The position numbers were made by a program, and so were the translations under genes. A stretch of DNA of 64,000 nucleotides from positions 15,108 to 79,107 of IMG/VR virus record IMGVR_UViG_3300006736_000004; one strand, written 5' to 3'. The stretch's first letter is position 1; each line of letters opens with the position of its first letter. Positions 1-64,000 of this stretch are shown here, in pieces. A model generated the notes under the pieces. It was not told where the DNA came from. It worked only from the letters and a program-made list of their open reading frames with translations, and made no database searches. The stretch comes from a virus.

Positions 1-96
1 CCGCGCCAATGGGGGAGTAAAGGCTCTTGGTGACAAGCCGGAGCCTTTACTTTTCCGGGGGGCTGATATACGATCTCGCATAACAGGAGAAGGTAA

Positions 97-414
97 ATGG
101 CAAGAGTCCCCACAGTAGAATTGAAGAATAAGAAATCAGGCGAGGTCCGGATTTGGAACAAGTCTGACTATGACCCCAAGCGCGATTCCAATTGGAAGGT
201 CTTGGCGGACCGACCTACCGAAGACATGGTCGCCTCTGACGAGAGCGCGGTGATTGCCGCCGTTCCAACGCCGGAACCGAAAGCCGTCAAGGTCGAAGTT
301 GTCAAGGATTGGCGCAAGATGCGGTGGCCCGAAGCGCGGCGGTATGTCCAAACCAAAACGGGGACCGCGCCACGTTCCAAGAAACAAGCAGAGGATTTGA
401 TGGCGGCGCTTTAA
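97..414 (+). CDS. Small phage protein, probably head-associated, with a short basic helical C-terminal domain
   Basis: ORF with RBS (CAGGAGAAGG). It lies in the late operon upstream of the head-completion genes. Function is inferred from position only. Confidence 0.5.
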   Translation: MARVPTVELKNKKSGEVRIWNKSDYDPKRDSNWKVLADRPTEDMVASDESAVIAAVPTPEPKAVKVEVVKDWRKMRWPEARRYVQTKTGTAPRSKKQAEDLMAAL

Positions 415-507
415 CGGTTTCGGTGGGCGGGTGTGGAACCTTTGCCGGTTTGATGGAAGTGTCATGCGGCTTTCATCGCCGCCCACCGGATTTAAAGGAC
501 AGGGAAA

Positions 508-771
508 ATGACTGACTTCACAAGACGAGGTTTCTTTCGAGCCGTGGGCGCATTGCTCCCCAAGGCGGCAGCGGTCGCCGTTGTCGCGCATGGGGTGGTG
601 AAGTCTAAACCGGCCAAAGCCAGACCGGCGCAAGCGTCAACACTGGACAACCTTCCGAATCAAGGTGAGTGGGAGCCGGATGAAGCGCGTGTATTTTATG
701 CAAGTGCTTCCGTTTCATCCGACGATCCATTGGAGTTCGGCCCAACCTTCGCATATCGCCGGGAAGACTGA
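508..771 (+). CDS. Small protein with twin-arginine (Tat)-like signal
   Basis: N-terminus MTDFTRRGFF matches S/T-R-R-x-F-L/F and is followed by a hydrophobic stretch. RBS AAGGACAGGG. Confidence 0.5.
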   Translation: MTDFTRRGFFRAVGALLPKAAAVAVVAHGVVKSKPAKARPAQASTLDNLPNQGEWEPDEARVFYASASVSSDDPLEFGPTFAYRRED

Positions 772-774
772 GCC

Positions 775-1692
775 GTGGGATACGGTGACGACCTCATGGG
801 GACCGGCTTGGCTCGCGCCATCCGTGACCAGTACCCGGAGGCCAAGCTGGTCTTTGGGAATCCCGGCACCTATCACGACCCCAAGAACAACAAGATTTCC
901 GTCCATTGGTCGGAGGTCTTTTTCAACAACCCCATCATTGTCCAGCCGGACGAGCCGGTGAAGGATATGGTTTGCATCCCCGATTATCCGGGGTGCCGGG
1001 TCTATCTTGACTATGAGAAGACGGAGAAAGAGGCGGACGGCAAGGCGCTGAAATATACGAAGTTCGCGTGGGCGGAGGGCTTCAAGGCTCCGAAGGGGGA
1101 GTTGTTTTTCAACAACGACGAGAAGTCCGCCGCCAGCGAAATCGCCCTCCGGTTGCCCAACCCGTTTTTTGTGATCGAACCGCACGTTGCCGACAAGCCG
1201 TGGCCGAATAAGAAGGCATGGCCTTGGGATCGTTGGCAAGCTGTGGTCGATGCCCTTCCGGATGTGAAGTTTATCCAGATGTCGGGCGGGGATGTCCTCG
1301 ACCGTGTCCATCATGTCATGACCCCGACGTTTAGACAGGCTTGTGGCATCCTAGCTTGCGCGGGAGCGGTCGTCACGTCCGAAGGGGGACTTCACCATGC
1401 GGCGGCGGCTCTTGACGTTCCAGCGGTCGTTTTATGGGGCCACTATACCTCGCCCGACATTCTGGGTTATGATGACCAAACCAATATCCGCCATGCAGAC
1501 GGGAACGGTTGCGGGAACACTTGGAACGAGTGTCCCGATTGCCAAGAGTCGATGCACAACATCAAGGTGGATGAAGTTGTCGAGACAATCAAAAAGGTGA
1601 TTTCAGATGGACGCCATATCCATAGCCGCCAAGCAAGAGACCGATCAATCTTCCGGATGGTGGGCGCGACTGCCGAAGGAAAAGAAAAATGA
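775..1692 (+). CDS. Glycosyltransferase family 9-like (heptosyltransferase-like, GT-B fold)
   Basis: N-terminal GYGDDLM, KAWPWDRWQAVV, and SEGGLHHAAAALDVPAVVLWG, resembling the GT9 DSGxxHxAAAxxxPxVxLFG motif. Confidence 0.8.
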   Translation: MGYGDDLMGTGLARAIRDQYPEAKLVFGNPGTYHDPKNNKISVHWSEVFFNNPIIVQPDEPVKDMVCIPDYPGCRVYLDYEKTEKEADGKALKYTKFAWAEGFKAPKGELFFNNDEKSAASEIALRLPNPFFVIEPHVADKPWPNKKAWPWDRWQAVVDALPDVKFIQMSGGDVLDRVHHVMTPTFRQACGILACAGAVVTSEGGLHHAAAALDVPAVVLWGHYTSPDILGYDDQTNIRHADGNGCGNTWNECPDCQESMHNIKVDEVVETIKKVISDGRHIHSRQARDRSIFRMVGATAEGKEK

Positions 1693-2540
1693 GTACCGCA
1701 AGCAAGCCGCAGACGCCAAGCGTCAACGTCTTCGTCCCCGACGAGCCAGCCGATCACGTCAAGCATCTCAACGCGATGGCGAAGGGGATACCGCAAGCAA
1801 GGATTCTGCCGCTTAAAAACGGTTACTCGCCATGCGATATTGCCGTCATCTTCGGGGTCGGCAAGCGTCAAGTCCCGGCAAGCTATGACCGTGGCGCGAT
1901 TGTTTACGAGCATCGCTTCCGTGAGCGCAAGCCCATCATCATCCTTGAGCGCGGCTTTATCCAACGGGACAAATATTATGGGGTCGCCCTCGACGGTCTG
2001 AATGGCTTGGGATGCTTCGGCAACGCCAACTCCAAGCCGGACCGCTGGAAGAAGCTCAAGACCAAAATCAAGCCGTGGCGCAACGGAGAATATTTCCTTG
2101 TCTGCGGTCAAGTGCCGTGGGACGCTTCCGTCCAACATTCCAATCACACCAAATGGGTCCAAGACACCATCAAGTTGGTCGAGAGCTTGACCGACGCGCC
2201 GGTCTATTTCAGACCACACCCGGACGTGAAGGGGAAGGTCGATTATGGAGTGCCGGAACGGGACACCACTTGGGAGCAAGACTTGGCCGGGGCAAAGGCG
2301 GTTATCACGTTCAACTCGACATCGTCAGCGATGGCGATCCTTGAGGGCATCCCGATATTTGCGGCGGACCCCGGCTGCATCGCTTGGGGCGTTGCCACCC
2401 ATGAGATCACCAAAGAGGCGCTTGCCAACCCGCCCATGCTCGACCGGGAGCAATGGGCCTATGATCTGGCCTATGCCCAATGGACGGCGGAAGAGATGGA
2501 AACGGGTCAGCCGTGGCGGCAACTAGCGGGGGACGGATAG
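1689..2540 (+). CDS. KpsS/KpsC-like capsule polysaccharide glycosyltransferase (beta-Kdo-transferase-like)
   Basis: Motifs ILERGF, GQVPWDASV, FRPHP and VITFNSTSSAMAILEGIP are typical of the Capsule_synth/KpsC/KpsS family. Confidence 0.7.
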   Translation: MSTASKPQTPSVNVFVPDEPADHVKHLNAMAKGIPQARILPLKNGYSPCDIAVIFGVGKRQVPASYDRGAIVYEHRFRERKPIIILERGFIQRDKYYGVALDGLNGLGCFGNANSKPDRWKKLKTKIKPWRNGEYFLVCGQVPWDASVQHSNHTKWVQDTIKLVESLTDAPVYFRPHPDVKGKVDYGVPERDTTWEQDLAGAKAVITFNSTSSAMAILEGIPIFAADPGCIAWGVATHEITKEALANPPMLDREQWAYDLAYAQWTAEEMETGQPWRQLAGDG

Positions 2541-2670
2541 GTGGACGACGAGGATGCCGCCAGAAGGCGCTACGAGGTCCGTTGGTGCGGATACCATACA
2601 GTCTTGTGCCTTGGGGGTGATTGCCTTGTGTTGTCTGTACGGCGTTTTTTGGGGTTGGCCTAGTGGTTGA

Positions 2671-2698
2671 CAAAAAAAGACCCCGCCGAAGCGGGGTT
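2671..2698 (-). terminator. Rho-independent terminator on the minus strand
   Basis: Minus strand reads AACCCCGC-TTCG-GCGGGGTC-TTTTTTT. Confidence 0.8.
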
Positions 2699-2735
2699 AA
2701 GTTGGGAGAGAGGGGAGCTTATTCGGTCAAGATGT

Positions 2736-2924
2736 TCATTTGGTCTCTCCGTTGCGTTTGAAAAATGTCCAGAAAGCAATCGCGCCGGGAGTGTGATGTG
2801 TCCACTTTCTACTTTTCAGCAAATGCCACATTCGGTTAATGGCGCGGAGCGTATATTCGTGGTCTCGCCCCTCTGCCTTCATCCTGGCGGCCTCAGTGTA
2901 GATTTTGTCAATAGAGAGTTTCAT
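2736..2924 (-). CDS. Small hypothetical protein (62 aa, MKLSIDKIY...) in an antisense mini-operon
   Basis: ATG at 2924 with RBS GAAGGGA. It is the 3' end of the long shadow ORF 2736..3992 and lies between a minus-strand promoter and terminator. Confidence 0.55.
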   Translation of the reverse strand: MKLSIDKIYTEAARMKAEGRDHEYTLRAINRMWHLLKSRKWTHHTPGAIAFWTFFKRNGETK

Positions 2925-2943
2925 GGTATTTCCCTTCAATAAT

Positions 2944-3054
2944 TTAATTCGTGATGAAGACGCCGAAGCCACGGTGGGCATACATGATGGCGTCGGGGGA
3001 CTTGGAAATGACGACAGGGGCGTAAGAACGTCCGGGGTTGATTCGCTTTTGCAT
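2944..3054 (-). CDS. Small hypothetical protein (36 aa, MQKRINPGRS...)
   Basis: Read by hand; RBS ACGGAGAG, just downstream of the minus-strand promoter. Confidence 0.45.
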   Translation of the reverse strand: MQKRINPGRSYAPVVISKSPDAIMYAHRGFGVFITN

Positions 3055-3093
3055 TTGGTCTCTCCGTCGTTTTGTTGTTGAATGATGTTGACC

Positions 3094-3122
3094 ACAATAA
3101 ACAAACTCCATGGGGAGGTCAA
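3094..3122 (-). promoter_or_regulatory. Sigma70-like promoter of the antisense mini-operon
   Basis: TTGACC-N17-TATTGT on the minus strand. Confidence 0.6.
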
Positions 3123-3129
3123 GGGAAAA

Positions 3130-3255
3130 ATGATGGTAAAGTGGTTTGTCCTCTTTTTCGTGGTCGGCGGCTTGGCGGTCATCCTCTTTTCAGACAACCC
3201 AACCTTGATTAACCCGTGGCCGAGTCCAAAGGCGCACCATGACAAAGCATACTGA
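3130..3255 (+). CDS. Small membrane peptide (41 aa, MMVKWFVLFFVVGGLAVILF...)
   Basis: Read by hand; one hydrophobic helix; stop codon 2 nt before the sulfotransferase start. Confidence 0.4.
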   Translation: MMVKWFVLFFVVGGLAVILFSDNPTLINPWPSPKAHHDKAY

Positions 3256-3257
3256 CC

Positions 3258-3929
3258 ATGAGCATCTATAGCCTCGAAAAGAAAGTCGCGTTCATTCACA
3301 TCCCGAAAAACGCCGGGACCAGCATCCGGGCCAATCTCAAAAAGGCGGTGCCGGACTTCCGCGACTTCGACGCCATTGATGAAGCGCACCGCAAGGTCCG
3401 CAACCAAGCCTTCGCCAACCACTTCCCATATTGGAAAATCCAAGAGCTTTTGCGCGAGACCAATTCCGACATTCCTTTCGAGGGTATGAAGGTCTTTATG
3501 GTGGTCCGCAATCCGTGGGCGCGGATGCTGTCCTTGTACCGCCACCGGCTCCGCAAGTTGGATTGGCATTACGAGGGCAAGGAACGCAACACAGAGCTTG
3601 ATAAGAAAGTTTGCCGAGCGGGCTTCGTGCCTTGGCTCACCCAAACCCCGCATGAGGGGGACAGCGTCTTGACCCGGACGGCTCAACTTGAATGGGGAAT
3701 CAACCTCAACGGCAAGATAGGCGTTGACAAGATTCTCATGATGGAAAAGCTGACGAAGCTCTATGCCGACACGCTTGGCCCTTGGGACATCACCGTGCCG
3801 CCGTTGGGGCGGTCCAACCAAGGCGATGGCGTGTCGAAGGATTACCGAAGGCACTACACCCAAGAGGCGAGGAACCATATCGAAAGGTGGTTTGGGCCAG
3901 ACATTGAGGCGTTCAATTATGAATTTTGA
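3258..3929 (+). CDS. Sulfotransferase (Sulfotransfer_2 family, PAPS-dependent)
   Basis: 5'-PSB motif FIHIPKNAGTSI, 3'-PB motif VRNPWARMLSLY, C-terminal DIEAFNYEF. Confidence 0.9.
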   Translation: MSIYSLEKKVAFIHIPKNAGTSIRANLKKAVPDFRDFDAIDEAHRKVRNQAFANHFPYWKIQELLRETNSDIPFEGMKVFMVVRNPWARMLSLYRHRLRKLDWHYEGKERNTELDKKVCRAGFVPWLTQTPHEGDSVLTRTAQLEWGINLNGKIGVDKILMMEKLTKLYADTLGPWDITVPPLGRSNQGDGVSKDYRRHYTQEARNHIERWFGPDIEAFNYEF

Positions 3930-4923
3930 ATTTCCTGACATTGCCGACTTCCCCGAAAACGAAGCCCCTTGTTTCCCGGAGGAAATTGACACGGACCACT
4001 TGTTCCGCGATCAATATAAATTCAAGGACGATTCGAGGGAGTTGGCAACGCTCATGACCGAAGCGATGGGCTTGGGCGAAGACCACATCAAAATCCAACG
4101 CAAGCAGATCAACCGGATTGTTGATGCGGCGCGAAACTATTTCAGCTTGAAGCTAAACAAGCGCCGGGACGACCTTGCTGATAGTCGGGCATATAAGAAC
4201 CTTGTCCAAGACGGCATCCATGCCATCCAAGCCGATACGACGGAACTTTTGGGGATGTTCAAAGAGCGAGCGAGGGTGTTGGAGAAGCGAGAGCGCAAGA
4301 CCGGCTTGACCGATTACGACCGCGCTCAAATCGACAACTCCCCGACAACGCTGAAAGCGATCTATAAGTTGCTCGACCGGAACGGCTTGCTTGAGGCCGG
4401 AACCAAGTACCGTGGCGGGAGCCAATTGTCAGTCCGGTCCGCGACCCTCCATGTCGCCAAGCCGGGGGACCGCCATCATTACCAGCAATTCCGCGATTGT
4501 GAAACTTCAACCAAGCTGCTCAATCTGCATTTCGATCCGAAGCCGGGGATCATGAAGGCAATCATCTATCTTGGGGAGGTCGAGGCTCACGACGGGCCGT
4601 TTAACTGGATCAAGGGTTCGCACCGTTGGAACTATGGCGAAATGGAGCGGGTCTTCGCTTGGGGAAATAGCATCGGCAATTACTGCCACACCCCGGATCA
4701 CCGGATTGTCGCCAACGCCTTCCCGAAGCGGTTTCGGGGCAATGCCATCGTCGGTCGGTTGATCCCGGACGGAACTAGGGAAAGCCGGGTTCTTTTAAGT
4801 ATGCTTCACCCATACCTTTCCGACGAGGCCAATGTCATGTTCTTTGACCCGACCTTCGGGCTGCATTGCGGCGGTAATCCGACAAGCGGGACGAGAACCA
4901 ACCTACAAGTGGTGATGCGATGA
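3919..4923 (+). CDS. 2-oxoglutarate/Fe(II)-dependent oxygenase (PhyH-like)
   Basis: HxD (LHFD), IIYLGEVEAHDGPFNWIKGSH, distal His (GLHCGG) and a terminal Arg. Start moved to ATG 3919, which overlaps the upstream gene end. Confidence 0.7.
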   Translation: MNFEFPDIADFPENEAPCFPEEIDTDHLFRDQYKFKDDSRELATLMTEAMGLGEDHIKIQRKQINRIVDAARNYFSLKLNKRRDDLADSRAYKNLVQDGIHAIQADTTELLGMFKERARVLEKRERKTGLTDYDRAQIDNSPTTLKAIYKLLDRNGLLEAGTKYRGGSQLSVRSATLHVAKPGDRHHYQQFRDCETSTKLLNLHFDPKPGIMKAIIYLGEVEAHDGPFNWIKGSHRWNYGEMERVFAWGNSIGNYCHTPDHRIVANAFPKRFRGNAIVGRLIPDGTRESRVLLSMLHPYLSDEANVMFFDPTFGLHCGGNPTSGTRTNLQVVMR

Positions 4924-5627
4924 GACTTTCAGACGCAGTCCTCAAGCGGCGGGTCTTCAACCAAGCCGTAAATGACGCGCTACAAGCCAAGACGATTATG
5001 GGTGCCTTGGGTCCATATATCGACAAGAACCGCCTCACCGTGGACGTGGGGGGCGCTACGGGCCACTTTACCCACTACTTTGCGCCCCGGTCCCGTCATG
5101 TCCATGCTTTCGAGGCTGTCCCGGAAGTTTGGATGCAATTACGGAAAAAGGGAGACGAGTTTGTCAACGTGACGGCGCACAACAAAGCGGTCGGTGACGT
5201 GTTCGGCAAGTCGGAGTTCTTTGTCGATGACAAGCGGCTCTCCAATTCTGGCTACCAAGACCTTGTCGGCGGGCCGAAGATTACCGTCGATTCAATCACG
5301 CTTGACCGCTTCTTTCGAGACGAGGGGCAAATCGGATTCATCAAGATTGATGTCGAGGGGACAGAAAAGAACGTCCTCGTCGGGGCGCGGGAGATCATTC
5401 AACGGGACCGCCCGAATCTGCTTGTCGAGATTTACGAGCCATTCTGCAATTGCCCGGTGAGCGCGATCTTCGCATGGCTCATGGTAGAAGGCTATCTGTG
5501 CTATTATTATGACCATCCCAATCTTGTCCGGGTGCCTTCCATAGTGGCCGGGGTCGATGCCGTAATGACCAAACACAAAATCCATGACGGTGACTTCCTT
5601 TTCGTGAACGGGGAAAATGATGGGTAG
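4920..5627 (+). CDS. FkbM-family methyltransferase
   Basis: VDVGGATG, VHAFEA, ITLD, FIKIDVEGTEKNVLVGA, RPNLLVEI. Confidence 0.9.
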   Translation: MRLSDAVLKRRVFNQAVNDALQAKTIMGALGPYIDKNRLTVDVGGATGHFTHYFAPRSRHVHAFEAVPEVWMQLRKKGDEFVNVTAHNKAVGDVFGKSEFFVDDKRLSNSGYQDLVGGPKITVDSITLDRFFRDEGQIGFIKIDVEGTEKNVLVGAREIIQRDRPNLLVEIYEPFCNCPVSAIFAWLMVEGYLCYYYDHPNLVRVPSIVAGVDAVMTKHKIHDGDFLFVNGENDG

Positions 5628-6219
5628 CACGACAGGCGAAAGACAGATTGGTAGCCAGCAAGAGGACATAGCGATCAACCACCGCGCCCGATACGAGTGG
5701 GCGGCGAAGCTCTTGCGCCAGCACATCCCGGAGAAAAGCCATATCCTCGACGCCGCTTGCGGGTGCGGCTACGGGTCAGAGATATTGGCTCAACACGGAT
5801 TCTTGGTGACGGCTTACGATATGTCTGACGAGGCGGCGAAGTGGCAAAAGCAATTCGACCACCCGCACGTCAACTTCATCCAAGACGATGTCTTCGGGGC
5901 GGTCGAGTTCGGCCAGACATATGACGCCGTGGTCTCCATCGAAACGATTGAACACATCACGGATGCCCCAGCATGGATTAGCAAGCTCTTGAAGGCGTCC
6001 CCGCTTCTCGTTGGGACTGTCCCGAATGAACATACCACCCCGTTCAATCCCAACAAGCATCCGTTTCACCACCGGCACTACACGAAGGATCAAGTCCTTG
6101 GGTTGTTCAACGAGTGGGAGCTTTCAGATTGGGCAACCCAATATGCCAAATACAAGAACTATGAGATGCGCCCCGGCGATGATGGGATGACCCTTGGGTT
6201 TTTGGCGAGGCGAGGATGA
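5617..6219 (+). CDS. Class I SAM-dependent methyltransferase
   Basis: HRARYEWA, ILDAACGCGYGS, YDAVVSIETIEH, TVPN, PFHHRHYT. Confidence 0.9.
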   Translation: MMGSTTGERQIGSQQEDIAINHRARYEWAAKLLRQHIPEKSHILDAACGCGYGSEILAQHGFLVTAYDMSDEAAKWQKQFDHPHVNFIQDDVFGAVEFGQTYDAVVSIETIEHITDAPAWISKLLKASPLLVGTVPNEHTTPFNPNKHPFHHRHYTKDQVLGLFNEWELSDWATQYAKYKNYEMRPGDDGMTLGFLARRG

Positions 6220-6794
6220 TGGACGCCATAAAACTTGGGGCAAGCGTCATCCGTCAAGAGGCCAAGGGGCTTCAACGGCTCGCCGCCAAGCTCGACAAGC
6301 AGTTTGCCGAAGCGGTCTTGATCCTTGATTGCCAGGGCAAGATTGTTTTGACGGGCGTCGGCAAGTCCGGCCATGTCTGTCGGAAGGTCGCCGCCACGAT
6401 GACGAGCTTGGGCCGACCGGCGATCTTCATTCATCCAACCGAAGCCGCGCATGGCGACATGGCATTGATAGACAGCCGGGACGCTTTGCTTGTTCTTTCG
6501 CGGTCGGGAATGGCGGACGAATTAAGGCCACTGTTGAAATTTGCGTCAGATCACGGTATTCCTACGGTATTGATTTCGGAGCATGACAAGACCGGCTTGG
6601 CCGTTTGGGTCAACACGGTGGTCAAGCTACCGAAGGTCGAGGAAGCATGGGGCCATGCGCCAACGACATCGACAACCATGCAAATGGCGGTCGGGGATGC
6701 GATAGCGGTAGCCTTGGCAAGTCGGCACGGTTGGACTGTGAGGGATTTTATCGAACATCATCCCGGCGGGGCGCTAGGGTCTGAAAAGAGGTAA
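6216..6794 (+). CDS. kdsD: Arabinose-5-phosphate isomerase (KdsD/KpsF/GutQ family), SIS domain only
   Basis: IVLTGVGKSGHV, FIHPTEAAHGD, APTTST, GDAIA and HPGGALG. The protein ends before the CBS domains. Confidence 0.85.
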   Translation: MMDAIKLGASVIRQEAKGLQRLAAKLDKQFAEAVLILDCQGKIVLTGVGKSGHVCRKVAATMTSLGRPAIFIHPTEAAHGDMALIDSRDALLVLSRSGMADELRPLLKFASDHGIPTVLISEHDKTGLAVWVNTVVKLPKVEEAWGHAPTTSTTMQMAVGDAIAVALASRHGWTVRDFIEHHPGGALGSEKR

Positions 6795-6797
6795 GGC

Positions 6798-7304
6798 ATG
6801 GCGATTACATTGGTTGTCGAGGACGGAACGGGCTTAACCAACGCCAACACCTATATCTCGTTGGCGGATGCTGACACATATTTCGAGAGTCACGTTTACT
6901 CGTCCGGTTGGGATGCGGCGACGGACGCCAACAAGAACATCGCCTTGGCAATGGCGACCCGCTTGCTCGACGCTTATTTTATTTTTGAGGGACGGAAGAT
7001 TGGGGACAGCCAAGCACTTGAATTCCCCCGGTTCGACATCAGGGACCGCTCCGGTTTCTTGATTGTCTCGACAACGATCCCGCAAGCGTTAAAGGATGCG
7101 GTGGCGGAGTTCGCGCAATTCATGATTGCGTCGGATCGGACGGCGGACGCCTCTGGTCAAGGATTCAAGTTGCTCAAGGCCGGGAGTCTTACCATGCAAC
7201 CGGACCCCGGCGACAAGCCGCCGGTCATCCCGGACGTGGTCAAACAATTAATCAATTTTTTGGGTCGGCCCGCCGGGTCGATGTCGGTTCCGTCAACGAG
7301 GTAG
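6798..7304 (+). CDS. Head-tail adaptor (family often annotated as DnaT-like ssDNA-binding protein)
   Basis: LVVEDGTGLTNANTYISLADADTYF, QALEFPR, IPQALKDA; first gene of the head-completion block. Confidence 0.75.
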   Translation: MAITLVVEDGTGLTNANTYISLADADTYFESHVYSSGWDAATDANKNIALAMATRLLDAYFIFEGRKIGDSQALEFPRFDIRDRSGFLIVSTTIPQALKDAVAEFAQFMIASDRTADASGQGFKLLKAGSLTMQPDPGDKPPVIPDVVKQLINFLGRPAGSMSVPSTR

Positions 7305-7440
7305 CGAATGGAAACAAGGCGGTTGACTCTTGAGGTCGATGGACAGGGAAACGTGAAGATAAGTCAAGATGATTTCACAGCGGCGGAAATGGCTTCTTTC
7401 GCCCTCATTGTTCACGATCTTGCAATAGGTGTTTTGAAAA

Positions 7441-7818
7441 ATGGGCCTCAACCAAGCCTTCAAATTAGCAGCCCAAGAGATAGTGACGGCATTCGGTGAT
7501 GTCGGCGTCTCGACCAACTATGAAGCCGTAACTTCCACAAGCGCGAACACCTACAACACATCGACGGGCGTTGCCGCCGCCATATATTCGACAGTGGCCG
7601 GGGTGACGGTGATCTTCGATGTGTTTGAATTAAAGCAAATTGACGGCAAGATCATCCAGCCCGAAGACAAGAGAGCCTTGATCCCTGCAAAATCTATTTC
7701 AGCGGTGACGCCTTCCGCCGAAGACCGGATTGTGGTCGCCGGGGTGCCTTGGCGTGTCGTCAACGTGAGGACCGACCCCGCCGAAGCCCTTTGGGAATTG
7801 CAAGTGAGGAAGTCCTGA
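7441..7818 (+). CDS. Head closure / head-tail joining protein
   Basis: Size, synteny and the WRVVNV...LWELQVRK terminus. Confidence 0.65.
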   Translation: MGLNQAFKLAAQEIVTAFGDVGVSTNYEAVTSTSANTYNTSTGVAAAIYSTVAGVTVIFDVFELKQIDGKIIQPEDKRALIPAKSISAVTPSAEDRIVVAGVPWRVVNVRTDPAEALWELQVRKS

Positions 7819-8207
7819 TGGGTAACGCTCGACAATTCTCCGCAGACTTAGCGCGGTTTGCCGATAGGGTGGACTTGGCTCCGGCACGATTCCGGGCGCG
7901 GGTTACACTCGACATAAAGGCTACAATTGAAGCGATGGCTCCGGTTGACACGGGGAGGTTCCGGGGATCGTGGGCGGTCAGTGATGGCGCTCCGTCGTCC
8001 TTCGTCCCGCCGCCGGGGGATACGACATCCCTTGGCCCGGTTGAGGCGTCCTTCTCTGACCCTTTCGAGGTTTCGTTTGTGACGAGCAATCTTCCTTATA
8101 CAATGGCGATTGAGTTCGGTCATTCCGGCCAAGCGCCGAAGGGCGTGGCGCGGGTCTCAATGGCCGAAGTCATAACCAAATTGGAGACCAAGTTCGGTGA
8201 GCTTTGA
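7818..8207 (+). CDS. HK97 gp10-like neck protein
   Basis: APVDTGRFRGSWAVS, NLPY...IEFGHSGQAPKG. Start moved to ATG 7818. Confidence 0.8.
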   Translation: MGNARQFSADLARFADRVDLAPARFRARVTLDIKATIEAMAPVDTGRFRGSWAVSDGAPSSFVPPPGDTTSLGPVEASFSDPFEVSFVTSNLPYTMAIEFGHSGQAPKGVARVSMAEVITKLETKFGEL

Positions 8208-8613
8208 AGACGAACGACACGCCATAGAGGCGCGATTTGCTGGTAGTTATACCTCGACGCAAGTCAAATATGAGAACGTCCCTTTCAAGCAACCGGCGGC
8301 GACCTCTTGGGTTGCGCTCACGATTTTGTCTGGTGGTGGGAATGTAAATTCCATCGGGACAGGAATGTCTAGCAGATTGGAGCGTTTTAGTGGTATCATC
8401 CAAATTGACATCTTCACGGTCGAGGATGTCGGCACCAAGACGGCGCGGGATTTGGCCGACACGATTGCCGCCATTTTCGACGTTGTCGAGTTCAGTTTCG
8501 GAAGTTCCGGGACTATCGTGACCAGAGTACCGTCATTTCAGACGCTTGGCGTCGAGGACGGTTGGCTTCATTCGGTTGTGTCAGTGGCCTTCCAAAGAAG
8601 CAAGTTTTCTTAG
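8197..8613 (+). CDS. Tail terminator-like protein
   Basis: YENVPF, GIIQIDIF, LADTIAAIF; directly upstream of the tail tube gene. Confidence 0.7.
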   Translation: MSFEDERHAIEARFAGSYTSTQVKYENVPFKQPAATSWVALTILSGGGNVNSIGTGMSSRLERFSGIIQIDIFTVEDVGTKTARDLADTIAAIFDVVEFSFGSSGTIVTRVPSFQTLGVEDGWLHSVVSVAFQRSKFS

Positions 8614-8634
8614 ACTTGATGATGGAGGTCAAAA

Positions 8635-9774
8635 ATGGCTTTTTCAGATGCCAATTCAGTCACAATCCGTTACGCGACGGAAGGGTCTTGGGGCGCGACA
8701 GTTGCGACCCCGGCGGTCACCCAACTCCGGGTCTTAAACGAAAGTTTTTCCCACGCCAAGGAAACTATCGTCTCAAATGAAATCGACTCCGGACGCCAAC
8801 GGACGGCGTTGCTTGAGGTTGCCGATAGTGCGGCGGGCGGCTTCGGCTTTGAGTTGATTTATGGTGAATATGAGACGTTTCTTGAGCAAGCCCTTCGCGG
8901 GACGATTTCAAGCGCCACTGTCACCATGACTTCGACTGTCGTTGTCGCGGCTTCGACCATCACCGGCCCTTCTGGCACCGACTTTGTCGCCAATTTCGCG
9001 GTCGGCCAATGGGTCAAGGTCAAGACCACGGACGATATCGTGAAGATTTCCGCCTTGACCTCGACGCTTATGACCATCGTTGGGACCACGCTGACCGCTT
9101 CGTCTTATTCGAGCGCGGCGATCACCGGGCGGACGCTGACCAACTCGACCACCAAAACCAGTTTCTTCATTGAAACGGATTTCGGGTCGGTGAACGCGAT
9201 CAAGTATCAAACCGGCATGAGGGTCAACACCGCCAATCTCACGGTCGCGGCTCAACAAATCGTTACCGGGACTTTCGAGTTTGTCGGGAAGCAGGGTTTC
9301 ACGGCATCGACCACGGTTGCATCTTCGGTGGTTACGTCGGCGGGGACCAATACTCCGATGACGAGCGCCGCCAATGTGTCGCGCATTCTGCATAATGATT
9401 CGGTCATTCAGTCTTCCATCAACTCGTTCTCCGTGGACATCAGCAACAACATGAGTCCGCGTCCCACGGTCGGATCGAAATTCTCTTCGGAGCCGGTCGA
9501 TGGCGGTTTGGATGTGACCGGCAACATCAACTTGTTCTTTGATCGGATCGACTTTTATGACGATCTTATCAATCACACATCGTTCTCTTTGGACTATGTG
9601 TTTCTTGACGCGGACGGCAATGCCGTGGTTGTCAGCTTGCCGGAGATTAAAGGAACGACGGGCGACCCATTGGCGGGCGGCAAGGATGAAGATGTGTTCT
9701 TATCGTTGGATTTCCAGGCGATCAAAGACCCGACCTTGGCTTACACCATAAGGATCGACTTCTTACCAACATAA
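8635..9774 (+). CDS. Major tail tube protein
   Basis: YATEGSWG, SNEID, SFFIETDF, FEFVGK, ISNNMSP, VTGNINLFF; synteny. Confidence 0.8.
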   Translation: MAFSDANSVTIRYATEGSWGATVATPAVTQLRVLNESFSHAKETIVSNEIDSGRQRTALLEVADSAAGGFGFELIYGEYETFLEQALRGTISSATVTMTSTVVVAASTITGPSGTDFVANFAVGQWVKVKTTDDIVKISALTSTLMTIVGTTLTASSYSSAAITGRTLTNSTTKTSFFIETDFGSVNAIKYQTGMRVNTANLTVAAQQIVTGTFEFVGKQGFTASTTVASSVVTSAGTNTPMTSAANVSRILHNDSVIQSSINSFSVDISNNMSPRPTVGSKFSSEPVDGGLDVTGNINLFFDRIDFYDDLINHTSFSLDYVFLDADGNAVVVSLPEIKGTTGDPLAGGKDEDVFLSLDFQAIKDPTLAYTIRIDFLPT

Positions 9775-9791
9775 ACTTAAGGAGGACAGGG

Positions 9792-10187
9792 ATGGACATA
9801 GGCAAAGCTTTTGCAAATCCAGAGGCGGAAAACAAAGGGGTTTGGGTTGAGTATCGGGACGGGAGCAAGATCAAGATTGCCCGAATCGGGAGCCTCACCT
9901 TTACCAAGGCTTATGACGGCGCTCTTAAGCCCCATAGGCGTAAGCAGAGAGCCGGGACGATGGACACGGTGCTTGAGACCCGGATTCTTTGCGAAGTTGT
10001 CTCCAAGACGATTCTCTTGGATTGGGAGGGTTTCACGAATGAGGGCAAGGAATATAAATATTCTCGCAAGCGGGCCTATGACCTTCTTTGGAGAAACATC
10101 GACTTCCGGAACGAGATTGTCGAGCTGGCAACGGTCGAAGAGACGTTCCACAAGGACGAGCAAGAGGATTCGGAAAAAAACTCATAA
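9792..10187 (+). CDS. Tail assembly chaperone (gpG-like)
   Basis: GVWVEY...IKIARIG, ILLDWEG; lies between tail tube and tape measure genes; slippery site at its 3' end. Confidence 0.8.
   Translation: MDIGKAFANPEAENKGVWVEYRDGSKIKIARIGSLTFTKAYDGALKPHRRKQRAGTMDTVLETRILCEVVSKTILLDWEGFTNEGKEYKYSRKRAYDLLWRNIDFRNEIVELATVEETFHKDEQEDSEKNS
10172..10181 (+). promoter_or_regulatory. Programmed -1 ribosomal frameshift site (G GAA AAA AAC; heptamer A AAA AAC)
   Basis: X XXY YYZ heptamer just before the gpG stop; the -1 frame stays open to 10507. Confidence 0.75.
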
Positions 10188-10507
10188 GCGTTCTTTCCTT
10201 CTATCTGGAATATTCAGAATCGCAAATTGCGTGGATGGAAGAACAGGACGAGCCACCCGGACCGTTAGCCCGACTGCAAGAAATCTATCCCGATCTTGTC
10301 CCCGTTTGGGAGTGCTTTTGGTTCCTTCATCCAAGCCGACCAACCGGCATGGATGTCGGGGCAATCCCATTGTCGGAAATCGTGACTTATTGGAAAGAAG
10401 TTGGTTTGGTTTCGGACCAAGAGGACTTGAGGGAAAAAGTCCGCTTGGTCCGTGTCATGGATACGGAATTTTTGAACCATCATCGGAGCAAGCCTGATGC
10501 CGTTTGA
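10172..10507 (+). CDS. Frameshift extension of the tail chaperone (gpT-like)
   Basis: -1 frame relative to 9792; motif WECFWFLHPSRPTGMDVGAIPLSEI; overlaps the tape measure start. Confidence 0.7.
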   Translation, partial: GKKLISVLSFYLEYSESQIAWMEEQDEPPGPLARLQEIYPDLVPVWECFWFLHPSRPTGMDVGAIPLSEIVTYWKEVGLVSDQEDLREKVRLVRVMDTEFLNHHRSKPDAV

Positions 10508-12833
10508 GACTACAATTGCAGTCAAGATCGACTCCAAAGGGGCTGCCACCGGCTCACGGATTGCCAAGGGCGAACTTCGTCAATTGAGCTTGGCGGCGAA
10601 CAAGGCGGAAGGGTCTTTTGATCGGGTCCGGAAAAGCGCCCGAAGCGCCGGAACCGCGTTGGCAAAATTCGTTGGCGCGGCGGCGGTTGCCACTTTCTTC
10701 ACGAAGGCGTCAAAGGGAGCGTTGGACTTTAGTACCGCAATGGCGGAGGTCTCGACCCTGATCCCCGGCACCTCCGCGCAAATGATGGCGCTGAATGAAC
10801 AAGCCTTGCAAATGTCCGAGACCTTTGCATCGACTCCAGCGGAGCAAGCCAAGGCTCTTTATCAAGTGATTTCTGCGGGAGCGGGTACAGCCGCGAAGCA
10901 AACCGAAGTCTTGACCGCCGCGAACAAGCTTGCGGTCGGCGGCGTCACCGACATTGAAACCGCCGCCGATGGCTTGACCAGCGTCTTGAATGCTTACGGG
11001 GCCAAGGTGAAGGGCTCGACGGACGTGACGGACACGATGTTTGTTGCGATGCGGGCGGGCAAAACGACCATCGGGGAGCTTTCCAGCTCCCTTGGTTTGG
11101 TCGCGCCGTTGGCCGAAACGACGGGCGTCAAGTTCACGGAACTAACCGCGACCGTCGCCGCTTTGACGAAGGGCGGCATTTCGACCCGGATTGCTGTCAG
11201 CGGCTTGCGGGGTATCTTGGCGGCGGTTGCCAAGCCGACCAAGGAAGCGCGGGACGAGGCGGAAAGGTTGGAGTTAGGCTTTAGTGTTGCCGCGATTGAG
11301 GCGGGCGGCTTTGCGAAGTTCTTGGACGAGGTTAAAACGAAGACCAAGGGGTCAACGGATTCCTTGGCGCAACTCTTCGGCGGCGTCGAGGCTTTAATCC
11401 CCATCCTCCGGTTGTCCGGGACCGGCTCCAAAGACTTCATCGAGATCATGAAGCAAATGGCGGATCGCTCCGGCGCGACGGAAGAGGCATTCCAGAAAAT
11501 CGCCAACTCCGTTCCGTTCCGGTTGGGTAAATTGAAATCAGAATTTTTATCATTCAGCACAAAGGTCGGACAGAGTTTTAACCGATCCCTAGTTCCGTCA
11601 ATGGAGCTTGTGAGAGACAACATAGGCTTCCTAAAGAACGCTCTTGTCGGCTTGACGGCGGCTTTTGCGGCCCGGACTGTTCTTGGCGCGGCGATTGCTT
11701 TCATAAAGTTTGCACGGGCGTTGACCATTGCAAGGGCGGCGTCCATAGCCTTGACCGCCGTTCAAAACGTTGGCAAGGCTGGTTTCGTGGTCTTGGCGGT
11801 TGTTGTCGCGCAAATCACGGGGTCATTTGACAAGCTCAAGGTAATCTTGGAAAACGCCAAAGAAGCGGCGAAACAATTTGTCGGGCCGGAAGCGTTGGGA
11901 AAGCTGCGAGAGGTATTGAAGTTTCTCAACATTGACACGAAGGCACTAGATAGGGAAATCACCAATCTTAATTCGACACTGGAGCAAGTCCAATTCGGTG
12001 GTGGGGCCGCGCCAGCGCCAGGGAGACAATCTCCCGCCGTGAAGGATGCTTCGGATTCTCTTAAAGACTTCGCCGCCTCGTTGAAAGACGAGGTCCGCAC
12101 ACCGACAGAAACCCATGAACAACAATTGCTTAGGATCAACGAAGCCATGACGACAGTCGATCAAACGACGGGCCAATATCTGATTACCCAAACGGAAGCA
12201 ACTCGCGCCACAGAACAAGCCAATCAAGCGTTTCTTGAAACCGACCCGCTTCTTTCTAGGGTTTCTTCCGGGATCGGGTCGTTCACGGACGGCTTGATTG
12301 ATGCCGCTGTCCAAGGAAAGAGCTTCGGGGAAACGATGAAATCGGTTTTCAAGAACATGGTCGGCACGATCCTAAAAGAGCTTGCGCGGATCGCGGCGTC
12401 GAAACTCTTATTCTGGTTGCTCGGTTTTGGGGGTTTTGGGGGCGGTGGGGGCGGTGGGGGCGGCGGCTTCATGAGCATGACGACGGTTGCCAAGGGCGGG
12501 GCTTTCAATCAAGGGAATATTATGCCCTTTGCCGGTGGCGGCATTGTCTCCAAGCCGACCGTGTTCCCGATGGCGGGTGGCGCTGGCTTGATGGGTGAGG
12601 CGGGGCCAGAGGCCATCCTTCCACTACGGCGCGGCCCAAGCGGCAAGCTAGGGGTGGAGTCCACCGGCAGAGGCGGCGTCACGATCAACATTGACGCTCG
12701 TGGGTCGAATGGAGACGCCGCCGTTGAAGCTGCTGTTGAGCGTGGCATTCGGAGAGCGTCACCGCAACTTATCAACGCTTCGGTGAACAGAGTTCAATCT
12801 GACCGCCAGCGCGATCCTAATTTCTTCAAATGA
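10497..12833 (+). CDS. Tape measure protein (TP901-like)
   Basis: Ala-rich helical protein with a PhageMin_Tail-like core (ALYQVISAG, GKTTIGELSSSLG) and C-terminal GLMGEAGPEAILPL. Confidence 0.9.
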   Translation: MPFETTIAVKIDSKGAATGSRIAKGELRQLSLAANKAEGSFDRVRKSARSAGTALAKFVGAAAVATFFTKASKGALDFSTAMAEVSTLIPGTSAQMMALNEQALQMSETFASTPAEQAKALYQVISAGAGTAAKQTEVLTAANKLAVGGVTDIETAADGLTSVLNAYGAKVKGSTDVTDTMFVAMRAGKTTIGELSSSLGLVAPLAETTGVKFTELTATVAALTKGGISTRIAVSGLRGILAAVAKPTKEARDEAERLELGFSVAAIEAGGFAKFLDEVKTKTKGSTDSLAQLFGGVEALIPILRLSGTGSKDFIEIMKQMADRSGATEEAFQKIANSVPFRLGKLKSEFLSFSTKVGQSFNRSLVPSMELVRDNIGFLKNALVGLTAAFAARTVLGAAIAFIKFARALTIARAASIALTAVQNVGKAGFVVLAVVVAQITGSFDKLKVILENAKEAAKQFVGPEALGKLREVLKFLNIDTKALDREITNLNSTLEQVQFGGGAAPAPGRQSPAVKDASDSLKDFAASLKDEVRTPTETHEQQLLRINEAMTTVDQTTGQYLITQTEATRATEQANQAFLETDPLLSRVSSGIGSFTDGLIDAAVQGKSFGETMKSVFKNMVGTILKELARIAASKLLFWLLGFGGFGGGGGGGGGGFMSMTTVAKGGAFNQGNIMPFAGGGIVSKPTVFPMAGGAGLMGEAGPEAILPLRRGPSGKLGVESTGRGGVTINIDARGSNGDAAVEAAVERGIRRASPQLINASVNRVQSDRQRDPNFFK

Positions 12834-12845
12834 TCGGGGTGACTC

Positions 12846-13472
12846 ATGGCGATTACATTCCCCCGCACGATCCCGTCAGCGATGAAATTCCAGGCTGCTA
12901 CTCCGAAGGTAAATTCCTCCGTTGCGGTAGCTAGGTCAATATTCACGGGCCAAGAGCAAGTCGTTGCCCATCAAGGCCAATGGTGGTCGGCTGACCTTTC
13001 CGTTGCGCCGTTGGAGCGGGCCGACGCCGGGGCGATAACGGCTTGGCTTGTGTCATTGAACGGGCGGGAGAAAACACTTCTTTTTGGCGATCCGGCGGCG
13101 GCGACCCCTCAAGGAAGTGCCTCGTCGGCTCCGGGGACGCCGGTTGTCAATGGAGCCAGCCAAGCCGGGGCGGCCTTGATATGCGATGGCGCTCCGAATG
13201 ATGCCGCCGGTTATCTTAAAGAAGGCGATTATGTCCAGCTTGGGTCCGGGGCAACGGCGCGGCTTTATATGGTGCTTGAAGATGTCACGGCGGATGGAAG
13301 CGGGAACTTTACACTCAATATATGGCCCAACCTTAGAAGCTCCCCGGATAACGATGCGACGTTAGTCGTAAGTAGCGCGGTCGGGCGGTTCCGGCTGGCG
13401 GAGAATGTCCGACAATGGGATTTGCAGACGATCATTTATGGATTTTCATTCGGCATCGTTGAGGCATTCTAA
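12846..13472 (+). CDS. Distal tail protein
   Basis: SIFTGQEQV, LVSLNGR, LKEGDYVQLG, IWPNLR; directly after the tape measure gene. Confidence 0.7.
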   Translation: MAITFPRTIPSAMKFQAATPKVNSSVAVARSIFTGQEQVVAHQGQWWSADLSVAPLERADAGAITAWLVSLNGREKTLLFGDPAAATPQGSASSAPGTPVVNGASQAGAALICDGAPNDAAGYLKEGDYVQLGSGATARLYMVLEDVTADGSGNFTLNIWPNLRSSPDNDATLVVSSAVGRFRLAENVRQWDLQTIIYGFSFGIVEAF

Positions 13473-14029
13473 TGGCCCGCATACTTGCATCCGCGATTGT
13501 GGACGAAGTTACGGCAGCATCTTTACGGCCTATCACCCTTGTAGATTTTGAGTTTGATGGCGGGTCAATTTTCTTCTGGAATGGCGTGGGCAACACCACG
13601 ATTGCTTCAACCGTTTATTCGGGCATTGGTAGCGTTCTCACCATAAGCCCAATCAAAGAAACAGAGGCCGTCAAATCAACCGGCGTGAATATCAGCTTGA
13701 ACGGGATTCAATCCGATCTTTTGTCAAACGCTTTCGGTGAAGATTATCAAGATCGACCAGTGACAATTTGGCTTGGCTTCATGAATTCGGACAATGTTTT
13801 CATTGATCGTGTCCAGCTTTTCAAGGGTCGGATGGACGTGGTGACGATTGTTGAGTCCGGGCCAACGGCGATGATCACGATTTCTGCGGAAAACATCTTG
13901 GTCAGTTTGGAGCGCAGCCGAAACCGGAGGTTCACGGACCAAGACCAGCAAAAACAATTTCCCGGCGATCTTGGCTTTCAATATGTTGTGTCACTCCAAC
14001 AAAAAGAAGTGACGTGGGGATTTACTTGA
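13472..14029 (+). CDS. Tail tip / hub protein (gpL-like)
   Basis: YSGIGSVLTIS, FKGRMD, RRFTDQDQQKQFPGDLGFQYV, VTWG. Confidence 0.75.
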   Translation: MARILASAIVDEVTAASLRPITLVDFEFDGGSIFFWNGVGNTTIASTVYSGIGSVLTISPIKETEAVKSTGVNISLNGIQSDLLSNAFGEDYQDRPVTIWLGFMNSDNVFIDRVQLFKGRMDVVTIVESGPTAMITISAENILVSLERSRNRRFTDQDQQKQFPGDLGFQYVVSLQQKEVTWGFT

Positions 14030-14062
14030 GAAAGACTAAAGACGAGGTTTGCGGATAGGATA

Positions 14063-17014
14063 ATGTCGGATTTTATTAAATATATAATGGATTACATTAC
14101 GGAATTACTTAGTCCGGCGTGTCGGATTGGCATTAAGGACTTCATTGACGATATTATCGAGACAATATCCGATGTAATTGAAGACGTAGCTGATTTTTTT
14201 GTTGACACTTTCAACGAGGTGGTTGGGTTCTTTGCGCCGGAACCGCAAGAGCCAAATCTTACAAGCTTCGCCGCCGAATCACAGGGGCGTGTCCGCCAGT
14301 TCAAGCAACCTATCACCGCCCATAGATTTGTTTATGGGGAATTTCGGCTGTCCGGTCCGCTGACCTTCATTGACGTATCTTTAGACAACAACAAGATACA
14401 TTTGATTATCACGCTTGCAGCGCACCCCGTACAAGCAATCGAAGACATTTATTTCGGGGACGAAGTCATCCCGTCAGACGCTATCGACGGGACCACGGGC
14501 GTTGTTTCTTCGGGGCGGTTTGCAAACACGGCCCGGATTTTTAAATCGCTTGGCGACGAAGGCGCGGCACAACCATTTCCAGCATTGGTGAGCGCGACTA
14601 CTGCATGGACGACCAATCATTTGCAGCAAGGACGTGCTAAGATTTACGTCAGCTTGGCATTCGATAAGGACGTTTATCCGCGAGGCGTTCCGGCGATTTC
14701 AGCGTGGGTCAAGGGGAAAAAGGTTGTCGATCCACGCAATTCCTCAACCGAGGCGTGGACGGTAAATCCCGTTTTGATTATCAGAGATTACATGACGACT
14801 TCGACGGTTGATGGCGGCGGCGGGGCAACGACACTTGAGTTCGATGACACTTTTACAAATTCAGCGGCGAACACTTCCGAAGAAATTGTCAGCACTCAAC
14901 GGATAGATACCGTCATCACGGCTGTTGACACAGCAACCGATATTGCCACGCTAATTGGGTCAACCATTGAAATTTTCACCGGAGACCGGGTCCGGGTATC
15001 GGCAACCACTTCCACCATAGGCGGATTGTCGGCGGGGGTTGATTATTATGTCATCGCAACCCAAAGACTAGACACGGCACGAATCCAATTCGCCTCGACC
15101 TATGCTCTGGCGCTTGCCGGGACCGCTAAATCATTGACAACCTCTGGAGAAGGCCAACAATCCGTTTTCAAGACCGGGGAGCCTCGTTATACCATGAACG
15201 GTTTTTTGCAGGTGGACCGGACGCCAGCCGCCATGATCGGGGATGCGCTTACGTCGATGGCGGGCCAAATGATTTATGCAAGCGGAACGTGGCGCATGAA
15301 AGCTGGCGTTTATACCGCGCCGACGATCACGCTTGATGAAAATGACTTCATTTCGGGGATAACCCTTCAAACGAGAATCGGGCGTAGATCAAGATTTAAT
15401 GCGGTCAAAGGTATCTACGTCACTAGCCTCAACCTTGACCAACCTGCTGATTATCCATCCGTTACTAATGCGACCTATGAAACCGAGGATAACGGTGAGC
15501 GCACCTTCCGAGAGCTTGATTTGAAAAACACCAATAGACCGCAAACGGCGTCACGTCTTGCAAAGATTAGCTTGGAACGACATCGGCAAATGATTTCGTT
15601 CAGAGCAACAACCACGCTCAAAGGATTGCAATTGCAAGCTGGCGATACGGTGTCGATTGACAATGCCCGCTTTGGGTGGTCGGCCAAAGTATTTGAGGTC
15701 GGAGAATGGCGGTTGATTCAAGTCGCCAATGAAGGAAACCCGACGCTTGGTTGTGAAATGTCTTTCCGTGAAACCGCCACTACGGTCTTTGATTGGAACA
15801 GCGGGGAGGAAACCGTTGTTGATCCAGCGGCAAACTCTAGTTTGCCGGATATGTTCACCGTTCTCCCGCCGGAAGGTCTTGAGGTCAACGAAGAGCTTTA
15901 TTCCACTCGAAATATCGGGGTCAAAGCGCGGGGAATTATCTCTTGGATGGCTCCCAATGATTTGAGCATTGTCGAATATGAAGTCCAACAACAACAGACA
16001 CAAGACAAGGACGGTAACGCCGTTACGGAGAGTTTTTCGGTTATCGCCAGGACGACGGAAGTGTTTTTGATCGTCTATGACATAGAGCCGGGGGTTTATA
16101 ATATCCGGGTGAAGTCTTTGAGTTTGTTGGGGGTGTCGTCTGATTTTACAACCAAACCAAATCAAGAAATCTTTGGACTTTTGGCCCCGCCCACGGAGCC
16201 GCAAAATCTTACAATTAGCGCGGTGAGTGGTTCTGCAATCCTTCGATGGGATGCCACCCCGGATTTGGATGTCAAGGTTGGCGGGACGTATATTTTCCGA
16301 CACGATAATGCTCTGACAGGAGCCTCATGGGGGACTTCGGTCGGGATCGGGACGGCAATCGCCGGATCGGAGACGACGGTTTCCTTGCCTCTTAAATCGG
16401 GGACGTATCTCGCCAAAGCCAAAGACAGTTCCAATGTTGAAAGCACGGATGCGGCATCTGTTTCCACGAAACAAGCCACGGCGGCGAATTTCACGCTTGC
16501 GTCAACCATCACCGAAAGCACGAATTTTCCCGGCTCGACAACCAATGTTGTGGTTGGTGATGGAATGATAAAGCTAACGGCGTCTGGTTTGATCGACAGC
16601 GTTGCCGACTTTTCCACGATAGCCGACATAGACGGGCTTGGCGGTCTTCACGATTCCGGAATTTATCTTTTCAACACGGCCTTCGATTGGACGACGGTTC
16701 TTTCAAAGCGATACACCACAACCGTTGTTGCCGCAATCCTCAACGCCAACGATCTTATGGATTCCAAAACAGACTTGATTGACACTTGGACGACATTCGA
16801 CGGTGACGAAACAAGCGGTGCCGACGCGAGAGTGTATGTGAGAGAAACCGACGATGATCCTTCCGGGTCTCCGACATGGTCGTCTTGGAATTTATTGGAT
16901 AGTGCGGACCTCACGGCGAGAGCCGTTCAATTCCGGATGATTCTGACAACCACGGATTCGGCCTTCAATATCCAAGTTTCCGAATTGAGCGTGGCGGCGG
17001 ATACCGCTGGTTAA
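14063..17014 (+). CDS. Tail tip / central fibre protein (lambda J-like) with FN3-like domains
   Basis: FVYGEFRLSG, VKGKKVVDPR, NPVLIIRDYM, RFNAVKGIY, LQAGDTV, PGVYNIRVKS. Confidence 0.85.
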   Translation: MSDFIKYIMDYITELLSPACRIGIKDFIDDIIETISDVIEDVADFFVDTFNEVVGFFAPEPQEPNLTSFAAESQGRVRQFKQPITAHRFVYGEFRLSGPLTFIDVSLDNNKIHLIITLAAHPVQAIEDIYFGDEVIPSDAIDGTTGVVSSGRFANTARIFKSLGDEGAAQPFPALVSATTAWTTNHLQQGRAKIYVSLAFDKDVYPRGVPAISAWVKGKKVVDPRNSSTEAWTVNPVLIIRDYMTTSTVDGGGGATTLEFDDTFTNSAANTSEEIVSTQRIDTVITAVDTATDIATLIGSTIEIFTGDRVRVSATTSTIGGLSAGVDYYVIATQRLDTARIQFASTYALALAGTAKSLTTSGEGQQSVFKTGEPRYTMNGFLQVDRTPAAMIGDALTSMAGQMIYASGTWRMKAGVYTAPTITLDENDFISGITLQTRIGRRSRFNAVKGIYVTSLNLDQPADYPSVTNATYETEDNGERTFRELDLKNTNRPQTASRLAKISLERHRQMISFRATTTLKGLQLQAGDTVSIDNARFGWSAKVFEVGEWRLIQVANEGNPTLGCEMSFRETATTVFDWNSGEETVVDPAANSSLPDMFTVLPPEGLEVNEELYSTRNIGVKARGIISWMAPNDLSIVEYEVQQQQTQDKDGNAVTESFSVIARTTEVFLIVYDIEPGVYNIRVKSLSLLGVSSDFTTKPNQEIFGLLAPPTEPQNLTISAVSGSAILRWDATPDLDVKVGGTYIFRHDNALTGASWGTSVGIGTAIAGSETTVSLPLKSGTYLAKAKDSSNVESTDAASVSTKQATAANFTLASTITESTNFPGSTTNVVVGDGMIKLTASGLIDSVADFSTIADIDGLGGLHDSGIYLFNTAFDWTTVLSKRYTTTVVAAILNANDLMDSKTDLIDTWTTFDGDETSGADARVYVRETDDDPSGSPTWSSWNLLDSADLTARAVQFRMILTTTDSAFNIQVSELSVAADTAG

Positions 17015-17045
17015 TTAACACAAGATGCAGTAAAAGGAACGGGCG

Positions 17046-17684
17046 ATGGCACAACATGATTACAATTTAGCGAATGCAAGCGGGGCGTCCTTCCGGTCGG
17101 ACCTCAACAACGCTTTGGCGGCGGTTCTATCAAATAACTCGTCAACCGTTGCGCCGGGGGCTACCACACAAACGATGCAATGGGCGGACGTTTCTGCATT
17201 GGTCATGAACCTCCGCAATGCCGGGGACACCGCTTGGATCAAGGTTTTCAAATTCACGGCATCGACAATCATCCCATACATTCAATCTTCGGCGGGTGCT
17301 TCGGTGTTGGGGTCGGCCATCGTCCAGCGGACGGAGAATAATCTTTTTTCCAAATCTCAACGCGGAGCAATTGCGTCGGTATCCTATGCGTCGGCAATAG
17401 TTCTTTCATTTAATGACGCCAATAATTTCAAAATCAACACCCTTACGGGGAATTTAACTATTTCCAATCCGTCATCTATCGCCGCTTCACCGGGGCAAGG
17501 TGGGTCGATTTGGACAACGCAAGACGGCACGGGAAGCCGGACGGTTTCCTTTGGGTCTATGTTCAAATTCCCGGCGGGGACAGCGCCAACGGCCAGCACG
17601 GCAAGCGGGGCGACGGACCGCACGGATTACAAGGTCCGCGATGCTTCAACCATTGATGCGAACATGGCTTTGAATGTGAGCTAA
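17046..17684 (+). CDS. Tail fibre protein
   Basis: N-terminus MAQHDYNLANASGASFRSDLNNAL; C-terminal TLTGNLTISNP...QDGTGSRTVSF...TDRTDY fibre domain. Confidence 0.75.
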   Translation: MAQHDYNLANASGASFRSDLNNALAAVLSNNSSTVAPGATTQTMQWADVSALVMNLRNAGDTAWIKVFKFTASTIIPYIQSSAGASVLGSAIVQRTENNLFSKSQRGAIASVSYASAIVLSFNDANNFKINTLTGNLTISNPSSIAASPGQGGSIWTTQDGTGSRTVSFGSMFKFPAGTAPTASTASGATDRTDYKVRDASTIDANMALNVS

Positions 17685-17686
17685 TT

Positions 17687-18301
17687 ATGTGGCCCCCATA
17701 TAAGCATTTTATTACTCTTGAAAGGCCGCGCCTAGTCGAGCATCCGAAGATGTCTTTGATGGGAGAAGACTCTTTAATGATGGGTGTTGCTGGCGCGGGC
17801 TGCGACACTACTTCCAGTTCCTCCGGGGAGTGGAACGGAGCAACTGGTTCTTTTACGTTTAGTGGGGATGGCGTTGACTGCAACGCAGGTGATAAAGCCA
17901 TTAGAACAAACGACACATTTACTGATGATTTCACGATTACTTACACACAAACTACCGGAATATATATGGTTATTGGCGTTTATGACATTGCCGAAGATGG
18001 AACATTTGTCTCGACTGGACAAGGCCACGGTGGCATGGGCTCCATGGTTAGAAGTTGGTATTGGGAATACAACGCCAACGGTCAAACGGTCTATGGGGGA
18101 GAGAATCAAAGTGCGGAAACTATAGCTGATGGTTCGGTGATGAGGTTGGAGCGCAGATCAGGCGTGGTCAAGCTTTACGATGACGATGCTGAAATCTATG
18201 AATGGTCGCAAACGTTTACCCCCGCTGTCGAGGTGCGGATTGTTACCGGCGCACATGCCAGCCACCCAGATCTTGACGGTGTGAGCTGGAAACCTTGTTA
18301 A
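17687..18301 (+). CDS. Fibre-associated beta-sandwich (SPRY/ConA-like) protein; contains the junction repeat and may be a hybrid
   Basis: Follows the tail fibre gene; a paralogous copy starts at 63612. The fold call is inference from the beta-rich pattern. Confidence 0.55.
   Translation: MWPPYKHFITLERPRLVEHPKMSLMGEDSLMMGVAGAGCDTTSSSSGEWNGATGSFTFSGDGVDCNAGDKAIRTNDTFTDDFTITYTQTTGIYMVIGVYDIAEDGTFVSTGQGHGGMGSMVRSWYWEYNANGQTVYGGENQSAETIADGSVMRLERRSGVVKLYDDDAEIYEWSQTFTPAVEVRIVTGAHASHPDLDGVSWKPC
17801..18135 (+). repeat. Direct repeat copy 1 (335 bp; partner 63666..64000; offset 45,865 bp)
   Basis: Manual alignment: no indels, 24 mismatches in the first 255 bp (mostly synonymous), last 80 bp identical up to the window end. 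Confidence 0.97.
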
Positions 18302-18393
18302 GAAGATACGGCATACGAAAAAGAAATATGGGGCATACATCTGAATGGAGTCCAGTTAGTGAACAAAAACTTTAACGTGTTGAGAGGTGCATA

Positions 18394-19329
18394 GTGGCTA
18401 GTTCAGGTTCTGTGGATTTCAATCGGACTAGAGATCAGATCATAGAGGGGGCGTTGCGCCTTGTGGAAGTGATTGCTTCTGGAGAGACTCCTGCCAATGA
18501 TGAGATTCAAGATGCTTCTGATGCCCTCAATCAGATGGTCAAGGCGTGGCAAGCGCAAGGTATTCATCTATGGACTATGACTGAGGGTACGCTGTTTCTT
18601 ACTCAAGGCACGGCTAAGTATACGTTAGGCCCGTCTGGAGATCATGCTACGTCCTCTTATGTGGAAACCACCCTCTCTGCTGCTGCTTCTGCGTCGGACG
18701 CCACACTAACTGTCACTTCGATTACAGGAATGACGGCTTCAGACAACGTAGGCATAGTCAAGGATGACGGAACTTTCCATTGGACTACCATTTCAGGTTC
18801 TCCGTCAGGTTTGACAGTTACCCTCGCAACCGTAATCGACGGAGCCGCTGCAAGTGGCAACACGGTCTATACCTACACCAGCAAGATAGACCGTCCATTG
18901 AAGATCATCGACGCAAGGCGGGAAGACTCCAACCAGCAAGAAGTTCCTTTTTCGGATATTCTCACCAGAGATGAGTATTTCGACCTTCCCAACAAAACTG
19001 CGTCAGGGTTATCTAGTCAGGGGTATTACGATCCTCAGTTAACCAATGGGGTCTTCTACTTGTGGCCTTCACCCAGTTCGATTGATGACATAATCAACTT
19101 TACCTTCGCCCGTCCATTTGAGGACTTTGATGCTGCTTCTGACAATCCAGACTTTCCTCAAGAGTGGTTGTCTGTGCTGAAGTTCAACTTAGCTGTTGAA
19201 ATCGCTCCCGAATACGGGGTTTCAATTGAAAAGCAGCTTAATCTCAAGGGTATGGCTAAAGATAAATTAGACCAAGTTCTGGGCTTTGATACTGAGGCTT
19301 CCGTTTATTTCACACCGGAGGAGTTTTAG
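18394..19329 (+). CDS. Podovirus head-to-tail adaptor (P22 gp4-like / tail tubular protein)
   Basis: TRDQIIEGALRLV...GETP...DALNQMVKAWQ, YLWPSP, FNLAVEIAPEYG. Confidence 0.75.
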   Translation: MASSGSVDFNRTRDQIIEGALRLVEVIASGETPANDEIQDASDALNQMVKAWQAQGIHLWTMTEGTLFLTQGTAKYTLGPSGDHATSSYVETTLSAAASASDATLTVTSITGMTASDNVGIVKDDGTFHWTTISGSPSGLTVTLATVIDGAAASGNTVYTYTSKIDRPLKIIDARREDSNQQEVPFSDILTRDEYFDLPNKTASGLSSQGYYDPQLTNGVFYLWPSPSSIDDIINFTFARPFEDFDAASDNPDFPQEWLSVLKFNLAVEIAPEYGVSIEKQLNLKGMAKDKLDQVLGFDTEASVYFTPEEF

Positions 19330-20732
19330 TGAGGGTTCCCTTCGCTTTTAACGCATATGAACGCAAGAACGTCAAACATCTATCTGCACAGAGGGTAGTC
19401 AACTACTTCGCTGAAGCGTCCCCCAAGGATGCCAAGATTGAAATCCCTGTGATTGGTACGCCGGGTCAGAAAGCATTTGCTGATGTCGGGACAGGGCCAA
19501 TTCGGGGATTACATAACTTCGCGGGGACTCTCGTTGCGGTCAGTGGTGCCGATATATTCACCATTGATTCTTCTGGTACAGGGACTAACCGTGGAACTGT
19601 GGGTGGGTCTTCAGATGTTACAATGGCTGACAATGGCACTCAGTTGGTCATTCAGGCTGAAACCGGGGCAACTGATTCCTACGTAATGACGGCGGCTTTT
19701 GCTCTGACGGCGATCAACCCTACAGATACTGATTTCCTTGGTGCATCCTCTATTGCGTTCCAAGATGGGTATATCATAGGCACCACGCCTTCTGCTGATA
19801 CGTTCTTCATTTCCTCCTTGAATGACGCTACTGCTTGGGATGCTACTGATATAGCTACAGCGGAGAGTGACCCTGATAATTTGGTTGTTTGCTTTTCTGA
19901 TCATGGTGAATTGTGGTTGTTTGGAAAAGAGACAACTGAAGTTTGGTACAATTCAGGAGATGCGGACTTCCCTTTTGCACGAATCTCCACGGCTATCATC
20001 ACTAGGGGGTGCAAGGCTAAACACTCTGTAGCGGCTGATGATAATACTATCTTTTGGTTGGGCGATGATTTAGTTGTCTACAGGGCCGCTGGATATAAGC
20101 CTCAAAGAGTGTCTACCCACGCGATAGAATCAGCCATTGCTGGATTTGCCTCTCCCTCTACTGCGAAAGCATTCTTCCACACTCAAGAAGGACACAAGTT
20201 CTACACTCTGAATTTCGATGAGGCTACATTTGTTTATGATGTCTCCTCTGGATTGTGGCATGAGCGAGAGGGGTACGACACAGCTAATAACAAGTTCCTC
20301 CCCCGTTGGAGGGCGCAACATGGACTTAACATCTACGATAAGAACCTTGTTGGCGACTTTAGAAACGGGAAGATTAACGAACTCGACATTGACACCCTGA
20401 CGGATTTGGGCGATCCCATTAGGAGGATTGTTACATCCCCTCCCCTGCATTCCAATACCAAACGGGTTTTTGCTAATCGTCTTCAGGTGGAGATTGAGAG
20501 CGGCGTTGGGTTGACTTCAGGACAAGGTGTCGCGCCACAAGCCATGTTAGAGTGGTCTGACGATGGTGGGCATACTTGGTCTAATGAACATTGGGCTTCA
20601 ATGGGGGCCAAGGGTAAATATCGGAATAGATTGATATGGCGGCGCATGGGATGGTTCTGGCAGAGGGTCTACAGAATGACTGTGAGTGACCCTGTTAGAG
20701 CGGCGGTTATAGCAGCTAATCTGGACACCTAA
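19329..20732 (+). CDS. Packaged DNA stabilisation / tail hub protein (P22 gp10-like)
   Basis: GTPGQ, GPIRGL, AESDPDNL, LFGKETTEVWYNSG, WSDDGGHTWSN, WRRMG. Confidence 0.85.
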   Translation: MRVPFAFNAYERKNVKHLSAQRVVNYFAEASPKDAKIEIPVIGTPGQKAFADVGTGPIRGLHNFAGTLVAVSGADIFTIDSSGTGTNRGTVGGSSDVTMADNGTQLVIQAETGATDSYVMTAAFALTAINPTDTDFLGASSIAFQDGYIIGTTPSADTFFISSLNDATAWDATDIATAESDPDNLVVCFSDHGELWLFGKETTEVWYNSGDADFPFARISTAIITRGCKAKHSVAADDNTIFWLGDDLVVYRAAGYKPQRVSTHAIESAIAGFASPSTAKAFFHTQEGHKFYTLNFDEATFVYDVSSGLWHEREGYDTANNKFLPRWRAQHGLNIYDKNLVGDFRNGKINELDIDTLTDLGDPIRRIVTSPPLHSNTKRVFANRLQVEIESGVGLTSGQGVAPQAMLEWSDDGGHTWSNEHWASMGAKGKYRNRLIWRRMGWFWQRVYRMTVSDPVRAAVIAANLDT

Positions 20733-21118
20733 TGGCTGTCCCTGAGATACCCAAAACTCCTGCCACTGAGGAAGATTGGTTCACCCGTGATTGGATTAAA
20801 TATTTTCAGGGGCTGAAAGACCACCTTCTTGATATTCATAGGTGGGTTCTGAAGACTGCTGCTTATACGGCCACCAATAGTGAGAGAATCCTTGCTGACA
20901 CAGCAACCACGGCAGCATTTACGATTACCCTACCTGCTTCCCCTAAGACGGGATGGACGGTGTATTTCCATGACCCTAACGGGAATTGGGCAACTGATAA
21001 CTTAACTTTAGACGGGAACGGAAAGAACGTCATGGGAGCCTCTACTTTAGTGTTAAGCACAAACAATGACACATTAGGTGTTGTATATAGTGGCTCCGAA
21101 TGGAGGAGGTTGTACTAA
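20732..21118 (+). CDS. Small tail protein
   Basis: TRDWIKYFQ, AFTITLPASP, LTLDGNGK; synteny. Confidence 0.6.
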   Translation: MAVPEIPKTPATEEDWFTRDWIKYFQGLKDHLLDIHRWVLKTAAYTATNSERILADTATTAAFTITLPASPKTGWTVYFHDPNGNWATDNLTLDGNGKNVMGASTLVLSTNNDTLGVVYSGSEWRRLY

Positions 21119-21906
21119 TGAGCTTTTGGGATTACGTCATACCGGGATATTCGGCTGCCAAAGATGCCAGTGATATGCAGTCTGAGGCGGCTGACCGCTC
21201 AAGGGCGGCTATTCAAGCCGGTGAAGCGGAAATGCGGGAGTTGTACGCTCCTTATAGAGACACTGGAAAAGCAGCCACATTCACCCTTGCTGACCTTGCT
21301 GGACAAAGCTACACTGGAAAACAAGGTAGCATAGAAGATGCCCGTTCCAAGGCTATGGAGGGGTTTTATAATGACCCCGGCTATGAGTTCCAGCAAGCTG
21401 AAGGCCAAAAAGCTCTTGAGAGGTCTGCCGCATCTAAGGGTATGTTAAGCAGTGGTGCGTTGGGGAAAGGGCTATTGAAGTACTCTCAGGGCGTTGCTGA
21501 CCAAGGATACCAAAATTGGCTTAGAAATCTGAGTGGCTTATCTACGCAAGGACTGAAGGCGTCAGATGCACAATCAGCCCATGCAATGGCTGGAGCTAGG
21601 AGTCAAGCAAGCATCCTTGACCAACAGGGTGCATACCAAGCATCTGGCCCTGTAGGACAGGCTAACGCTATTCAGAATATGATAGATACGGGCATGGAAG
21701 TTGCTGGAATGTACTACGGGAGAGAAAGAGAAGAAGATCCACAGCAAACTGCCGCCGCCGCTCAAAGGAGTAGTGGCATGATGCCCCAGGCACAAAACGT
21801 GGGTCCATATCGACCTTGGGTAAACCCAGACACCAGAGGCTATAGCCCAGGGAGCGGGTATGAGTACAATCTGGACGCGGATAAAGTTTGGTATGGTGGC
21901 GCTTAG
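21118..21906 (+). CDS. DNA ejection / pilot protein (P22 gp7-like)
   Basis: APYRDTG, DPGYEFQQAEGQKALERSAASKGMLSSG. Start moved to ATG 21118. Confidence 0.7.
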   Translation: MSFWDYVIPGYSAAKDASDMQSEAADRSRAAIQAGEAEMRELYAPYRDTGKAATFTLADLAGQSYTGKQGSIEDARSKAMEGFYNDPGYEFQQAEGQKALERSAASKGMLSSGALGKGLLKYSQGVADQGYQNWLRNLSGLSTQGLKASDAQSAHAMAGARSQASILDQQGAYQASGPVGQANAIQNMIDTGMEVAGMYYGREREEDPQQTAAAAQRSSGMMPQAQNVGPYRPWVNPDTRGYSPGSGYEYNLDADKVWYGGA

Positions 21907-21909
21907 AAT

Positions 21910-22698
21910 ATGGTTGACAAGAATTACCTCCGTTCCGCAAGCGAACAGAATGATTCCTTTGATTGGGATTTGTTGCGCCCTCCTAAACAAGGCCCTACCT
22001 CTCTTGATCCTGACCAAGAGAAGGAATCCCAGAAAGGCATTCGCGCGACGGATTGGTACAACGAATACGTCTGGTATCATGGCGAAGAGCCAGACCTTCG
22101 TCTGCCGTCTGATGACCCGCTAAAAGGGCCGCAATACGACTATAGGAACGCCTGGTTTAGAGATGTCCGACCTATCAGAGACCCAGAAGACGGCCAATTA
22201 CATTGGCCAAGTTCAGCCGGTGGGCAAATGCTCAAATCAGGGAGCCATCCTACCTTCTGGAAAGAGGGCTTCATGCGCCGATATGGTGTTAATCCCGACT
22301 CACTACGGGATGAAGACCTGATATCGCAGTACGGATGGTATCGTCGAGGTCCTCTCGTGCAAGGGCTGATGCGCCCAGATGAGCCGCCGCAGCCAGGGCC
22401 GCTTCGATTAGGTGATTGGACGGGAAGGTTAACCACCGAAGGGCGTAAGATTTACAATAATAACTTTGGTGGCTCTTCATCTGAATACACGATTGGGGTT
22501 AAACATCCTAGCATTAATAATGGGGAGTTGACTCATATCCCAAGCATCTATGGCGGCAAGGTATTAAGCCCGATTGATGCTATAAATATGATTGCTAGGA
22601 ACGGTGGCAAAGACCCAGAAACGGGCAGGTTTATAACCCCCGGCGGTGATCCTGGGAAAAGGTCATCAGGATTGGATAACAGTAGAGGACAGCGATAA
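21910..22698 (+). CDS. Hypothetical protein inside the ejection-protein block
   Basis: Tightly packed ORF with two apparent modules (YDYRNAW...HWPS...HPTFW and SEYTIGV...THIPSIYGG). Confidence 0.55.
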   Translation: MVDKNYLRSASEQNDSFDWDLLRPPKQGPTSLDPDQEKESQKGIRATDWYNEYVWYHGEEPDLRLPSDDPLKGPQYDYRNAWFRDVRPIRDPEDGQLHWPSSAGGQMLKSGSHPTFWKEGFMRRYGVNPDSLRDEDLISQYGWYRRGPLVQGLMRPDEPPQPGPLRLGDWTGRLTTEGRKIYNNNFGGSSSEYTIGVKHPSINNGELTHIPSIYGGKVLSPIDAINMIARNGGKDPETGRFITPGGDPGKRSSGLDNSRGQR

Positions 22699-24251
22699 TG
22701 GCCGCACCTATGGCACTTCAAATAAGACGGGGCGATCCCGGTGCATTCTCCCGTGGTGTGAGAACGATGCAAGCGCAACAAGCCAACGCCCTTAGAGCGG
22801 CAGCGGGAAGGCGGGCAGATGCGGCGCAGAGGGAGGCGGATGATACTCGTAACGCTTTTAATGTCCTTGGGCCTGATTTAATGAGCAAAGAACCCGGTGT
22901 TCGTGATAATGCTTTAGCTCAATTGTCTAAAATCAACGCCCCTGCTGCCATTGAGCTTCAAAACAAGTTCACCAAACAAGCAAGCGAGGCGTCTAAACTT
23001 GAGATGGCTGAAGAGGCCCATGTTTGGAAAGGCAAGGGAGAGGACAGGGCTGTTGCTGGAGAAGCAAGGGATGTATTGGCCGACCAAGCTAAACTTGAAA
23101 AGGATATGGCTGACCTTGGGGAATCCAAGCGCAAAAAGACCATAGCTGAAGCCCAATATGCTGATGCCTTGTTTACGGGTCAAGACTCTTCAAGGTGGCC
23201 CCAAATGCGTCAAGCCCTGATTAATTTTGGCGGCAACCCCAAGACAATACCGGAAACTGTTACTGAGGAACAATATAATCACCTCAAGGCCCAAGCTGCT
23301 GCTGTATCCCAATTAGGTATCAAAAAAGCAGCACCCTCTGCCATTTCTAAAATGATGGCTGAGAGGGACGCTTTGGCTGCTGCTAATCCTAATGATCCAG
23401 CCATAGCTGTCCTTGATGATGTAATCAAGCAAAAAAGACAAGGCCGACAATCCGTTTCTCCATATCAGAACTTAGGGCCATACGTTGATGCTGATGGAAC
23501 CTATATTGGGGAAGGACTGTTAGATAAAACCACGGGCAGACGAACTATTGGTGGCGAACCCATTCCTTCTGGGTCCAGACCCCGTACTGAGGCTGCGCTA
23601 GATAAATCTTTGATGACGGGGCAGCAATTCCATAAATTGGCTGGTGAAGCCGCTGATGAGGAACGCAGCCTTCGGCAGATCAATCATTACATGGCGAATG
23701 TAGAGTCCACTGAGCAGGGTTGGTCACTGATTGCTGACCAGTTGTCTGCTCAACTCAAGACGGTCTTTGGCAAGGAACTGGACGCTAAAGAATATCGGAC
23801 ATTACTGCAAAACGGGCAACTTCAGGTTCTATTGGGGGCGTTCCGTAAGGAGGTTGTCGGTGGCGGCGTAATGACAGAGTATGACGCCTTCAGAGTCGTA
23901 CAGGCTCTTGGTGGCAACCTCAGTATGCTTCGCAATAAGAAGGTGGCTATCGGCTTGTTGAAGGAAATCATGCAAGAAAAAGCCTTGAAATACAATTCCA
24001 CCATTTTGCCCCAGTACAACTTCCAAAGGAAAAGAACCAATCGTGGTGCAGGGTTCACAGCGAAAGAGCCTATTAAACTTAATGATATGTTGGGAGACAA
24101 GGGGGGGATTGTTTCAATGGGAGACAACCCAGACAATTGGGATGCTGAATACCAAGCCATTGAAGAGGGTGCAGATTATTACACACCAAAGGGCGAACTA
24201 AAAACCAAAAGAAAAGCCAAGGTGGAGGCAGAAGATGGGTTGGGAAGATGA
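22698..24251 (+). CDS. Internal virion / DNA ejection protein (gp20-like position)
   Basis: Ala/Gln/Glu/Lys-rich helical protein, GVMTEYDA motif; synteny. Confidence 0.6.
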   Translation: MAAPMALQIRRGDPGAFSRGVRTMQAQQANALRAAAGRRADAAQREADDTRNAFNVLGPDLMSKEPGVRDNALAQLSKINAPAAIELQNKFTKQASEASKLEMAEEAHVWKGKGEDRAVAGEARDVLADQAKLEKDMADLGESKRKKTIAEAQYADALFTGQDSSRWPQMRQALINFGGNPKTIPETVTEEQYNHLKAQAAAVSQLGIKKAAPSAISKMMAERDALAAANPNDPAIAVLDDVIKQKRQGRQSVSPYQNLGPYVDADGTYIGEGLLDKTTGRRTIGGEPIPSGSRPRTEAALDKSLMTGQQFHKLAGEAADEERSLRQINHYMANVESTEQGWSLIADQLSAQLKTVFGKELDAKEYRTLLQNGQLQVLLGAFRKEVVGGGVMTEYDAFRVVQALGGNLSMLRNKKVAIGLLKEIMQEKALKYNSTILPQYNFQRKRTNRGAGFTAKEPIKLNDMLGDKGGIVSMGDNPDNWDAEYQAIEEGADYYTPKGELKTKRKAKVEAEDGLGR

Positions 24252-26235
24252 TCCAGTTGCAAGTGGTGGTGCCAAATCCCCTTGGGACGCTGACCCTGTG
24301 GCGGGAGAGAGGCAACCTGAGACTAATATATGGTCTGGATTCTCCAAAGAAGGTGTGGAAAAATTAGGCACAGCCGCCACTGATGTTGTGCGTAGCGTTG
24401 CTGAAGGCGCAATGATGGGCTATGCAGATGAGTTTGGTGCGGGAATGAATGCTTTGCTTGGTCAGGGTACTTATGAAGAAAACTTGGCTGCTGAAGAGGC
24501 AAGGAGTGCTGAAATCCACCCCGGTATAGCTATTCCCGGCGAGATTGCGGGAGGAGTGGCTACTGCCACTGTTACAGGCCCTGCTGCCGCTGCTACTCGT
24601 TTAGGGCAAACCTTCAAGCAACTCCCCGGCTGGGTTCAAGCGTCTGGTCTTGGTGCGCTCTGGAGTGGATTGTATTCTTCTGGCAAAGCTAAAGAAGGAA
24701 AACGGGTAGAAGAAGGCATAGAGGGAGCGAAGATAGGTGCTATTGCTGGCCCTGTAGTGCATGGAGCCATTAAGGGCGTTCAAGCCGTCAGGGGTTTGCG
24801 TAAAGCCAAGACAATGCCTGAAGAGAAAGCCGCCCAACTTCTCGCTAAGAAGTTAATCGAAGATGACACCACCCCTAACAAAGTGAGAGTACGGCTTCGC
24901 ACCCTTGGTCCCCAAGCTACTATTATGGATGCGGCAGGAGAAAATGTTGTCGGTTTGACTAGAGCAATAGCAGCCCTCCCCGGTCCTGCCAAAAATAAGG
25001 TCATCAAAGTTTTACGGGAGCGTTCTCAGAAGGAAAGTGAACGCATTCAAAAGGATGTCACTAGAAACCTTGGCCCCGGCGATTACCTTGCCGCCGAAGA
25101 TAAGTTCTTGGAAAAACTCAGTTCTAACGCCCGTGACGCTTATACCCGTGCGTATCAAGGCAATCCGGTTGTAACGTCTCGTAATCTGGAGCTAATGCTG
25201 AAGACTCCCATTATGCAAAAAGCCCTCAAGGAAGCCGCAGAACTTGCGGGTATTGAGAGGGCGGCAGGAACGGCTAAATGGCTTGGCCCTGTAGACAAAG
25301 AGCTTACAGAGATGGCTAATTACGCTGCCAGTGTAGGGCTAATGGCCCGTCCTGACCGCCCCGGTGTAGCCAAGGGGCTGTCCCTTGAGACATGGGACTA
25401 TCTTAAAAAAGGCATTGATTCCATATTAGATAAACCGGCCTACCGGAATGAATTGACGGGCAAGCTCAATAAGAAGGGGTTTGTCGTTAACAAGCTACGC
25501 AAGAGTCTTGTCAATTTGCTGGATAAGCATACTGGTGGGGACAAATCGTTATACAAAACGGCCAGAGGGCAATACGAAAGCAATGCAGAAGCAGTCAATG
25601 CCTTAAGAGAAGGTAAGGGGTTCTTGAGGCAGTCCCCAGAGCAAATACGAAAATCTCTAGGCGATCTCTCCAAAGCCGGACAAGCAGCATATCGTAACGG
25701 TGCCTCAAGGGCAGTCATGGATGTTGTAGAGGGAGTTCCTGACGGTGCGAGTGCAGCAAGGCGATTGTTTAACAAGTCGGCGTCCAGAAAGAGGCTTGAA
25801 GCTGTATTCCCCACACCCAAGGGGTTCCGTGAGTTCACACAGAAGATGCTTGCAGAGCAGAGATTTTCTGATGTTAAGGGTATGATAGGGTCAGGCTCAA
25901 GAACCGCTCCGATGGCCGCAGAGATGCAAGAGGTTGAAAAGGCTGCTGGCTCTGCTGGCGCTATCTTGGGTACGAAGGTTCCCGGCGCTCATGCCTTGGT
26001 GGCTTCCCGAATTGGCAGAGAGTATGCCATTAAGTTCTTCAGAGCATTCCGTGGATCACACTCTGAAACAGACAGGGCTATGGCGAGGATGCTGGTGAGC
26101 CGCAGTAAGGCCGACCAAGAACGTGCCTTGGGCATGATAGAAGCTATGTATAAGCAAGAGAAGGGTCAGGTAGCCACTCAAATTGGTCCCAAGGAACGTG
26201 CCGCCATTATAGGCGTCTCGCAACAAACACCTTAA
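24235..26235 (+). CDS. Large internal virion / DNA ejection protein (gp16-like position)
   Basis: GAMMGYADEFGAG, WDYLKKGID, GSRTAP; synteny. Confidence 0.65.
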   Translation: MGWEDDPVASGGAKSPWDADPVAGERQPETNIWSGFSKEGVEKLGTAATDVVRSVAEGAMMGYADEFGAGMNALLGQGTYEENLAAEEARSAEIHPGIAIPGEIAGGVATATVTGPAAAATRLGQTFKQLPGWVQASGLGALWSGLYSSGKAKEGKRVEEGIEGAKIGAIAGPVVHGAIKGVQAVRGLRKAKTMPEEKAAQLLAKKLIEDDTTPNKVRVRLRTLGPQATIMDAAGENVVGLTRAIAALPGPAKNKVIKVLRERSQKESERIQKDVTRNLGPGDYLAAEDKFLEKLSSNARDAYTRAYQGNPVVTSRNLELMLKTPIMQKALKEAAELAGIERAAGTAKWLGPVDKELTEMANYAASVGLMARPDRPGVAKGLSLETWDYLKKGIDSILDKPAYRNELTGKLNKKGFVVNKLRKSLVNLLDKHTGGDKSLYKTARGQYESNAEAVNALREGKGFLRQSPEQIRKSLGDLSKAGQAAYRNGASRAVMDVVEGVPDGASAARRLFNKSASRKRLEAVFPTPKGFREFTQKMLAEQRFSDVKGMIGSGSRTAPMAAEMQEVEKAAGSAGAILGTKVPGAHALVASRIGREYAIKFFRAFRGSHSETDRAMARMLVSRSKADQERALGMIEAMYKQEKGQVATQIGPKERAAIIGVSQQTP

Positions 26236-26251
26236 TTAACGGAGTACCCCA

Positions 26252-27490
26252 ATGGCGGTGCGATTTAACACAACCCGTATCCAGTATCTGGATGAGAGTG
26301 GCGATCCCTATTCTGGGGGATTGATGAATTATTACGAAACTGGAACTTCCACTAGGTTAGATACATATTCAGACAACGCTTTGAGTTCAGCCAACGCTAA
26401 TCCTGTGGTAGCAGATTCAGCGGGTAGGTTTGGAGACATATTCCTGAAGGGACAAGACTATAAGGTGGTCTTTACCAATTCAGCCGGGACTACTATATGG
26501 ACTGCTGACCCTGTTCACGGGATCATTACGGATAGGTCTGTGTCGGCCAAGACGGGGACGTATACGGTAACGACGGCTGACAATGGTAAGCTGATTACAG
26601 GAGATGCTTCTGGTGGCGACTTCACCATCACCCTTCCTGCTGCTGCGACTGCCGGTGGTACGTTTGAGGTCACTATTAAGAACATTGGCTCTTCTGGAAC
26701 TGTTACCGTTGACGGAGATGGCTCTGAGACTATCGACGGGTCCACCACTCTAGTTCTTAATCATCAGTACGATTCCTACCTTCTGCGTTGTGACGGCACT
26801 GTATGGCATACGGTTATCTTCTTAAACAAGGCCGCTGTTCTTGATGGGATTAACGACCTCACTGAAGACACCGCCCCTGACCCGTCTGCTGATTGGCTTG
26901 TGACTTATGATGACACAGCCTCTCTCGCCAAGAAGATTCAAATGCGGCTGGCTGGATCATGGGTGAGGATTGATTCAGAGGAAGCATCCACTTCAGCATC
27001 CATTACCCTAACGGGCCTAGACGCTACTTATGATACTTATGTAGTCATAGGGGATGATTTGATGCCCGCAACTGATAATGTGGCTGCATGGTTAAGGCTA
27101 GGTGACAGTAGCGGTGTTGATTCTGGTGCGTCTGATTACGATTGGGTCAATAGTGATGGTATGATTGCTAGTGCTGAAGGAACAGCAGTTACCGCACCAC
27201 AATATAACCGGGACACTGATGATGCCCAAATAGTAATAGCACAAGCTGCTATTGGTTCTGCCGCTGGAGAGGGACTAAGTTTCGTCGCATTTCTAGCTGC
27301 TCATCGTGGGACAGGCTATCCTCGAATACACGGTAATCTTGTTAGCGGTGACACCAGCACACAGACACGTACTGGTGAGTTCGGTGGAGCCAGAAAATCT
27401 ACAATTACAACAGATCGTGTATATTTCCAGTTTTCATCTGGTAATATTGCAAGCGGAAGATTGACGGTGTGGGGATTGTCTCATGTTTAG
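26252..27490 (+). CDS. Tail fibre/spike with a podovirus head-binding N-terminal domain
   Basis: GDPYSGGLMNYYETGTSTRLDTYSD...NANPVVADSAGR; fibre repeats TITLPAAATAG; C-terminal FSSGNIASGRLTVWG. Confidence 0.8.
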   Translation: MAVRFNTTRIQYLDESGDPYSGGLMNYYETGTSTRLDTYSDNALSSANANPVVADSAGRFGDIFLKGQDYKVVFTNSAGTTIWTADPVHGIITDRSVSAKTGTYTVTTADNGKLITGDASGGDFTITLPAAATAGGTFEVTIKNIGSSGTVTVDGDGSETIDGSTTLVLNHQYDSYLLRCDGTVWHTVIFLNKAAVLDGINDLTEDTAPDPSADWLVTYDDTASLAKKIQMRLAGSWVRIDSEEASTSASITLTGLDATYDTYVVIGDDLMPATDNVAAWLRLGDSSGVDSGASDYDWVNSDGMIASAEGTAVTAPQYNRDTDDAQIVIAQAAIGSAAGEGLSFVAFLAAHRGTGYPRIHGNLVSGDTSTQTRTGEFGGARKSTITTDRVYFQFSSGNIASGRLTVWGLSHV

Positions 27491-27499
27491 GATAGTCCA

Positions 27500-27793
27500 A
27501 TGACCCCTGATCATAGATCACCAATAGAAAAACACCTACAAAGCCTTGCTTTGACTGTGTTGGTAGGTTTCTCAATGTGGAACCTCTCAGTGGTCACAAG
27601 CTTGCGTACTGACATAACCAAACTACAGCAGGAAGTGGCTGTGATGCAAAACGAAGTCAAACACCTCAAAGAGAGGGTATCTTATGTCTCTTCCGACAAA
27701 CTTGCTAATATAGATTTTAAATTAGATGCCCTAACCAAGCAGATTATGGAACTGGATGAACGTATGGGTGGAGTGTCAATTGGAAGGAACTAA
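27500..27793 (+). CDS. Transmembrane plus coiled-coil protein (possible holin or lysis accessory)
   Basis: One N-terminal TM helix followed by a heptad pattern. Confidence 0.45.
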   Translation: MTPDHRSPIEKHLQSLALTVLVGFSMWNLSVVTSLRTDITKLQQEVAVMQNEVKHLKERVSYVSSDKLANIDFKLDALTKQIMELDERMGGVSIGRN

Positions 27794-27957
27794 TAGTCAT
27801 TGACAGTCATGCCAAAATTACTATTGGGTTAGTTTGCTCTTTACTTTCAGGGGTAGCCATGAGAGTATGGTAGCATCTGATATAGATATTAGGATTACGT
27901 GTTTCTAGTAGAGGTTTGCATAGAGTCACATCGTATCAGAGAAAGATTGGAGTAAGT

Positions 27958-28338
27958 GTGAGGTACCCCTTTATGATTCTAGCAGTCTTTTTGATGGGCT
28001 GCACATCCCCAAAAGAAGCCACTGTGGCTAAAACAGCGACTCAATGCGGTGAGAGTGACCATTTCCTCTGGCCCGTCTGGATAGATAACTTGTATGAACG
28101 CAACCAGGGTGCGGTCTTAATGAAAATACCAGAAGAACACAGGGTAAGGTTCTTGTCTGCATATAACGCCAAAGAGCCTATGTCTAATGACAATCCACCT
28201 AGATTATATATGTTTTCTCATCCCGCATCACTGTTTTTGATAATTGTGGGTGTGGAAAATGGTTGTGTGATTTTAACACAACAAATGAGTATACCTGAGT
28301 TTAAAGACATCTTAGAACCAATGAATATGACTATTTAA
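27958..28338 (+). CDS. Putative lipoprotein
   Basis: GTG start with GGAG RBS; signal RYPFMILAVFLMG-C has a lipobox-like end. Confidence 0.5.
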   Translation: MRYPFMILAVFLMGCTSPKEATVAKTATQCGESDHFLWPVWIDNLYERNQGAVLMKIPEEHRVRFLSAYNAKEPMSNDNPPRLYMFSHPASLFLIIVGVENGCVILTQQMSIPEFKDILEPMNMTI

Positions 28339-37343: not shown

Positions 37344-37568
37344 ATGAATTACAAAAAATACAGAAACCTGACGATTTGGCTCAAAGAGGCTGTCACTGGT
37401 GATGTGGTTGTCTATCACGAAGGCTTACTTATGCTGGATAGGCAAATGTCCCCAGGAGCGCATAAGATAGCAGACAAGGTTATGTCTCTATATGCCGCTG
37501 GTGTGGTTGAGTTGATTCAAAATAAGAATAGCGATGGGGACTACACTTATATGGCAGTGATGAAATGA
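37344..37568 (+). CDS. Hypothetical protein
   Basis: First gene of the rightward operon. Confidence 0.55.
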   Translation: MNYKKYRNLTIWLKEAVTGDVVVYHEGLLMLDRQMSPGAHKIADKVMSLYAAGVVELIQNKNSDGDYTYMAVMK

Positions 37569-37774
37569 GTCGCTCGAATAATATCACTATCAAAATCAAG
37601 CGAGAGGACACGGGCCTGAGAGGTGCCATATTCTTACACGCAGACCATTCTCAAGGTAAAATTATCTCTGTGAGGATTTCTTCAAAGCATAAGGATGAGG
37701 CACTTGGTCAGGTGTTTAGGGCACTGGGGGATTCACTGACTGATATATGTGAACTTTTGAAGGGAGATAAGTGA
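37565..37774 (+). CDS. Hypothetical protein
   Basis: Overlaps both neighbours by 4 nt. Confidence 0.5.
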   Translation: MSRSNNITIKIKREDTGLRGAIFLHADHSQGKIISVRISSKHKDEALGQVFRALGDSLTDICELLKGDK

Positions 37775-38109
37775 TGGGTGGCAGAGCAAGCAAACAAAAG
37801 GGAGATAGATTTGAGCGTGATCTCGTTGCTGCCGCTAAAGTTCATGGACTAGACGCTAAACGTGTACCATTAAGTGGTGCATGTGAGGGCTATAAGCATG
37901 ATTTAGAGGTTTTCAACGGGGATGAAAAATGGACCGTGGAAGCTAAAAAGCGTGGTTCTGGATTTCGTTCCATTAGAAAGTGGCTTGGCACAGGCGGTGA
38001 GGATGACCCTGATGTTTTGATTATTGGCTCAGATCGTGAGAAACCGTTAGCCATATTACATGCAGACGATTTTTGGTGGCTCTTAAAGAGGGCCGGTAAA
38101 AATGGGTGA
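37771..38109 (+). CDS. Holliday junction resolvase (PD-(D/E)XK, Hjc-like)
   Basis: SKQKGDRFERDL, RVPLSGA, VEAKKR, DREKPL. Confidence 0.8.
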   Translation: MMGGRASKQKGDRFERDLVAAAKVHGLDAKRVPLSGACEGYKHDLEVFNGDEKWTVEAKKRGSGFRSIRKWLGTGGEDDPDVLIIGSDREKPLAILHADDFWWLLKRAGKNG

Positions 38110-38422
38110 CGTTGTAACACTCAGGCCTTGGAGCGAAAAAGAAATTGACTTTTTGCATGAGGCATATCAGGATAAAAATTGGAGCGTTAAGGAAATCTGT
38201 GAGAAGCTAGATAGGACAAAAAATATGGTAATCGGTTCCGCAAGACGGCGTGGATTAAAACGCCCAGAGCATTTCGTCGAAATAGGTGAGGGGGATAATA
38301 AGCTAATTCGTCTTGGCAAATGCTCCCGATGTGAAATGCCGATTTTCAGCAATAATAAGGAAGATTGGACTGACCCGCTTGTTTGCACTCATTGCACTGC
38401 CGGTCTACCAGAACAGGAGTAA
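38102..38422 (+). CDS. GcrA-like regulator (N-terminal HTH plus Cys cluster)
   Basis: WSEKEIDFL...SVKEICEKLDRTKNMVIGSARRRGL resembles the GcrA W...SA..IA..LG..RNAVIGK..RLGL pattern. Confidence 0.65.
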   Translation: MGDVVTLRPWSEKEIDFLHEAYQDKNWSVKEICEKLDRTKNMVIGSARRRGLKRPEHFVEIGEGDNKLIRLGKCSRCEMPIFSNNKEDWTDPLVCTHCTAGLPEQE

Positions 38423-38561
38423 TCTAAAATGAAACCCGCAACATACATATCAGCTAAGAACCGCTTGCTTAAAGAGATCAAGGATGAGGCCAATCCACAT
38501 AAACGTGGCTCGTTAAAACGTAAACTTGATTTGCTTATTGACCGCTATGGTCCAGCTAATA

Positions 38562-39914
38562 ATGACGGCTGAATACCATCCACCTGATCTAACCCGGCAA
38601 CTGCCTCATGCTGTAACGGCTGAAACAGCCCTGCTAGGCTCTATCCTTACGTTAGATTGCGTCGAGGCTGTCTCTGAGGTTCTTGAGAGTAAGCACTTTG
38701 CGTTAGAGGAACACAGCACTCTATTTAATAAAGCCGTGGCGAAGGCCAAGCAGGGGCAGCTTGTTGACCTCGCTACGATGAAAACCCATCTCACAGCAGA
38801 GCAGATAGGTGAATTTTCCAATGCCGCTGTGACGAAATCAACTGCGATTGAGTACGCACACCACATCAAGGACTGCTATCTCCACCGGCAACTCATTGGT
38901 ATAGGTGCAAGCATCACATCTGACGGCTACGCGGACGTAACCATAGACGATGCGATAGAAGGTGCGGGTGCGCTGCTAGAAGGGTTAAGTTTAGACTTAC
39001 CGGCGTCTGGTACACTATGTATTAGAGACAGTGTTGCAGAGTCTCTTTTGAGCGTAGAAGGTGCTTGCAGAGGTGAAAACCAAGGACTGCCTACGGGGCT
39101 TGTGGATTTCGATAAAATTATAGGTGGTCTACGAGGGCCGGATTTGATTGTTCTCGCAGGAAGGCCAGCAATGGGCAAGACCTCTCTCGCGCTTGGGATC
39201 GCTCACAGCGTTGCCAAAAAGGACAAGACCGTTGCTTTTTTTAGCCTAGAGATGTCTGCACACCAGTTAAACCAAAGGTTGTTTTCTATGACCTCTGGCG
39301 TGGACTTACAAAGAATCTGGCAAGGCGACATAGGAGAACCAGAATGGCCGGAACTAAGAAGGGCGGCAGAGGAGCTGCAAGGGCTGCCGATTCACGTAGA
39401 CGATCATGCGGGTCTAACTCCAAGCCAGATAAAGTCGAGAGCGAAAAAGATACAACGCAAACACGGGTTAGATTTAATCGTGGTAGATTACCTGCAACTT
39501 TCCACGGCTGGCGAGAGGTACTCTGGACAAAGGGTAAATGAAGTCTCACAACTTACAGCGGCCTTCAAGGGAATGGCTAAGGATTTGGGTGTACCTGTTA
39601 TCCTGTTATCCCAATTGAGTAGAGCCGTGGAACAGCGTGAGAACCACCGGCCAATCTTATCAGACCTACGAGATTCTGGGTCTATAGAACAGGACGCTGA
39701 TATTGTAGGATTTGTGTTTCGTGAGGAATACTATGTCAGCCGGTCTAAGCCATCTGATATGATGAGTGAGGCTTATATTAAATGGCAGGAGAAGATGGAA
39801 TTATGTCGAGGCAAGGGTGAATTGATTATCGACAAAAACCGTAACGGGCCGACAGGAATGGTTAATCTGACTTGGGTGGCGGCGAGGACTCTTTTTGGCA
39901 GCGCAGCAAGATAG
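38562..39914 (+). CDS. dnaB: Replicative DNA helicase
   Basis: LAGRPAMGKT, FFSLEMS, IVVDYLQL, LSQLSRAVEQR, SDLRDSGSIEQDAD, KNRNGPTG. Confidence 0.95.
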   Translation: MTAEYHPPDLTRQLPHAVTAETALLGSILTLDCVEAVSEVLESKHFALEEHSTLFNKAVAKAKQGQLVDLATMKTHLTAEQIGEFSNAAVTKSTAIEYAHHIKDCYLHRQLIGIGASITSDGYADVTIDDAIEGAGALLEGLSLDLPASGTLCIRDSVAESLLSVEGACRGENQGLPTGLVDFDKIIGGLRGPDLIVLAGRPAMGKTSLALGIAHSVAKKDKTVAFFSLEMSAHQLNQRLFSMTSGVDLQRIWQGDIGEPEWPELRRAAEELQGLPIHVDDHAGLTPSQIKSRAKKIQRKHGLDLIVVDYLQLSTAGERYSGQRVNEVSQLTAAFKGMAKDLGVPVILLSQLSRAVEQRENHRPILSDLRDSGSIEQDADIVGFVFREEYYVSRSKPSDMMSEAYIKWQEKMELCRGKGELIIDKNRNGPTGMVNLTWVAARTLFGSAAR

Positions 39915-39923
39915 GAGGAATAA

Positions 39924-40805
39924 GTGAATCCATACAAAATAGAAGGCCCAGCAATCATATCATTTAGTGGTGGTAGAACCAGCGGGTTTATGTTGCGGCA
40001 GATTCTTGACGCCCATGATGGCGTCTTGCCTGACGATGTTATTGTCAGCTTCCAAAATACTGGCAAAGAGATGCCGGAAACCCTCAACTTCATCCAAAAA
40101 TGTTCTGATCAATGGAACGTCCCTATTAACTGGCTGGAGTTTAGACGAACCGAAGAAGGTAAAATGTCCTACACCGTTGTTAACCACAATTCAGCAAGTC
40201 GCAATGGTGAGCCATTTGAAATACTGTTATCTGCCAAGCGGTATCTTCCCAACCCAGCAGTTAGGTTATGTACCTACGAAATGAAGATACGCACAGTTGA
40301 GAGGTACTGTAAAAAAGAGTTGGGGTGGAAAAATTGGGATATGGTGATTGGGTTGAGGGCTGATGAACAAAGGCGGGTCAGTAATATGCGACGGCAAAAC
40401 GATAAATCCAGCGTTTGCTGGGAAACAACTATGCCGCTTGCCGACGCCAATATATCAAAGTGGGATATTAAAAAGTTCTGGGATTCAGCAGATTTTGACC
40501 TTCAGTTACCCAACATTAACGGCTCAACCCCAATGGGGAACTGTGACCTTTGTTTTTTAAAGGGAACGGCTACACTACTAGGGATTATTAGAGAAAGACC
40601 GGAGCTTGCACAGTGGTGGATAGATCGTGAGACTGAGGCAGTGGAGCGTCATAAGCTCAGAGAGGGCTATAAGGACAATGCCGACATTCTCCAGTTTCGC
40701 AAAGATCGTCCAAGCTACAAAAGGATGCTGGAGTTAACACAAGAACAGGGTGACTTTTTTAATATAGCAGATGATGCAACAGTCCCCTGCATGTGTACCG
40801 ACTAG
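39924..40805 (+). CDS. PAPS reductase-family protein (adenine nucleotide alpha-hydrolase fold, Cys-rich)
   Basis: ISFSGGRTSGFM, FQNTGKE, IGLRADE, GNCDLCFLK, terminal CMC. Confidence 0.85.
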   Translation: MNPYKIEGPAIISFSGGRTSGFMLRQILDAHDGVLPDDVIVSFQNTGKEMPETLNFIQKCSDQWNVPINWLEFRRTEEGKMSYTVVNHNSASRNGEPFEILLSAKRYLPNPAVRLCTYEMKIRTVERYCKKELGWKNWDMVIGLRADEQRRVSNMRRQNDKSSVCWETTMPLADANISKWDIKKFWDSADFDLQLPNINGSTPMGNCDLCFLKGTATLLGIIRERPELAQWWIDRETEAVERHKLREGYKDNADILQFRKDRPSYKRMLELTQEQGDFFNIADDATVPCMCTD

Positions 40806-41161
40806 GAGGAAGCTATGGACTACAATGAAAAAGTATTAATTCACGCACTCAAGGCTTTCGCAATCGAAGTGACTCGCAGACCATCAGACATGGCAGCGGG
40901 TTATATGATAGAAGCCGCTACCACGATAGAGCGGTTGCTGGCAGAGCGTAAGTCAAAATGAACGTCCCAACCACCCTATGTTTAATAATCGTTATCATCA
41001 TGCTAACATGTGTGACAATTATACAACTGGACAGGGTGAGCTTGCAGATAGAAGATATTGTAACAGCTTGTGAAATGGATGAGGTGTAATGAGTACCATA
41101 CTACCCATTATAGCGGATAAACCGGCTTAATGGGTAGTTTAGGTTACACAGTAGATTGAAT

Positions 41162-41205
41162 GTTCTCATTATGTTCTTGACAAAGCGATATAGAAGGAGT
41201 ATATT
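41162..41205 (+). promoter_or_regulatory. LexA box abutting a sigma70 promoter upstream of the replication initiator
   Basis: GTTC-tcattat-GTTC (41162-41176) immediately followed by TTGACA-N17-TATATT (41177-41205). Confidence 0.75.
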
Positions 41206-41368
41206 ATGAAGTTGGAGCATAAGAAACTCCCCATGAGCGGTTGGCCGCTCCCGTCTAAGCGGCGTTTTCATGTCTTAAAGCGCGGGGAGCGGCAAGCAGT
41301 AATGCCCCGGCCCTTCCTCATGGTGGGTTCTTACTCCCCGCTGCTTTACTCCATTAAGGGGACATGAG

Positions 41369-42109
41369 ATGACCGAATATCTAGCCATAAAAAATTGGTC
41401 CGAATATCAGCACTACAAGGACAGGAATCCACCTTGGATTAAGCTCCATGTGAGTATCCTTGCTAGCGAAGATTGGACAATGCTAGCGGATGCTAGCAAG
41501 TTAACCATGATAGCTTGCATGGTAGTAGCAAGTAGAAAAAGTGGTGTGATTCCTAATAACCCAAGTTACATCAAAAGAGTGGCCTACTTAGACGAACTGC
41601 CAGACCTAGAACCCTTGATTTCCTGCGGTTTTCTCATAAAACTGCAAGCGGATGCTAGCACTTGCAAGCAAGAGCAAGCAACTGTCAGACCAGAGTCATA
41701 TAGAGATATAGATAAAGATAAGAAAGATATAGATCATTTTGAAGTTTTTTGGAAAGTCTACCCAAGGAAAATCTCTAAAGGTAAAGCGAGGGAATCTTAC
41801 CAATCTGCTATTGCCAAGACTTCTCCTGAGAGGTTGTTATCTGGTGCGCGGCGATATGCGTCGGAGCGGAGCGGGGAAGACCAAAAGTTTTCCAAGCACC
41901 CGACAACGTGGCTCAATCAGGAATGCTGGTTAGAAGAAGGCTCTGAACCGGAGGAACCTCCCTACCTCACAATTGAAGAGCGTGTGCGGCGACAAGATAT
42001 AGAATTTGCAGAGCGGAAAAAATTTGATGATGCACTATGGGAGCAGTTGCAAGCCAACAAGGCCAAGGAGGAAGCTGATGAGCAAGAAGCAGATGCGCCA
42101 GCCTTCTGA
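41369..42109 (+). CDS. Replication initiator protein
   Basis: IKNWSEYQHYKDRNPPWIKLH N-terminus; FEVFWKVYPRK and KHPTTWLNQECW C-terminal domain. Confidence 0.75.
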   Translation: MTEYLAIKNWSEYQHYKDRNPPWIKLHVSILASEDWTMLADASKLTMIACMVVASRKSGVIPNNPSYIKRVAYLDELPDLEPLISCGFLIKLQADASTCKQEQATVRPESYRDIDKDKKDIDHFEVFWKVYPRKISKGKARESYQSAIAKTSPERLLSGARRYASERSGEDQKFSKHPTTWLNQECWLEEGSEPEEPPYLTIEERVRRQDIEFAERKKFDDALWEQLQANKAKEEADEQEADAPAF

Positions 42110-42280
42110 GTTGGCCGTGATCTTGAATGTGGTGCAACGGTACTGGGAGAAGAACCCAGAGTTGCGGTTGGCTCAACTTATTTGTAACGCCAGAGTGCAT
42201 AACTCTGATGATCCTTATCCGTATTTGTATTTTATGGAAGATGCCGACCTTGTTGACGCCTTGAAAGAGATGGGGGATTT

Positions 42281-42769
42281 ATGAGCGAGAAAGCAGACAA
42301 GATTCGTGAGGAAGCTGAGAGCCGTGGGGCTACACAGGAAACCGCTTCTAAATTAAGGTACGATGTTCTGCTACGATTACATGAAAGAAAAAAGATAACG
42401 CCTGAACAATTTGGTGCCGGTCTTGAGATTCAAAACATTTGGGAGGCTATGTGTCGAGGATTGTTTCCCGGCGGCAGGGATTTCTGCCAAGTGAGGGTTG
42501 ATGAAAGTTTCGGTACGTTTTTAGATCCGCTTGACCGAATGACTATCGCAGAGGAGGATTGCTGGCGGTTTCATTATCGCCCTTGGAAGGATGCTGTGAG
42601 TAAAATTAGGGTTTCCGGTACGAGTTTGCTGGACATCGTGCTAATGATTGTGATAGATAACTACTCACCGCGAGAGGTTGAGACACAAATCAAGGCAAGG
42701 CATGGTTCAGCGTTGCATCATGTGCAAGCTGGTTTACAAAGTTACGTTGAATTTGCAATTGCCTGTTGA
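42281..42769 (+). CDS. Hypothetical protein, possible late transcription regulator
   Basis: RKKITPEQFGAG motif and a C-terminal HTH-like segment; position after the replication genes. Confidence 0.45.
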   Translation: MSEKADKIREEAESRGATQETASKLRYDVLLRLHERKKITPEQFGAGLEIQNIWEAMCRGLFPGGRDFCQVRVDESFGTFLDPLDRMTIAEEDCWRFHYRPWKDAVSKIRVSGTSLLDIVLMIVIDNYSPREVETQIKARHGSALHHVQAGLQSYVEFAIAC

Positions 42770-42794
42770 CAGGGGACAAAAAGAATGGCATATT
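42766..42794 (+). promoter_or_regulatory. Sigma70-like promoter
   Basis: TTGACA-N17-CATATT with an extended -10 TG. Confidence 0.6.
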
Positions 42795-42836
42795 CTCCAC
42801 ACTGCACGAATACCCCTAACTCTTGGGGGATTTTCC

Positions 42837-43166
42837 ATGTACGATAATTTTAAGGTCAGCCGGTCAGAGCTTTTTAACAATCTGGGCGACTCATCTTTAC
42901 GTGCTGCTAAAGAGGTGATCCTCTGGAGAGCGGTTATTTATAACGCTTTCGAGGAAGCCGCGCATAGGGGTTCGTCCAACAGCGAACACGGGGTGCGTTG
43001 GAAGGTGTACAGCCGACAAGCGAGGGTTTGGTTGACCGGGCTTAGTGAAGATTTTTGTGCTGTTTGCGAGTATGCTGATTACTCGCCAGATTATATCCGA
43101 CGTAAAGCGAGAGAGATGGAAGCGCGGGGTTGGCCTCGTCCTGATTACCATCCTCAATACACATGA
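42837..43166 (+). CDS. Hypothetical protein, tandem paralogue 1
   Basis: LWRAVIYNAFEEA...DFCAVCEYADYSP...GWPR. Confidence 0.65.
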   Translation: MYDNFKVSRSELFNNLGDSSLRAAKEVILWRAVIYNAFEEAAHRGSSNSEHGVRWKVYSRQARVWLTGLSEDFCAVCEYADYSPDYIRRKAREMEARGWPRPDYHPQYT

Positions 43167-43501
43167 TTCAGCTATCTAATCCATCTTTAAGGGCTAGCGA
43201 CGAGGATACGTTTACCGTTGGCACCGCTGAGAAGGCTCTTTTTCGGGCCGTGATTCTCCGCGCCTTTGCTGACGCTGTTGGGTATGTCACCGACGTTGAC
43301 TTGGATCGCGGGGGGCTGAAGCGCACTAGGACTCGCATGATGCTTGCTGGGCGGTCTTTCCTGCTAAACGGTTCGCATGATTTTAGCACGGTTTGTGAGT
43401 ACGCTGATTATGAGCCGGGGCTTGTGAGATCAAAGGCTGAAGAAATGCAAGCCGCTGGCTGGCCTAGAGAAATGGTGCCTACGAGGCGGTCAACAAAATA
43501 A
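43163..43501 (+). CDS. Hypothetical protein, tandem paralogue 2
   Basis: LFRAVILRAFADA...DFSTVCEYADYEP...GWPR. Confidence 0.65.
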   Translation: MIQLSNPSLRASDEDTFTVGTAEKALFRAVILRAFADAVGYVTDVDLDRGGLKRTRTRMMLAGRSFLLNGSHDFSTVCEYADYEPGLVRSKAEEMQAAGWPREMVPTRRSTK

Positions 43502-43504
43502 TTC

Positions 43505-43519
43505 GTTCACGTTCTGTTC
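43505..43519 (+). promoter_or_regulatory. LexA box
   Basis: GTTC-acgttct-GTTC. Confidence 0.55.
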
Positions 43520-43578
43520 CTTCAAGGACAGTAAGCCGGGGTGACAGCAGGGTTTAACCTACTGCCCCCGGTTTGGGT

Positions 43579-43785
43579 TTATGCATCCATTCGACTGTGA
43601 TGGGCAATCTCATCAAGGTAGACTTCAGCCCATCCCATGAACTGCCAGAAATCCAAGGTGCGGTTATAATCAGAGCTTGGATCACCATATCGCTCCACCG
43701 TACCATCCTTGCGGATTCGGATGGAGCAACTACCTTCGCCATGGCGCAGATAATTGCGGATCATCTTTTTATCTTTTGTAGTCAT
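43579..43785 (-). CDS. Early-region hypothetical protein (MTTKDKKM...)
   Basis: RBS AGGAGGA. Confidence 0.55.
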   Translation of the reverse strand: MTTKDKKMIRNYLRHGEGSCSIRIRKDGTVERYGDPSSDYNRTLDFWQFMGWAEVYLDEIAHHSRMDA

Positions 43786-43864
43786 AACAATTCCTCCTAT
43801 CAATGAAGGGTGCCTATCACCACTTCGACCTGCTGAATCGTGGGGACTCAGCAAGCCGAAAGGG

Positions 43865-43960
43865 TTAAGTTGTTGCGATAAAATACGCTAGGGGGATTCC
43901 CCAACAAACCGCCCAGAAATAAAAGGCCACTGCGATTGATTCTGCGATGAATCTAATCAT
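43865..43960 (-). CDS. 31-aa membrane peptide, copy 1
   Basis: MIRFIAESIAVAFYFWAVCWGIPLAYFIATT; RBS GGAGGA; conserved paralogue at 44947..45042. Confidence 0.8.
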   Translation of the reverse strand: MIRFIAESIAVAFYFWAVCWGIPLAYFIATT

Positions 43961-44246
43961 GTTTCCTCCAAATAGGCTGAACCGACACGCCATGCCGCAC
44001 AACCTTTTAGGCCGGTTACTGGATTATGTTGGTAATGAGCATTATCACGTTCCCTCGCGTCTGCATGGTTGCCATTCTTGCGAGTGTATGAATGCAAACG
44101 GGTTTGCTCACGTTTCTGGATGGCAGCTTCTGCGGTCTGGGCTAAGACCGTAACGAAATTGTGAGTTTTAAATTCATCATAGCTATGGTTGAGATCGTAG
44201 CATGCTGTTAAATATCTGTGCATAATTTTCTCCATGTGAAAGGGGT

Positions 44247-44645
44247 TTATTCGGTAGCTTTGGCGATGGCGGTTTGGGTTTGGGTGATGATGGTTTTCAT
44301 CCATTCGCCGTGGGTTTGCCGCAGGGTTTCCGTGTGCTTGGTATTTTCGCCGCGCATGAATTGCTCAACTGCACGGGATAGCGTTGGCAGGCCATCCAAG
44401 ACATGTTGTGCGACCAAAAGCATTTCCGGTGCCGCCGCAATCAGCTTTGCGTTGGCTTTGGCATTGGCGATCATTGCGGCGTGGCCGGTAATGCGACAAA
44501 CCGTATTGCCGTAGTTGGGGCCAATATTCCACGCATCCGTTTGATAATCGTCTTCGGCATGATGCCACGGTCCCGGCGTATGCTTGGCCGGTTCATGGTA
44601 TTTAATAAAGCCGTCTGTAAATCTGCCGATAAGTTTATCAGTCAT
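44247..44645 (-). CDS. Early-region protein with HTPGPW...ANAKLIAAAPEM motif
   Basis: Common phage hypothetical-protein motif; RBS AGGAG. Confidence 0.7.
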   Translation of the reverse strand: MTDKLIGRFTDGFIKYHEPAKHTPGPWHHAEDDYQTDAWNIGPNYGNTVCRITGHAAMIANAKANAKLIAAAPEMLLVAQHVLDGLPTLSRAVEQFMRGENTKHTETLRQTHGEWMKTIITQTQTAIAKATE

Positions 44646-44692
44646 AACTATTTTCTCCTATCAGGGTTTAACCCGCTGCCCCCGGTTTGGGT

Positions 44693-44869
44693 TTATGTAG
44701 TGGCTTTGATTGCTAAGTGAATATCTTCCATATCCACCCACATTGCGGCCATAATTGTACCACAAGCTTCTGTGATATTCTCACTGCAATGTTTTGCGGG
44801 CTGGCGAACAATAAGTCGGGCTACGTTGAGCGGCATAGTGCCAAACTCGTATAATTTTTCTGTAGTCAT
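44693..44869 (-). CDS. Early-region hypothetical protein (MTTEKLYEF...)
   Basis: RBS AAGGAG. Confidence 0.5.
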   Translation of the reverse strand: MTTEKLYEFGTMPLNVARLIVRQPAKHCSENITEACGTIMAAMWVDMEDIHLAIKATT

Positions 44870-44946
44870 GTCATTTCTCCTTTGTTTGAAGGGCATTATC
44901 ACCACTTCGCATTGCACCAGCGGCGAACTGGTGCAAGCCGAAAGGG

Positions 44947-45042
44947 TTACGTTGTGGCGATAAAATAAGCCAACGGTATCCCCCAGCACACCATCCAAAA
45001 ATAGATGGCAACTGCTAGGGATTCAGCGATAAAGCGTATCAT
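44947..45042 (-). CDS. 31-aa membrane peptide, copy 2
   Basis: MIRFIAESLAVAIYFWMVCWGIPLAYFIATT; RBS AGGAG. Confidence 0.8.
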   Translation of the reverse strand: MIRFIAESLAVAIYFWMVCWGIPLAYFIATT

Positions 45043-45057
45043 GTTTTCTCCTATGTG

Positions 45058-45249
45058 TTAAGTGGTTCTTTCGTGCTGTTCACGAAGGTGCTGTAGATAA
45101 TTAAAGGCCGTTTGGTAATCGCCTTCAGTGGCGTCCTTGCGTTGTACGGATTCAGCAAAGGTATTGTAGTTATCCCATTCGTCAAAGTCAGGGTCATTTG
45201 CTGAAATAGTGGCGGCGTATTGCACTAATTCCATTACGATTTGCTTCAT
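45058..45249 (-). CDS. Early-region hypothetical protein
   Basis: RBS AGGAG. Confidence 0.55.
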   Translation of the reverse strand: MKQIVMELVQYAATISANDPDFDEWDNYNTFAESVQRKDATEGDYQTAFNYLQHLREQHERTT

Positions 45250-45528
45250 GTTGATTTCTCCTATGCGTAAAGATCAACCTTTTTGACCGGCGCATATATT
45301 TCGGTAACGGTAAACTCCGCGCCGGTCTTTTCGATTGATAGGGTTGCAAGCCTTTTTTCTGGTAGACGATTCAACCAATCCCGCAAGGCTATAGCATCGG
45401 GAAAGACTCTCGTTGGTGTAATAAGCATATTCATTTCCTCCGCAGCCACATTAGGCATTGAAGGATTAACAACGGGTTAACCCGCTTCATGTTGCACCGG
45501 GTTCCAAGCGGTGCAAAGTGAAAGGGGT

Positions 45529-45750
45529 TTAGCGTAGAAGCCTTTGAGCGTGATGGGCTTTCACCAAGGCATGATCTAAGGCGGCTTTATCGGCGGCGTA
45601 AATAGCTTCGCCGCCCTCGCCATAGTGGTTGGCATCGTCCTTTGACCCATAGCGTTCAACGTAAGCAACAATGTTGCCGCCGTGACTGTCGAACCAATCA
45701 CGCTGGCTGTAGAAGTGGTTAAGCCAAAAGACGGCTTGTTTTTTAGTCAT
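45529..45750 (-). CDS. Early-region hypothetical protein
   Basis: ORF flanked by intergenic hairpins. Confidence 0.55.
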   Translation of the reverse strand: MTKKQAVFWLNHFYSQRDWFDSHGGNIVAYVERYGSKDDANHYGEGGEAIYAADKAALDHALVKAHHAQRLLR

Positions 45751-45995
45751 ATCAACTCGCTTTCAGAAGTGGGGAATCCACTTCAAAATGCACCGTTTAA
45801 ACGATGCATCCTGAAAGGGATTAGACGTTACGCATTCTCTCCAATGCCTTCGCAGCATCAGGGGTTGAGCGTAACGCAGCTAGCATTGCGTCAATGATTT
45901 CGGTAATCGTGCGTTTTTTCATAGTGTCTCGCTTTCAGAAACGGCTAATCCGTTTCCGCGATAGCCGCTCCTTAACGGCTATCTAGGAAAGGGGT

Positions 45996-46571
45996 TTAAG
46001 CGGCGAGTTTCTTAGGGTTAATCCAATCGGGTTTTTCCGTTGTTAGGATTGACCGCATAGGCATAACAACCGTGAATACATCATGGTCATTGTTGTAGCC
46101 CACCCAATGCGGTGAGCTTGCATCATTGCCGGTAATGAGAATGGCTGATTTACCAAGGATTTTGGCGGTTGTTGCGATTCTGGTAAGGATGGCCTCACCG
46201 AAGGCGGCATTTGAAGCGGTGCCGATTTCATCCGGCAATACTCTACGCCAATCGGGAAAAGTACCATCAATGGCTTTGCATGGTTCAATATGCAGAACGG
46301 CGTCATATTCACCATTGACTTGCAACTGGTCATTTTCGATCACTACGTTGGTTGCGGTCTTTTTCTTCATGGCGGTAATGGCTTTTTTAGATACCGGATA
46401 AATGCCTGATTCGTTGTCGGCAGTTGCGTCATATCCGGCGGTGAGCATATGCCCGTCCGTTGCAACTGCTACACTCCCCTCAAAATAAACACCGCAAAGG
46501 TAATAGCGGGTTTCTTCGATTCCTTGAGCAATCGCAACGGCGGCTAGTTTTTGTGCATCAAATGTTATCAC
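45996..46571 (-). CDS. Truncated DNA polymerase III beta-clamp-like protein
   Basis: ETRYYLCGVYFE, AVATDGHML, IDGTFPDWRRVLP, VVMPMR. GTG start at 46571 with RBS AGGAG. Confidence 0.75.
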   Translation of the reverse strand: MITFDAQKLAAVAIAQGIEETRYYLCGVYFEGSVAVATDGHMLTAGYDATADNESGIYPVSKKAITAMKKKTATNVVIENDQLQVNGEYDAVLHIEPCKAIDGTFPDWRRVLPDEIGTASNAAFGEAILTRIATTAKILGKSAILITGNDASSPHWVGYNNDHDVFTVVMPMRSILTTEKPDWINPKKLAA

Positions 46572-46649
46572 GGTTTTTCTCCTATGGTTGGTGGTTGGGG
46601 TAATTTCAAAGCCTTTTGAAGTGTCCACCTGTTAAAGTGGACAAGTTGA

Positions 46650-46880
46650 TTAGGTGAGATTGTCGAGAAATGATTGCGGCACCTCTTTTGCATTGGCACC
46701 GTCAAGCCATTGGTTGATATGTTTGGAAGTGGTAACAGAGTATTTTTGTTCCGTTCGCACGAATCCTGAACCGTCATTCATGCAAGCGGCCACGGGTGTT
46801 TTGTAGGAAAAGAAAACGGTTGTTCCGTTGGATAGCTCTATCTCGTTTTTGTTTGCGCCTAATGGGTTCAATTTTACCAT
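46650..46880 (-). CDS. Early-region protein (FSYKTPVAA...YSVTTSKHINQWL)
   Basis: RBS GGAGGA; enclosed by stem A. Confidence 0.7.
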   Translation of the reverse strand: MVKLNPLGANKNEIELSNGTTVFFSYKTPVAACMNDGSGFVRTEQKYSVTTSKHINQWLDGANAKEVPQSFLDNLT

Positions 46881-46970
46881 GGTTGATTCCTCCGAATATG
46901 GCGAACACATCAAAGGGCTTTGAATGGGACTCCTTAACAGTGCCAAGCCGTTAAGCTTGACACCTTGGTT

Positions 46971-47345
46971 TTAGTAGCCACGGGTTATAATGGTTTCTTT
47001 TTTCGCAATGGCAGAGGCGAAGGCGTTAACCATTTGAGCCTCGCCGCCTCGTTCATGTAATTTTACATAGCATACCCAATTACCAGCGAAAGCATTAGGC
47101 TTGCCGGGTTTCGCCTCGACTTGCTGATAATTAAGGCCAAGGCGGGTTTGTGTATTTTCGCCAGCAATCAGGTCTTTAAGGCGGGATAGAACGGAATCAA
47201 TAAACTCTTGCGAGCCTTCGATTCTGACACCATCCGCGCCATACGTTGAACCAGAATGTTTATATGGGATAACGTCCTGATTGACCGGCTGGTTCTCTTG
47301 TAGGCCCTGCCAATGGTTTAGTGCTTGTGATTTTGACATACGCAT
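46971..47345 (-). CDS. Early-region hypothetical protein
   Basis: RBS AAGGAG; enclosed by stem B. Confidence 0.65.
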   Translation of the reverse strand: MRMSKSQALNHWQGLQENQPVNQDVIPYKHSGSTYGADGVRIEGSQEFIDSVLSRLKDLIAGENTQTRLGLNYQQVEAKPGKPNAFAGNWVCYVKLHERGGEAQMVNAFASAIAKKETIITRGY

Positions 47346-47437
47346 AACATTTTACTCCTTTCACAGATTGACACTGTAAAAGAGTCCCTTGCTACTCATG
47401 CTCTTCAATGTGACAAGCCTAAGCCTGTCACTATGGT

Positions 47438-47620
47438 TTACAGCAATTCGCCCTTGCCGTTAAAATATGGTCCAGATACGTAGGCTTGTACTGCCCAGCC
47501 CCTACCATAAGATATTACACGCCAATTGGGGAATCCTTTGCCGTATTTTGCCCCATGATCTCGTGCGTCGTTGAAATCATGGAAGTAGGCAACGTCTTTA
47601 TATTCCTTGAATTTCGCCAT
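47438..47620 (-). CDS. Early-region hypothetical protein
   Basis: Enclosed by stem C. Confidence 0.6.
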   Translation of the reverse strand: MAKFKEYKDVAYFHDFNDARDHGAKYGKGFPNWRVISYGRGWAVQAYVSGPYFNGKGELL

Positions 47621-47719
47621 AATATTACCCTTTCAATGTTTTAAGGTTGCCACATTGAAAAGCATGAGTTTTCTCATATCCTTAGAAGTGACAAACCGTC
47701 TAAGGTTCGCCACTGTTAG

Positions 47720-48067
47720 TCAAGAAAACCGCTTTGAGATATTATCACGGATACCCTTGTTAATACCTTCGTCGAAGGCTTCCCATAGTTCTTCCGAATT
47801 TTCCGCTTCGTTGAAATCGTGGGCAGTAAACTCGAATGGCGTAAATTGCCTATCGTTTTCTTCCGAATCATACGCCATCAATTCCATTGCCTCAATTTGA
47901 TCTTCTTCCGATTCGATAGTGCCTACGCCAACCCAATCTATATGTTTGGGAAGCTCATAGCCAATTTCAGGTATATCAATCCAAGACGCTATATTGAATC
48001 CACGATTGAAACCCATTTCGGAAGCCTCGTTGACGTCGATGGTTACGAGATTATCTATTGCAAACAT
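47720..48067 (-). CDS. Highly acidic early protein (possible DNA mimic)
   Basis: Very Asp/Glu-rich; enclosed by stem D. Function is inference. Confidence 0.55.
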   Translation of the reverse strand: MFAIDNLVTIDVNEASEMGFNRGFNIASWIDIPEIGYELPKHIDWVGVGTIESEEDQIEAMELMAYDSEENDRQFTPFEFTAHDFNEAENSEELWEAFDEGINKGIRDNISKRFS

Positions 48068-48150
48068 AACATTTCCCCTTTGTTGCAGATTGTCACATCA
48101 AAGGATATGAGTTGAACACTACTCTTTAAACGTGGCGAATCAATTAGGGG

Positions 48151-48333
48151 TTAATCGAAATCCACAACATCGTCATAGGTATCGTAATTGGAATCGGTGA
48201 AGATTTCGGGGCGGTATCCTTTGAGCTTTTCCTTTTCACATTGTTTGCAAACATAGGCCACAAATATACCTCTTGCATCGTGTACGGCATTAGGCCATTC
48301 GCCAGAGCCGCAGGGGCATTCTCGTAAGGTCAT
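48151..48333 (-). CDS. Small zinc-binding early protein
   Basis: CPCGSG and CKQC motifs. Confidence 0.6.
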   Translation of the reverse strand: MTLRECPCGSGEWPNAVHDARGIFVAYVCKQCEKEKLKGYRPEIFTDSNYDTYDDVVDFD

Positions 48334-48539
48334 AGGCCAATCCTCATTACCTTGAATTTATTGTATGTATGGTTACGGTGGATTTGAGCGGTATCTTGTT
48401 TCCCCGTGCCACGGCAAGAATAACAGGTGCCGGATTTACGAGGTTTACCGTTAACAGTACCGCCAAACGAATAAACACCAGTGCCACGGCATTTTACACA
48501 TTCACCGGGCTTGCTGTTAGGTTGTGACATATCATACAT
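48330..48539 (-). CDS. DnaJ-type zinc-finger early protein
   Basis: CVKCRGTG and CYSCRGTG (two CxxCxGxG repeats). Confidence 0.7.
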   Translation of the reverse strand: MYDMSQPNSKPGECVKCRGTGVYSFGGTVNGKPRKSGTCYSCRGTGKQDTAQIHRNHTYNKFKVMRIGL

Positions 48540-49479
48540 GGTAAAGCCTTTCGGATTCGCCACATTAAAAGAGTAGTGCCGGAAACCGCACATAACTAAC
48601 ACGGCGCGATTCCCTGCCCTTGGCCGCCGTAGTGGCCGCCCGTAAATGCAGTTCCTAATTCAATAGATCAAAACCGCCACATAAAACGCAGTGGCGTCTC
48701 CCAGCAAAGGCGCGAAAATGAGCCAAGGGGTAGCACTCTAATTCGGGGGGAAATGATATTCCTCATCGAACGTACATGATGGCAGCTAAGGCCAAAATTC
48801 CGCGACGAATCGCGAACAAGATGATTATGCACAGATAATCAACAGAATGTATATAGCTAATATCAAGATATACCCTTTATTTTCCCGCATTCCCAATGTC
48901 ACGGCTTATATGGCGTGTAGCTCTCCAGAAACCCGAAATGCTCACCAGTAGCCAACTAGCCCTATAAATGATCTACCATATCAAATCGCCAGACTCACGC
49001 TCTGGTAAGCCATTTTGAGCCGTACAGGCCTGTCAATAAAATAATGCAAGCCATGACAAATAAATATCAGATAACCATTGACTCACCCCTATGGAATGTT
49101 GCAGGAGCATATTAGAGAATCCTAATGGAAACATTTGATAGCAAAGAGCAAGCAATAGCAGAATACGCTCGTATAGTAGAAGCAATGGCTGCTGGTATCG
49201 TCCCCACATGGTACTTGGAAGAAAGGTATATCGAATGTGTCCTATACCTTGGAATCCATTCTCCACAAACTCCAGTAGTCAGACACTAGAAATGCGCGGC
49301 ACCCCACAATGCAGCAGCATAGCAGAAGCCTTCAATCGCATAAGGGAATCCAATAGGGTAGAAGTGTTCGATGGGGTAGCTGCTAAGTACATAACACAAG
49401 TTTATGAGGGGGCCGAAAGGCTACATAGTGAAATAGGCAAGGTAACAGTGAATCCTAATGGATATAGTAAGGAATAGGT

Positions 49480-49944
49480 ATGTCTCTCAATGCTAAGAGA
49501 AGAGCATTTGTTAGAGAATATGGAGTGGATAAGAACGCTACTCAATCGGCCATAAGAGCAGGTTATTCTAAACAGACAGCGTATGCTCAAGGTAGTCGGT
49601 TGTTAAAGGATGTAGAGGTAATAGAGGCTTTACAGCGTAACGAGGCCGAGCATATCAAGCGTTGTGCCTATGATCGGGATCGTATTAATAATCAATATCA
49701 GTCGGCTTTTGACCTAGCCCAAATGAAAGAGAATTGCGGAGTGATGGTGCAAGCCACCACTGGCCTTGCCAAAGTGAACGGCCATATGAACGAGGGGGCC
49801 ACTGTTAACGTCAATGTCGGTTTGGGTGGATTGCTAAAAGACCTTGAGGATAGACGCATAAAAGACATAACCCCAACACCCCTTAAATTGGACGCTCAGG
49901 ACGTATTGTTACCCATTAAGGATGCAACCGTCCAGAAAACATGA
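49480..49944 (+). CDS. terS: Terminase small subunit
   Basis: KRRAFVREYGVDKNATQSAIRAGYSKQTAYAQGSRLLK (Terminase_2 pattern). Confidence 0.9.
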   Translation: MSLNAKRRAFVREYGVDKNATQSAIRAGYSKQTAYAQGSRLLKDVEVIEALQRNEAEHIKRCAYDRDRINNQYQSAFDLAQMKENCGVMVQATTGLAKVNGHMNEGATVNVNVGLGGLLKDLEDRRIKDITPTPLKLDAQDVLLPIKDATVQKT

Positions 49945-50016
49945 GTTGGCGATTGTAGACCCCCTCAGGGAGCGTACAGAGCATATCCATGTTATGTTCT
50001 ATGTACCATATACCAT

Positions 50017-50252
50017 GTTCTCATTATGATCACGTTTTGTTCCATGTTGCGTTGCCGTTTTGTTCACGCTTTGTTCCATGTTGCCAGTGCGTTCACGTTT
50101 TGTTCCCGGCTCGTTCACGTTTTGTGCCTGGGGCATAAGGACAAAGTGCGAACATAACATGAACGTATAGGCAACAGAACGTAAGGGGTACAGACGTTCC
50201 GTGAACAAAGGGTGAACAAAAAGGGCGTTCACGCTATATTCACGTTTTGTTC
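50017..50252. promoter_or_regulatory. Array of alphaproteobacterial LexA boxes (GTTC-N7-GTTC / GAAC-N7-GAAC)
   Basis: Perfect boxes at 50062, 50091, 50102 (+) and 50150, 50203 (-), plus many one-mismatch half-sites in 11-bp register. Confidence 0.75.
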
Positions 50253-50357
50253 CGGTGAGATATGGTCGAGCAAAAACGGGATGCTGTTAAGCGGTGATGG
50301 TACCATACTCATACTGAGCCAGAATCCTTAAAAAAATGGCGATATTTTCAAAATGTG

Positions 50358-50386
50358 TTTACAGATCGACAAAACGTGATTATATT
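50358..50386 (+). promoter_or_regulatory. Sigma70-like promoter upstream of the packaging/head operon
   Basis: TTTACA-N17-TATATT in an AT-rich stretch. Confidence 0.5.
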
Positions 50387-50752
50387 CTAAAAATTGTTGA
50401 AAATTTTTTTGAGGCGTAGTAAGGGTTTGGTTAACATGCTCCACAGGTGGGAGACAGGGTTATGAACGGGACTAACATTGGTGATGTAGTACGGGTATTT
50501 TCGTTCTTTCCTTGTAGGATGGAGATTGGAGAGGTTAGTTTAGAGTTATATGCGGATGGTACGTTCAAGGGGGATGTTAAGGAGTTAGAGGCTGAGTTGG
50601 GGCGTGTGGAGGGGATTGGGTATCCTGATGGTTTAGGGGCCATTCTTTGGCTAGTCTTGAGGGAGATGAAGAGAGATAACGTCTGAACAGGCGTTGCCGG
50701 GAGAGGTCGTGACGGTCCTTATTAGGGCTGTGAGCCACCCGGCGTAATTTAC

Positions 50753-50874
50753 GGGTCAGCAACGCAGGTAACTGTGTAGCTCTTGAATACTCATCATGGC
50801 CGGGTATGCGCCGGGTAGGGCTTGTCGCGACAGGCAATAGCAATGGGTAGTGGGGGTAGCGTCCCACCTGACCC
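50753..50874 (+). ncRNA. Candidate tRNA-like structured RNA
   Basis: 7-bp closing stem GGGTCAG/CTGACCC stacked on a GTGGG/CCCAC arm, plus three internal hairpins; no canonical T-loop. Confidence 0.35.
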
Positions 50875-50927
50875 TCCCCATATGTAAGATCGTTTTGGCT
50901 GTAACCTGTACCCAGTAAGGATATTTC

Positions 50928-51152
50928 GTGACAAACGAGGGCATTAGACTTTTGGTCGCTGAGATTACGGATTCTTACTCCCGTGTAGACGCTATTCTTA
51001 AGCAATATGAGTTAACTCCACAAGATCACTCTATTGCTATGGGGATGGTATTTGAGGAGTGGGGATTGGATGAAGGAGCGTTTGACTCCGCCACTGAGCA
51101 GATACGGGAGCAATTCCCGTGGACAATGCAGAATGTAAAGGGAAACGGATGA
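50928..51152 (+). CDS. Hypothetical protein
   Basis: GTG start with RBS AAGGA. Confidence 0.45.
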   Translation: MTNEGIRLLVAEITDSYSRVDAILKQYELTPQDHSIAMGMVFEEWGLDEGAFDSATEQIREQFPWTMQNVKGNG

Positions 51153-51480
51153 AGAAGCCAAAGAGAACTAGAATTTTAAGCGCGAGGGAACGACTTCCCG
51201 GCTTTAAGTTTCAAGAAGCCGTAAACAAGGCTGAGAGGGCTATTATTGGTTCTGGCCGTTTGTCAAGAGGAGTTACGTCCTCACAGGATTTGAAGCGTTT
51301 GTCAAAACAGGAGCCCAAGAGCAAGACGAAGAAGGCTATAGCACCATGGCGACGCCGGAGAGATGCAGAAGGTCATGCTCTTTATGGCCGGGGAAGGATT
51401 AGGAAGGATTACAGTGGCATTGGGCGGTTGAAAGGCTATTAAAGGATTTTGAAGAAGAGGAAGGCTATTAGAGGATACTA

Positions 51481-52920
51481 GTGGCTCAAGCACTGAGTAA
51501 GGCCGACACTGAGCGCGACAAACAGATAGCGAAGTTAGCGTCATGGTTCACAGACCCTGTATTATTTGTAAGAGAATGCTTCAACACAGAGCCAGAGAAG
51601 TGGCAAGCGGAAGCACTTCAGGCGGTGGTAGACAACAATCGTGTGGCGATACGCTCTGGGCATGGAGTTGGCAAGACAGCGTTTCTTTCGTGGTTGATAC
51701 TATGGTGGATGCTGACTCGCAGACCAGTGAAAATTGGCTGTACGGCGAACTCGAAAGATCAATTAAGGGACGTTCTTTGGGCTGAAGTCCATCTGTGGCA
51801 TAACAGACTACCTGATTTTCTGAAGGAAGCACTTGAGATACAGACTGACAGGGTTATCTTCGCTGAAGATGCTTCTAAAGACCAAGTGGAGAATTTTGCG
51901 CGAGCGAGGACTGCTAGGAAGGAGAACCCTGAAGCTCTCCAAGGATTACACTCCAAGTATATGCTATTCATTATCGACGAAGCGTCGGGCGTCGAAGAGG
52001 AGGTCTTTGAAGCAGCCAGAGGAGTAATGTCTTCTCACGGTGCTAAAACGGTAATGACCGGAAACCCTACTAGAGCAAGTGGGTATTTCTTTGGTGCATT
52101 TCACAAACACAGGGCGTTATGGTGGACCCGCAGGGTTTCCTGTAAAGAGGTTCCCAACTTAGTATCTGACTCCTTTCGTCAGGAATTAATTGACGAGTGG
52201 GGCGAGGACTCTAACGTGTTTCGCTATCGGTATTTGGGTGACTTCCCAATTTCCGATGAGAATGTGGTTATTCCGTTAAATTTATTAGAGGCGGCACAGG
52301 ACCGTAAAGTTGAAATCTCCTACACAGGGATTAAGTGGGGAGTTGATGTGGCGCGGTTTGGTGCTGACAGGACTTGTTTGGTGCGGAGATCATATAATGC
52401 CATCTTACAACCAGCGCAAACGTGGCGAAATAAGGATATCATGCAAGTCGCCGGATTGGTGGCTCAGGCTTACGAAGAGGAAGCCCTGGAGTGCCGTCCT
52501 GAAATTATCATGGTGGATGTGATTGGTTACGGTGCTGGTGTTGTGGATAGACTCACAGAGCTTGGTCTTCCGGTTTGCGGAGTGAATGTAGCTGAGAGTG
52601 CTGCTGTTAAGGCCAAGTATATGCGCTTGAGGGATGAATTGTGGTTTGAAGCAAGGCACTGGTTTGAAGAGAAGCACTGTCGCATCCCTAGAGATGAGAT
52701 GATGGTGGCTGAGTTAAGCGGGGTTGTTTACGACATTACCTCTACTGGCAAATTAAAGGTTGAATCCAAGCCTGAGATGAAGAAGCGTGGCTTACGAAGT
52801 CCTGATATTGCAGATGCTGTGTGTCTTACTTTCGCTAAAGGTTTTTCTCCTGAGAATGATCCTGAGGAAGATGACGATTACGATAATCAAGAGGGCCGCA
52901 ATGAAACGACAGGATACTAG
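51481..52920 (+). CDS. terL: Terminase large subunit
   Basis: Walker A RSGHGVGKT, Walker B IIDEASG, MTGNPTR, nuclease motifs GVDVARFGAD and SPDIADA. Confidence 0.95.
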   Translation: MAQALSKADTERDKQIAKLASWFTDPVLFVRECFNTEPEKWQAEALQAVVDNNRVAIRSGHGVGKTAFLSWLILWWMLTRRPVKIGCTANSKDQLRDVLWAEVHLWHNRLPDFLKEALEIQTDRVIFAEDASKDQVENFARARTARKENPEALQGLHSKYMLFIIDEASGVEEEVFEAARGVMSSHGAKTVMTGNPTRASGYFFGAFHKHRALWWTRRVSCKEVPNLVSDSFRQELIDEWGEDSNVFRYRYLGDFPISDENVVIPLNLLEAAQDRKVEISYTGIKWGVDVARFGADRTCLVRRSYNAILQPAQTWRNKDIMQVAGLVAQAYEEEALECRPEIIMVDVIGYGAGVVDRLTELGLPVCGVNVAESAAVKAKYMRLRDELWFEARHWFEEKHCRIPRDEMMVAELSGVVYDITSTGKLKVESKPEMKKRGLRSPDIADAVCLTFAKGFSPENDPEEDDDYDNQEGRNETTGY

Positions 52921-55068
52921 ATGCTTATAGATGATGAACTGCTAATCAAATATGCGCGGTCCCCTAATATCGCATCAGATTTAGACAAAGAGGTTCTGTC
53001 TAAGATAGGGCAGAAGATACATCAAGGCTACGAGATTGATGTAGACTCACGCTCTGAGTGGACACAGAAGATGGGCAAGGCCATGAAGATGGCTTTACAG
53101 ACTTCTGAGCCTAAGAGTACACCGTGGCCCAACGCATCTAACATCAAGTACCCTCTAATGACCACTGCTGCGATCCAGTTCGCTGCTAGGGCTTACGCTG
53201 CTATGGTGCCTGGTTCTGACGTTGTTAAGGGTAAAATAGTTGGTTCTGACCGTCAGCCTTCTCAGCAAGGTGCGATGGACACCAAGAGAGACAGGGCGCA
53301 TCGTATCGGTAAGCACATGAGTTGGCAGCTTATCGAAGAGATGGAAGAGTGGGAAGAGGAGACCGATAGGCTACTTCATATCGTGCCTGTCACCGGGCTT
53401 GCCTACAGAAAGACGTATTATGACCCCATGAAGGGGAGAAATGTCTCTGTTTTGGTTATGCCCGACAAACTCGTAGTCAATAACAAGGCTAAGAGCTTGG
53501 AAACTACCCCTCGTATTACGGAGGAATTTTCCCTCTATCCCTATGAAATCACTGAGAGAATGCGATCCAACGTCTTCCTTGAGATGGACTTAGGCCCGTC
53601 CAACGATGAGGATGGTTTTGATGAAGATGCTCCTCATGTCTTTCTTGAGCAGCACTGCTGGTATGATTTGGATGAAGATGACTATCCTGAGCCTTATATT
53701 GTCACGATTCACCGTGATTTAATGAAAGTTGTGCGTATTGTCGCTCGATTTGAGGAAGAAGGCATTGAAATCAACAAAAAAGGCCAGATTGCCAAAATTG
53801 AGCCTGTTCATTATTACACAAAATATCCATTTATTCCATCTCCTGATGGCTCTTGGCATGATATTGGTTTCGGCATCCTGTTGGCACCTATTAACGACTC
53901 AGTAAACACTTCTCTCAACCAGATGATGGACGCTGGCACTCTTCAGAACACTGGGGGTGGCTTTATCGGGTCTGGATTGCGAGTTAAGGGTGGAGTGATA
54001 AAAAAGAGGGTTGGAGAGTGGAAAGTTCTTGATTCAACTGGTGAAGGAATTGCAAAGAACATCGTACCACTAAACCACCCCGGCCCTTCTGTTGTACTCT
54101 TTCAACTGCTAGGTATGTTAGTTGACGCTGGCAGAGAGATTGCGTCGATTAAAGACGTTCTGATGGGCGAAACCAAGTCAAATGTACCGGCGACAACTAC
54201 GCTTGCGATGATCGAACAGGGGATGAAGACCTTCACGGCGATTTACAAGAGACTTCACCGTGCCATGAAGAAGGAGCTAAAGAAACTCTACCGCCTGAAC
54301 TCCATATATCTTCCTCAAGAAGCCTACTTCAATGTTTTGGACGAGGAGAGGGCGATAAGCAAGGAAGACTACTCTATGGATGACATGGATGTGGTTCCTG
54401 TATCTGATCCTACTGTAGTGACTGATATGCAGAAGATGGCACGGGCGCAGTTCCTGATGGACTTCTTGGGCGACCCAATGTTTAACGGTATGGAGATTAG
54501 ACGCCGCCTTCTTGACGCTGCTTCGATTGAAGACCCCGGCAATTTGATCGTAGAAGAGCAGCCTCCTGACCCACAGGCTATGTTGGAGAACGCTAAATTT
54601 GAGCTAGAGAAGGCCAAACTTCAATTGGAGGGCCAAGAGACACAAGCCAAAATCGAAAAGATGGCGGCTGAGGTGCAGAAGATTCAACTGGAGACTGAGA
54701 AATTGGTTTCTGAGTTGCAGAACCCTGAAGAGGGTAACAGCGATTTAATCAGTGAAATCAATCGTTTACAGGCAGAGGGTGAGCGACTGAAGCAGCTTTC
54801 AGAGCAGAAAGACGTAGATGGACTGAAGTTGGAGAATGAGCGGCAACTTACTCACGCTAAACTTCAGCTAGAAGAGAAGATTGCGGCCCGTGAGGCTGAA
54901 CGCAAGGATAGGGAGCTTGAGATCAGGGCAGCGTTTGAGAGGGATAAGCTCAAGCAAGAGGCTGAGATTGCAGACGCCAAACTGAACCAGAAAACCCTTT
55001 CTGAGACTGCTCAACGCAAATCTCAAGAGGCTATTTCCAAGGTCCAGGCAAAGAGGGCGTCAAAATAG
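52921..55068 (+). CDS. Portal protein with a C-terminal coiled-coil barrel (P22-like)
   Basis: Follows terL; PWPNASNIKYP, KTYYDP, LEQHCWYDLD, NQMMDAGTL, PATTTLAMIEQG. Confidence 0.9.
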   Translation: MLIDDELLIKYARSPNIASDLDKEVLSKIGQKIHQGYEIDVDSRSEWTQKMGKAMKMALQTSEPKSTPWPNASNIKYPLMTTAAIQFAARAYAAMVPGSDVVKGKIVGSDRQPSQQGAMDTKRDRAHRIGKHMSWQLIEEMEEWEEETDRLLHIVPVTGLAYRKTYYDPMKGRNVSVLVMPDKLVVNNKAKSLETTPRITEEFSLYPYEITERMRSNVFLEMDLGPSNDEDGFDEDAPHVFLEQHCWYDLDEDDYPEPYIVTIHRDLMKVVRIVARFEEEGIEINKKGQIAKIEPVHYYTKYPFIPSPDGSWHDIGFGILLAPINDSVNTSLNQMMDAGTLQNTGGGFIGSGLRVKGGVIKKRVGEWKVLDSTGEGIAKNIVPLNHPGPSVVLFQLLGMLVDAGREIASIKDVLMGETKSNVPATTTLAMIEQGMKTFTAIYKRLHRAMKKELKKLYRLNSIYLPQEAYFNVLDEERAISKEDYSMDDMDVVPVSDPTVVTDMQKMARAQFLMDFLGDPMFNGMEIRRRLLDAASIEDPGNLIVEEQPPDPQAMLENAKFELEKAKLQLEGQETQAKIEKMAAEVQKIQLETEKLVSELQNPEEGNSDLISEINRLQAEGERLKQLSEQKDVDGLKLENERQLTHAKLQLEEKIAAREAERKDRELEIRAAFERDKLKQEAEIADAKLNQKTLSETAQRKSQEAISKVQAKRASK

Positions 55069-55219
55069 GTTACTCCCAGGGGGGAACCGTGGGGGTGCAG
55101 TAGTAGATGGTAGGGAGTTGTGCGATATTTATGAAGGCGGGTCATAAATGTGTAGAGATTACCCCACTTCGGATAACGCATTACACTGGAGTTGTGTTTA
55201 GGATTTTAGTCGATAGCTA

Positions 55220-55495
55220 ATGTTAGAGGACCAAATGAATCCGTGGAAGACTGAGGACGATTTCGTTGCGTGGCAACGGCATCCAATGACGGCCCCTTTT
55301 TTACAGTATGTAGGGGAATATTTAGACCACATGAAGGCTTCTTGGGCTTCGGGGATGGTCTTATCTGAGGCTGACCAAGGCCGCGCTCAAACCCTTGGCG
55401 ATTTAATCGACCTCCAATGGGAGCGAGATATTTTGCCATTTTATGAGGAAGAAGACGATGAAGGTAGTGAACAAAACGGGGATACTTCCGGTTGA
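55220..55495 (+). CDS. Hypothetical head-region protein
   Basis: WQRHPMT motif; synteny. Confidence 0.5.
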   Translation: MLEDQMNPWKTEDDFVAWQRHPMTAPFLQYVGEYLDHMKASWASGMVLSEADQGRAQTLGDLIDLQWERDILPFYEEEDDEGSEQNGDTSG

Positions 55496-55772
55496 CACCA
55501 AATGTTTGGTGTTGCTGGACCCTATAGAAAAGAAGACCAAGAGTGGCCTGGAACTTCCAAATGAGTATTTGGAACGCCAGCAGATGGCTACTACCTACGC
55601 AACCTTTATAGAGGCCGGTGGGAATGCTTTTGAGGATTGGAGGGGGCTTAGACCCCAGCCGGGACAACGCATTGTCGTGGATAAGTATTGCGGTGTTTCC
55701 CTGAAGGCAGGTGAACTTGAAGACCTTTACCGCTTATGTCAGGACGATGAAGTTCTGGCAGTAATCCAGTAG
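55458..55772 (+). CDS. groES: Co-chaperonin GroES-like protein
   Basis: ILPVDTKCLV, EKKTKSGLELP mobile loop, PGQRIVVDKYCG, DDEVLAVI. Confidence 0.8.
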   Translation: MKVVNKTGILPVDTKCLVLLDPIEKKTKSGLELPNEYLERQQMATTYATFIEAGGNAFEDWRGLRPQPGQRIVVDKYCGVSLKAGELEDLYRLCQDDEVLAVIQ

Positions 55773-55781
55773 GAGGACGAT

Positions 55782-56561
55782 ATGGCTGAAGTAGCCAAAA
55801 AGGTAGAAGAAGAGACTCCAGAATTGACTAAAGCAGAGGAAGATGCCTCTAAGATGGGGTGGTCCCCACAAGATCAGTGGAAGGGCAACCCAGAGGCGTG
55901 GAAGGATGCTGAGACTTTCATCAAGGATGGTGAACGCATTCACACCAATCTAAAGGATAAAGTCGATGTCTTGAACCGCAAGCTGGATGCCCAGGCTCGA
56001 ACCATGCGGGAGTTTAGTAAGCATTCCCAAGATCAGCTAGAGCGTCAAAAGAAGAATCATTCCCGTGAAGTGACCGCTCTGAAGACAGAACAGAGACAAG
56101 CGGCTCAAATCGAGGATATGGATCGTTATGATGATTTAGAAATGAAGAGAGCGGAGTTAGAGGCAAATGCTCCAGCATCTTCAGCAAACACGGTCCCAGA
56201 TATTCCACCCGAAGTTATGGCGTGGAAGGATGGCAATCCTTGGTTTGACAAGGACATGGCTATGCAAGCCTATGCCATTGAGCGTCATTCTCAATTGAAT
56301 AACGAATATCCTGGCATGAGCTTGGCTGAAGTTCTTACAGAGACTTCAAGGGACGTAAGAGGGCGGTTTCCTGAAAAGTTTGGTCCCACTAAGAGGGGTG
56401 GTGCTGCCAAGGTCGAGGCTGGCGGGGATAATTCCCCGAAAAAAGGCGGTAAGACGTATTCCGATCTTCCCCGTGAAGCGAAGTCAGCGTGTGACCGCTT
56501 TGTGAAGGAAGGGCTTTTTAAATCTCGTGACGATTATCTTAACAAATATGAATGGGAGTAG
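55782..56561 (+). CDS. Scaffolding protein
   Basis: ASKMGWSP..WKG...DAETF, coiled coil, WKDGNPWF, RFPEKF. Confidence 0.75.
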   Translation: MAEVAKKVEEETPELTKAEEDASKMGWSPQDQWKGNPEAWKDAETFIKDGERIHTNLKDKVDVLNRKLDAQARTMREFSKHSQDQLERQKKNHSREVTALKTEQRQAAQIEDMDRYDDLEMKRAELEANAPASSANTVPDIPPEVMAWKDGNPWFDKDMAMQAYAIERHSQLNNEYPGMSLAEVLTETSRDVRGRFPEKFGPTKRGGAAKVEAGGDNSPKKGGKTYSDLPREAKSACDRFVKEGLFKSRDDYLNKYEWE

Positions 56562-56565
56562 GACT

Positions 56566-56988
56566 ATGATTGAGAAAAAAAGGCCGGGAAGACCAGCCAA
56601 AAAGGAGCGTATACCTCTTGGGGGTATGAAACTAAAGTTAGCTGCTCCTCAAAGGAAAGGATTTGAACGCCGCTGGTTCAATGACGCAGGTACGCGCATA
56701 CACGATGCTTTAGCTGCTGGGTATGAGTTCGTCCATGACGAAACCACTCAGGAGGACTTAGATAGGGACAAATCGCGTATCAAGAAAGTCGTAGGAACCC
56801 AAGAAAGCGGCCATCCGCTTCTCGCTTATCTGATGGAAACTAAGGAGTCTTACTACAAGGCCGACCAGAAGTTAAAAGCGGGAGCGATACAAGAAACGGA
56901 GAATGCCATGAAAGCTGGCATGACTCCCGGTCAAGACGGGCAAGACGGGCGGTATATCCCCTCACAGGGGATTTCAATCCGACGTTGA
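56566..56988 (+). CDS. Conserved head-region protein
   Basis: GFERRWFND, RI..ALAAGYEFV, AYLME; lies between scaffold and capsid genes. Confidence 0.6.
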   Translation: MIEKKRPGRPAKKERIPLGGMKLKLAAPQRKGFERRWFNDAGTRIHDALAAGYEFVHDETTQEDLDRDKSRIKKVVGTQESGHPLLAYLMETKESYYKADQKLKAGAIQETENAMKAGMTPGQDGQDGRYIPSQGISIRR

Positions 56989-57026
56989 TGCCCTATGTTT
57001 TAATAAAACCGTAGGAGGCCATACAA

Positions 57027-57671
57027 ATGGCTAACACAGATGCCCCGTCAGGCTTAGTTCCTGTCAGGCACAGAAACGGTGCGGCGTACAACGGGGCGAC
57101 GAATCCTTATTTCATCCCCTCTAGTTATGCCACAGCCCTTTTTGTAGGCGATCCTGTCATTAAGACGGGTACCGCCAATACGGCTAAAGTCGATGTTCCC
57201 GGTGCGGGTTCTTTCGGCATTGGTACTATGGCTGAGATTAACAAAGCCACCGCTGGGGATACCAACAGGATTACTGGCGTTATCGTCGGTTTTTCCGCTC
57301 TTCCCACTGGTCTTGAGAGTGTTCACAATCCGGCTAGTACGGAGCGTGTCGCCTTGGTCTGTGATGACCCAGACGTTATTTTCGAGATTCAGGCTGACAA
57401 CATTGACGCCGGTTTGGGCGCAGTGAGCATTGGTCTGAATGCTAATGTGATCTTTACTCATAGTGGTAGCACCACAACTGGGAAATCTGGCGGCGAAATG
57501 AATGCGCTGGCAGGTGGCGATCCCCCGGCTGCTGATGCGTCCAACCAACTAGTGATCATGCGTGCTGTTAATCGTGAAGATAATGACATCACTCTCGCTC
57601 ACGCGAAGTTTGAAGTTATGATCAATCAGCACACTGAGAATCAGGGTACCGTTGGTACGCTGGGCATATAG
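57027..57671 (+). CDS. Capsid decoration / cement protein
   Basis: MANTDAPSGLVPVR, LFVGDPV, DDPDVIFEIQ; directly upstream of the major capsid gene. Confidence 0.7.
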   Translation: MANTDAPSGLVPVRHRNGAAYNGATNPYFIPSSYATALFVGDPVIKTGTANTAKVDVPGAGSFGIGTMAEINKATAGDTNRITGVIVGFSALPTGLESVHNPASTERVALVCDDPDVIFEIQADNIDAGLGAVSIGLNANVIFTHSGSTTTGKSGGEMNALAGGDPPAADASNQLVIMRAVNREDNDITLAHAKFEVMINQHTENQGTVGTLGI

Positions 57672-57680
57672 GAGCATAGC

Positions 57681-58589
57681 ATGACTGTTATTACAACGGG
57701 TACACACCCGAAAGCTCTATGGCCCGGAATCCACGAATGGTGGGGCCTGAAGTATAATGAGCATCCTGAAGAGTGCAAAGACCTGTTTACGTCTGCCTCT
57801 TCGGATCAGGCTTACGAGGAAGATGTTGAAGCCACTGGCTTTGGCCTCGCTCCGGTTAAGTCTGAAGGCTCATCGACTCTCTATGATTCGGAGACTCAGG
57901 GTGTTACCAAGCGTTACACGCACGTTGCGTATGGCCTTGGTTACATTGTCACCTACGAGGAAATGCGGGATAATCTCTATGAGAGACTCTCGCGTAGACG
58001 CGCAGGTGCCTTGGCTTTCTCCTTCCGTCAGACCAAAGAGAATGTTGGCGCGAATGTGTATAACCGCGCTTTCGATTCCGATTACACTGGTGGTGACGGC
58101 AAGGAAATGATTGCCACTGACCATCCGACTCTTGGCGGTGATTCCTCCAACCGTCTGACGGTGAATGCTGACCTGTCGGAGTCTTCGATTGAAGACCTGA
58201 TGATTCAGATTATGCAAGCGAAAAACAACCGGGGGCTGAAGATTGCTTTGGTTCCGCAGAGCTTGCACGTTCATCCCAGTGATTGGTTTGAGGCTAATCG
58301 CATCCTGAAGTCAGTTCTTCAGAACGATACGGCGAACAACGCTATTAACGTGCTGAAGGCTACCAATGCGCTTCCCAAGGGCATTAAGGTGAACCACTAC
58401 TTCACCGATAGTGACGCTTGGTTCATTCGGACGAATTGCCCGAATGGTGCCATGTTGTTCCAGCGGGAAGCTATTTCGTTTGAGCAAGACAACGACTTCG
58501 ACACCAAGAACGCCAAAGCTGCCAGCTACGAGCGGTATTCCGTGGGCTGGACAGATTGGAGAGATGTCTGGGGCAGCGCCGGAGCATAA
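57681..58589 (+). CDS. Major capsid protein (Mu gpT-like, HK97 fold)
   Basis: KALWPGI, GFGLAPVKSEG, NHYFTDSDAWFI, DFDTKN, ERYSVGWTDWR. Confidence 0.9.
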   Translation: MTVITTGTHPKALWPGIHEWWGLKYNEHPEECKDLFTSASSDQAYEEDVEATGFGLAPVKSEGSSTLYDSETQGVTKRYTHVAYGLGYIVTYEEMRDNLYERLSRRRAGALAFSFRQTKENVGANVYNRAFDSDYTGGDGKEMIATDHPTLGGDSSNRLTVNADLSESSIEDLMIQIMQAKNNRGLKIALVPQSLHVHPSDWFEANRILKSVLQNDTANNAINVLKATNALPKGIKVNHYFTDSDAWFIRTNCPNGAMLFQREAISFEQDNDFDTKNAKAASYERYSVGWTDWRDVWGSAGA

Positions 58590-58633
58590 AATGCTTTAAA
58601 ATCAATGGCTTAGAGGTTCTTGCCTTTTAGCTA

Positions 58634-58691
58634 TTGACGTTGTCCAAGTGACGGTATATACTCCCTCTTATGTAAAACCATAGGAGGGAGT
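58634..58691 (+). promoter_or_regulatory. Promoter plus RBS-sequestering hairpin for the endonuclease gene
   Basis: TTGACG-N17-TATACT; hairpin ACTCCCTCTTATG-taaaac-CATAGGAGGGAGT covers the RBS. Confidence 0.7.
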
Positions 58692-58692
58692 T

Positions 58693-59490
58693 ATGCCCTG
58701 CACTTGTTGTAAGCGTGAGATCAAGATTGTTTCAAAGGGATTGTGCGGAGCCTGTTACCAGAGATGGCGCAAGACCGGGACTACAGATTACCAGCGTTGG
58801 GGTAAACGTACCCAATGCAGCGTTAAGGATTGTGATAAGGATGTAGTTTCTCACGGCTTGTGCGATATGCACAGGAAGCGTTTGGAGAGACACAATCATA
58901 CTGAACAGACCAGACCAGATTCATGGGGAGCAAAACACAAGCATCCCCTGCGTCATTCATGGAAACATCTCCTGCGGTACAGAGGGATAGAGGATGTTTG
59001 CTCTGAGTGGCGAAATGATTTCTTGCGGTTCGTTATGGATGTTGGTGACAGGCCATCCCCGAAGCACAAATTGTTTAAGGCTGATGAGGTTAAGCCATTC
59101 GGTCCCGATAACTTTGTGTGGAAGCGATCCTTTACTGAAAAGGTAGATGGCGAAGACGAACAAACCTATAGGAACCGTTATTCCCGTGCCTTTCGGGCCG
59201 TCAATCAAGAAGCCTGTGCTGGCTACGAACTAAAGAAGAATTTCGGCCTTTCCCGTGACGAATACGACCTTATGCTCCGTAGACAGAATGGTGTATGCGC
59301 CATCTGCGGCAATGAGGAAACTACGGTGATACGAGGCAAGGTAATCAATCTTGCTGTAGACCATTGCCATGATACGGGTAAGGTAAGGGGATTATTGTGC
59401 CGTGAATGCAACCAAGGAATTGGCTGCTTAGATCACGATAAAGACCGTTTAAAGCGGGCGGTCAATTACTTAGAAACCGCTTCAATCTGA
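58693..59490 (+). CDS. Free-standing homing endonuclease (endonuclease VII-type His-Me finger)
   Basis: QNGVCAICG, LAVDHCHDTGKVRGLLCRECNQGIG; N-terminal Cys/His zinc modules. Confidence 0.85.
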   Translation: MPCTCCKREIKIVSKGLCGACYQRWRKTGTTDYQRWGKRTQCSVKDCDKDVVSHGLCDMHRKRLERHNHTEQTRPDSWGAKHKHPLRHSWKHLLRYRGIEDVCSEWRNDFLRFVMDVGDRPSPKHKLFKADEVKPFGPDNFVWKRSFTEKVDGEDEQTYRNRYSRAFRAVNQEACAGYELKKNFGLSRDEYDLMLRRQNGVCAICGNEETTVIRGKVINLAVDHCHDTGKVRGLLCRECNQGIGCLDHDKDRLKRAVNYLETASI

Positions 59491-59542
59491 ACTATTGGAT
59501 TTGGCGATAGCCACCCCAATGGGTCAATAGAAGGAAATTCAA

Positions 59543-60457
59543 ATGCCTATTTCAAACTTTCCAAAGGGATTCTCTAGCGGTCTTAATGTCCGTGGTTTCC
59601 CCATTCTGAACACCTACGGCGGTGACGTATTCTGGGTTGATTCCGGTAAGGGATCTAACGGCAACAAGGGTACGTTTGATCGTCCTTGGGCTACCATCGA
59701 CTACGCCATAGGCCGCTGCACGGCTTCTAACAGTGATATGATCATGGTTAAGCCGGGTCATACTGAGACTCTGACTGCTGACATTACGATGGATGTTATT
59801 GGCGTTCAGGTCATTGGTCTTGGCCGTGGCACTCTTCGCCCCACCATCACGGTTGGTGCGGTTGATGGTACTGTTGCCATGACGGCTGCTAATTCGGTTA
59901 TGGCGAATATCCGGTTTGTGCTTGAAGATACGGATGACACTGTTACCAGTGCGATCACGATCACTGCTGACGGCTGTATTGTCGATGGCTGTGAGACTGT
60001 GGTTCATGCTACGGCGCAGTTCACTACGCATCTGACGGCGACTGACGCTCAGTTTGTTGAAATCGTCAACAACAAGTTCCGTTCACTCCACACTGCTAGT
60101 TCCACTTCTGGTATCGTGGTTGATGGCTGTGATGACCTGTTAATCGACAACAACACGGTTGACGGTCACTTTACAGAACACGCCTTGGATAACACCACTC
60201 CAGGTTCTGTGGATGAAATCCTTCGGGCGACTATCACCAATAACTTGTTTATGAACCGTTCTACTACGGGGGGTGATACTTGCGTGGACTTGGATGCTGC
60301 TGCTACTGGGTTCTTTGCCTACAACCAACTCGTTGGCGGTCTTGCGACTACCGCTGCCAACTATGAGATTGGCGACATGGCAAGTCTGGAAAGTTATATT
60401 TCCGATTCCATTGGTGTTGACGTTGCCAGCATTATTGTTGGGACTGCTGCTGTTTAG
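59543..60457 (+). CDS. Virion protein with a right-handed beta-helix
   Basis: VFWVDS, GTFDRPWATIDYAI, VKPGHTE, repeated I.NN.F beta-helix turns. Confidence 0.7.
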   Translation: MPISNFPKGFSSGLNVRGFPILNTYGGDVFWVDSGKGSNGNKGTFDRPWATIDYAIGRCTASNSDMIMVKPGHTETLTADITMDVIGVQVIGLGRGTLRPTITVGAVDGTVAMTAANSVMANIRFVLEDTDDTVTSAITITADGCIVDGCETVVHATAQFTTHLTATDAQFVEIVNNKFRSLHTASSTSGIVVDGCDDLLIDNNTVDGHFTEHALDNTTPGSVDEILRATITNNLFMNRSTTGGDTCVDLDAAATGFFAYNQLVGGLATTAANYEIGDMASLESYISDSIGVDVASIIVGTAAV

Positions 60458-60462
60458 TCATT

Positions 60463-60493
60463 GGGAGGGGGTTTCGGCCCCCTCTCTTCTTTT
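60463..60493 (+). terminator. Rho-independent terminator
   Basis: GGGAGGGGGT-TTCG-GCCCCCTCTC-TTCTTTT. Confidence 0.65.
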
Positions 60494-60504
60494 AGGAGTT
60501 TCCA

Positions 60505-61125
60505 ATGCCAAGACCTAAAGAACTAGACGTTGACCCGGCAGCAGTTGATCCTGATGGGTTCGCTGATGGTGTAACGGGTACTGCGTTAACACTCATAGCC
60601 AATGATTCCGGCGACGGGCTTGCTCACCAAGTGTCCATTCTTGACATTGATGGGAACGGTCATGCTGGTAAAACCGTAACGCTTGTCGGTACTGACCCCA
60701 ACGGGGATGCTTTGACTGAAGTGGTAACTGGGCCGGGGGCATCTGCTGCTGTTGAGTCTGCCGGATATTTTCTCACTCTTGATAGTGCCACCTTCTCTAC
60801 CACTCCTGCCCCTGATGTATTTGATTTGGGTTGGGTTGATGAGGTTGCCACTCAGGCGGTTCCTCTTGATCATTACGCATCTACGGCGGCTACTGTATCA
60901 GTGGACGTTACGGGTACGATTAACTACACGGTTCAGGAGACATTTGACCTGTTTCAAGCCCCAAACAGCAATGCAATCTCGTGGGTGGCCGTTACGGCAT
61001 TATCTGCAAAGACTGCTGACCTCACTTCGGCCATCAGCAAGAACGCTACTGCTGTTCGCTTGATTGTCAATTCTTACTCCGCTACGGCAGAAATCCAAAT
61101 GACTGTCTTGCAGAGCCGCGACTAA
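60505..61125 (+). CDS. Virion structural protein
   Basis: Ala/Thr/Val-rich beta-type protein; VTGTINYTVQET. Confidence 0.6.
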   Translation: MPRPKELDVDPAAVDPDGFADGVTGTALTLIANDSGDGLAHQVSILDIDGNGHAGKTVTLVGTDPNGDALTEVVTGPGASAAVESAGYFLTLDSATFSTTPAPDVFDLGWVDEVATQAVPLDHYASTAATVSVDVTGTINYTVQETFDLFQAPNSNAISWVAVTALSAKTADLTSAISKNATAVRLIVNSYSATAEIQMTVLQSRD

Positions 61126-61463
61126 TGCCTAAAGGCTATTATGACCCCGGTGACTACAATATCATATGTGACAGAACCGGGCATAAGATCAAGCGTTCTC
61201 AGGCCCGTAAAGAGTGGAATGGTCTTCTTGTAAGGAAGGAGTCTTGGGAGCCTAGACATCCTCAAGACAAGACCAAGGGGCGTCCTGACAGGCAGTCTGT
61301 GCCTGATCCTCGCCCTCCACAGACACAACGGTTCTTGGGGGCCACTGAGGTCACAGCGAGTGATCTAACTGGTTCGGGTACTGTAGACAACACTGATTCT
61401 CTAAATTCTATCTGGGATGATGGACATTCTGTGTGGGATTTTGGCGCATCTTATTGGGATTAG
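61125..61463 (+). CDS. Conserved podovirus structural-region protein
   Basis: ICDRTGHK, KEWNGLLV, WEPRHPQ, PDPRP. Confidence 0.65.
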   Translation: MPKGYYDPGDYNIICDRTGHKIKRSQARKEWNGLLVRKESWEPRHPQDKTKGRPDRQSVPDPRPPQTQRFLGATEVTASDLTGSGTVDNTDSLNSIWDDGHSVWDFGASYWD

Positions 61464-61466
61464 ATA

Positions 61467-63218
61467 ATGGCATCTAGCATTGACGCAACAAAACCAGTAG
61501 CAACCATACCCACAACGTCTTCAGTTCGTGCTAACTTTGCCGCCGCTGCATCAGAGATTGAGGCTTTGCAGGATGGTACGACTACCATAACAGACAGTAT
61601 TACGGCGGGGACCACTCAGACACAAGCGGGTGCTACTGCGTTAACCACGAGTACCAACAGGGTAACTGTATCGGCTGTTAATGGGGACGGGGTAAAACTG
61701 CCCACTGCTGCTGAAGGTCTTGAAATACTCATTATCAATGATGATTCCGCTCAGACTATCCAGATTTGGCCTAATACGGATGATACGATTGATGGTGGGG
61801 CTGCTGACGCTGTAGACAGTAATACCCTAGTTGCTGGTTCTTCTAGAAGGTATGTGGCGGCTGATTCCACAAATTGGTATACGTCAATATCCGGTGGTGG
61901 CGATGTAAATGGTCCAAGTTCGTCTACTGATAACGCTATTCCTAGATTTGATTCCACAACGGGTAAGTTAATCCAAGGCAGCACTGTTCTTATTGATGAC
62001 AGCGACAATATCACCGCTGTAGCCTCTCTGACGATGGCCGGAACCTTGGGTGTTACCGGCGATATTACTGTAGACAATCTGCAATTAAACGGCAACTCCA
62101 TTACTTCAACGGATGCTGCTGGTGACATAAATTTAACCCCTCACACCACTGGTGACTTGGTTCTTGATGGGATGAAGTGGCCTCAAGCGGATGGCTCCAA
62201 TACAAATGTTCTCCAGACCAATGGTTCTGGTCAATTGTCTTGGGTTGCTGCTGGTTCGGGGGATATGACAGCGGCCAACAATCTATCCGACGTAGCGTCC
62301 GCTGCGACATCTTTCGGCAACATCAAACAGGCTGCGACCACGACAGCCACAGGTGTTGTCGAACTGGCGACGGGCGCGGAGACTAATACTGGGACCGACA
62401 CAGCGAGAGCGGTTACACCAGATGGCCTGGACGATTGGACTGGTAGCACACAAATTGCTACGGTCGGAACTATCGGTACAGGCGTTTGGCAAGGCACCGA
62501 CGTTGGCGTTGCCTACGGCGGCACTGGAGCATCCACTCTCACTGACGGCGGGATTTTGCTAGGCTCTGGTACTGATCCAATTACCGCGATGGGTGTTTTG
62601 GCCGACGGGTCAATCGTCGTTGGCGACGGCTCTACTGATCCGGTTGCGCTTGCAGCATTCTCGTCCTCGACAGGTAACCTCGTCGCCGCAAAAGGTGGCA
62701 CCATCGGGCAGCAAACTATCTGGTGGCCAGCGGGAGCCATGGAACCTGCCGTGACGACTGCCCCCGCCACATCGAATGTCGTCGAAATTGGCACTTCGCT
62801 CTTCGCGGCGCGAACGATGGACTTTGCAACTGATGCTGATGACTATGCCTATTTCGGCCTTCAGATGCCCAAAAGTTGGGATGCTGGTACGTTGGTTTGT
62901 CAATTTGTTTGGTCAGCTACGGGGACCACTGCTAATACTGTTCTTTGGGCGATCGCAGCCACATCATTGGGGGACGATGAAGTTCTCACCACTGCTTTTC
63001 CGTCGCCCGTATCTCCCGCAGCAGATACCAACAGTACAACGGCTGACGATATAATGATATCGGCTGAAGTAAGTGTCACTGTTGGCAGTACTCCCACAGC
63101 GGAAGACTATGTCATGTTTGAAGTCAGTCGAGATGTAAGTGGTGACACACTTGCCGAGGATGCACGGCTTCACGGCATTCGGATACATTATACAATAGAT
63201 ACAGGGACTGACACATAA
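61467..63218 (+). CDS. Tail fibre protein
   Basis: SVRANFAAAASEIEALQ anchor, STDNAIPRFD, ANNLSDV, GVVELAT, MPKSWDAGT C-terminal domain. Confidence 0.8.
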   Translation: MASSIDATKPVATIPTTSSVRANFAAAASEIEALQDGTTTITDSITAGTTQTQAGATALTTSTNRVTVSAVNGDGVKLPTAAEGLEILIINDDSAQTIQIWPNTDDTIDGGAADAVDSNTLVAGSSRRYVAADSTNWYTSISGGGDVNGPSSSTDNAIPRFDSTTGKLIQGSTVLIDDSDNITAVASLTMAGTLGVTGDITVDNLQLNGNSITSTDAAGDINLTPHTTGDLVLDGMKWPQADGSNTNVLQTNGSGQLSWVAAGSGDMTAANNLSDVASAATSFGNIKQAATTTATGVVELATGAETNTGTDTARAVTPDGLDDWTGSTQIATVGTIGTGVWQGTDVGVAYGGTGASTLTDGGILLGSGTDPITAMGVLADGSIVVGDGSTDPVALAAFSSSTGNLVAAKGGTIGQQTIWWPAGAMEPAVTTAPATSNVVEIGTSLFAARTMDFATDADDYAYFGLQMPKSWDAGTLVCQFVWSATGTTANTVLWAIAATSLGDDEVLTTAFPSPVSPAADTNSTTADDIMISAEVSVTVGSTPTAEDYVMFEVSRDVSGDTLAEDARLHGIRIHYTIDTGTDT

Positions 63219-63610
63219 TGGCTAGATACGCACTGATAGAAGCTGGTGTCATCAAACGAGAAGTCGAGAGTGATAAAGAGTTTCGCTCAGGAACGCCACC
63301 TTCTCTTCCAGACAAGGCGATCGACTGGGTGCCGGTAATTCTTGTCAACAATGACGTTGACTACGATAGCGCAACACAAATCCAAGAGGGGCCAGTTGAA
63401 GTCATCACAGACACTGAAGTAACGCGGACGTGGACAGTGCGAGAAAAAACGCAAACGGAACTGGATGAGCGGCTTGCTGTTCCTTCCGATTTCGCTGTGC
63501 TGGTGAATGCTCTGGCCAACAAAGCTGTCCTTGACTCTGCCGACCTTCCACAAGACCTAGTTGATCGAGTTAACTCCCGCAATCGCCTCGACAGCGATCC
63601 AGAGATTTAA
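63218..63610 (+). CDS. Tail fibre assembly / accessory protein
   Basis: Follows the fibre gene; YDSATQ, RTWTVREKT. Confidence 0.6.
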   Translation: MARYALIEAGVIKREVESDKEFRSGTPPSLPDKAIDWVPVILVNNDVDYDSATQIQEGPVEVITDTEVTRTWTVREKTQTELDERLAVPSDFAVLVNALANKAVLDSADLPQDLVDRVNSRNRLDSDPEI

Positions 63611-63611
63611 G

Positions 63612-64000
63612 ATGCTAAGATCAACAGCGTTATCAGGATTTGGCGCGGGAGTGGCAGAAGTATCTTGCGACACTACGTCTAGTTCTTCCGGGGAGTGGAA
63701 CGGAGCAACTGGTTCTTTTACGTTTAGCGGTGATGGCGTTGACTGCAACGCAGGTGATAAAGCTATCAGAACAAACGACACATTTACTGGTGATTTCACA
63801 CTTACTTATACTCAAACCACCGGACAATATCTGATTATTGGCGTTTATGACATTGCCGAAGATGGAACATTTGTCTCGACTGGACAAGGACACGGGGGCA
63901 TGGGCTCCATGACTAAATCTTGGTATTGGGAATACAACGCCAACGGTCAAACGGTCTATGGGGGAGAGAATCAAAGTGCGGAAACTATAGCTGATGGTTC
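63612..64000 (+). CDS. Fibre-associated beta-sandwich protein (truncated by the window end); paralogue of 17687..18301
   Basis: MLRSTALSGFGAGVAEVS-CDTTSSSSGEW..., open to the window end. Confidence 0.75.
   Translation, partial: MLRSTALSGFGAGVAEVSCDTTSSSSGEWNGATGSFTFSGDGVDCNAGDKAIRTNDTFTGDFTLTYTQTTGQYLIIGVYDIAEDGTFVSTGQGHGGMGSMTKSWYWEYNANGQTVYGGENQSAETIADG
63666..64000 (+). repeat. Direct repeat copy 2 (partner 17801..18135)
   Basis: Same alignment as copy 1. Confidence 0.97.

What the first reader, a model, noticed from the sequence alone, without database searches (positions are those of the whole stretch)
46606..48578. Chain of five long-range stems, each looping out one early cistron
Seen: five pairs of 21-27-nt imperfect inverted repeats (46606-26/46903-23, 46926-48/47366-88, 47394-420/47644-69, 47673-97/48087-111, 48117-41/48554-78). 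Each pair encloses an RBS and gene (the last encloses two genes), and consecutive pairs are only 2-5 nt apart. Each pair has its own sequence around a shared C/T-rich...GTG core, so partners are specific. Most mismatches become G-U or U-U on the coding (minus) strand, which points to RNA-level pairing. Established: rRNA precursors are looped out this way by RNase III stems, and T7 early mRNA is cut by RNase III at local hairpins. Inference: this polycistron is processed into individually end-paired mRNAs. The core also resembles boxA, so antitermination is an alternative. I do not know of this layout being described for phage mRNA.
Basis: partly seen in the sequence, partly recalled or inferred. 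Interest (0 to 1): 0.8.

Follow-up and report, generated by a model that had tools for sequence, protein, structure and literature searches.

The report
Phage genes each enclosed by RNA helices
In one operon of an uncultured marine phage, five successive gene units each sit between two complementary stretches that have co-evolved to stay paired in the messenger RNA, much as ribosomal RNAs are looped out for cutting, and these units are also swapped in and out between related phages.

Summary
Five 22-29-nt inverted-repeat pairs are the five longest in the region. Each brackets one RBS plus gene (two genes in the last), and neighbouring pairs lie 2-5 nt apart. Only five such pairs exist in the 79-kb record; shuffles give 0-1.

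- **Partner specificity:** cognate duplexes are -32 to -41 kcal/mol, non-cognate ones -7 to -27.
- **Coding-strand RNA pairing:** mismatches give 9 G.U against 1 A.C. The sense duplex is the stronger one in 5 of 5 pairs. The MFE fold of the 2.1-kb sense RNA contains all five helices.
- **Covariation:** relative L015 (90% aa) keeps helix 2 through four double compensatory changes and none disruptive.
- **Exchangeable units:** unit 5 is 99.3% identical to L015 but unit 2 only about 80%. L015 lacks units 4+3. Another population carries a sixth unit between two arms.
- **New here:** downstream junctions of the operon carry five covarying local hairpins. The long-range stems have the same architecture with the gene inside.

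Best reading: selected RNA helices that act as RNase III-type processing or stabilising elements. Cleavage is untested, and no RNA run holds this sequence. I found no publication describing this layout. This scan has already noted similar layouts on other DNA (27 findings).

The parts
48579..48700 (-). Transcribed leader upstream of the first helix. It is identical in relative L015 as far as that contig reaches. The promoter was not located.
   Evidence: 99.3% identity block with L015 starting at about 48668; only weak sigma-70-like matches, not above shuffles.
48554..48578 (-). Unit 5, 5' arm (CACUACUCUUUUAAUGUGGCGAAUC)
   Evidence: pair probabilities 0.66-1.0
48151..48539 (-). Unit 5 cargo: two overlapping small Cys-rich ORFs. 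48330-48539 is 69 aa with a weak DnaJ CXXCXGXG-type zinc-finger match. 48151-48333 is 60 aa.
48117..48141 (-). Unit 5, 3' arm. This is the only unit without a competing local hairpin.
48090..48111 (-). Unit 4, 5' arm
47720..48067 (-). Unit 4 cargo: 115-aa acidic ORF with no family match
47673..47713 (-). Unit 4 local 3' hairpin (47688-47713), overlapping the 3' arm (47673-47694)
   Evidence: (the distal 7 bp of the long-range helix have probability only 0.24, because they compete with the hairpin)
47641..47669 (-). Unit 3, 5' arm
47438..47620 (-). Unit 3 cargo: 60-aa ORF with no family match
47394..47431 (-). Unit 3 local 3' hairpin (47410-47431), overlapping the 3' arm (47394-47422)
47360..47388 (-). 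Unit 2, 5' arm
   Evidence: compensatory changes in L015
46971..47345 (-). Unit 2 cargo: 124-aa ORF of a widespread phage family with no Pfam, PHROG or PDB match
46926..46963 (-). Unit 2 local 3' hairpin (46940-46963), overlapping the 3' arm (46926-46954)
46900..46924 (-). Unit 1, 5' arm
46650..46880 (-). Unit 1 cargo: 76-aa ORF, phrog_5643 (unknown function)
46605..46643 (-). Unit 1 local 3' hairpin (46622-46643), overlapping the 3' arm (46605-46629). This is the end of the chain.
45996..46571 (-). The next gene of the operon: a 191-aa sliding-clamp-like protein (phrog_3007/phrog_947; weak DNA_pol3_beta_2 match). It is not enclosed by a helix.
45947..45996 (-). Local intercistronic hairpin wH1, starting at the stop codon of the clamp-like gene
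   Evidence: 41.9 bits
45775..45822 (-). Local intercistronic hairpin wH2
   Evidence: 57.5 bits
45479..45529 (-). Local intercistronic hairpin wH3
   Evidence: 56.5 bits
44901..44947 (-). Local intercistronic hairpin wH4
   Evidence: 58.9 bits
43819..43865 (-). Local intercistronic hairpin wH5
   Evidence: 52.9 bits

Best explanation
The five inverted-repeat pairs are long-range RNA helices of 22-29 bp in the sense transcript of one minus-strand operon (about 48.7 kb down to 43.8 kb). The operon lies in a roughly 46-kb marine phage genome.

Every cistron junction of this operon that I examined carries an RNA helix of about two turns. The promoter-distal junctions have a local hairpin. This has a conserved lower stem (CCC-UUUC / GAAG-N-GG, with a fixed U.G and a 1x1 mismatch) and a variable upper stem. 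In the five promoter-proximal units the 5' strand of the helix lies upstream of the RBS, and the 3' strand lies downstream of the stop codon. The helix therefore closes the whole cistron into a loop.

Inferred mechanism: the helices are substrates for a double-strand-specific endonuclease, most likely host RNase III. Cutting them would release each unit as its own message with its two ends paired. Alternatively, after cleavage, the local hairpin that overlaps the 3' arm could refold as a 3'-terminal protective stem.

Because each unit carries both strands of its own helix, it is a self-contained expression module. Related phages gain, lose and exchange such modules.

Shown: the repeats, their specificity, the sense-strand signature, covariation, cassette polymorphism, and the local hairpin family. 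Inferred: cleavage, the identity of the enzyme, and the fate of the products.
For: 1. The repeats are real and non-random.
2. Cognate specificity rests on perfectly complementary, unit-specific outer segments of 7-9 nt.
3. Single-strand, sense-specific signature:
   - 9 G.U against 1 A.C in the five helices.
   - 3 G.U and 0 A.C in a sixth helix from another population.
   - 4 G.U and 0 other mismatches in an unrelated 17-bp helix around a 58%-identical homologue, L033.
   - The sense duplex is more stable than the antisense duplex in 6 of 6 helices.
   - The local hairpins are also more stable in sense.
4. The MFE of the whole 2,081-nt sense RNA contains all five helices, with pair probabilities near 1 over 11-23 bp.
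5. In helix 2, window against L015: four pairs changed on both sides and stayed Watson-Crick, one G.U became G-C, none was disrupted, and the central U.U was kept. The enclosed gene is about 85% identical at the nucleotide level.
6. [quoted passage not shown] Here a conserved core sits in the middle of each 5' arm.
7. The same operon has five local hairpins of one family, each starting at a stop codon. Together with copies in phages L012/L016/L017, they give a consensus of 15 pairs. Nine of these pairs show double compensatory changes, and one U.G is nearly invariant. A covariance model finds them nowhere else in the window.
8. When the cargo is removed, the long-range units fold into the same base / 1x1 mismatch / 5-bp / internal loop / upper-stem layout.
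Against: - No RNA data exist for this phage, so neither transcription across the region nor any cleavage has been seen.
- Covariation for the long-range helices rests on one close relative (helix 2) and one fragmentary population variant. Helix 5 is identical in L015 and so gives no information.
- A G.T bias would also arise if one DNA strand folded as single-stranded DNA.
- RNase III needs little sequence specificity, so the conserved core is not explained by RNase III alone.
- Sequence homology between the long-range arms and the local hairpin family is not significant by a profile search. The link between them is architectural only.
- Most homologues of the 124-aa cargo gene in other phages have no flanking helix, so the helix is not tied to that gene's function.
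Confidence: 0.55

Rival explanations
1. DNA-level cassette system. Each unit is a mobile gene cassette, and the arms are the two halves of a palindromic recombination site. A circular cassette would carry its two cognate arms side by side as a hairpin-forming site. Recombination at the centre of such sites would leave each cassette flanked by its own inverted halves, abutting those of its neighbours.
For: - Cassette content differs between near-identical populations, and the breakpoints lie at the arms. X4 has a sixth unit with its own complementary arms exactly between the arms of units 5 and 4. X4 also has an extra 265 nt after unit 1.
- L015 lacks units 4 and 3.
- Identity is mosaic: unit 5 is 99.3% and unit 2 about 80% identical to L015.
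- The geometry (unit-specific inverted halves, conserved core, 2-5 nt linkers) is what centre-of-palindrome exchange would produce (inference).
Against: - The linkers differ at every junction (TTCAA, AAAA, AGCAA, ATT). The X4 insertion leaves TT and T in place of TTCAA. There is therefore no conserved crossover spacer and no target-site duplication.
- No integrase or recombinase was found in or next to the operon. The only transposase-like ORF is about 14 kb away.
- The L015 deletion ends inside an arm, not between arms.
- All units share one orientation, and the pairing signature is specific to the transcribed strand.
- The contigs laid showed no strand-switch joints, though contigs cannot exclude rare forms.
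Confidence: 0.12
2. By-product of module shuffling. The intergenic hairpins are a repeated family. Recombination between their conserved strands inserts genes, as proposed for PeSL motifs in T4-like phages. This leaves one hairpin strand on the far side of the new gene, and the long-range complementarity itself has no function.
For: - In L012 the homologue of the 124-aa gene is preceded by a lone copy of the hairpin's 5' strand and followed by a complete hairpin. This looks like an intermediate form.
- The spliced units fold like the local hairpins.
- PeSL precedent: PMC2839356, PMC4122927.
Against: - Four double compensatory changes and none disruptive in helix 2.
- The outer segments are unit-specific and perfectly complementary.
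- The distal 5' arm and the 5' half of the local hairpin have diverged from each other, yet both still pair with the same 3' strand through G.U.
- All three points indicate selection on the long-range pairing. Origin by shuffling and present function are not exclusive.
Confidence: 0.12
3. Transcription-level signal. The C/U-rich core of each 5' arm is a boxA-like site that loads the host Nus factors at each unit. This would give antitermination and tether the 5' arm to RNA polymerase until the 3' arm emerges, as proposed for rRNA operons.
For: - The cores read CUCUUUUAA, UCCUUUGAU, GCUUUUCAA, CUCUUUUAC and CCCUUUGAU. These resemble boxA-type CU-rich elements.
- rRNA operons combine boxA with leader-trailer helices (PMC10250234, PMC8632103).
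- Earlier scan notes report boxA next to similar helices in other phages. These are leads only.
Against: - Only one of the five arms lies within 2 mismatches of GYTCTTTAANA, and such matches are near background in the window (127 found against 99 expected, spread throughout).
- The host, and therefore its boxA, is unknown.
- The motif lies inside the helix rather than in a single-stranded leader.
- The complementary 3' strands match the consensus about as well on the other strand.
Confidence: 0.1
4. Regulatory switch. The long-range helix and the overlapping local 3' hairpin are alternative folds. They would set the decay or translation of each unit, for example by exposing or hiding the purine-rich, SD-like 3' strand, without any endonucleolytic processing.
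For: - In four of five units two different 5' partners compete for the same 3' strand, and both pairings are maintained.
- The 3' strands are purine-rich (UAAGGAG, UAAGGA, AAAAGG), as the sequence shows.
Against: - The RBS of each enclosed gene lies outside the helix.
- Unit 5 has no competing hairpin.
- No ligand- or protein-binding element was recognised, and Rfam gives nothing.
Confidence: 0.08

Closest known systems
Leader-trailer (processing) helices flanking 16S and 23S rRNA in bacterial rrn operons, cut by RNase III (PMC10250234)
   Same: - Complementary sequences on either side of a functional RNA pair over hundreds to thousands of nucleotides.
- The helix is about 25-40 bp (here 22-29 bp).
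- Pairing is kept by covariation while the sequence drifts.
[quoted passage not shown]
- Successive helices occur in one transcript.
   Different: - What is enclosed here is a protein-coding cistron with its own RBS.
- There are five (six in one population) helices back to back, 2-5 nt apart.
- Four of them compete with a local 3' hairpin.
- The units are gained and lost between related phages.
- Cleavage has not been shown.
RNase III sites between the early genes of phage T7 (own knowledge; general substrate rules in PMC3867540)
   Same: A phage operon in which each cistron junction carries a helix of about two turns with internal mismatches. The local hairpins wH1-wH5 have exactly this local layout.
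   Different: T7 sites are local hairpins. Here five helices are formed by strands 218-412 nt apart and enclose the cistron. Neither the enzyme nor the cleavage has been shown here.
PeSL (promoter-early stem-loop) mobile regulatory cassettes of T4-like phages (PMC2839356, PMC4122927)
   Same: A repeated intergenic stem-loop motif bounds small ORFs of unknown function in a plastic region. Close relatives differ by insertion, deletion or replacement of units, with end points at the motifs.
   Different: PeSLs are direct repeats that combine an early promoter with a terminator stem-loop. Here the repeats are inverted and unit-specific, they pair across the gene, and they carry no promoter-like match above background.
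Integron gene cassettes with attC sites (own knowledge)
   Same: An array of promoterless single-gene cassettes in one orientation. The repeats are imperfect and inverted, with conserved cores and cassette-specific remainders. Structure rather than sequence is conserved, and folding is strand-specific.
   Different: An attC site is a local palindrome at the 3' end of its cassette and needs an adjacent integrase. Here the two cognate halves lie on opposite sides of the gene, no integrase is present, and there is no conserved crossover point.

Membership tests
rRNA-type leader-trailer processing helix | Complementary strands flank the enclosed RNA and form a helix of more than about 17-20 bp | tested here: met
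   22-29 bp, -32 to -41 kcal/mol, present in the whole-transcript MFE
rRNA-type leader-trailer processing helix | Pairing is maintained by covariation | tested here: met
   helix 2 against L015 shows 4 double compensatory changes, 1 G.U to G-C, and 0 disruptive. Only one informative relative was available, so this rests on few events.
rRNA-type leader-trailer processing helix | Cleavage of the helix by RNase III releases the enclosed RNA | not testable with these tools
   No RNA run holds the sequence. This needs end-mapping in rnc+ and rnc- hosts, or cleavage in vitro.
rRNA-type leader-trailer processing helix | An upstream boxA antitermination signal | tested here: inconclusive
   the consensus GYTCTTTAANA is not specifically matched by the arms, and the host consensus is unknown.
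rRNA-type leader-trailer processing helix | Encloses a stable non-coding RNA (rRNA) | tested here: not met
   the loops hold ORFs with RBSs; no Rfam family.
T7-type intercistronic RNase III hairpin | A local hairpin of about two helical turns with an internal loop, between cistrons of a phage operon | tested here: met
   Met for wH1-wH5. Not met for the five long-range helices, whose strands lie 218-412 nt apart.
T7-type intercistronic RNase III hairpin | Site-specific RNase III cleavage | not testable with these tools
   No RNA data
Integron cassette / attC | A tyrosine-recombinase integrase gene and attI next to the array | tested here: not met
   no integrase among the ORFs of the operon or among the large ORFs tested. 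Not every ORF of the record was scanned.
Integron cassette / attC | The attC site is a local imperfect palindrome at the 3' end of each cassette, with conserved R''/R' cores | tested here: not met
   cognate halves lie on opposite sides of the gene. The two halves that meet at a junction are non-cognate (-12 to -27 kcal/mol).
PeSL regulatory cassette | The repeat contains an early sigma-70 promoter followed by a stem-loop, as direct repeats | tested here: not met
   promoter-like sites are not above shuffles and none lies in the arms. The repeats are inverted.
TIR transposon / MITE | Terminal inverted repeats of one family at the element ends, plus a target-site duplication | tested here: not met
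   the outermost 7-9 nt differ between units, and the linkers show no duplication.

The most novel reading that the evidence does not exclude
The array is a phage-borne gene-cassette platform. In this reading the split helix is both the RNA processing signal and the determinant of cassette mobility. Cassettes would enter and leave at hairpin sites, through an as yet unseen circular or single-stranded intermediate in which the two cognate arms form one hairpin. This would be an integron-like system without a recognisable integrase. The observed population differences (a sixth unit inserted exactly between arms, loss of units 4+3, and 99% against 80% mosaic identity) would be its footprint.
Probability: 0.12. 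Interest if true: 0.85.

Novelty: new variant of a known kind. Interest (0 to 1): 0.7.

Why it matters
If the helices are cut or otherwise used as predicted, a phage applies the rRNA-precursor layout to protein-coding genes. Each cistron would be looped out by its own leader-trailer helix. This would define a portable expression module: RBS, gene and both strands of its processing helix.

That would explain how small accessory genes can move between phage genomes and still be expressed and stabilised independently of their neighbours.

It would also give a sequence-only rule for finding unit boundaries in phage early regions, and a compact design for insulating cistrons in synthetic operons.

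This locus adds three things:
- Population evidence that the helix-bounded unit is the unit of exchange.
- A side-by-side comparison, in one operon, of local and gene-enclosing versions of the same kind of helix.
- A conserved competition between the long-range helix and a local 3' hairpin.

Tried and rejected
**Searches that found nothing or were unavailable**
- GenBank phage records: no DNA match to 46000-49500. One remote protein match only.
- IMG/VR: homologues of the 76-aa, 124-aa, clamp-like and TerL proteins come from other phage lineages and show no chain. A junction pattern (GGCTTGNCAC...AAGR...CYTT....GTG) had 0 matches.
- GTDB genomes: no relative of the 124-aa family, so there is no host lead.
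The contigs of the 99%- and 90%-identical proteins P0001/P0002 therefore could not be fetched, except L015 from the metagenome scan.
- No RNA holder was listed among 20 sequencing runs.
- Rfam: nothing.
- The search of earlier findings by place (relatives): nothing.
- PDB profile search of the 124-aa family: nothing.

**Tests that did not discriminate or did not support a link**
- Contigs of four DNA runs showed no strand-switch joints. Contigs cannot show that rare forms are absent.
- The sigma-70 promoter and intrinsic-terminator scan was not above shuffles. The local 3' hairpins of this phage lack U-tracts, so I dropped the terminator reading for them.
- The boxA consensus search was not discriminating.
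- duplexfold of 70-nt flanks around 72 homologues is dominated by GC-rich spurious pairings. Only L015 and L033/L032 stand out by the ungapped test.
- L019/L022/L023 flanks pair through a repeated palindromic GTTTAAAC+RBS motif. That is a different thing.
- A profile HMM of the local hairpins does not hit the spliced long-range units, so I do not claim sequence homology between the two.

**Readings considered and rejected**
- A shufflon or DNA inversion system: the units hold complete co-oriented genes, and each unit has private arms.
- A repeated palindromic junction element as a trivial cause of the repeats: rejected by the cognate specificity.
Full report
**1. What is there**

The window is part of a 79,107-bp IMG/VR virus record. 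On the minus strand, from about 48.7 kb leftwards, lies an operon that diverges from a terminase operon on the plus strand (terS at 49480).

Each pair encloses a Shine-Dalgarno sequence and one ORF; the first pair in the direction of transcription encloses two overlapping ORFs. Consecutive pairs are 2-5 nt apart.

A scan of the whole record for such repeats finds five, four of them in this chain, while Markov shuffles give 0-1. In 169 loci (1.17 Mb) of other phages and metagenome contigs, fetched through homologues of genes in this region, no abutting chain exists.

**2. Specificity and strand**

- In mRNA sense each 5' arm reads [7-9 unit-specific nt]-CYYUUU-N-A-N-GUG-NCAA, and each 3' arm is its complement.
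- Cognate duplex energies are -31.9 to -40.8 kcal/mol. The 20 non-cognate combinations are -7.5 to -27.0.
- All five duplexes are more stable as minus-sense RNA than as plus-sense RNA.
- Of the 18 non-Watson-Crick positions, 9 are G.U in the sense RNA and 1 is A.C, which would be G.U in the antisense. Five are U.U.
- The MFE fold of the whole 2,081-nt sense RNA contains all five helices. Pair probabilities are close to 1 for the outer 11-23 bp. The plus-strand fold loses helix 2 altogether.

**3. Relatives**

No named phage is related, and near relatives seem to be withheld from IMG/VR searches. A metagenome scan with a profile of the 124-aa cargo protein of unit 2 returned 80 loci.

One of them, L015 (1,240 bp, 90% aa identity), is a true relative of this region:
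- Its leader and unit 5 are 99.3% identical to the window.
- Units 4 and 3 are absent, with a 12-14-nt stump of the unit-4 5' arm left behind.
- Unit 2 follows at only about 80% identity over the unit (about 85% within the gene).
- Within the 21-bp helix 2, four pairs differ on both sides and remain Watson-Crick, one G.U becomes G-C, nothing is disrupted, and the central U.U and one G.U are retained.
- The unit that follows in L015 is a different one.

A more distant homologue (L033/L032, 58% aa) is enclosed by an unrelated 17-bp helix. All four of its non-Watson-Crick pairs are sense-strand G.U. Most other homologues have no such helix.

**4. Populations**

Twenty marine metagenome runs from 16 studies hold parts of the stretch. 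None is an RNA run.

I laid Logan contigs of four of these runs on the region. One 3,079-nt contig of X4 is colinear from 46400 to 48111. It has 265 other letters in place of 46577-46595, and it leaves the window exactly at the outer end of the unit-4 arm. It continues with a new arm of the same type.

A second X4 contig has the partner arm directly before the unit-5 arm. The two new arms form 21 consecutive pairs including 3 G.U, at -38.8 kcal/mol in sense against -26.8 in antisense.

So a sixth unit sits between units 5 and 4 in that population. The linkers left behind (TT and T, where the window has TTCAA) show no duplication and no conserved spacer.

**5. The rest of the operon**

Downstream of the chain, each of five junctions carries a local hairpin that starts at the stop codon of the preceding gene: 45947-45996, 45775-45822, 45479-45529, 44901-44947 and 43819-43865.

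Together with copies in the L012/L016/L017 phages, these hairpins align to a consensus of 15 pairs:
- nine pairs show double compensatory changes;
- the strands CCC-UUUC and GAAG-N-GG are invariant;
- one U.G is almost invariant, and there is a conserved 1x1 mismatch.

A covariance model built from them finds only these five in the 64-kb window.

Four of the five long-range units also have a local hairpin just after the stop codon. Its 3' half is the inner part of the 3' arm, so the inner part of the 5' arm (GUGNCAA) and the hairpin's own 5' half compete for one strand. The two competitors have diverged from each other, but both still pair, partly through G.U.

If the cargo and the inner 5' arm are removed in silico, units 1-4 fold into the same layout as the local hairpins: base helix, 1x1 mismatch, 5-bp helix, internal loop, upper stem.

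A sequence profile of the local hairpins does not detect these spliced units. The likeness is therefore one of architecture, not demonstrable homology.

In L012 the homologue of the unit-2 gene has a lone copy of the hairpin's 5' strand upstream and a complete hairpin downstream. That looks like an intermediate state.

**6. Interpretation**

The strand-specific wobble pattern, the compensatory changes and the whole-transcript fold point to helices selected in the sense RNA. I put this at about 0.8.

Their length (22-29 bp, with a central mismatch) is that of RNase III substrates (PMC3867540). [quoted passage not shown] Every examined junction of the operon has such a helix, local or gene-enclosing, as the early operon of T7 has local RNase III hairpins (own knowledge).

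I therefore take RNase III-type processing into single-unit messages as the most likely function. The products would have paired ends, or a refolded 3' hairpin. I put this at about 0.45-0.55 and stress that no cleavage has been seen.

The conserved core is not explained by RNase III alone. A boxA reading is not supported by the one consensus I could test.

**7. Rivals**

- **DNA-level cassette site.** This is suggested by the population differences. It is weakened by the lack of a conserved crossover spacer, a target duplication or a recombinase, and by the transcribed-strand signature.
- **Pure by-product of shuffling between repeated hairpins.** This is contradicted by the compensated substitutions, although shuffling may well be how the layout arose.
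- **A regulatory switch between the two folds.** This remains possible.

**8. Novelty**

Seven full-text searches found no description of gene-enclosing helices in phage mRNAs. The nearest literature is the rRNA helices and the PeSL cassettes of T4-like phages (PMC2839356, PMC4122927).

Earlier notes of this scan report similar layouts on other DNA: 27 findings hold the search words. I treat these as leads, not evidence.

I classify this as a new variant of a known kind (RNase III-type processing helices). This locus contributes the cassette polymorphism, the coexistence of local and split helices in one operon, and the competing 3' hairpins.

**9. Limits**

There are no RNA data. The record itself is probably a join of two phages (see the items noticed in passing), which does not affect the operon.

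Noticed in passing
window 17801-18100 and 63666-63965: A 300-nt direct repeat (92% identical) with spacing 45,865 bp. GC drops from about 55% to 45-50% near 14-18 kb. There are also two sets of virion genes (tape measure at 10497; portal at 52921). The 79-kb record is probably a join of a long-tailed phage segment with a circularly closed phage genome of about 45.9 kb that holds the operon.
   Followed up: partly
window 31873-32691 (minus): A 272-aa ORF that matches phrog_4285 'transposase' (E 2e-49), with a weak match to the IS110-family C-terminal domain. It lies about 14 kb from the cassette chain, and I found no link to it.
   Followed up: partly
window 43851-43969 and 44933-45051: A 119-nt direct repeat (79% identical) that covers hairpins wH5 and wH4 plus the start of the following gene. 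A hairpin-plus-gene-start module has been duplicated within the operon.
   Followed up: no
L012 587-641, 1064-1120, 1832-1882, 2451-2500; L016 796-847, 2560-2613, 4683-4739: In this group of phage contigs (L012's contig is 44.7 kb) the same hairpin family has GC-rich upper stems followed by CUUUUG, so it looks like an intrinsic terminator. The copies in the window lack the U-run. The family may serve different ends in the two lineages.
   Followed up: partly
L033 612-628 / 1009-1025 (and L032): A freshwater homologue (58% aa) of the 124-aa gene is enclosed by an unrelated 17-bp helix with 13 Watson-Crick and 4 sense-strand G.U pairs.
   Followed up: partly
L019 2963-2985 / 3730-3752; also L022, L023: In this lineage genes are preceded by a conserved palindromic GTTTAAAC followed by the RBS AAGGAAGG. 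This yields apparent gene-flanking inverted repeats that include the RBS, which is a different arrangement.
   Followed up: no
window 46971-47345 (minus): The 124-aa cargo protein of unit 2 belongs to a family found in 80 or more metagenome contigs from marine, freshwater and soil samples. It has 25 invariant residues and no Pfam, PHROG or PDB match. Its function is unknown.
   Followed up: partly
window 46577-46595: In population X4, 265 other letters replace these 19 nt, between the last 3' arm and the clamp-like gene. A further small unit probably sits there.
   Followed up: no
window 3268-3288 / 3467-3487: This is the only other inverted repeat of at least 20 nt with 100-900 nt spacing in the record. 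It lies in the high-GC part, inside overlapping long ORFs.
   Followed up: no
window 47720-48067 and 48151-48539 (minus): The cargo of unit 4 is a strongly acidic 115-aa protein. Unit 5 holds two small Cys-rich (zinc-finger-like) proteins. Such proteins are typical of early host-takeover or anti-defence genes, but nothing was tested.
   Followed up: no

Follow-up and report, generated by a model that had tools for sequence, protein, structure and literature searches.

Which protein, if any, reads a gene-free stretch of 235 bp located ahead of the packaging and structural genes of a marine phage? The stretch lies at positions 50017-50252 of a 64,000-bp window (bases 15108-79107 of the 79,107-bp IMG/VR virus record IMGVR_UViG_3300006736_000004), and all coordinates below refer to this window unless a locus is named. 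In the first-pass annotation it was described as a dense array of about 20 GTTC/GAAC-like half-sites in 11-bp register, including five perfect boxes in both orientations, and was proposed to act as a sponge or switch for LexA, the SOS repressor of alphaproteobacteria.

The array and its surroundings

The array itself proved to be real. There are 16 exact GTTC/GAAC tetramers between 49996 and 50252, compared to an average of 1.9 per 250 bp, and this is the densest 250-bp interval of the whole 79,107-bp record. Perfect GTTC-N7-GTTC boxes occur at 50062+, 50091+, 50102+, 50150- and 50203-. The window holds eight such boxes in all against 2.19 expected, and none of 100 shuffles reached eight. Seven further units carry one or two half-site changes. 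The 11-bp register holds within boxes and in short runs, but not across the whole array, since start-to-start gaps are 22, 23, 11, 18, 11, 11 and so on.

The repeated unit is a 15-mer with consensus GTTCACGTTTTGTTC. The left arm (50017-50127, plus strand) consists of seven forward units starting at 50017, 50028, 50051, 50062, 50091, 50102 and 50113. The right arm (50139-50217, minus strand) consists of three reverse units at 50139, 50150 and 50203 and is thus convergent with the left one. Two further forward units follow at 50227 and 50238 (50227-50252, plus strand). Because of the convergent arms, the stretch would fold in single-stranded state into a long imperfect hairpin (z = -4.9). Contigs from four marine metagenome studies cover the array without a single difference and two of them bridge it. 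It is therefore not an assembly artefact but real DNA of a widespread phage.

The array starts 72 bp after the small terminase gene terS (49480-49944, plus strand; PF03592 at E 8e-18, phrog_51 at E 8e-20). It is followed by an AT-rich stretch and, after 106 bp, by a promoter-like sequence TTTACA-17-TATATT (50358-50386, plus strand). With 10 of 12 consensus matches, this is the best sigma-70 match between 48600 and 51600. It stands at the head of an operon comprising three small ORFs without family matches, the large terminase gene terL (51481-52920, plus strand; phrog_2 at E 1.5e-49 and PF03237) and the portal gene. One ORF, directly upstream of terL (51119-51442), overlaps the end of the preceding small ORF and encodes a very basic 107-aa protein rich in Lys and Arg. 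It has no family match and could be a DNA-binding packaging accessory. The spacer of the promoter contains a copy of the unit's centre (TCACGTTTTGT; 50367-50381, minus strand, with an exact 11-mer at 50369-50379), both outer half-sites of which are degenerate.

Relationship to bacterial SOS operators

We wondered if the units belong to the alphaproteobacterial LexA-operator class, GTTC-N7-GTTC, as tabulated for Caulobacter crescentus (da Rocha 2008, in PMC9578287). To obtain a reference independent of phages, upstream regions of SOS genes were collected from a sample of Alphaproteobacteria. Boxes were present upstream of 28 of 30 lexA genes, 12 of 30 recA genes and 23 of 26 imuA-like genes (the tallies include one unpublished genome, G043, no sequence of which was used). 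Their spacer is variable at positions 5-8 and T-rich at positions 9-11, and boxes before recA and imuA read GTTC-YYN-TTTT-GTTC. A weight matrix built only from the recA and imuA boxes was then run over the whole record. It found 12 sites of at least 12 bits, against 2.15 in shuffles, and ten of them lie in the array. Units of the left arm score 11.5-19.2 bits and those of the right arm 12.3-18.0 bits, whereas the two last units score 8.2 (50227, weak) and 13.0 bits (50238). The exact unit scores 19.2 bits, inside the range of real recA boxes (9.6-24.4).

The two remaining sites flank the replication-initiator operon. The best site of the record (41162-41176, plus strand; 21.9 bits) is a canonical box that directly abuts the -35 hexamer of TTGACA-17-TATATT (41177-41205), upstream of this operon. 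The other (43505-43519, plus strand; 13.6 bits) lies just after the stop codon of the operon's last gene. In contrast to the box at 41162, the array ends 106 bp before promoter 50358, and the copy inside that promoter scores -5.9 bits as a LexA box, so that direct gating of this promoter by LexA is not shown.

The exact 15-mer is not enriched in 401 alphaproteobacterial genomes (4 hits against 3 for the reversed control), but contexts of the hits are informative. One copy sits as a single operator-like site directly after the -10 of an imuA-like gene, and a one-mismatch copy lies before another imuA-like gene. Two further exact copies occur singly in prophage-like regions (loci L102 and L103, both at position 1501), beside a CI-type HTH plus S24 repressor and a YqaJ recombinase, suggesting that temperate phages of these hosts use the same word as a single operator. 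None of 91 bacterial SOS-gene loci has three or more such sites within 300 bp. The one control locus with a cluster of matrix hits (L419) is a plain 11-bp tandem repeat. The statement of the first-pass annotation that ordinary SOS promoters carry only one to a few boxes thus holds in our sample, and the array is far beyond an ordinary operator.

Several features of the units do not fit this class. They favour A-C at spacer positions 5-6 (9 and 12 of 13 units), while A at position 5 occurs in only 1 of 66 bacterial boxes. In four units a GTTC half-site is changed while the centre stays intact, and the copy inside promoter 50358 keeps only the centre. This hints that the reader may touch the centre of the unit. 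DnaA boxes were also considered, because the unit contains a TTGTTCACG word resembling DnaA-box variants, but this was dismissed since the profile of the unit follows SOS operators and the unit sits at imuA-like promoters.

Similar arrays in other phages

Next, we examined whether similar arrays occur elsewhere. A scan of IMG/VR for two copies of the unit's core gave 53 loci, about 39 of which hold two or more copies of the 15-mer and many of which hold arrays of 3 to 14. A scan for any three perfect boxes, whatever the spacer, gave at least 118 loci. Many of these are plain tandem repeats, but 20 of 68 arrays with variable spacers keep T at positions 9 and 11 in most boxes, compared to 0 of 39 in a control scan with CTTG half-sites. 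Together with the window, these make 42 loci in at least 15 nucleotide-distinct groups of uncultured phages, with GC content from 30 to 56%. The arrays are non-coding, and in five near-complete genomes there is one array each, holding nearly all boxes of that genome. One array has 15 boxes with 13 different spacers, all T-rich at positions 9-11. Across 72 unique phage boxes, positions 5-8 carry only 0.14-0.27 bits, as in bacterial boxes.

BLAST search of the region and of two arrays against 50,697 cultured phage records found no relevant match, and five cultured alphaproteobacterial phages have no array. A scan of 185,579 bacterial and archaeal genomes for two core copies gave 44 scattered hits and no true arrays; the arrays are thus not prophage-borne in the genomes searched. 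A TerL scan gave one 45% relative without boxes, and phage C72C1, the nearest TerL relative, has similar gene order but no boxes. TerS relatives of 66% and 52% (P0002 and P0003) were found, while TerS scans of metagenome and viral contigs gave nothing useful.

Phages bearing the arrays have unlike proteins. No protein family is shared by more than four of the first eleven groups in the DNA examined. Several groups replicate with T7-type primase-helicase and PolA, whereas the window phage has DnaB and an initiator with a DnaD-like C-terminal part (41369-42109, plus strand; phrog_270 at E 1e-20 and phrog_26426 on residues 6-87). Arrays lie within 3.3 kb of terS or terL in about 21 of 41 loci, but their position relative to terS varies: upstream, downstream and from 17 bp to 2.2 kb away. 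In one group they lie 140-270 bp upstream of terS, and a second lineage displays the order array, strong promoter, single site in the leader, then terS. In other groups the sites rarely overlap sigma-70-like promoters. The TerS proteins are not detectably alike in the DNA-binding part (window TerS against the others, E above 0.4), yet the same 15-mer accompanies them.

Further repeats were observed beside some arrays. Just upstream of the array, one phage group has a second repeat family of TGTGACA...TGTCACA palindromes (locus L010, 1000-1060, and its relatives), while locus L029 (6620-6680) has instead a run of GGTGACCAAT 10- or 11-mers. These suggest a second regulator acting at the same control region. 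A TATATATATATA(A)AAGGGG-type element recurs next to boxes in one phage group (loci L011, 6700-6850 and 8270-8290; L027, 5640-5660; L012, 12910-12940) and is tandemly triplicated inside one array; it may be a promoter or an unwinding element bracketed by the boxes. In a 55,851-bp genome flagged as having direct terminal repeats (G404, the record of locus L055; bases 541-881), all 15 perfect boxes lie within 0.9 kb of the left end of the record. About 9 of 21 contigs available in full have their array within 600 bp of a contig end. This could reflect genome termini or assembly breaks at the repeats.

Candidate readers of the array

One DNA word in phages with unlike proteins argues for a conserved host reader, and the profile is that of SOS operators. 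What the sequences demonstrate is the operator class of the sites, their clustering at the boundary between the early/replication side and the packaging/late operon, the canonical box at the initiator promoter and recurrence of the arrays across unrelated phages. Binding by LexA, identity of the host and function of the array are inferred. We consider the array to be most likely a cluster of about 10-12 operators read by host LexA, with a probability of roughly 0.5 (0.5-0.6 for LexA as the reader). The interpretation of the first-pass annotation is thus supported in part: the operator class is well supported, but the array may serve as a switch, a sponge or both.

The host is most likely a marine alphaproteobacterium, although capsid and terminase relatives infect mixed Proteobacteria and cyanobacteria as well as Pelagibacter, Roseobacter, Caulobacter and Sinorhizobium. 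A small ORF (38102-38422) with weak matches to the alphaproteobacterial cell-cycle regulator GcrA (Pfam, E 0.007) and to a D5-like transcriptional regulator (phrog_323, E 8e-7) gives only a faint hint. The record itself encodes no LexA DNA-binding domain and no S24 peptidase. In the proposed mechanism, LexA dimers would coat the array when phage genomes are few, sitting head-to-tail along one face of the helix in two convergent arms just upstream of the late promoter, and the box at 41162 would likewise hold down the initiator operon. When LexA is cleaved after RecA activation, or is outnumbered as phage DNA multiplies (about 12 sites per genome copy), the platform would empty, releasing phage replication and late genes together with the host SOS regulon. 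The array would thus amount to a LexA-sensing and LexA-titrating platform. E. coli is reported to hold on the order of a thousand LexA molecules, so titration by a hundred or more genome copies would be hard to avoid if affinity is operator-like.

Of the alternatives, an unidentified phage-encoded protein contacting the TCACGTTTTGT centre survives best, though we regard it as unlikely. The array would then be a regulatory or replication-type iteron set and its likeness to SOS boxes partial mimicry or coincidence. This is supported by preservation of the centre where half-sites decay, by the centre-only copy in promoter 50358, by rarity of A-C in bacterial boxes and by occurrence of one array per genome, often beside AT-rich or TATA-rich DNA, as is the case for origins. 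On the contrary, no protein family is shared across the groups in the DNA examined, the centre is variable across phages and the unit also occurs as a single site at bacterial imuA-like promoters. Still less likely is another host protein binding 11-bp-phased direct repeats, such as a response regulator of OmpR/PhoB type. Direct repeats one helical turn apart are typical of that family and the same word in unrelated phages argues for a host reader, but no such regulator with GTTC half-sites is known to us, and the spacer profile copies that of boxes before lexA, recA and imuA, the core SOS genes.

The two alternative readers that the first-pass annotation had named as refuting the LexA reading, the phage initiator and TerS, are both weakened. 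The array could be a second origin bound by the initiator, comparable to oriR of Bacillus phage SPP1, which lies far from its initiator gene, with the box at 41162 as an autoregulatory site. The initiator is genuine, boxes lie at both ends of its operon and AT-rich DNA follows the array. However, seven TGCWAGC repeats at about 10-bp phasing, followed by an AT-rich stretch, lie inside the initiator gene (41460-41683, plus strand; 3 paired matches against 0 in 100 shuffles). This is the layout of lambda-type origins and probably the real origin of the phage. Moreover, no homolog of the initiator was found in the other array-bearing loci, several of which belong to phages with T7-type replication enzymes, and this reading is thus improbable. 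Least probable is a pac or cos site, for although the array adjoins terS and phased repeats suit DNA wrapping around a TerS ring, as established for SPP1/SF6-type TerS, unrelated TerS proteins accompany the same word at varying distances, and boxes also occur at 41162 and 43505, far from the packaging genes.

We found no paper describing the word or such arrays. Compared to alphaproteobacterial SOS loci, which carry one or two boxes, the phage sites share two GTTC half-sites as a direct repeat 11 bp apart, a T-rich 3' spacer and use in either orientation, but there are 10-12 of them within 235 bp, mostly outside any promoter and with the A-C preference. The nearest known system is Bacillus thuringiensis phage GIL01 (PMC9700832), a non-integrating phage without CI-type repressor of its own that uses host LexA with co-repressor gp7 at two operators at P1. 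Here, a LexA-type box similarly sits at the initiator promoter, and no S24 or CI-like gene and no integrase were found. In contrast to GIL01, which has no array of a dozen sites, no lysogeny evidence, resolvase, ParA or other partition genes were found in the record, and no gp7-like gene was recognized, without a model of gp7 to search with. Five other array-bearing genomes lack a tyrosine integrase as well, and a GIL01-like carrier state therefore has no support. Titration loci such as E. coli datA for DnaA, and transcription-factor decoy arrays (theory in PMC11549397), are also clusters of high-affinity sites outside promoters whose copy number rises with replication and can lower the free pool of a regulator. 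Those are cellular and act on the cell's own regulator, whereas a virus would here carry sites for a host repressor; titration is an inference only. TerS recognition arrays (lambda cosB R sites, SPP1 pacL/pacR, P1 pac hexamers) are likewise phased repeats next to the small terminase gene, but they co-vary with their own TerS. Iteron origins (lambda ori inside gene O, P4 ori/crr) share repeats in both orientations, AT-rich neighbouring DNA and one locus per genome, but the window phage has its separate lambda-like set, and the array word is shared by phages with different replication proteins.

A more far-reaching possibility, which we regard as doubtful but not excluded, is that many lineages of apparently virulent marine phages carry one dedicated array of host-LexA operators as a DNA sponge and copy-number timer. 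As the phage genome multiplies, the array would strip LexA from the cell, switching on the phage's own LexA-gated replication and late genes and the host SOS regulon (RecA, repair, block to cell division) without any DNA damage. Mobile elements are known to exploit LexA through one or two operators. An array of a dozen sites, kept in at least 15 unrelated groups of ocean phages with no sign of lysogeny, would be a different use of LexA, in which the virus senses or depletes a host global repressor with DNA alone. If true, this gives a simple mechanism for timing late genes by genome copy number and suggests damage-independent SOS induction in abundant marine bacteria. The arrays could also serve as a marker of host class, i.e. 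of a LexA of the GTTC-N7-GTTC type, for uncultured phages.
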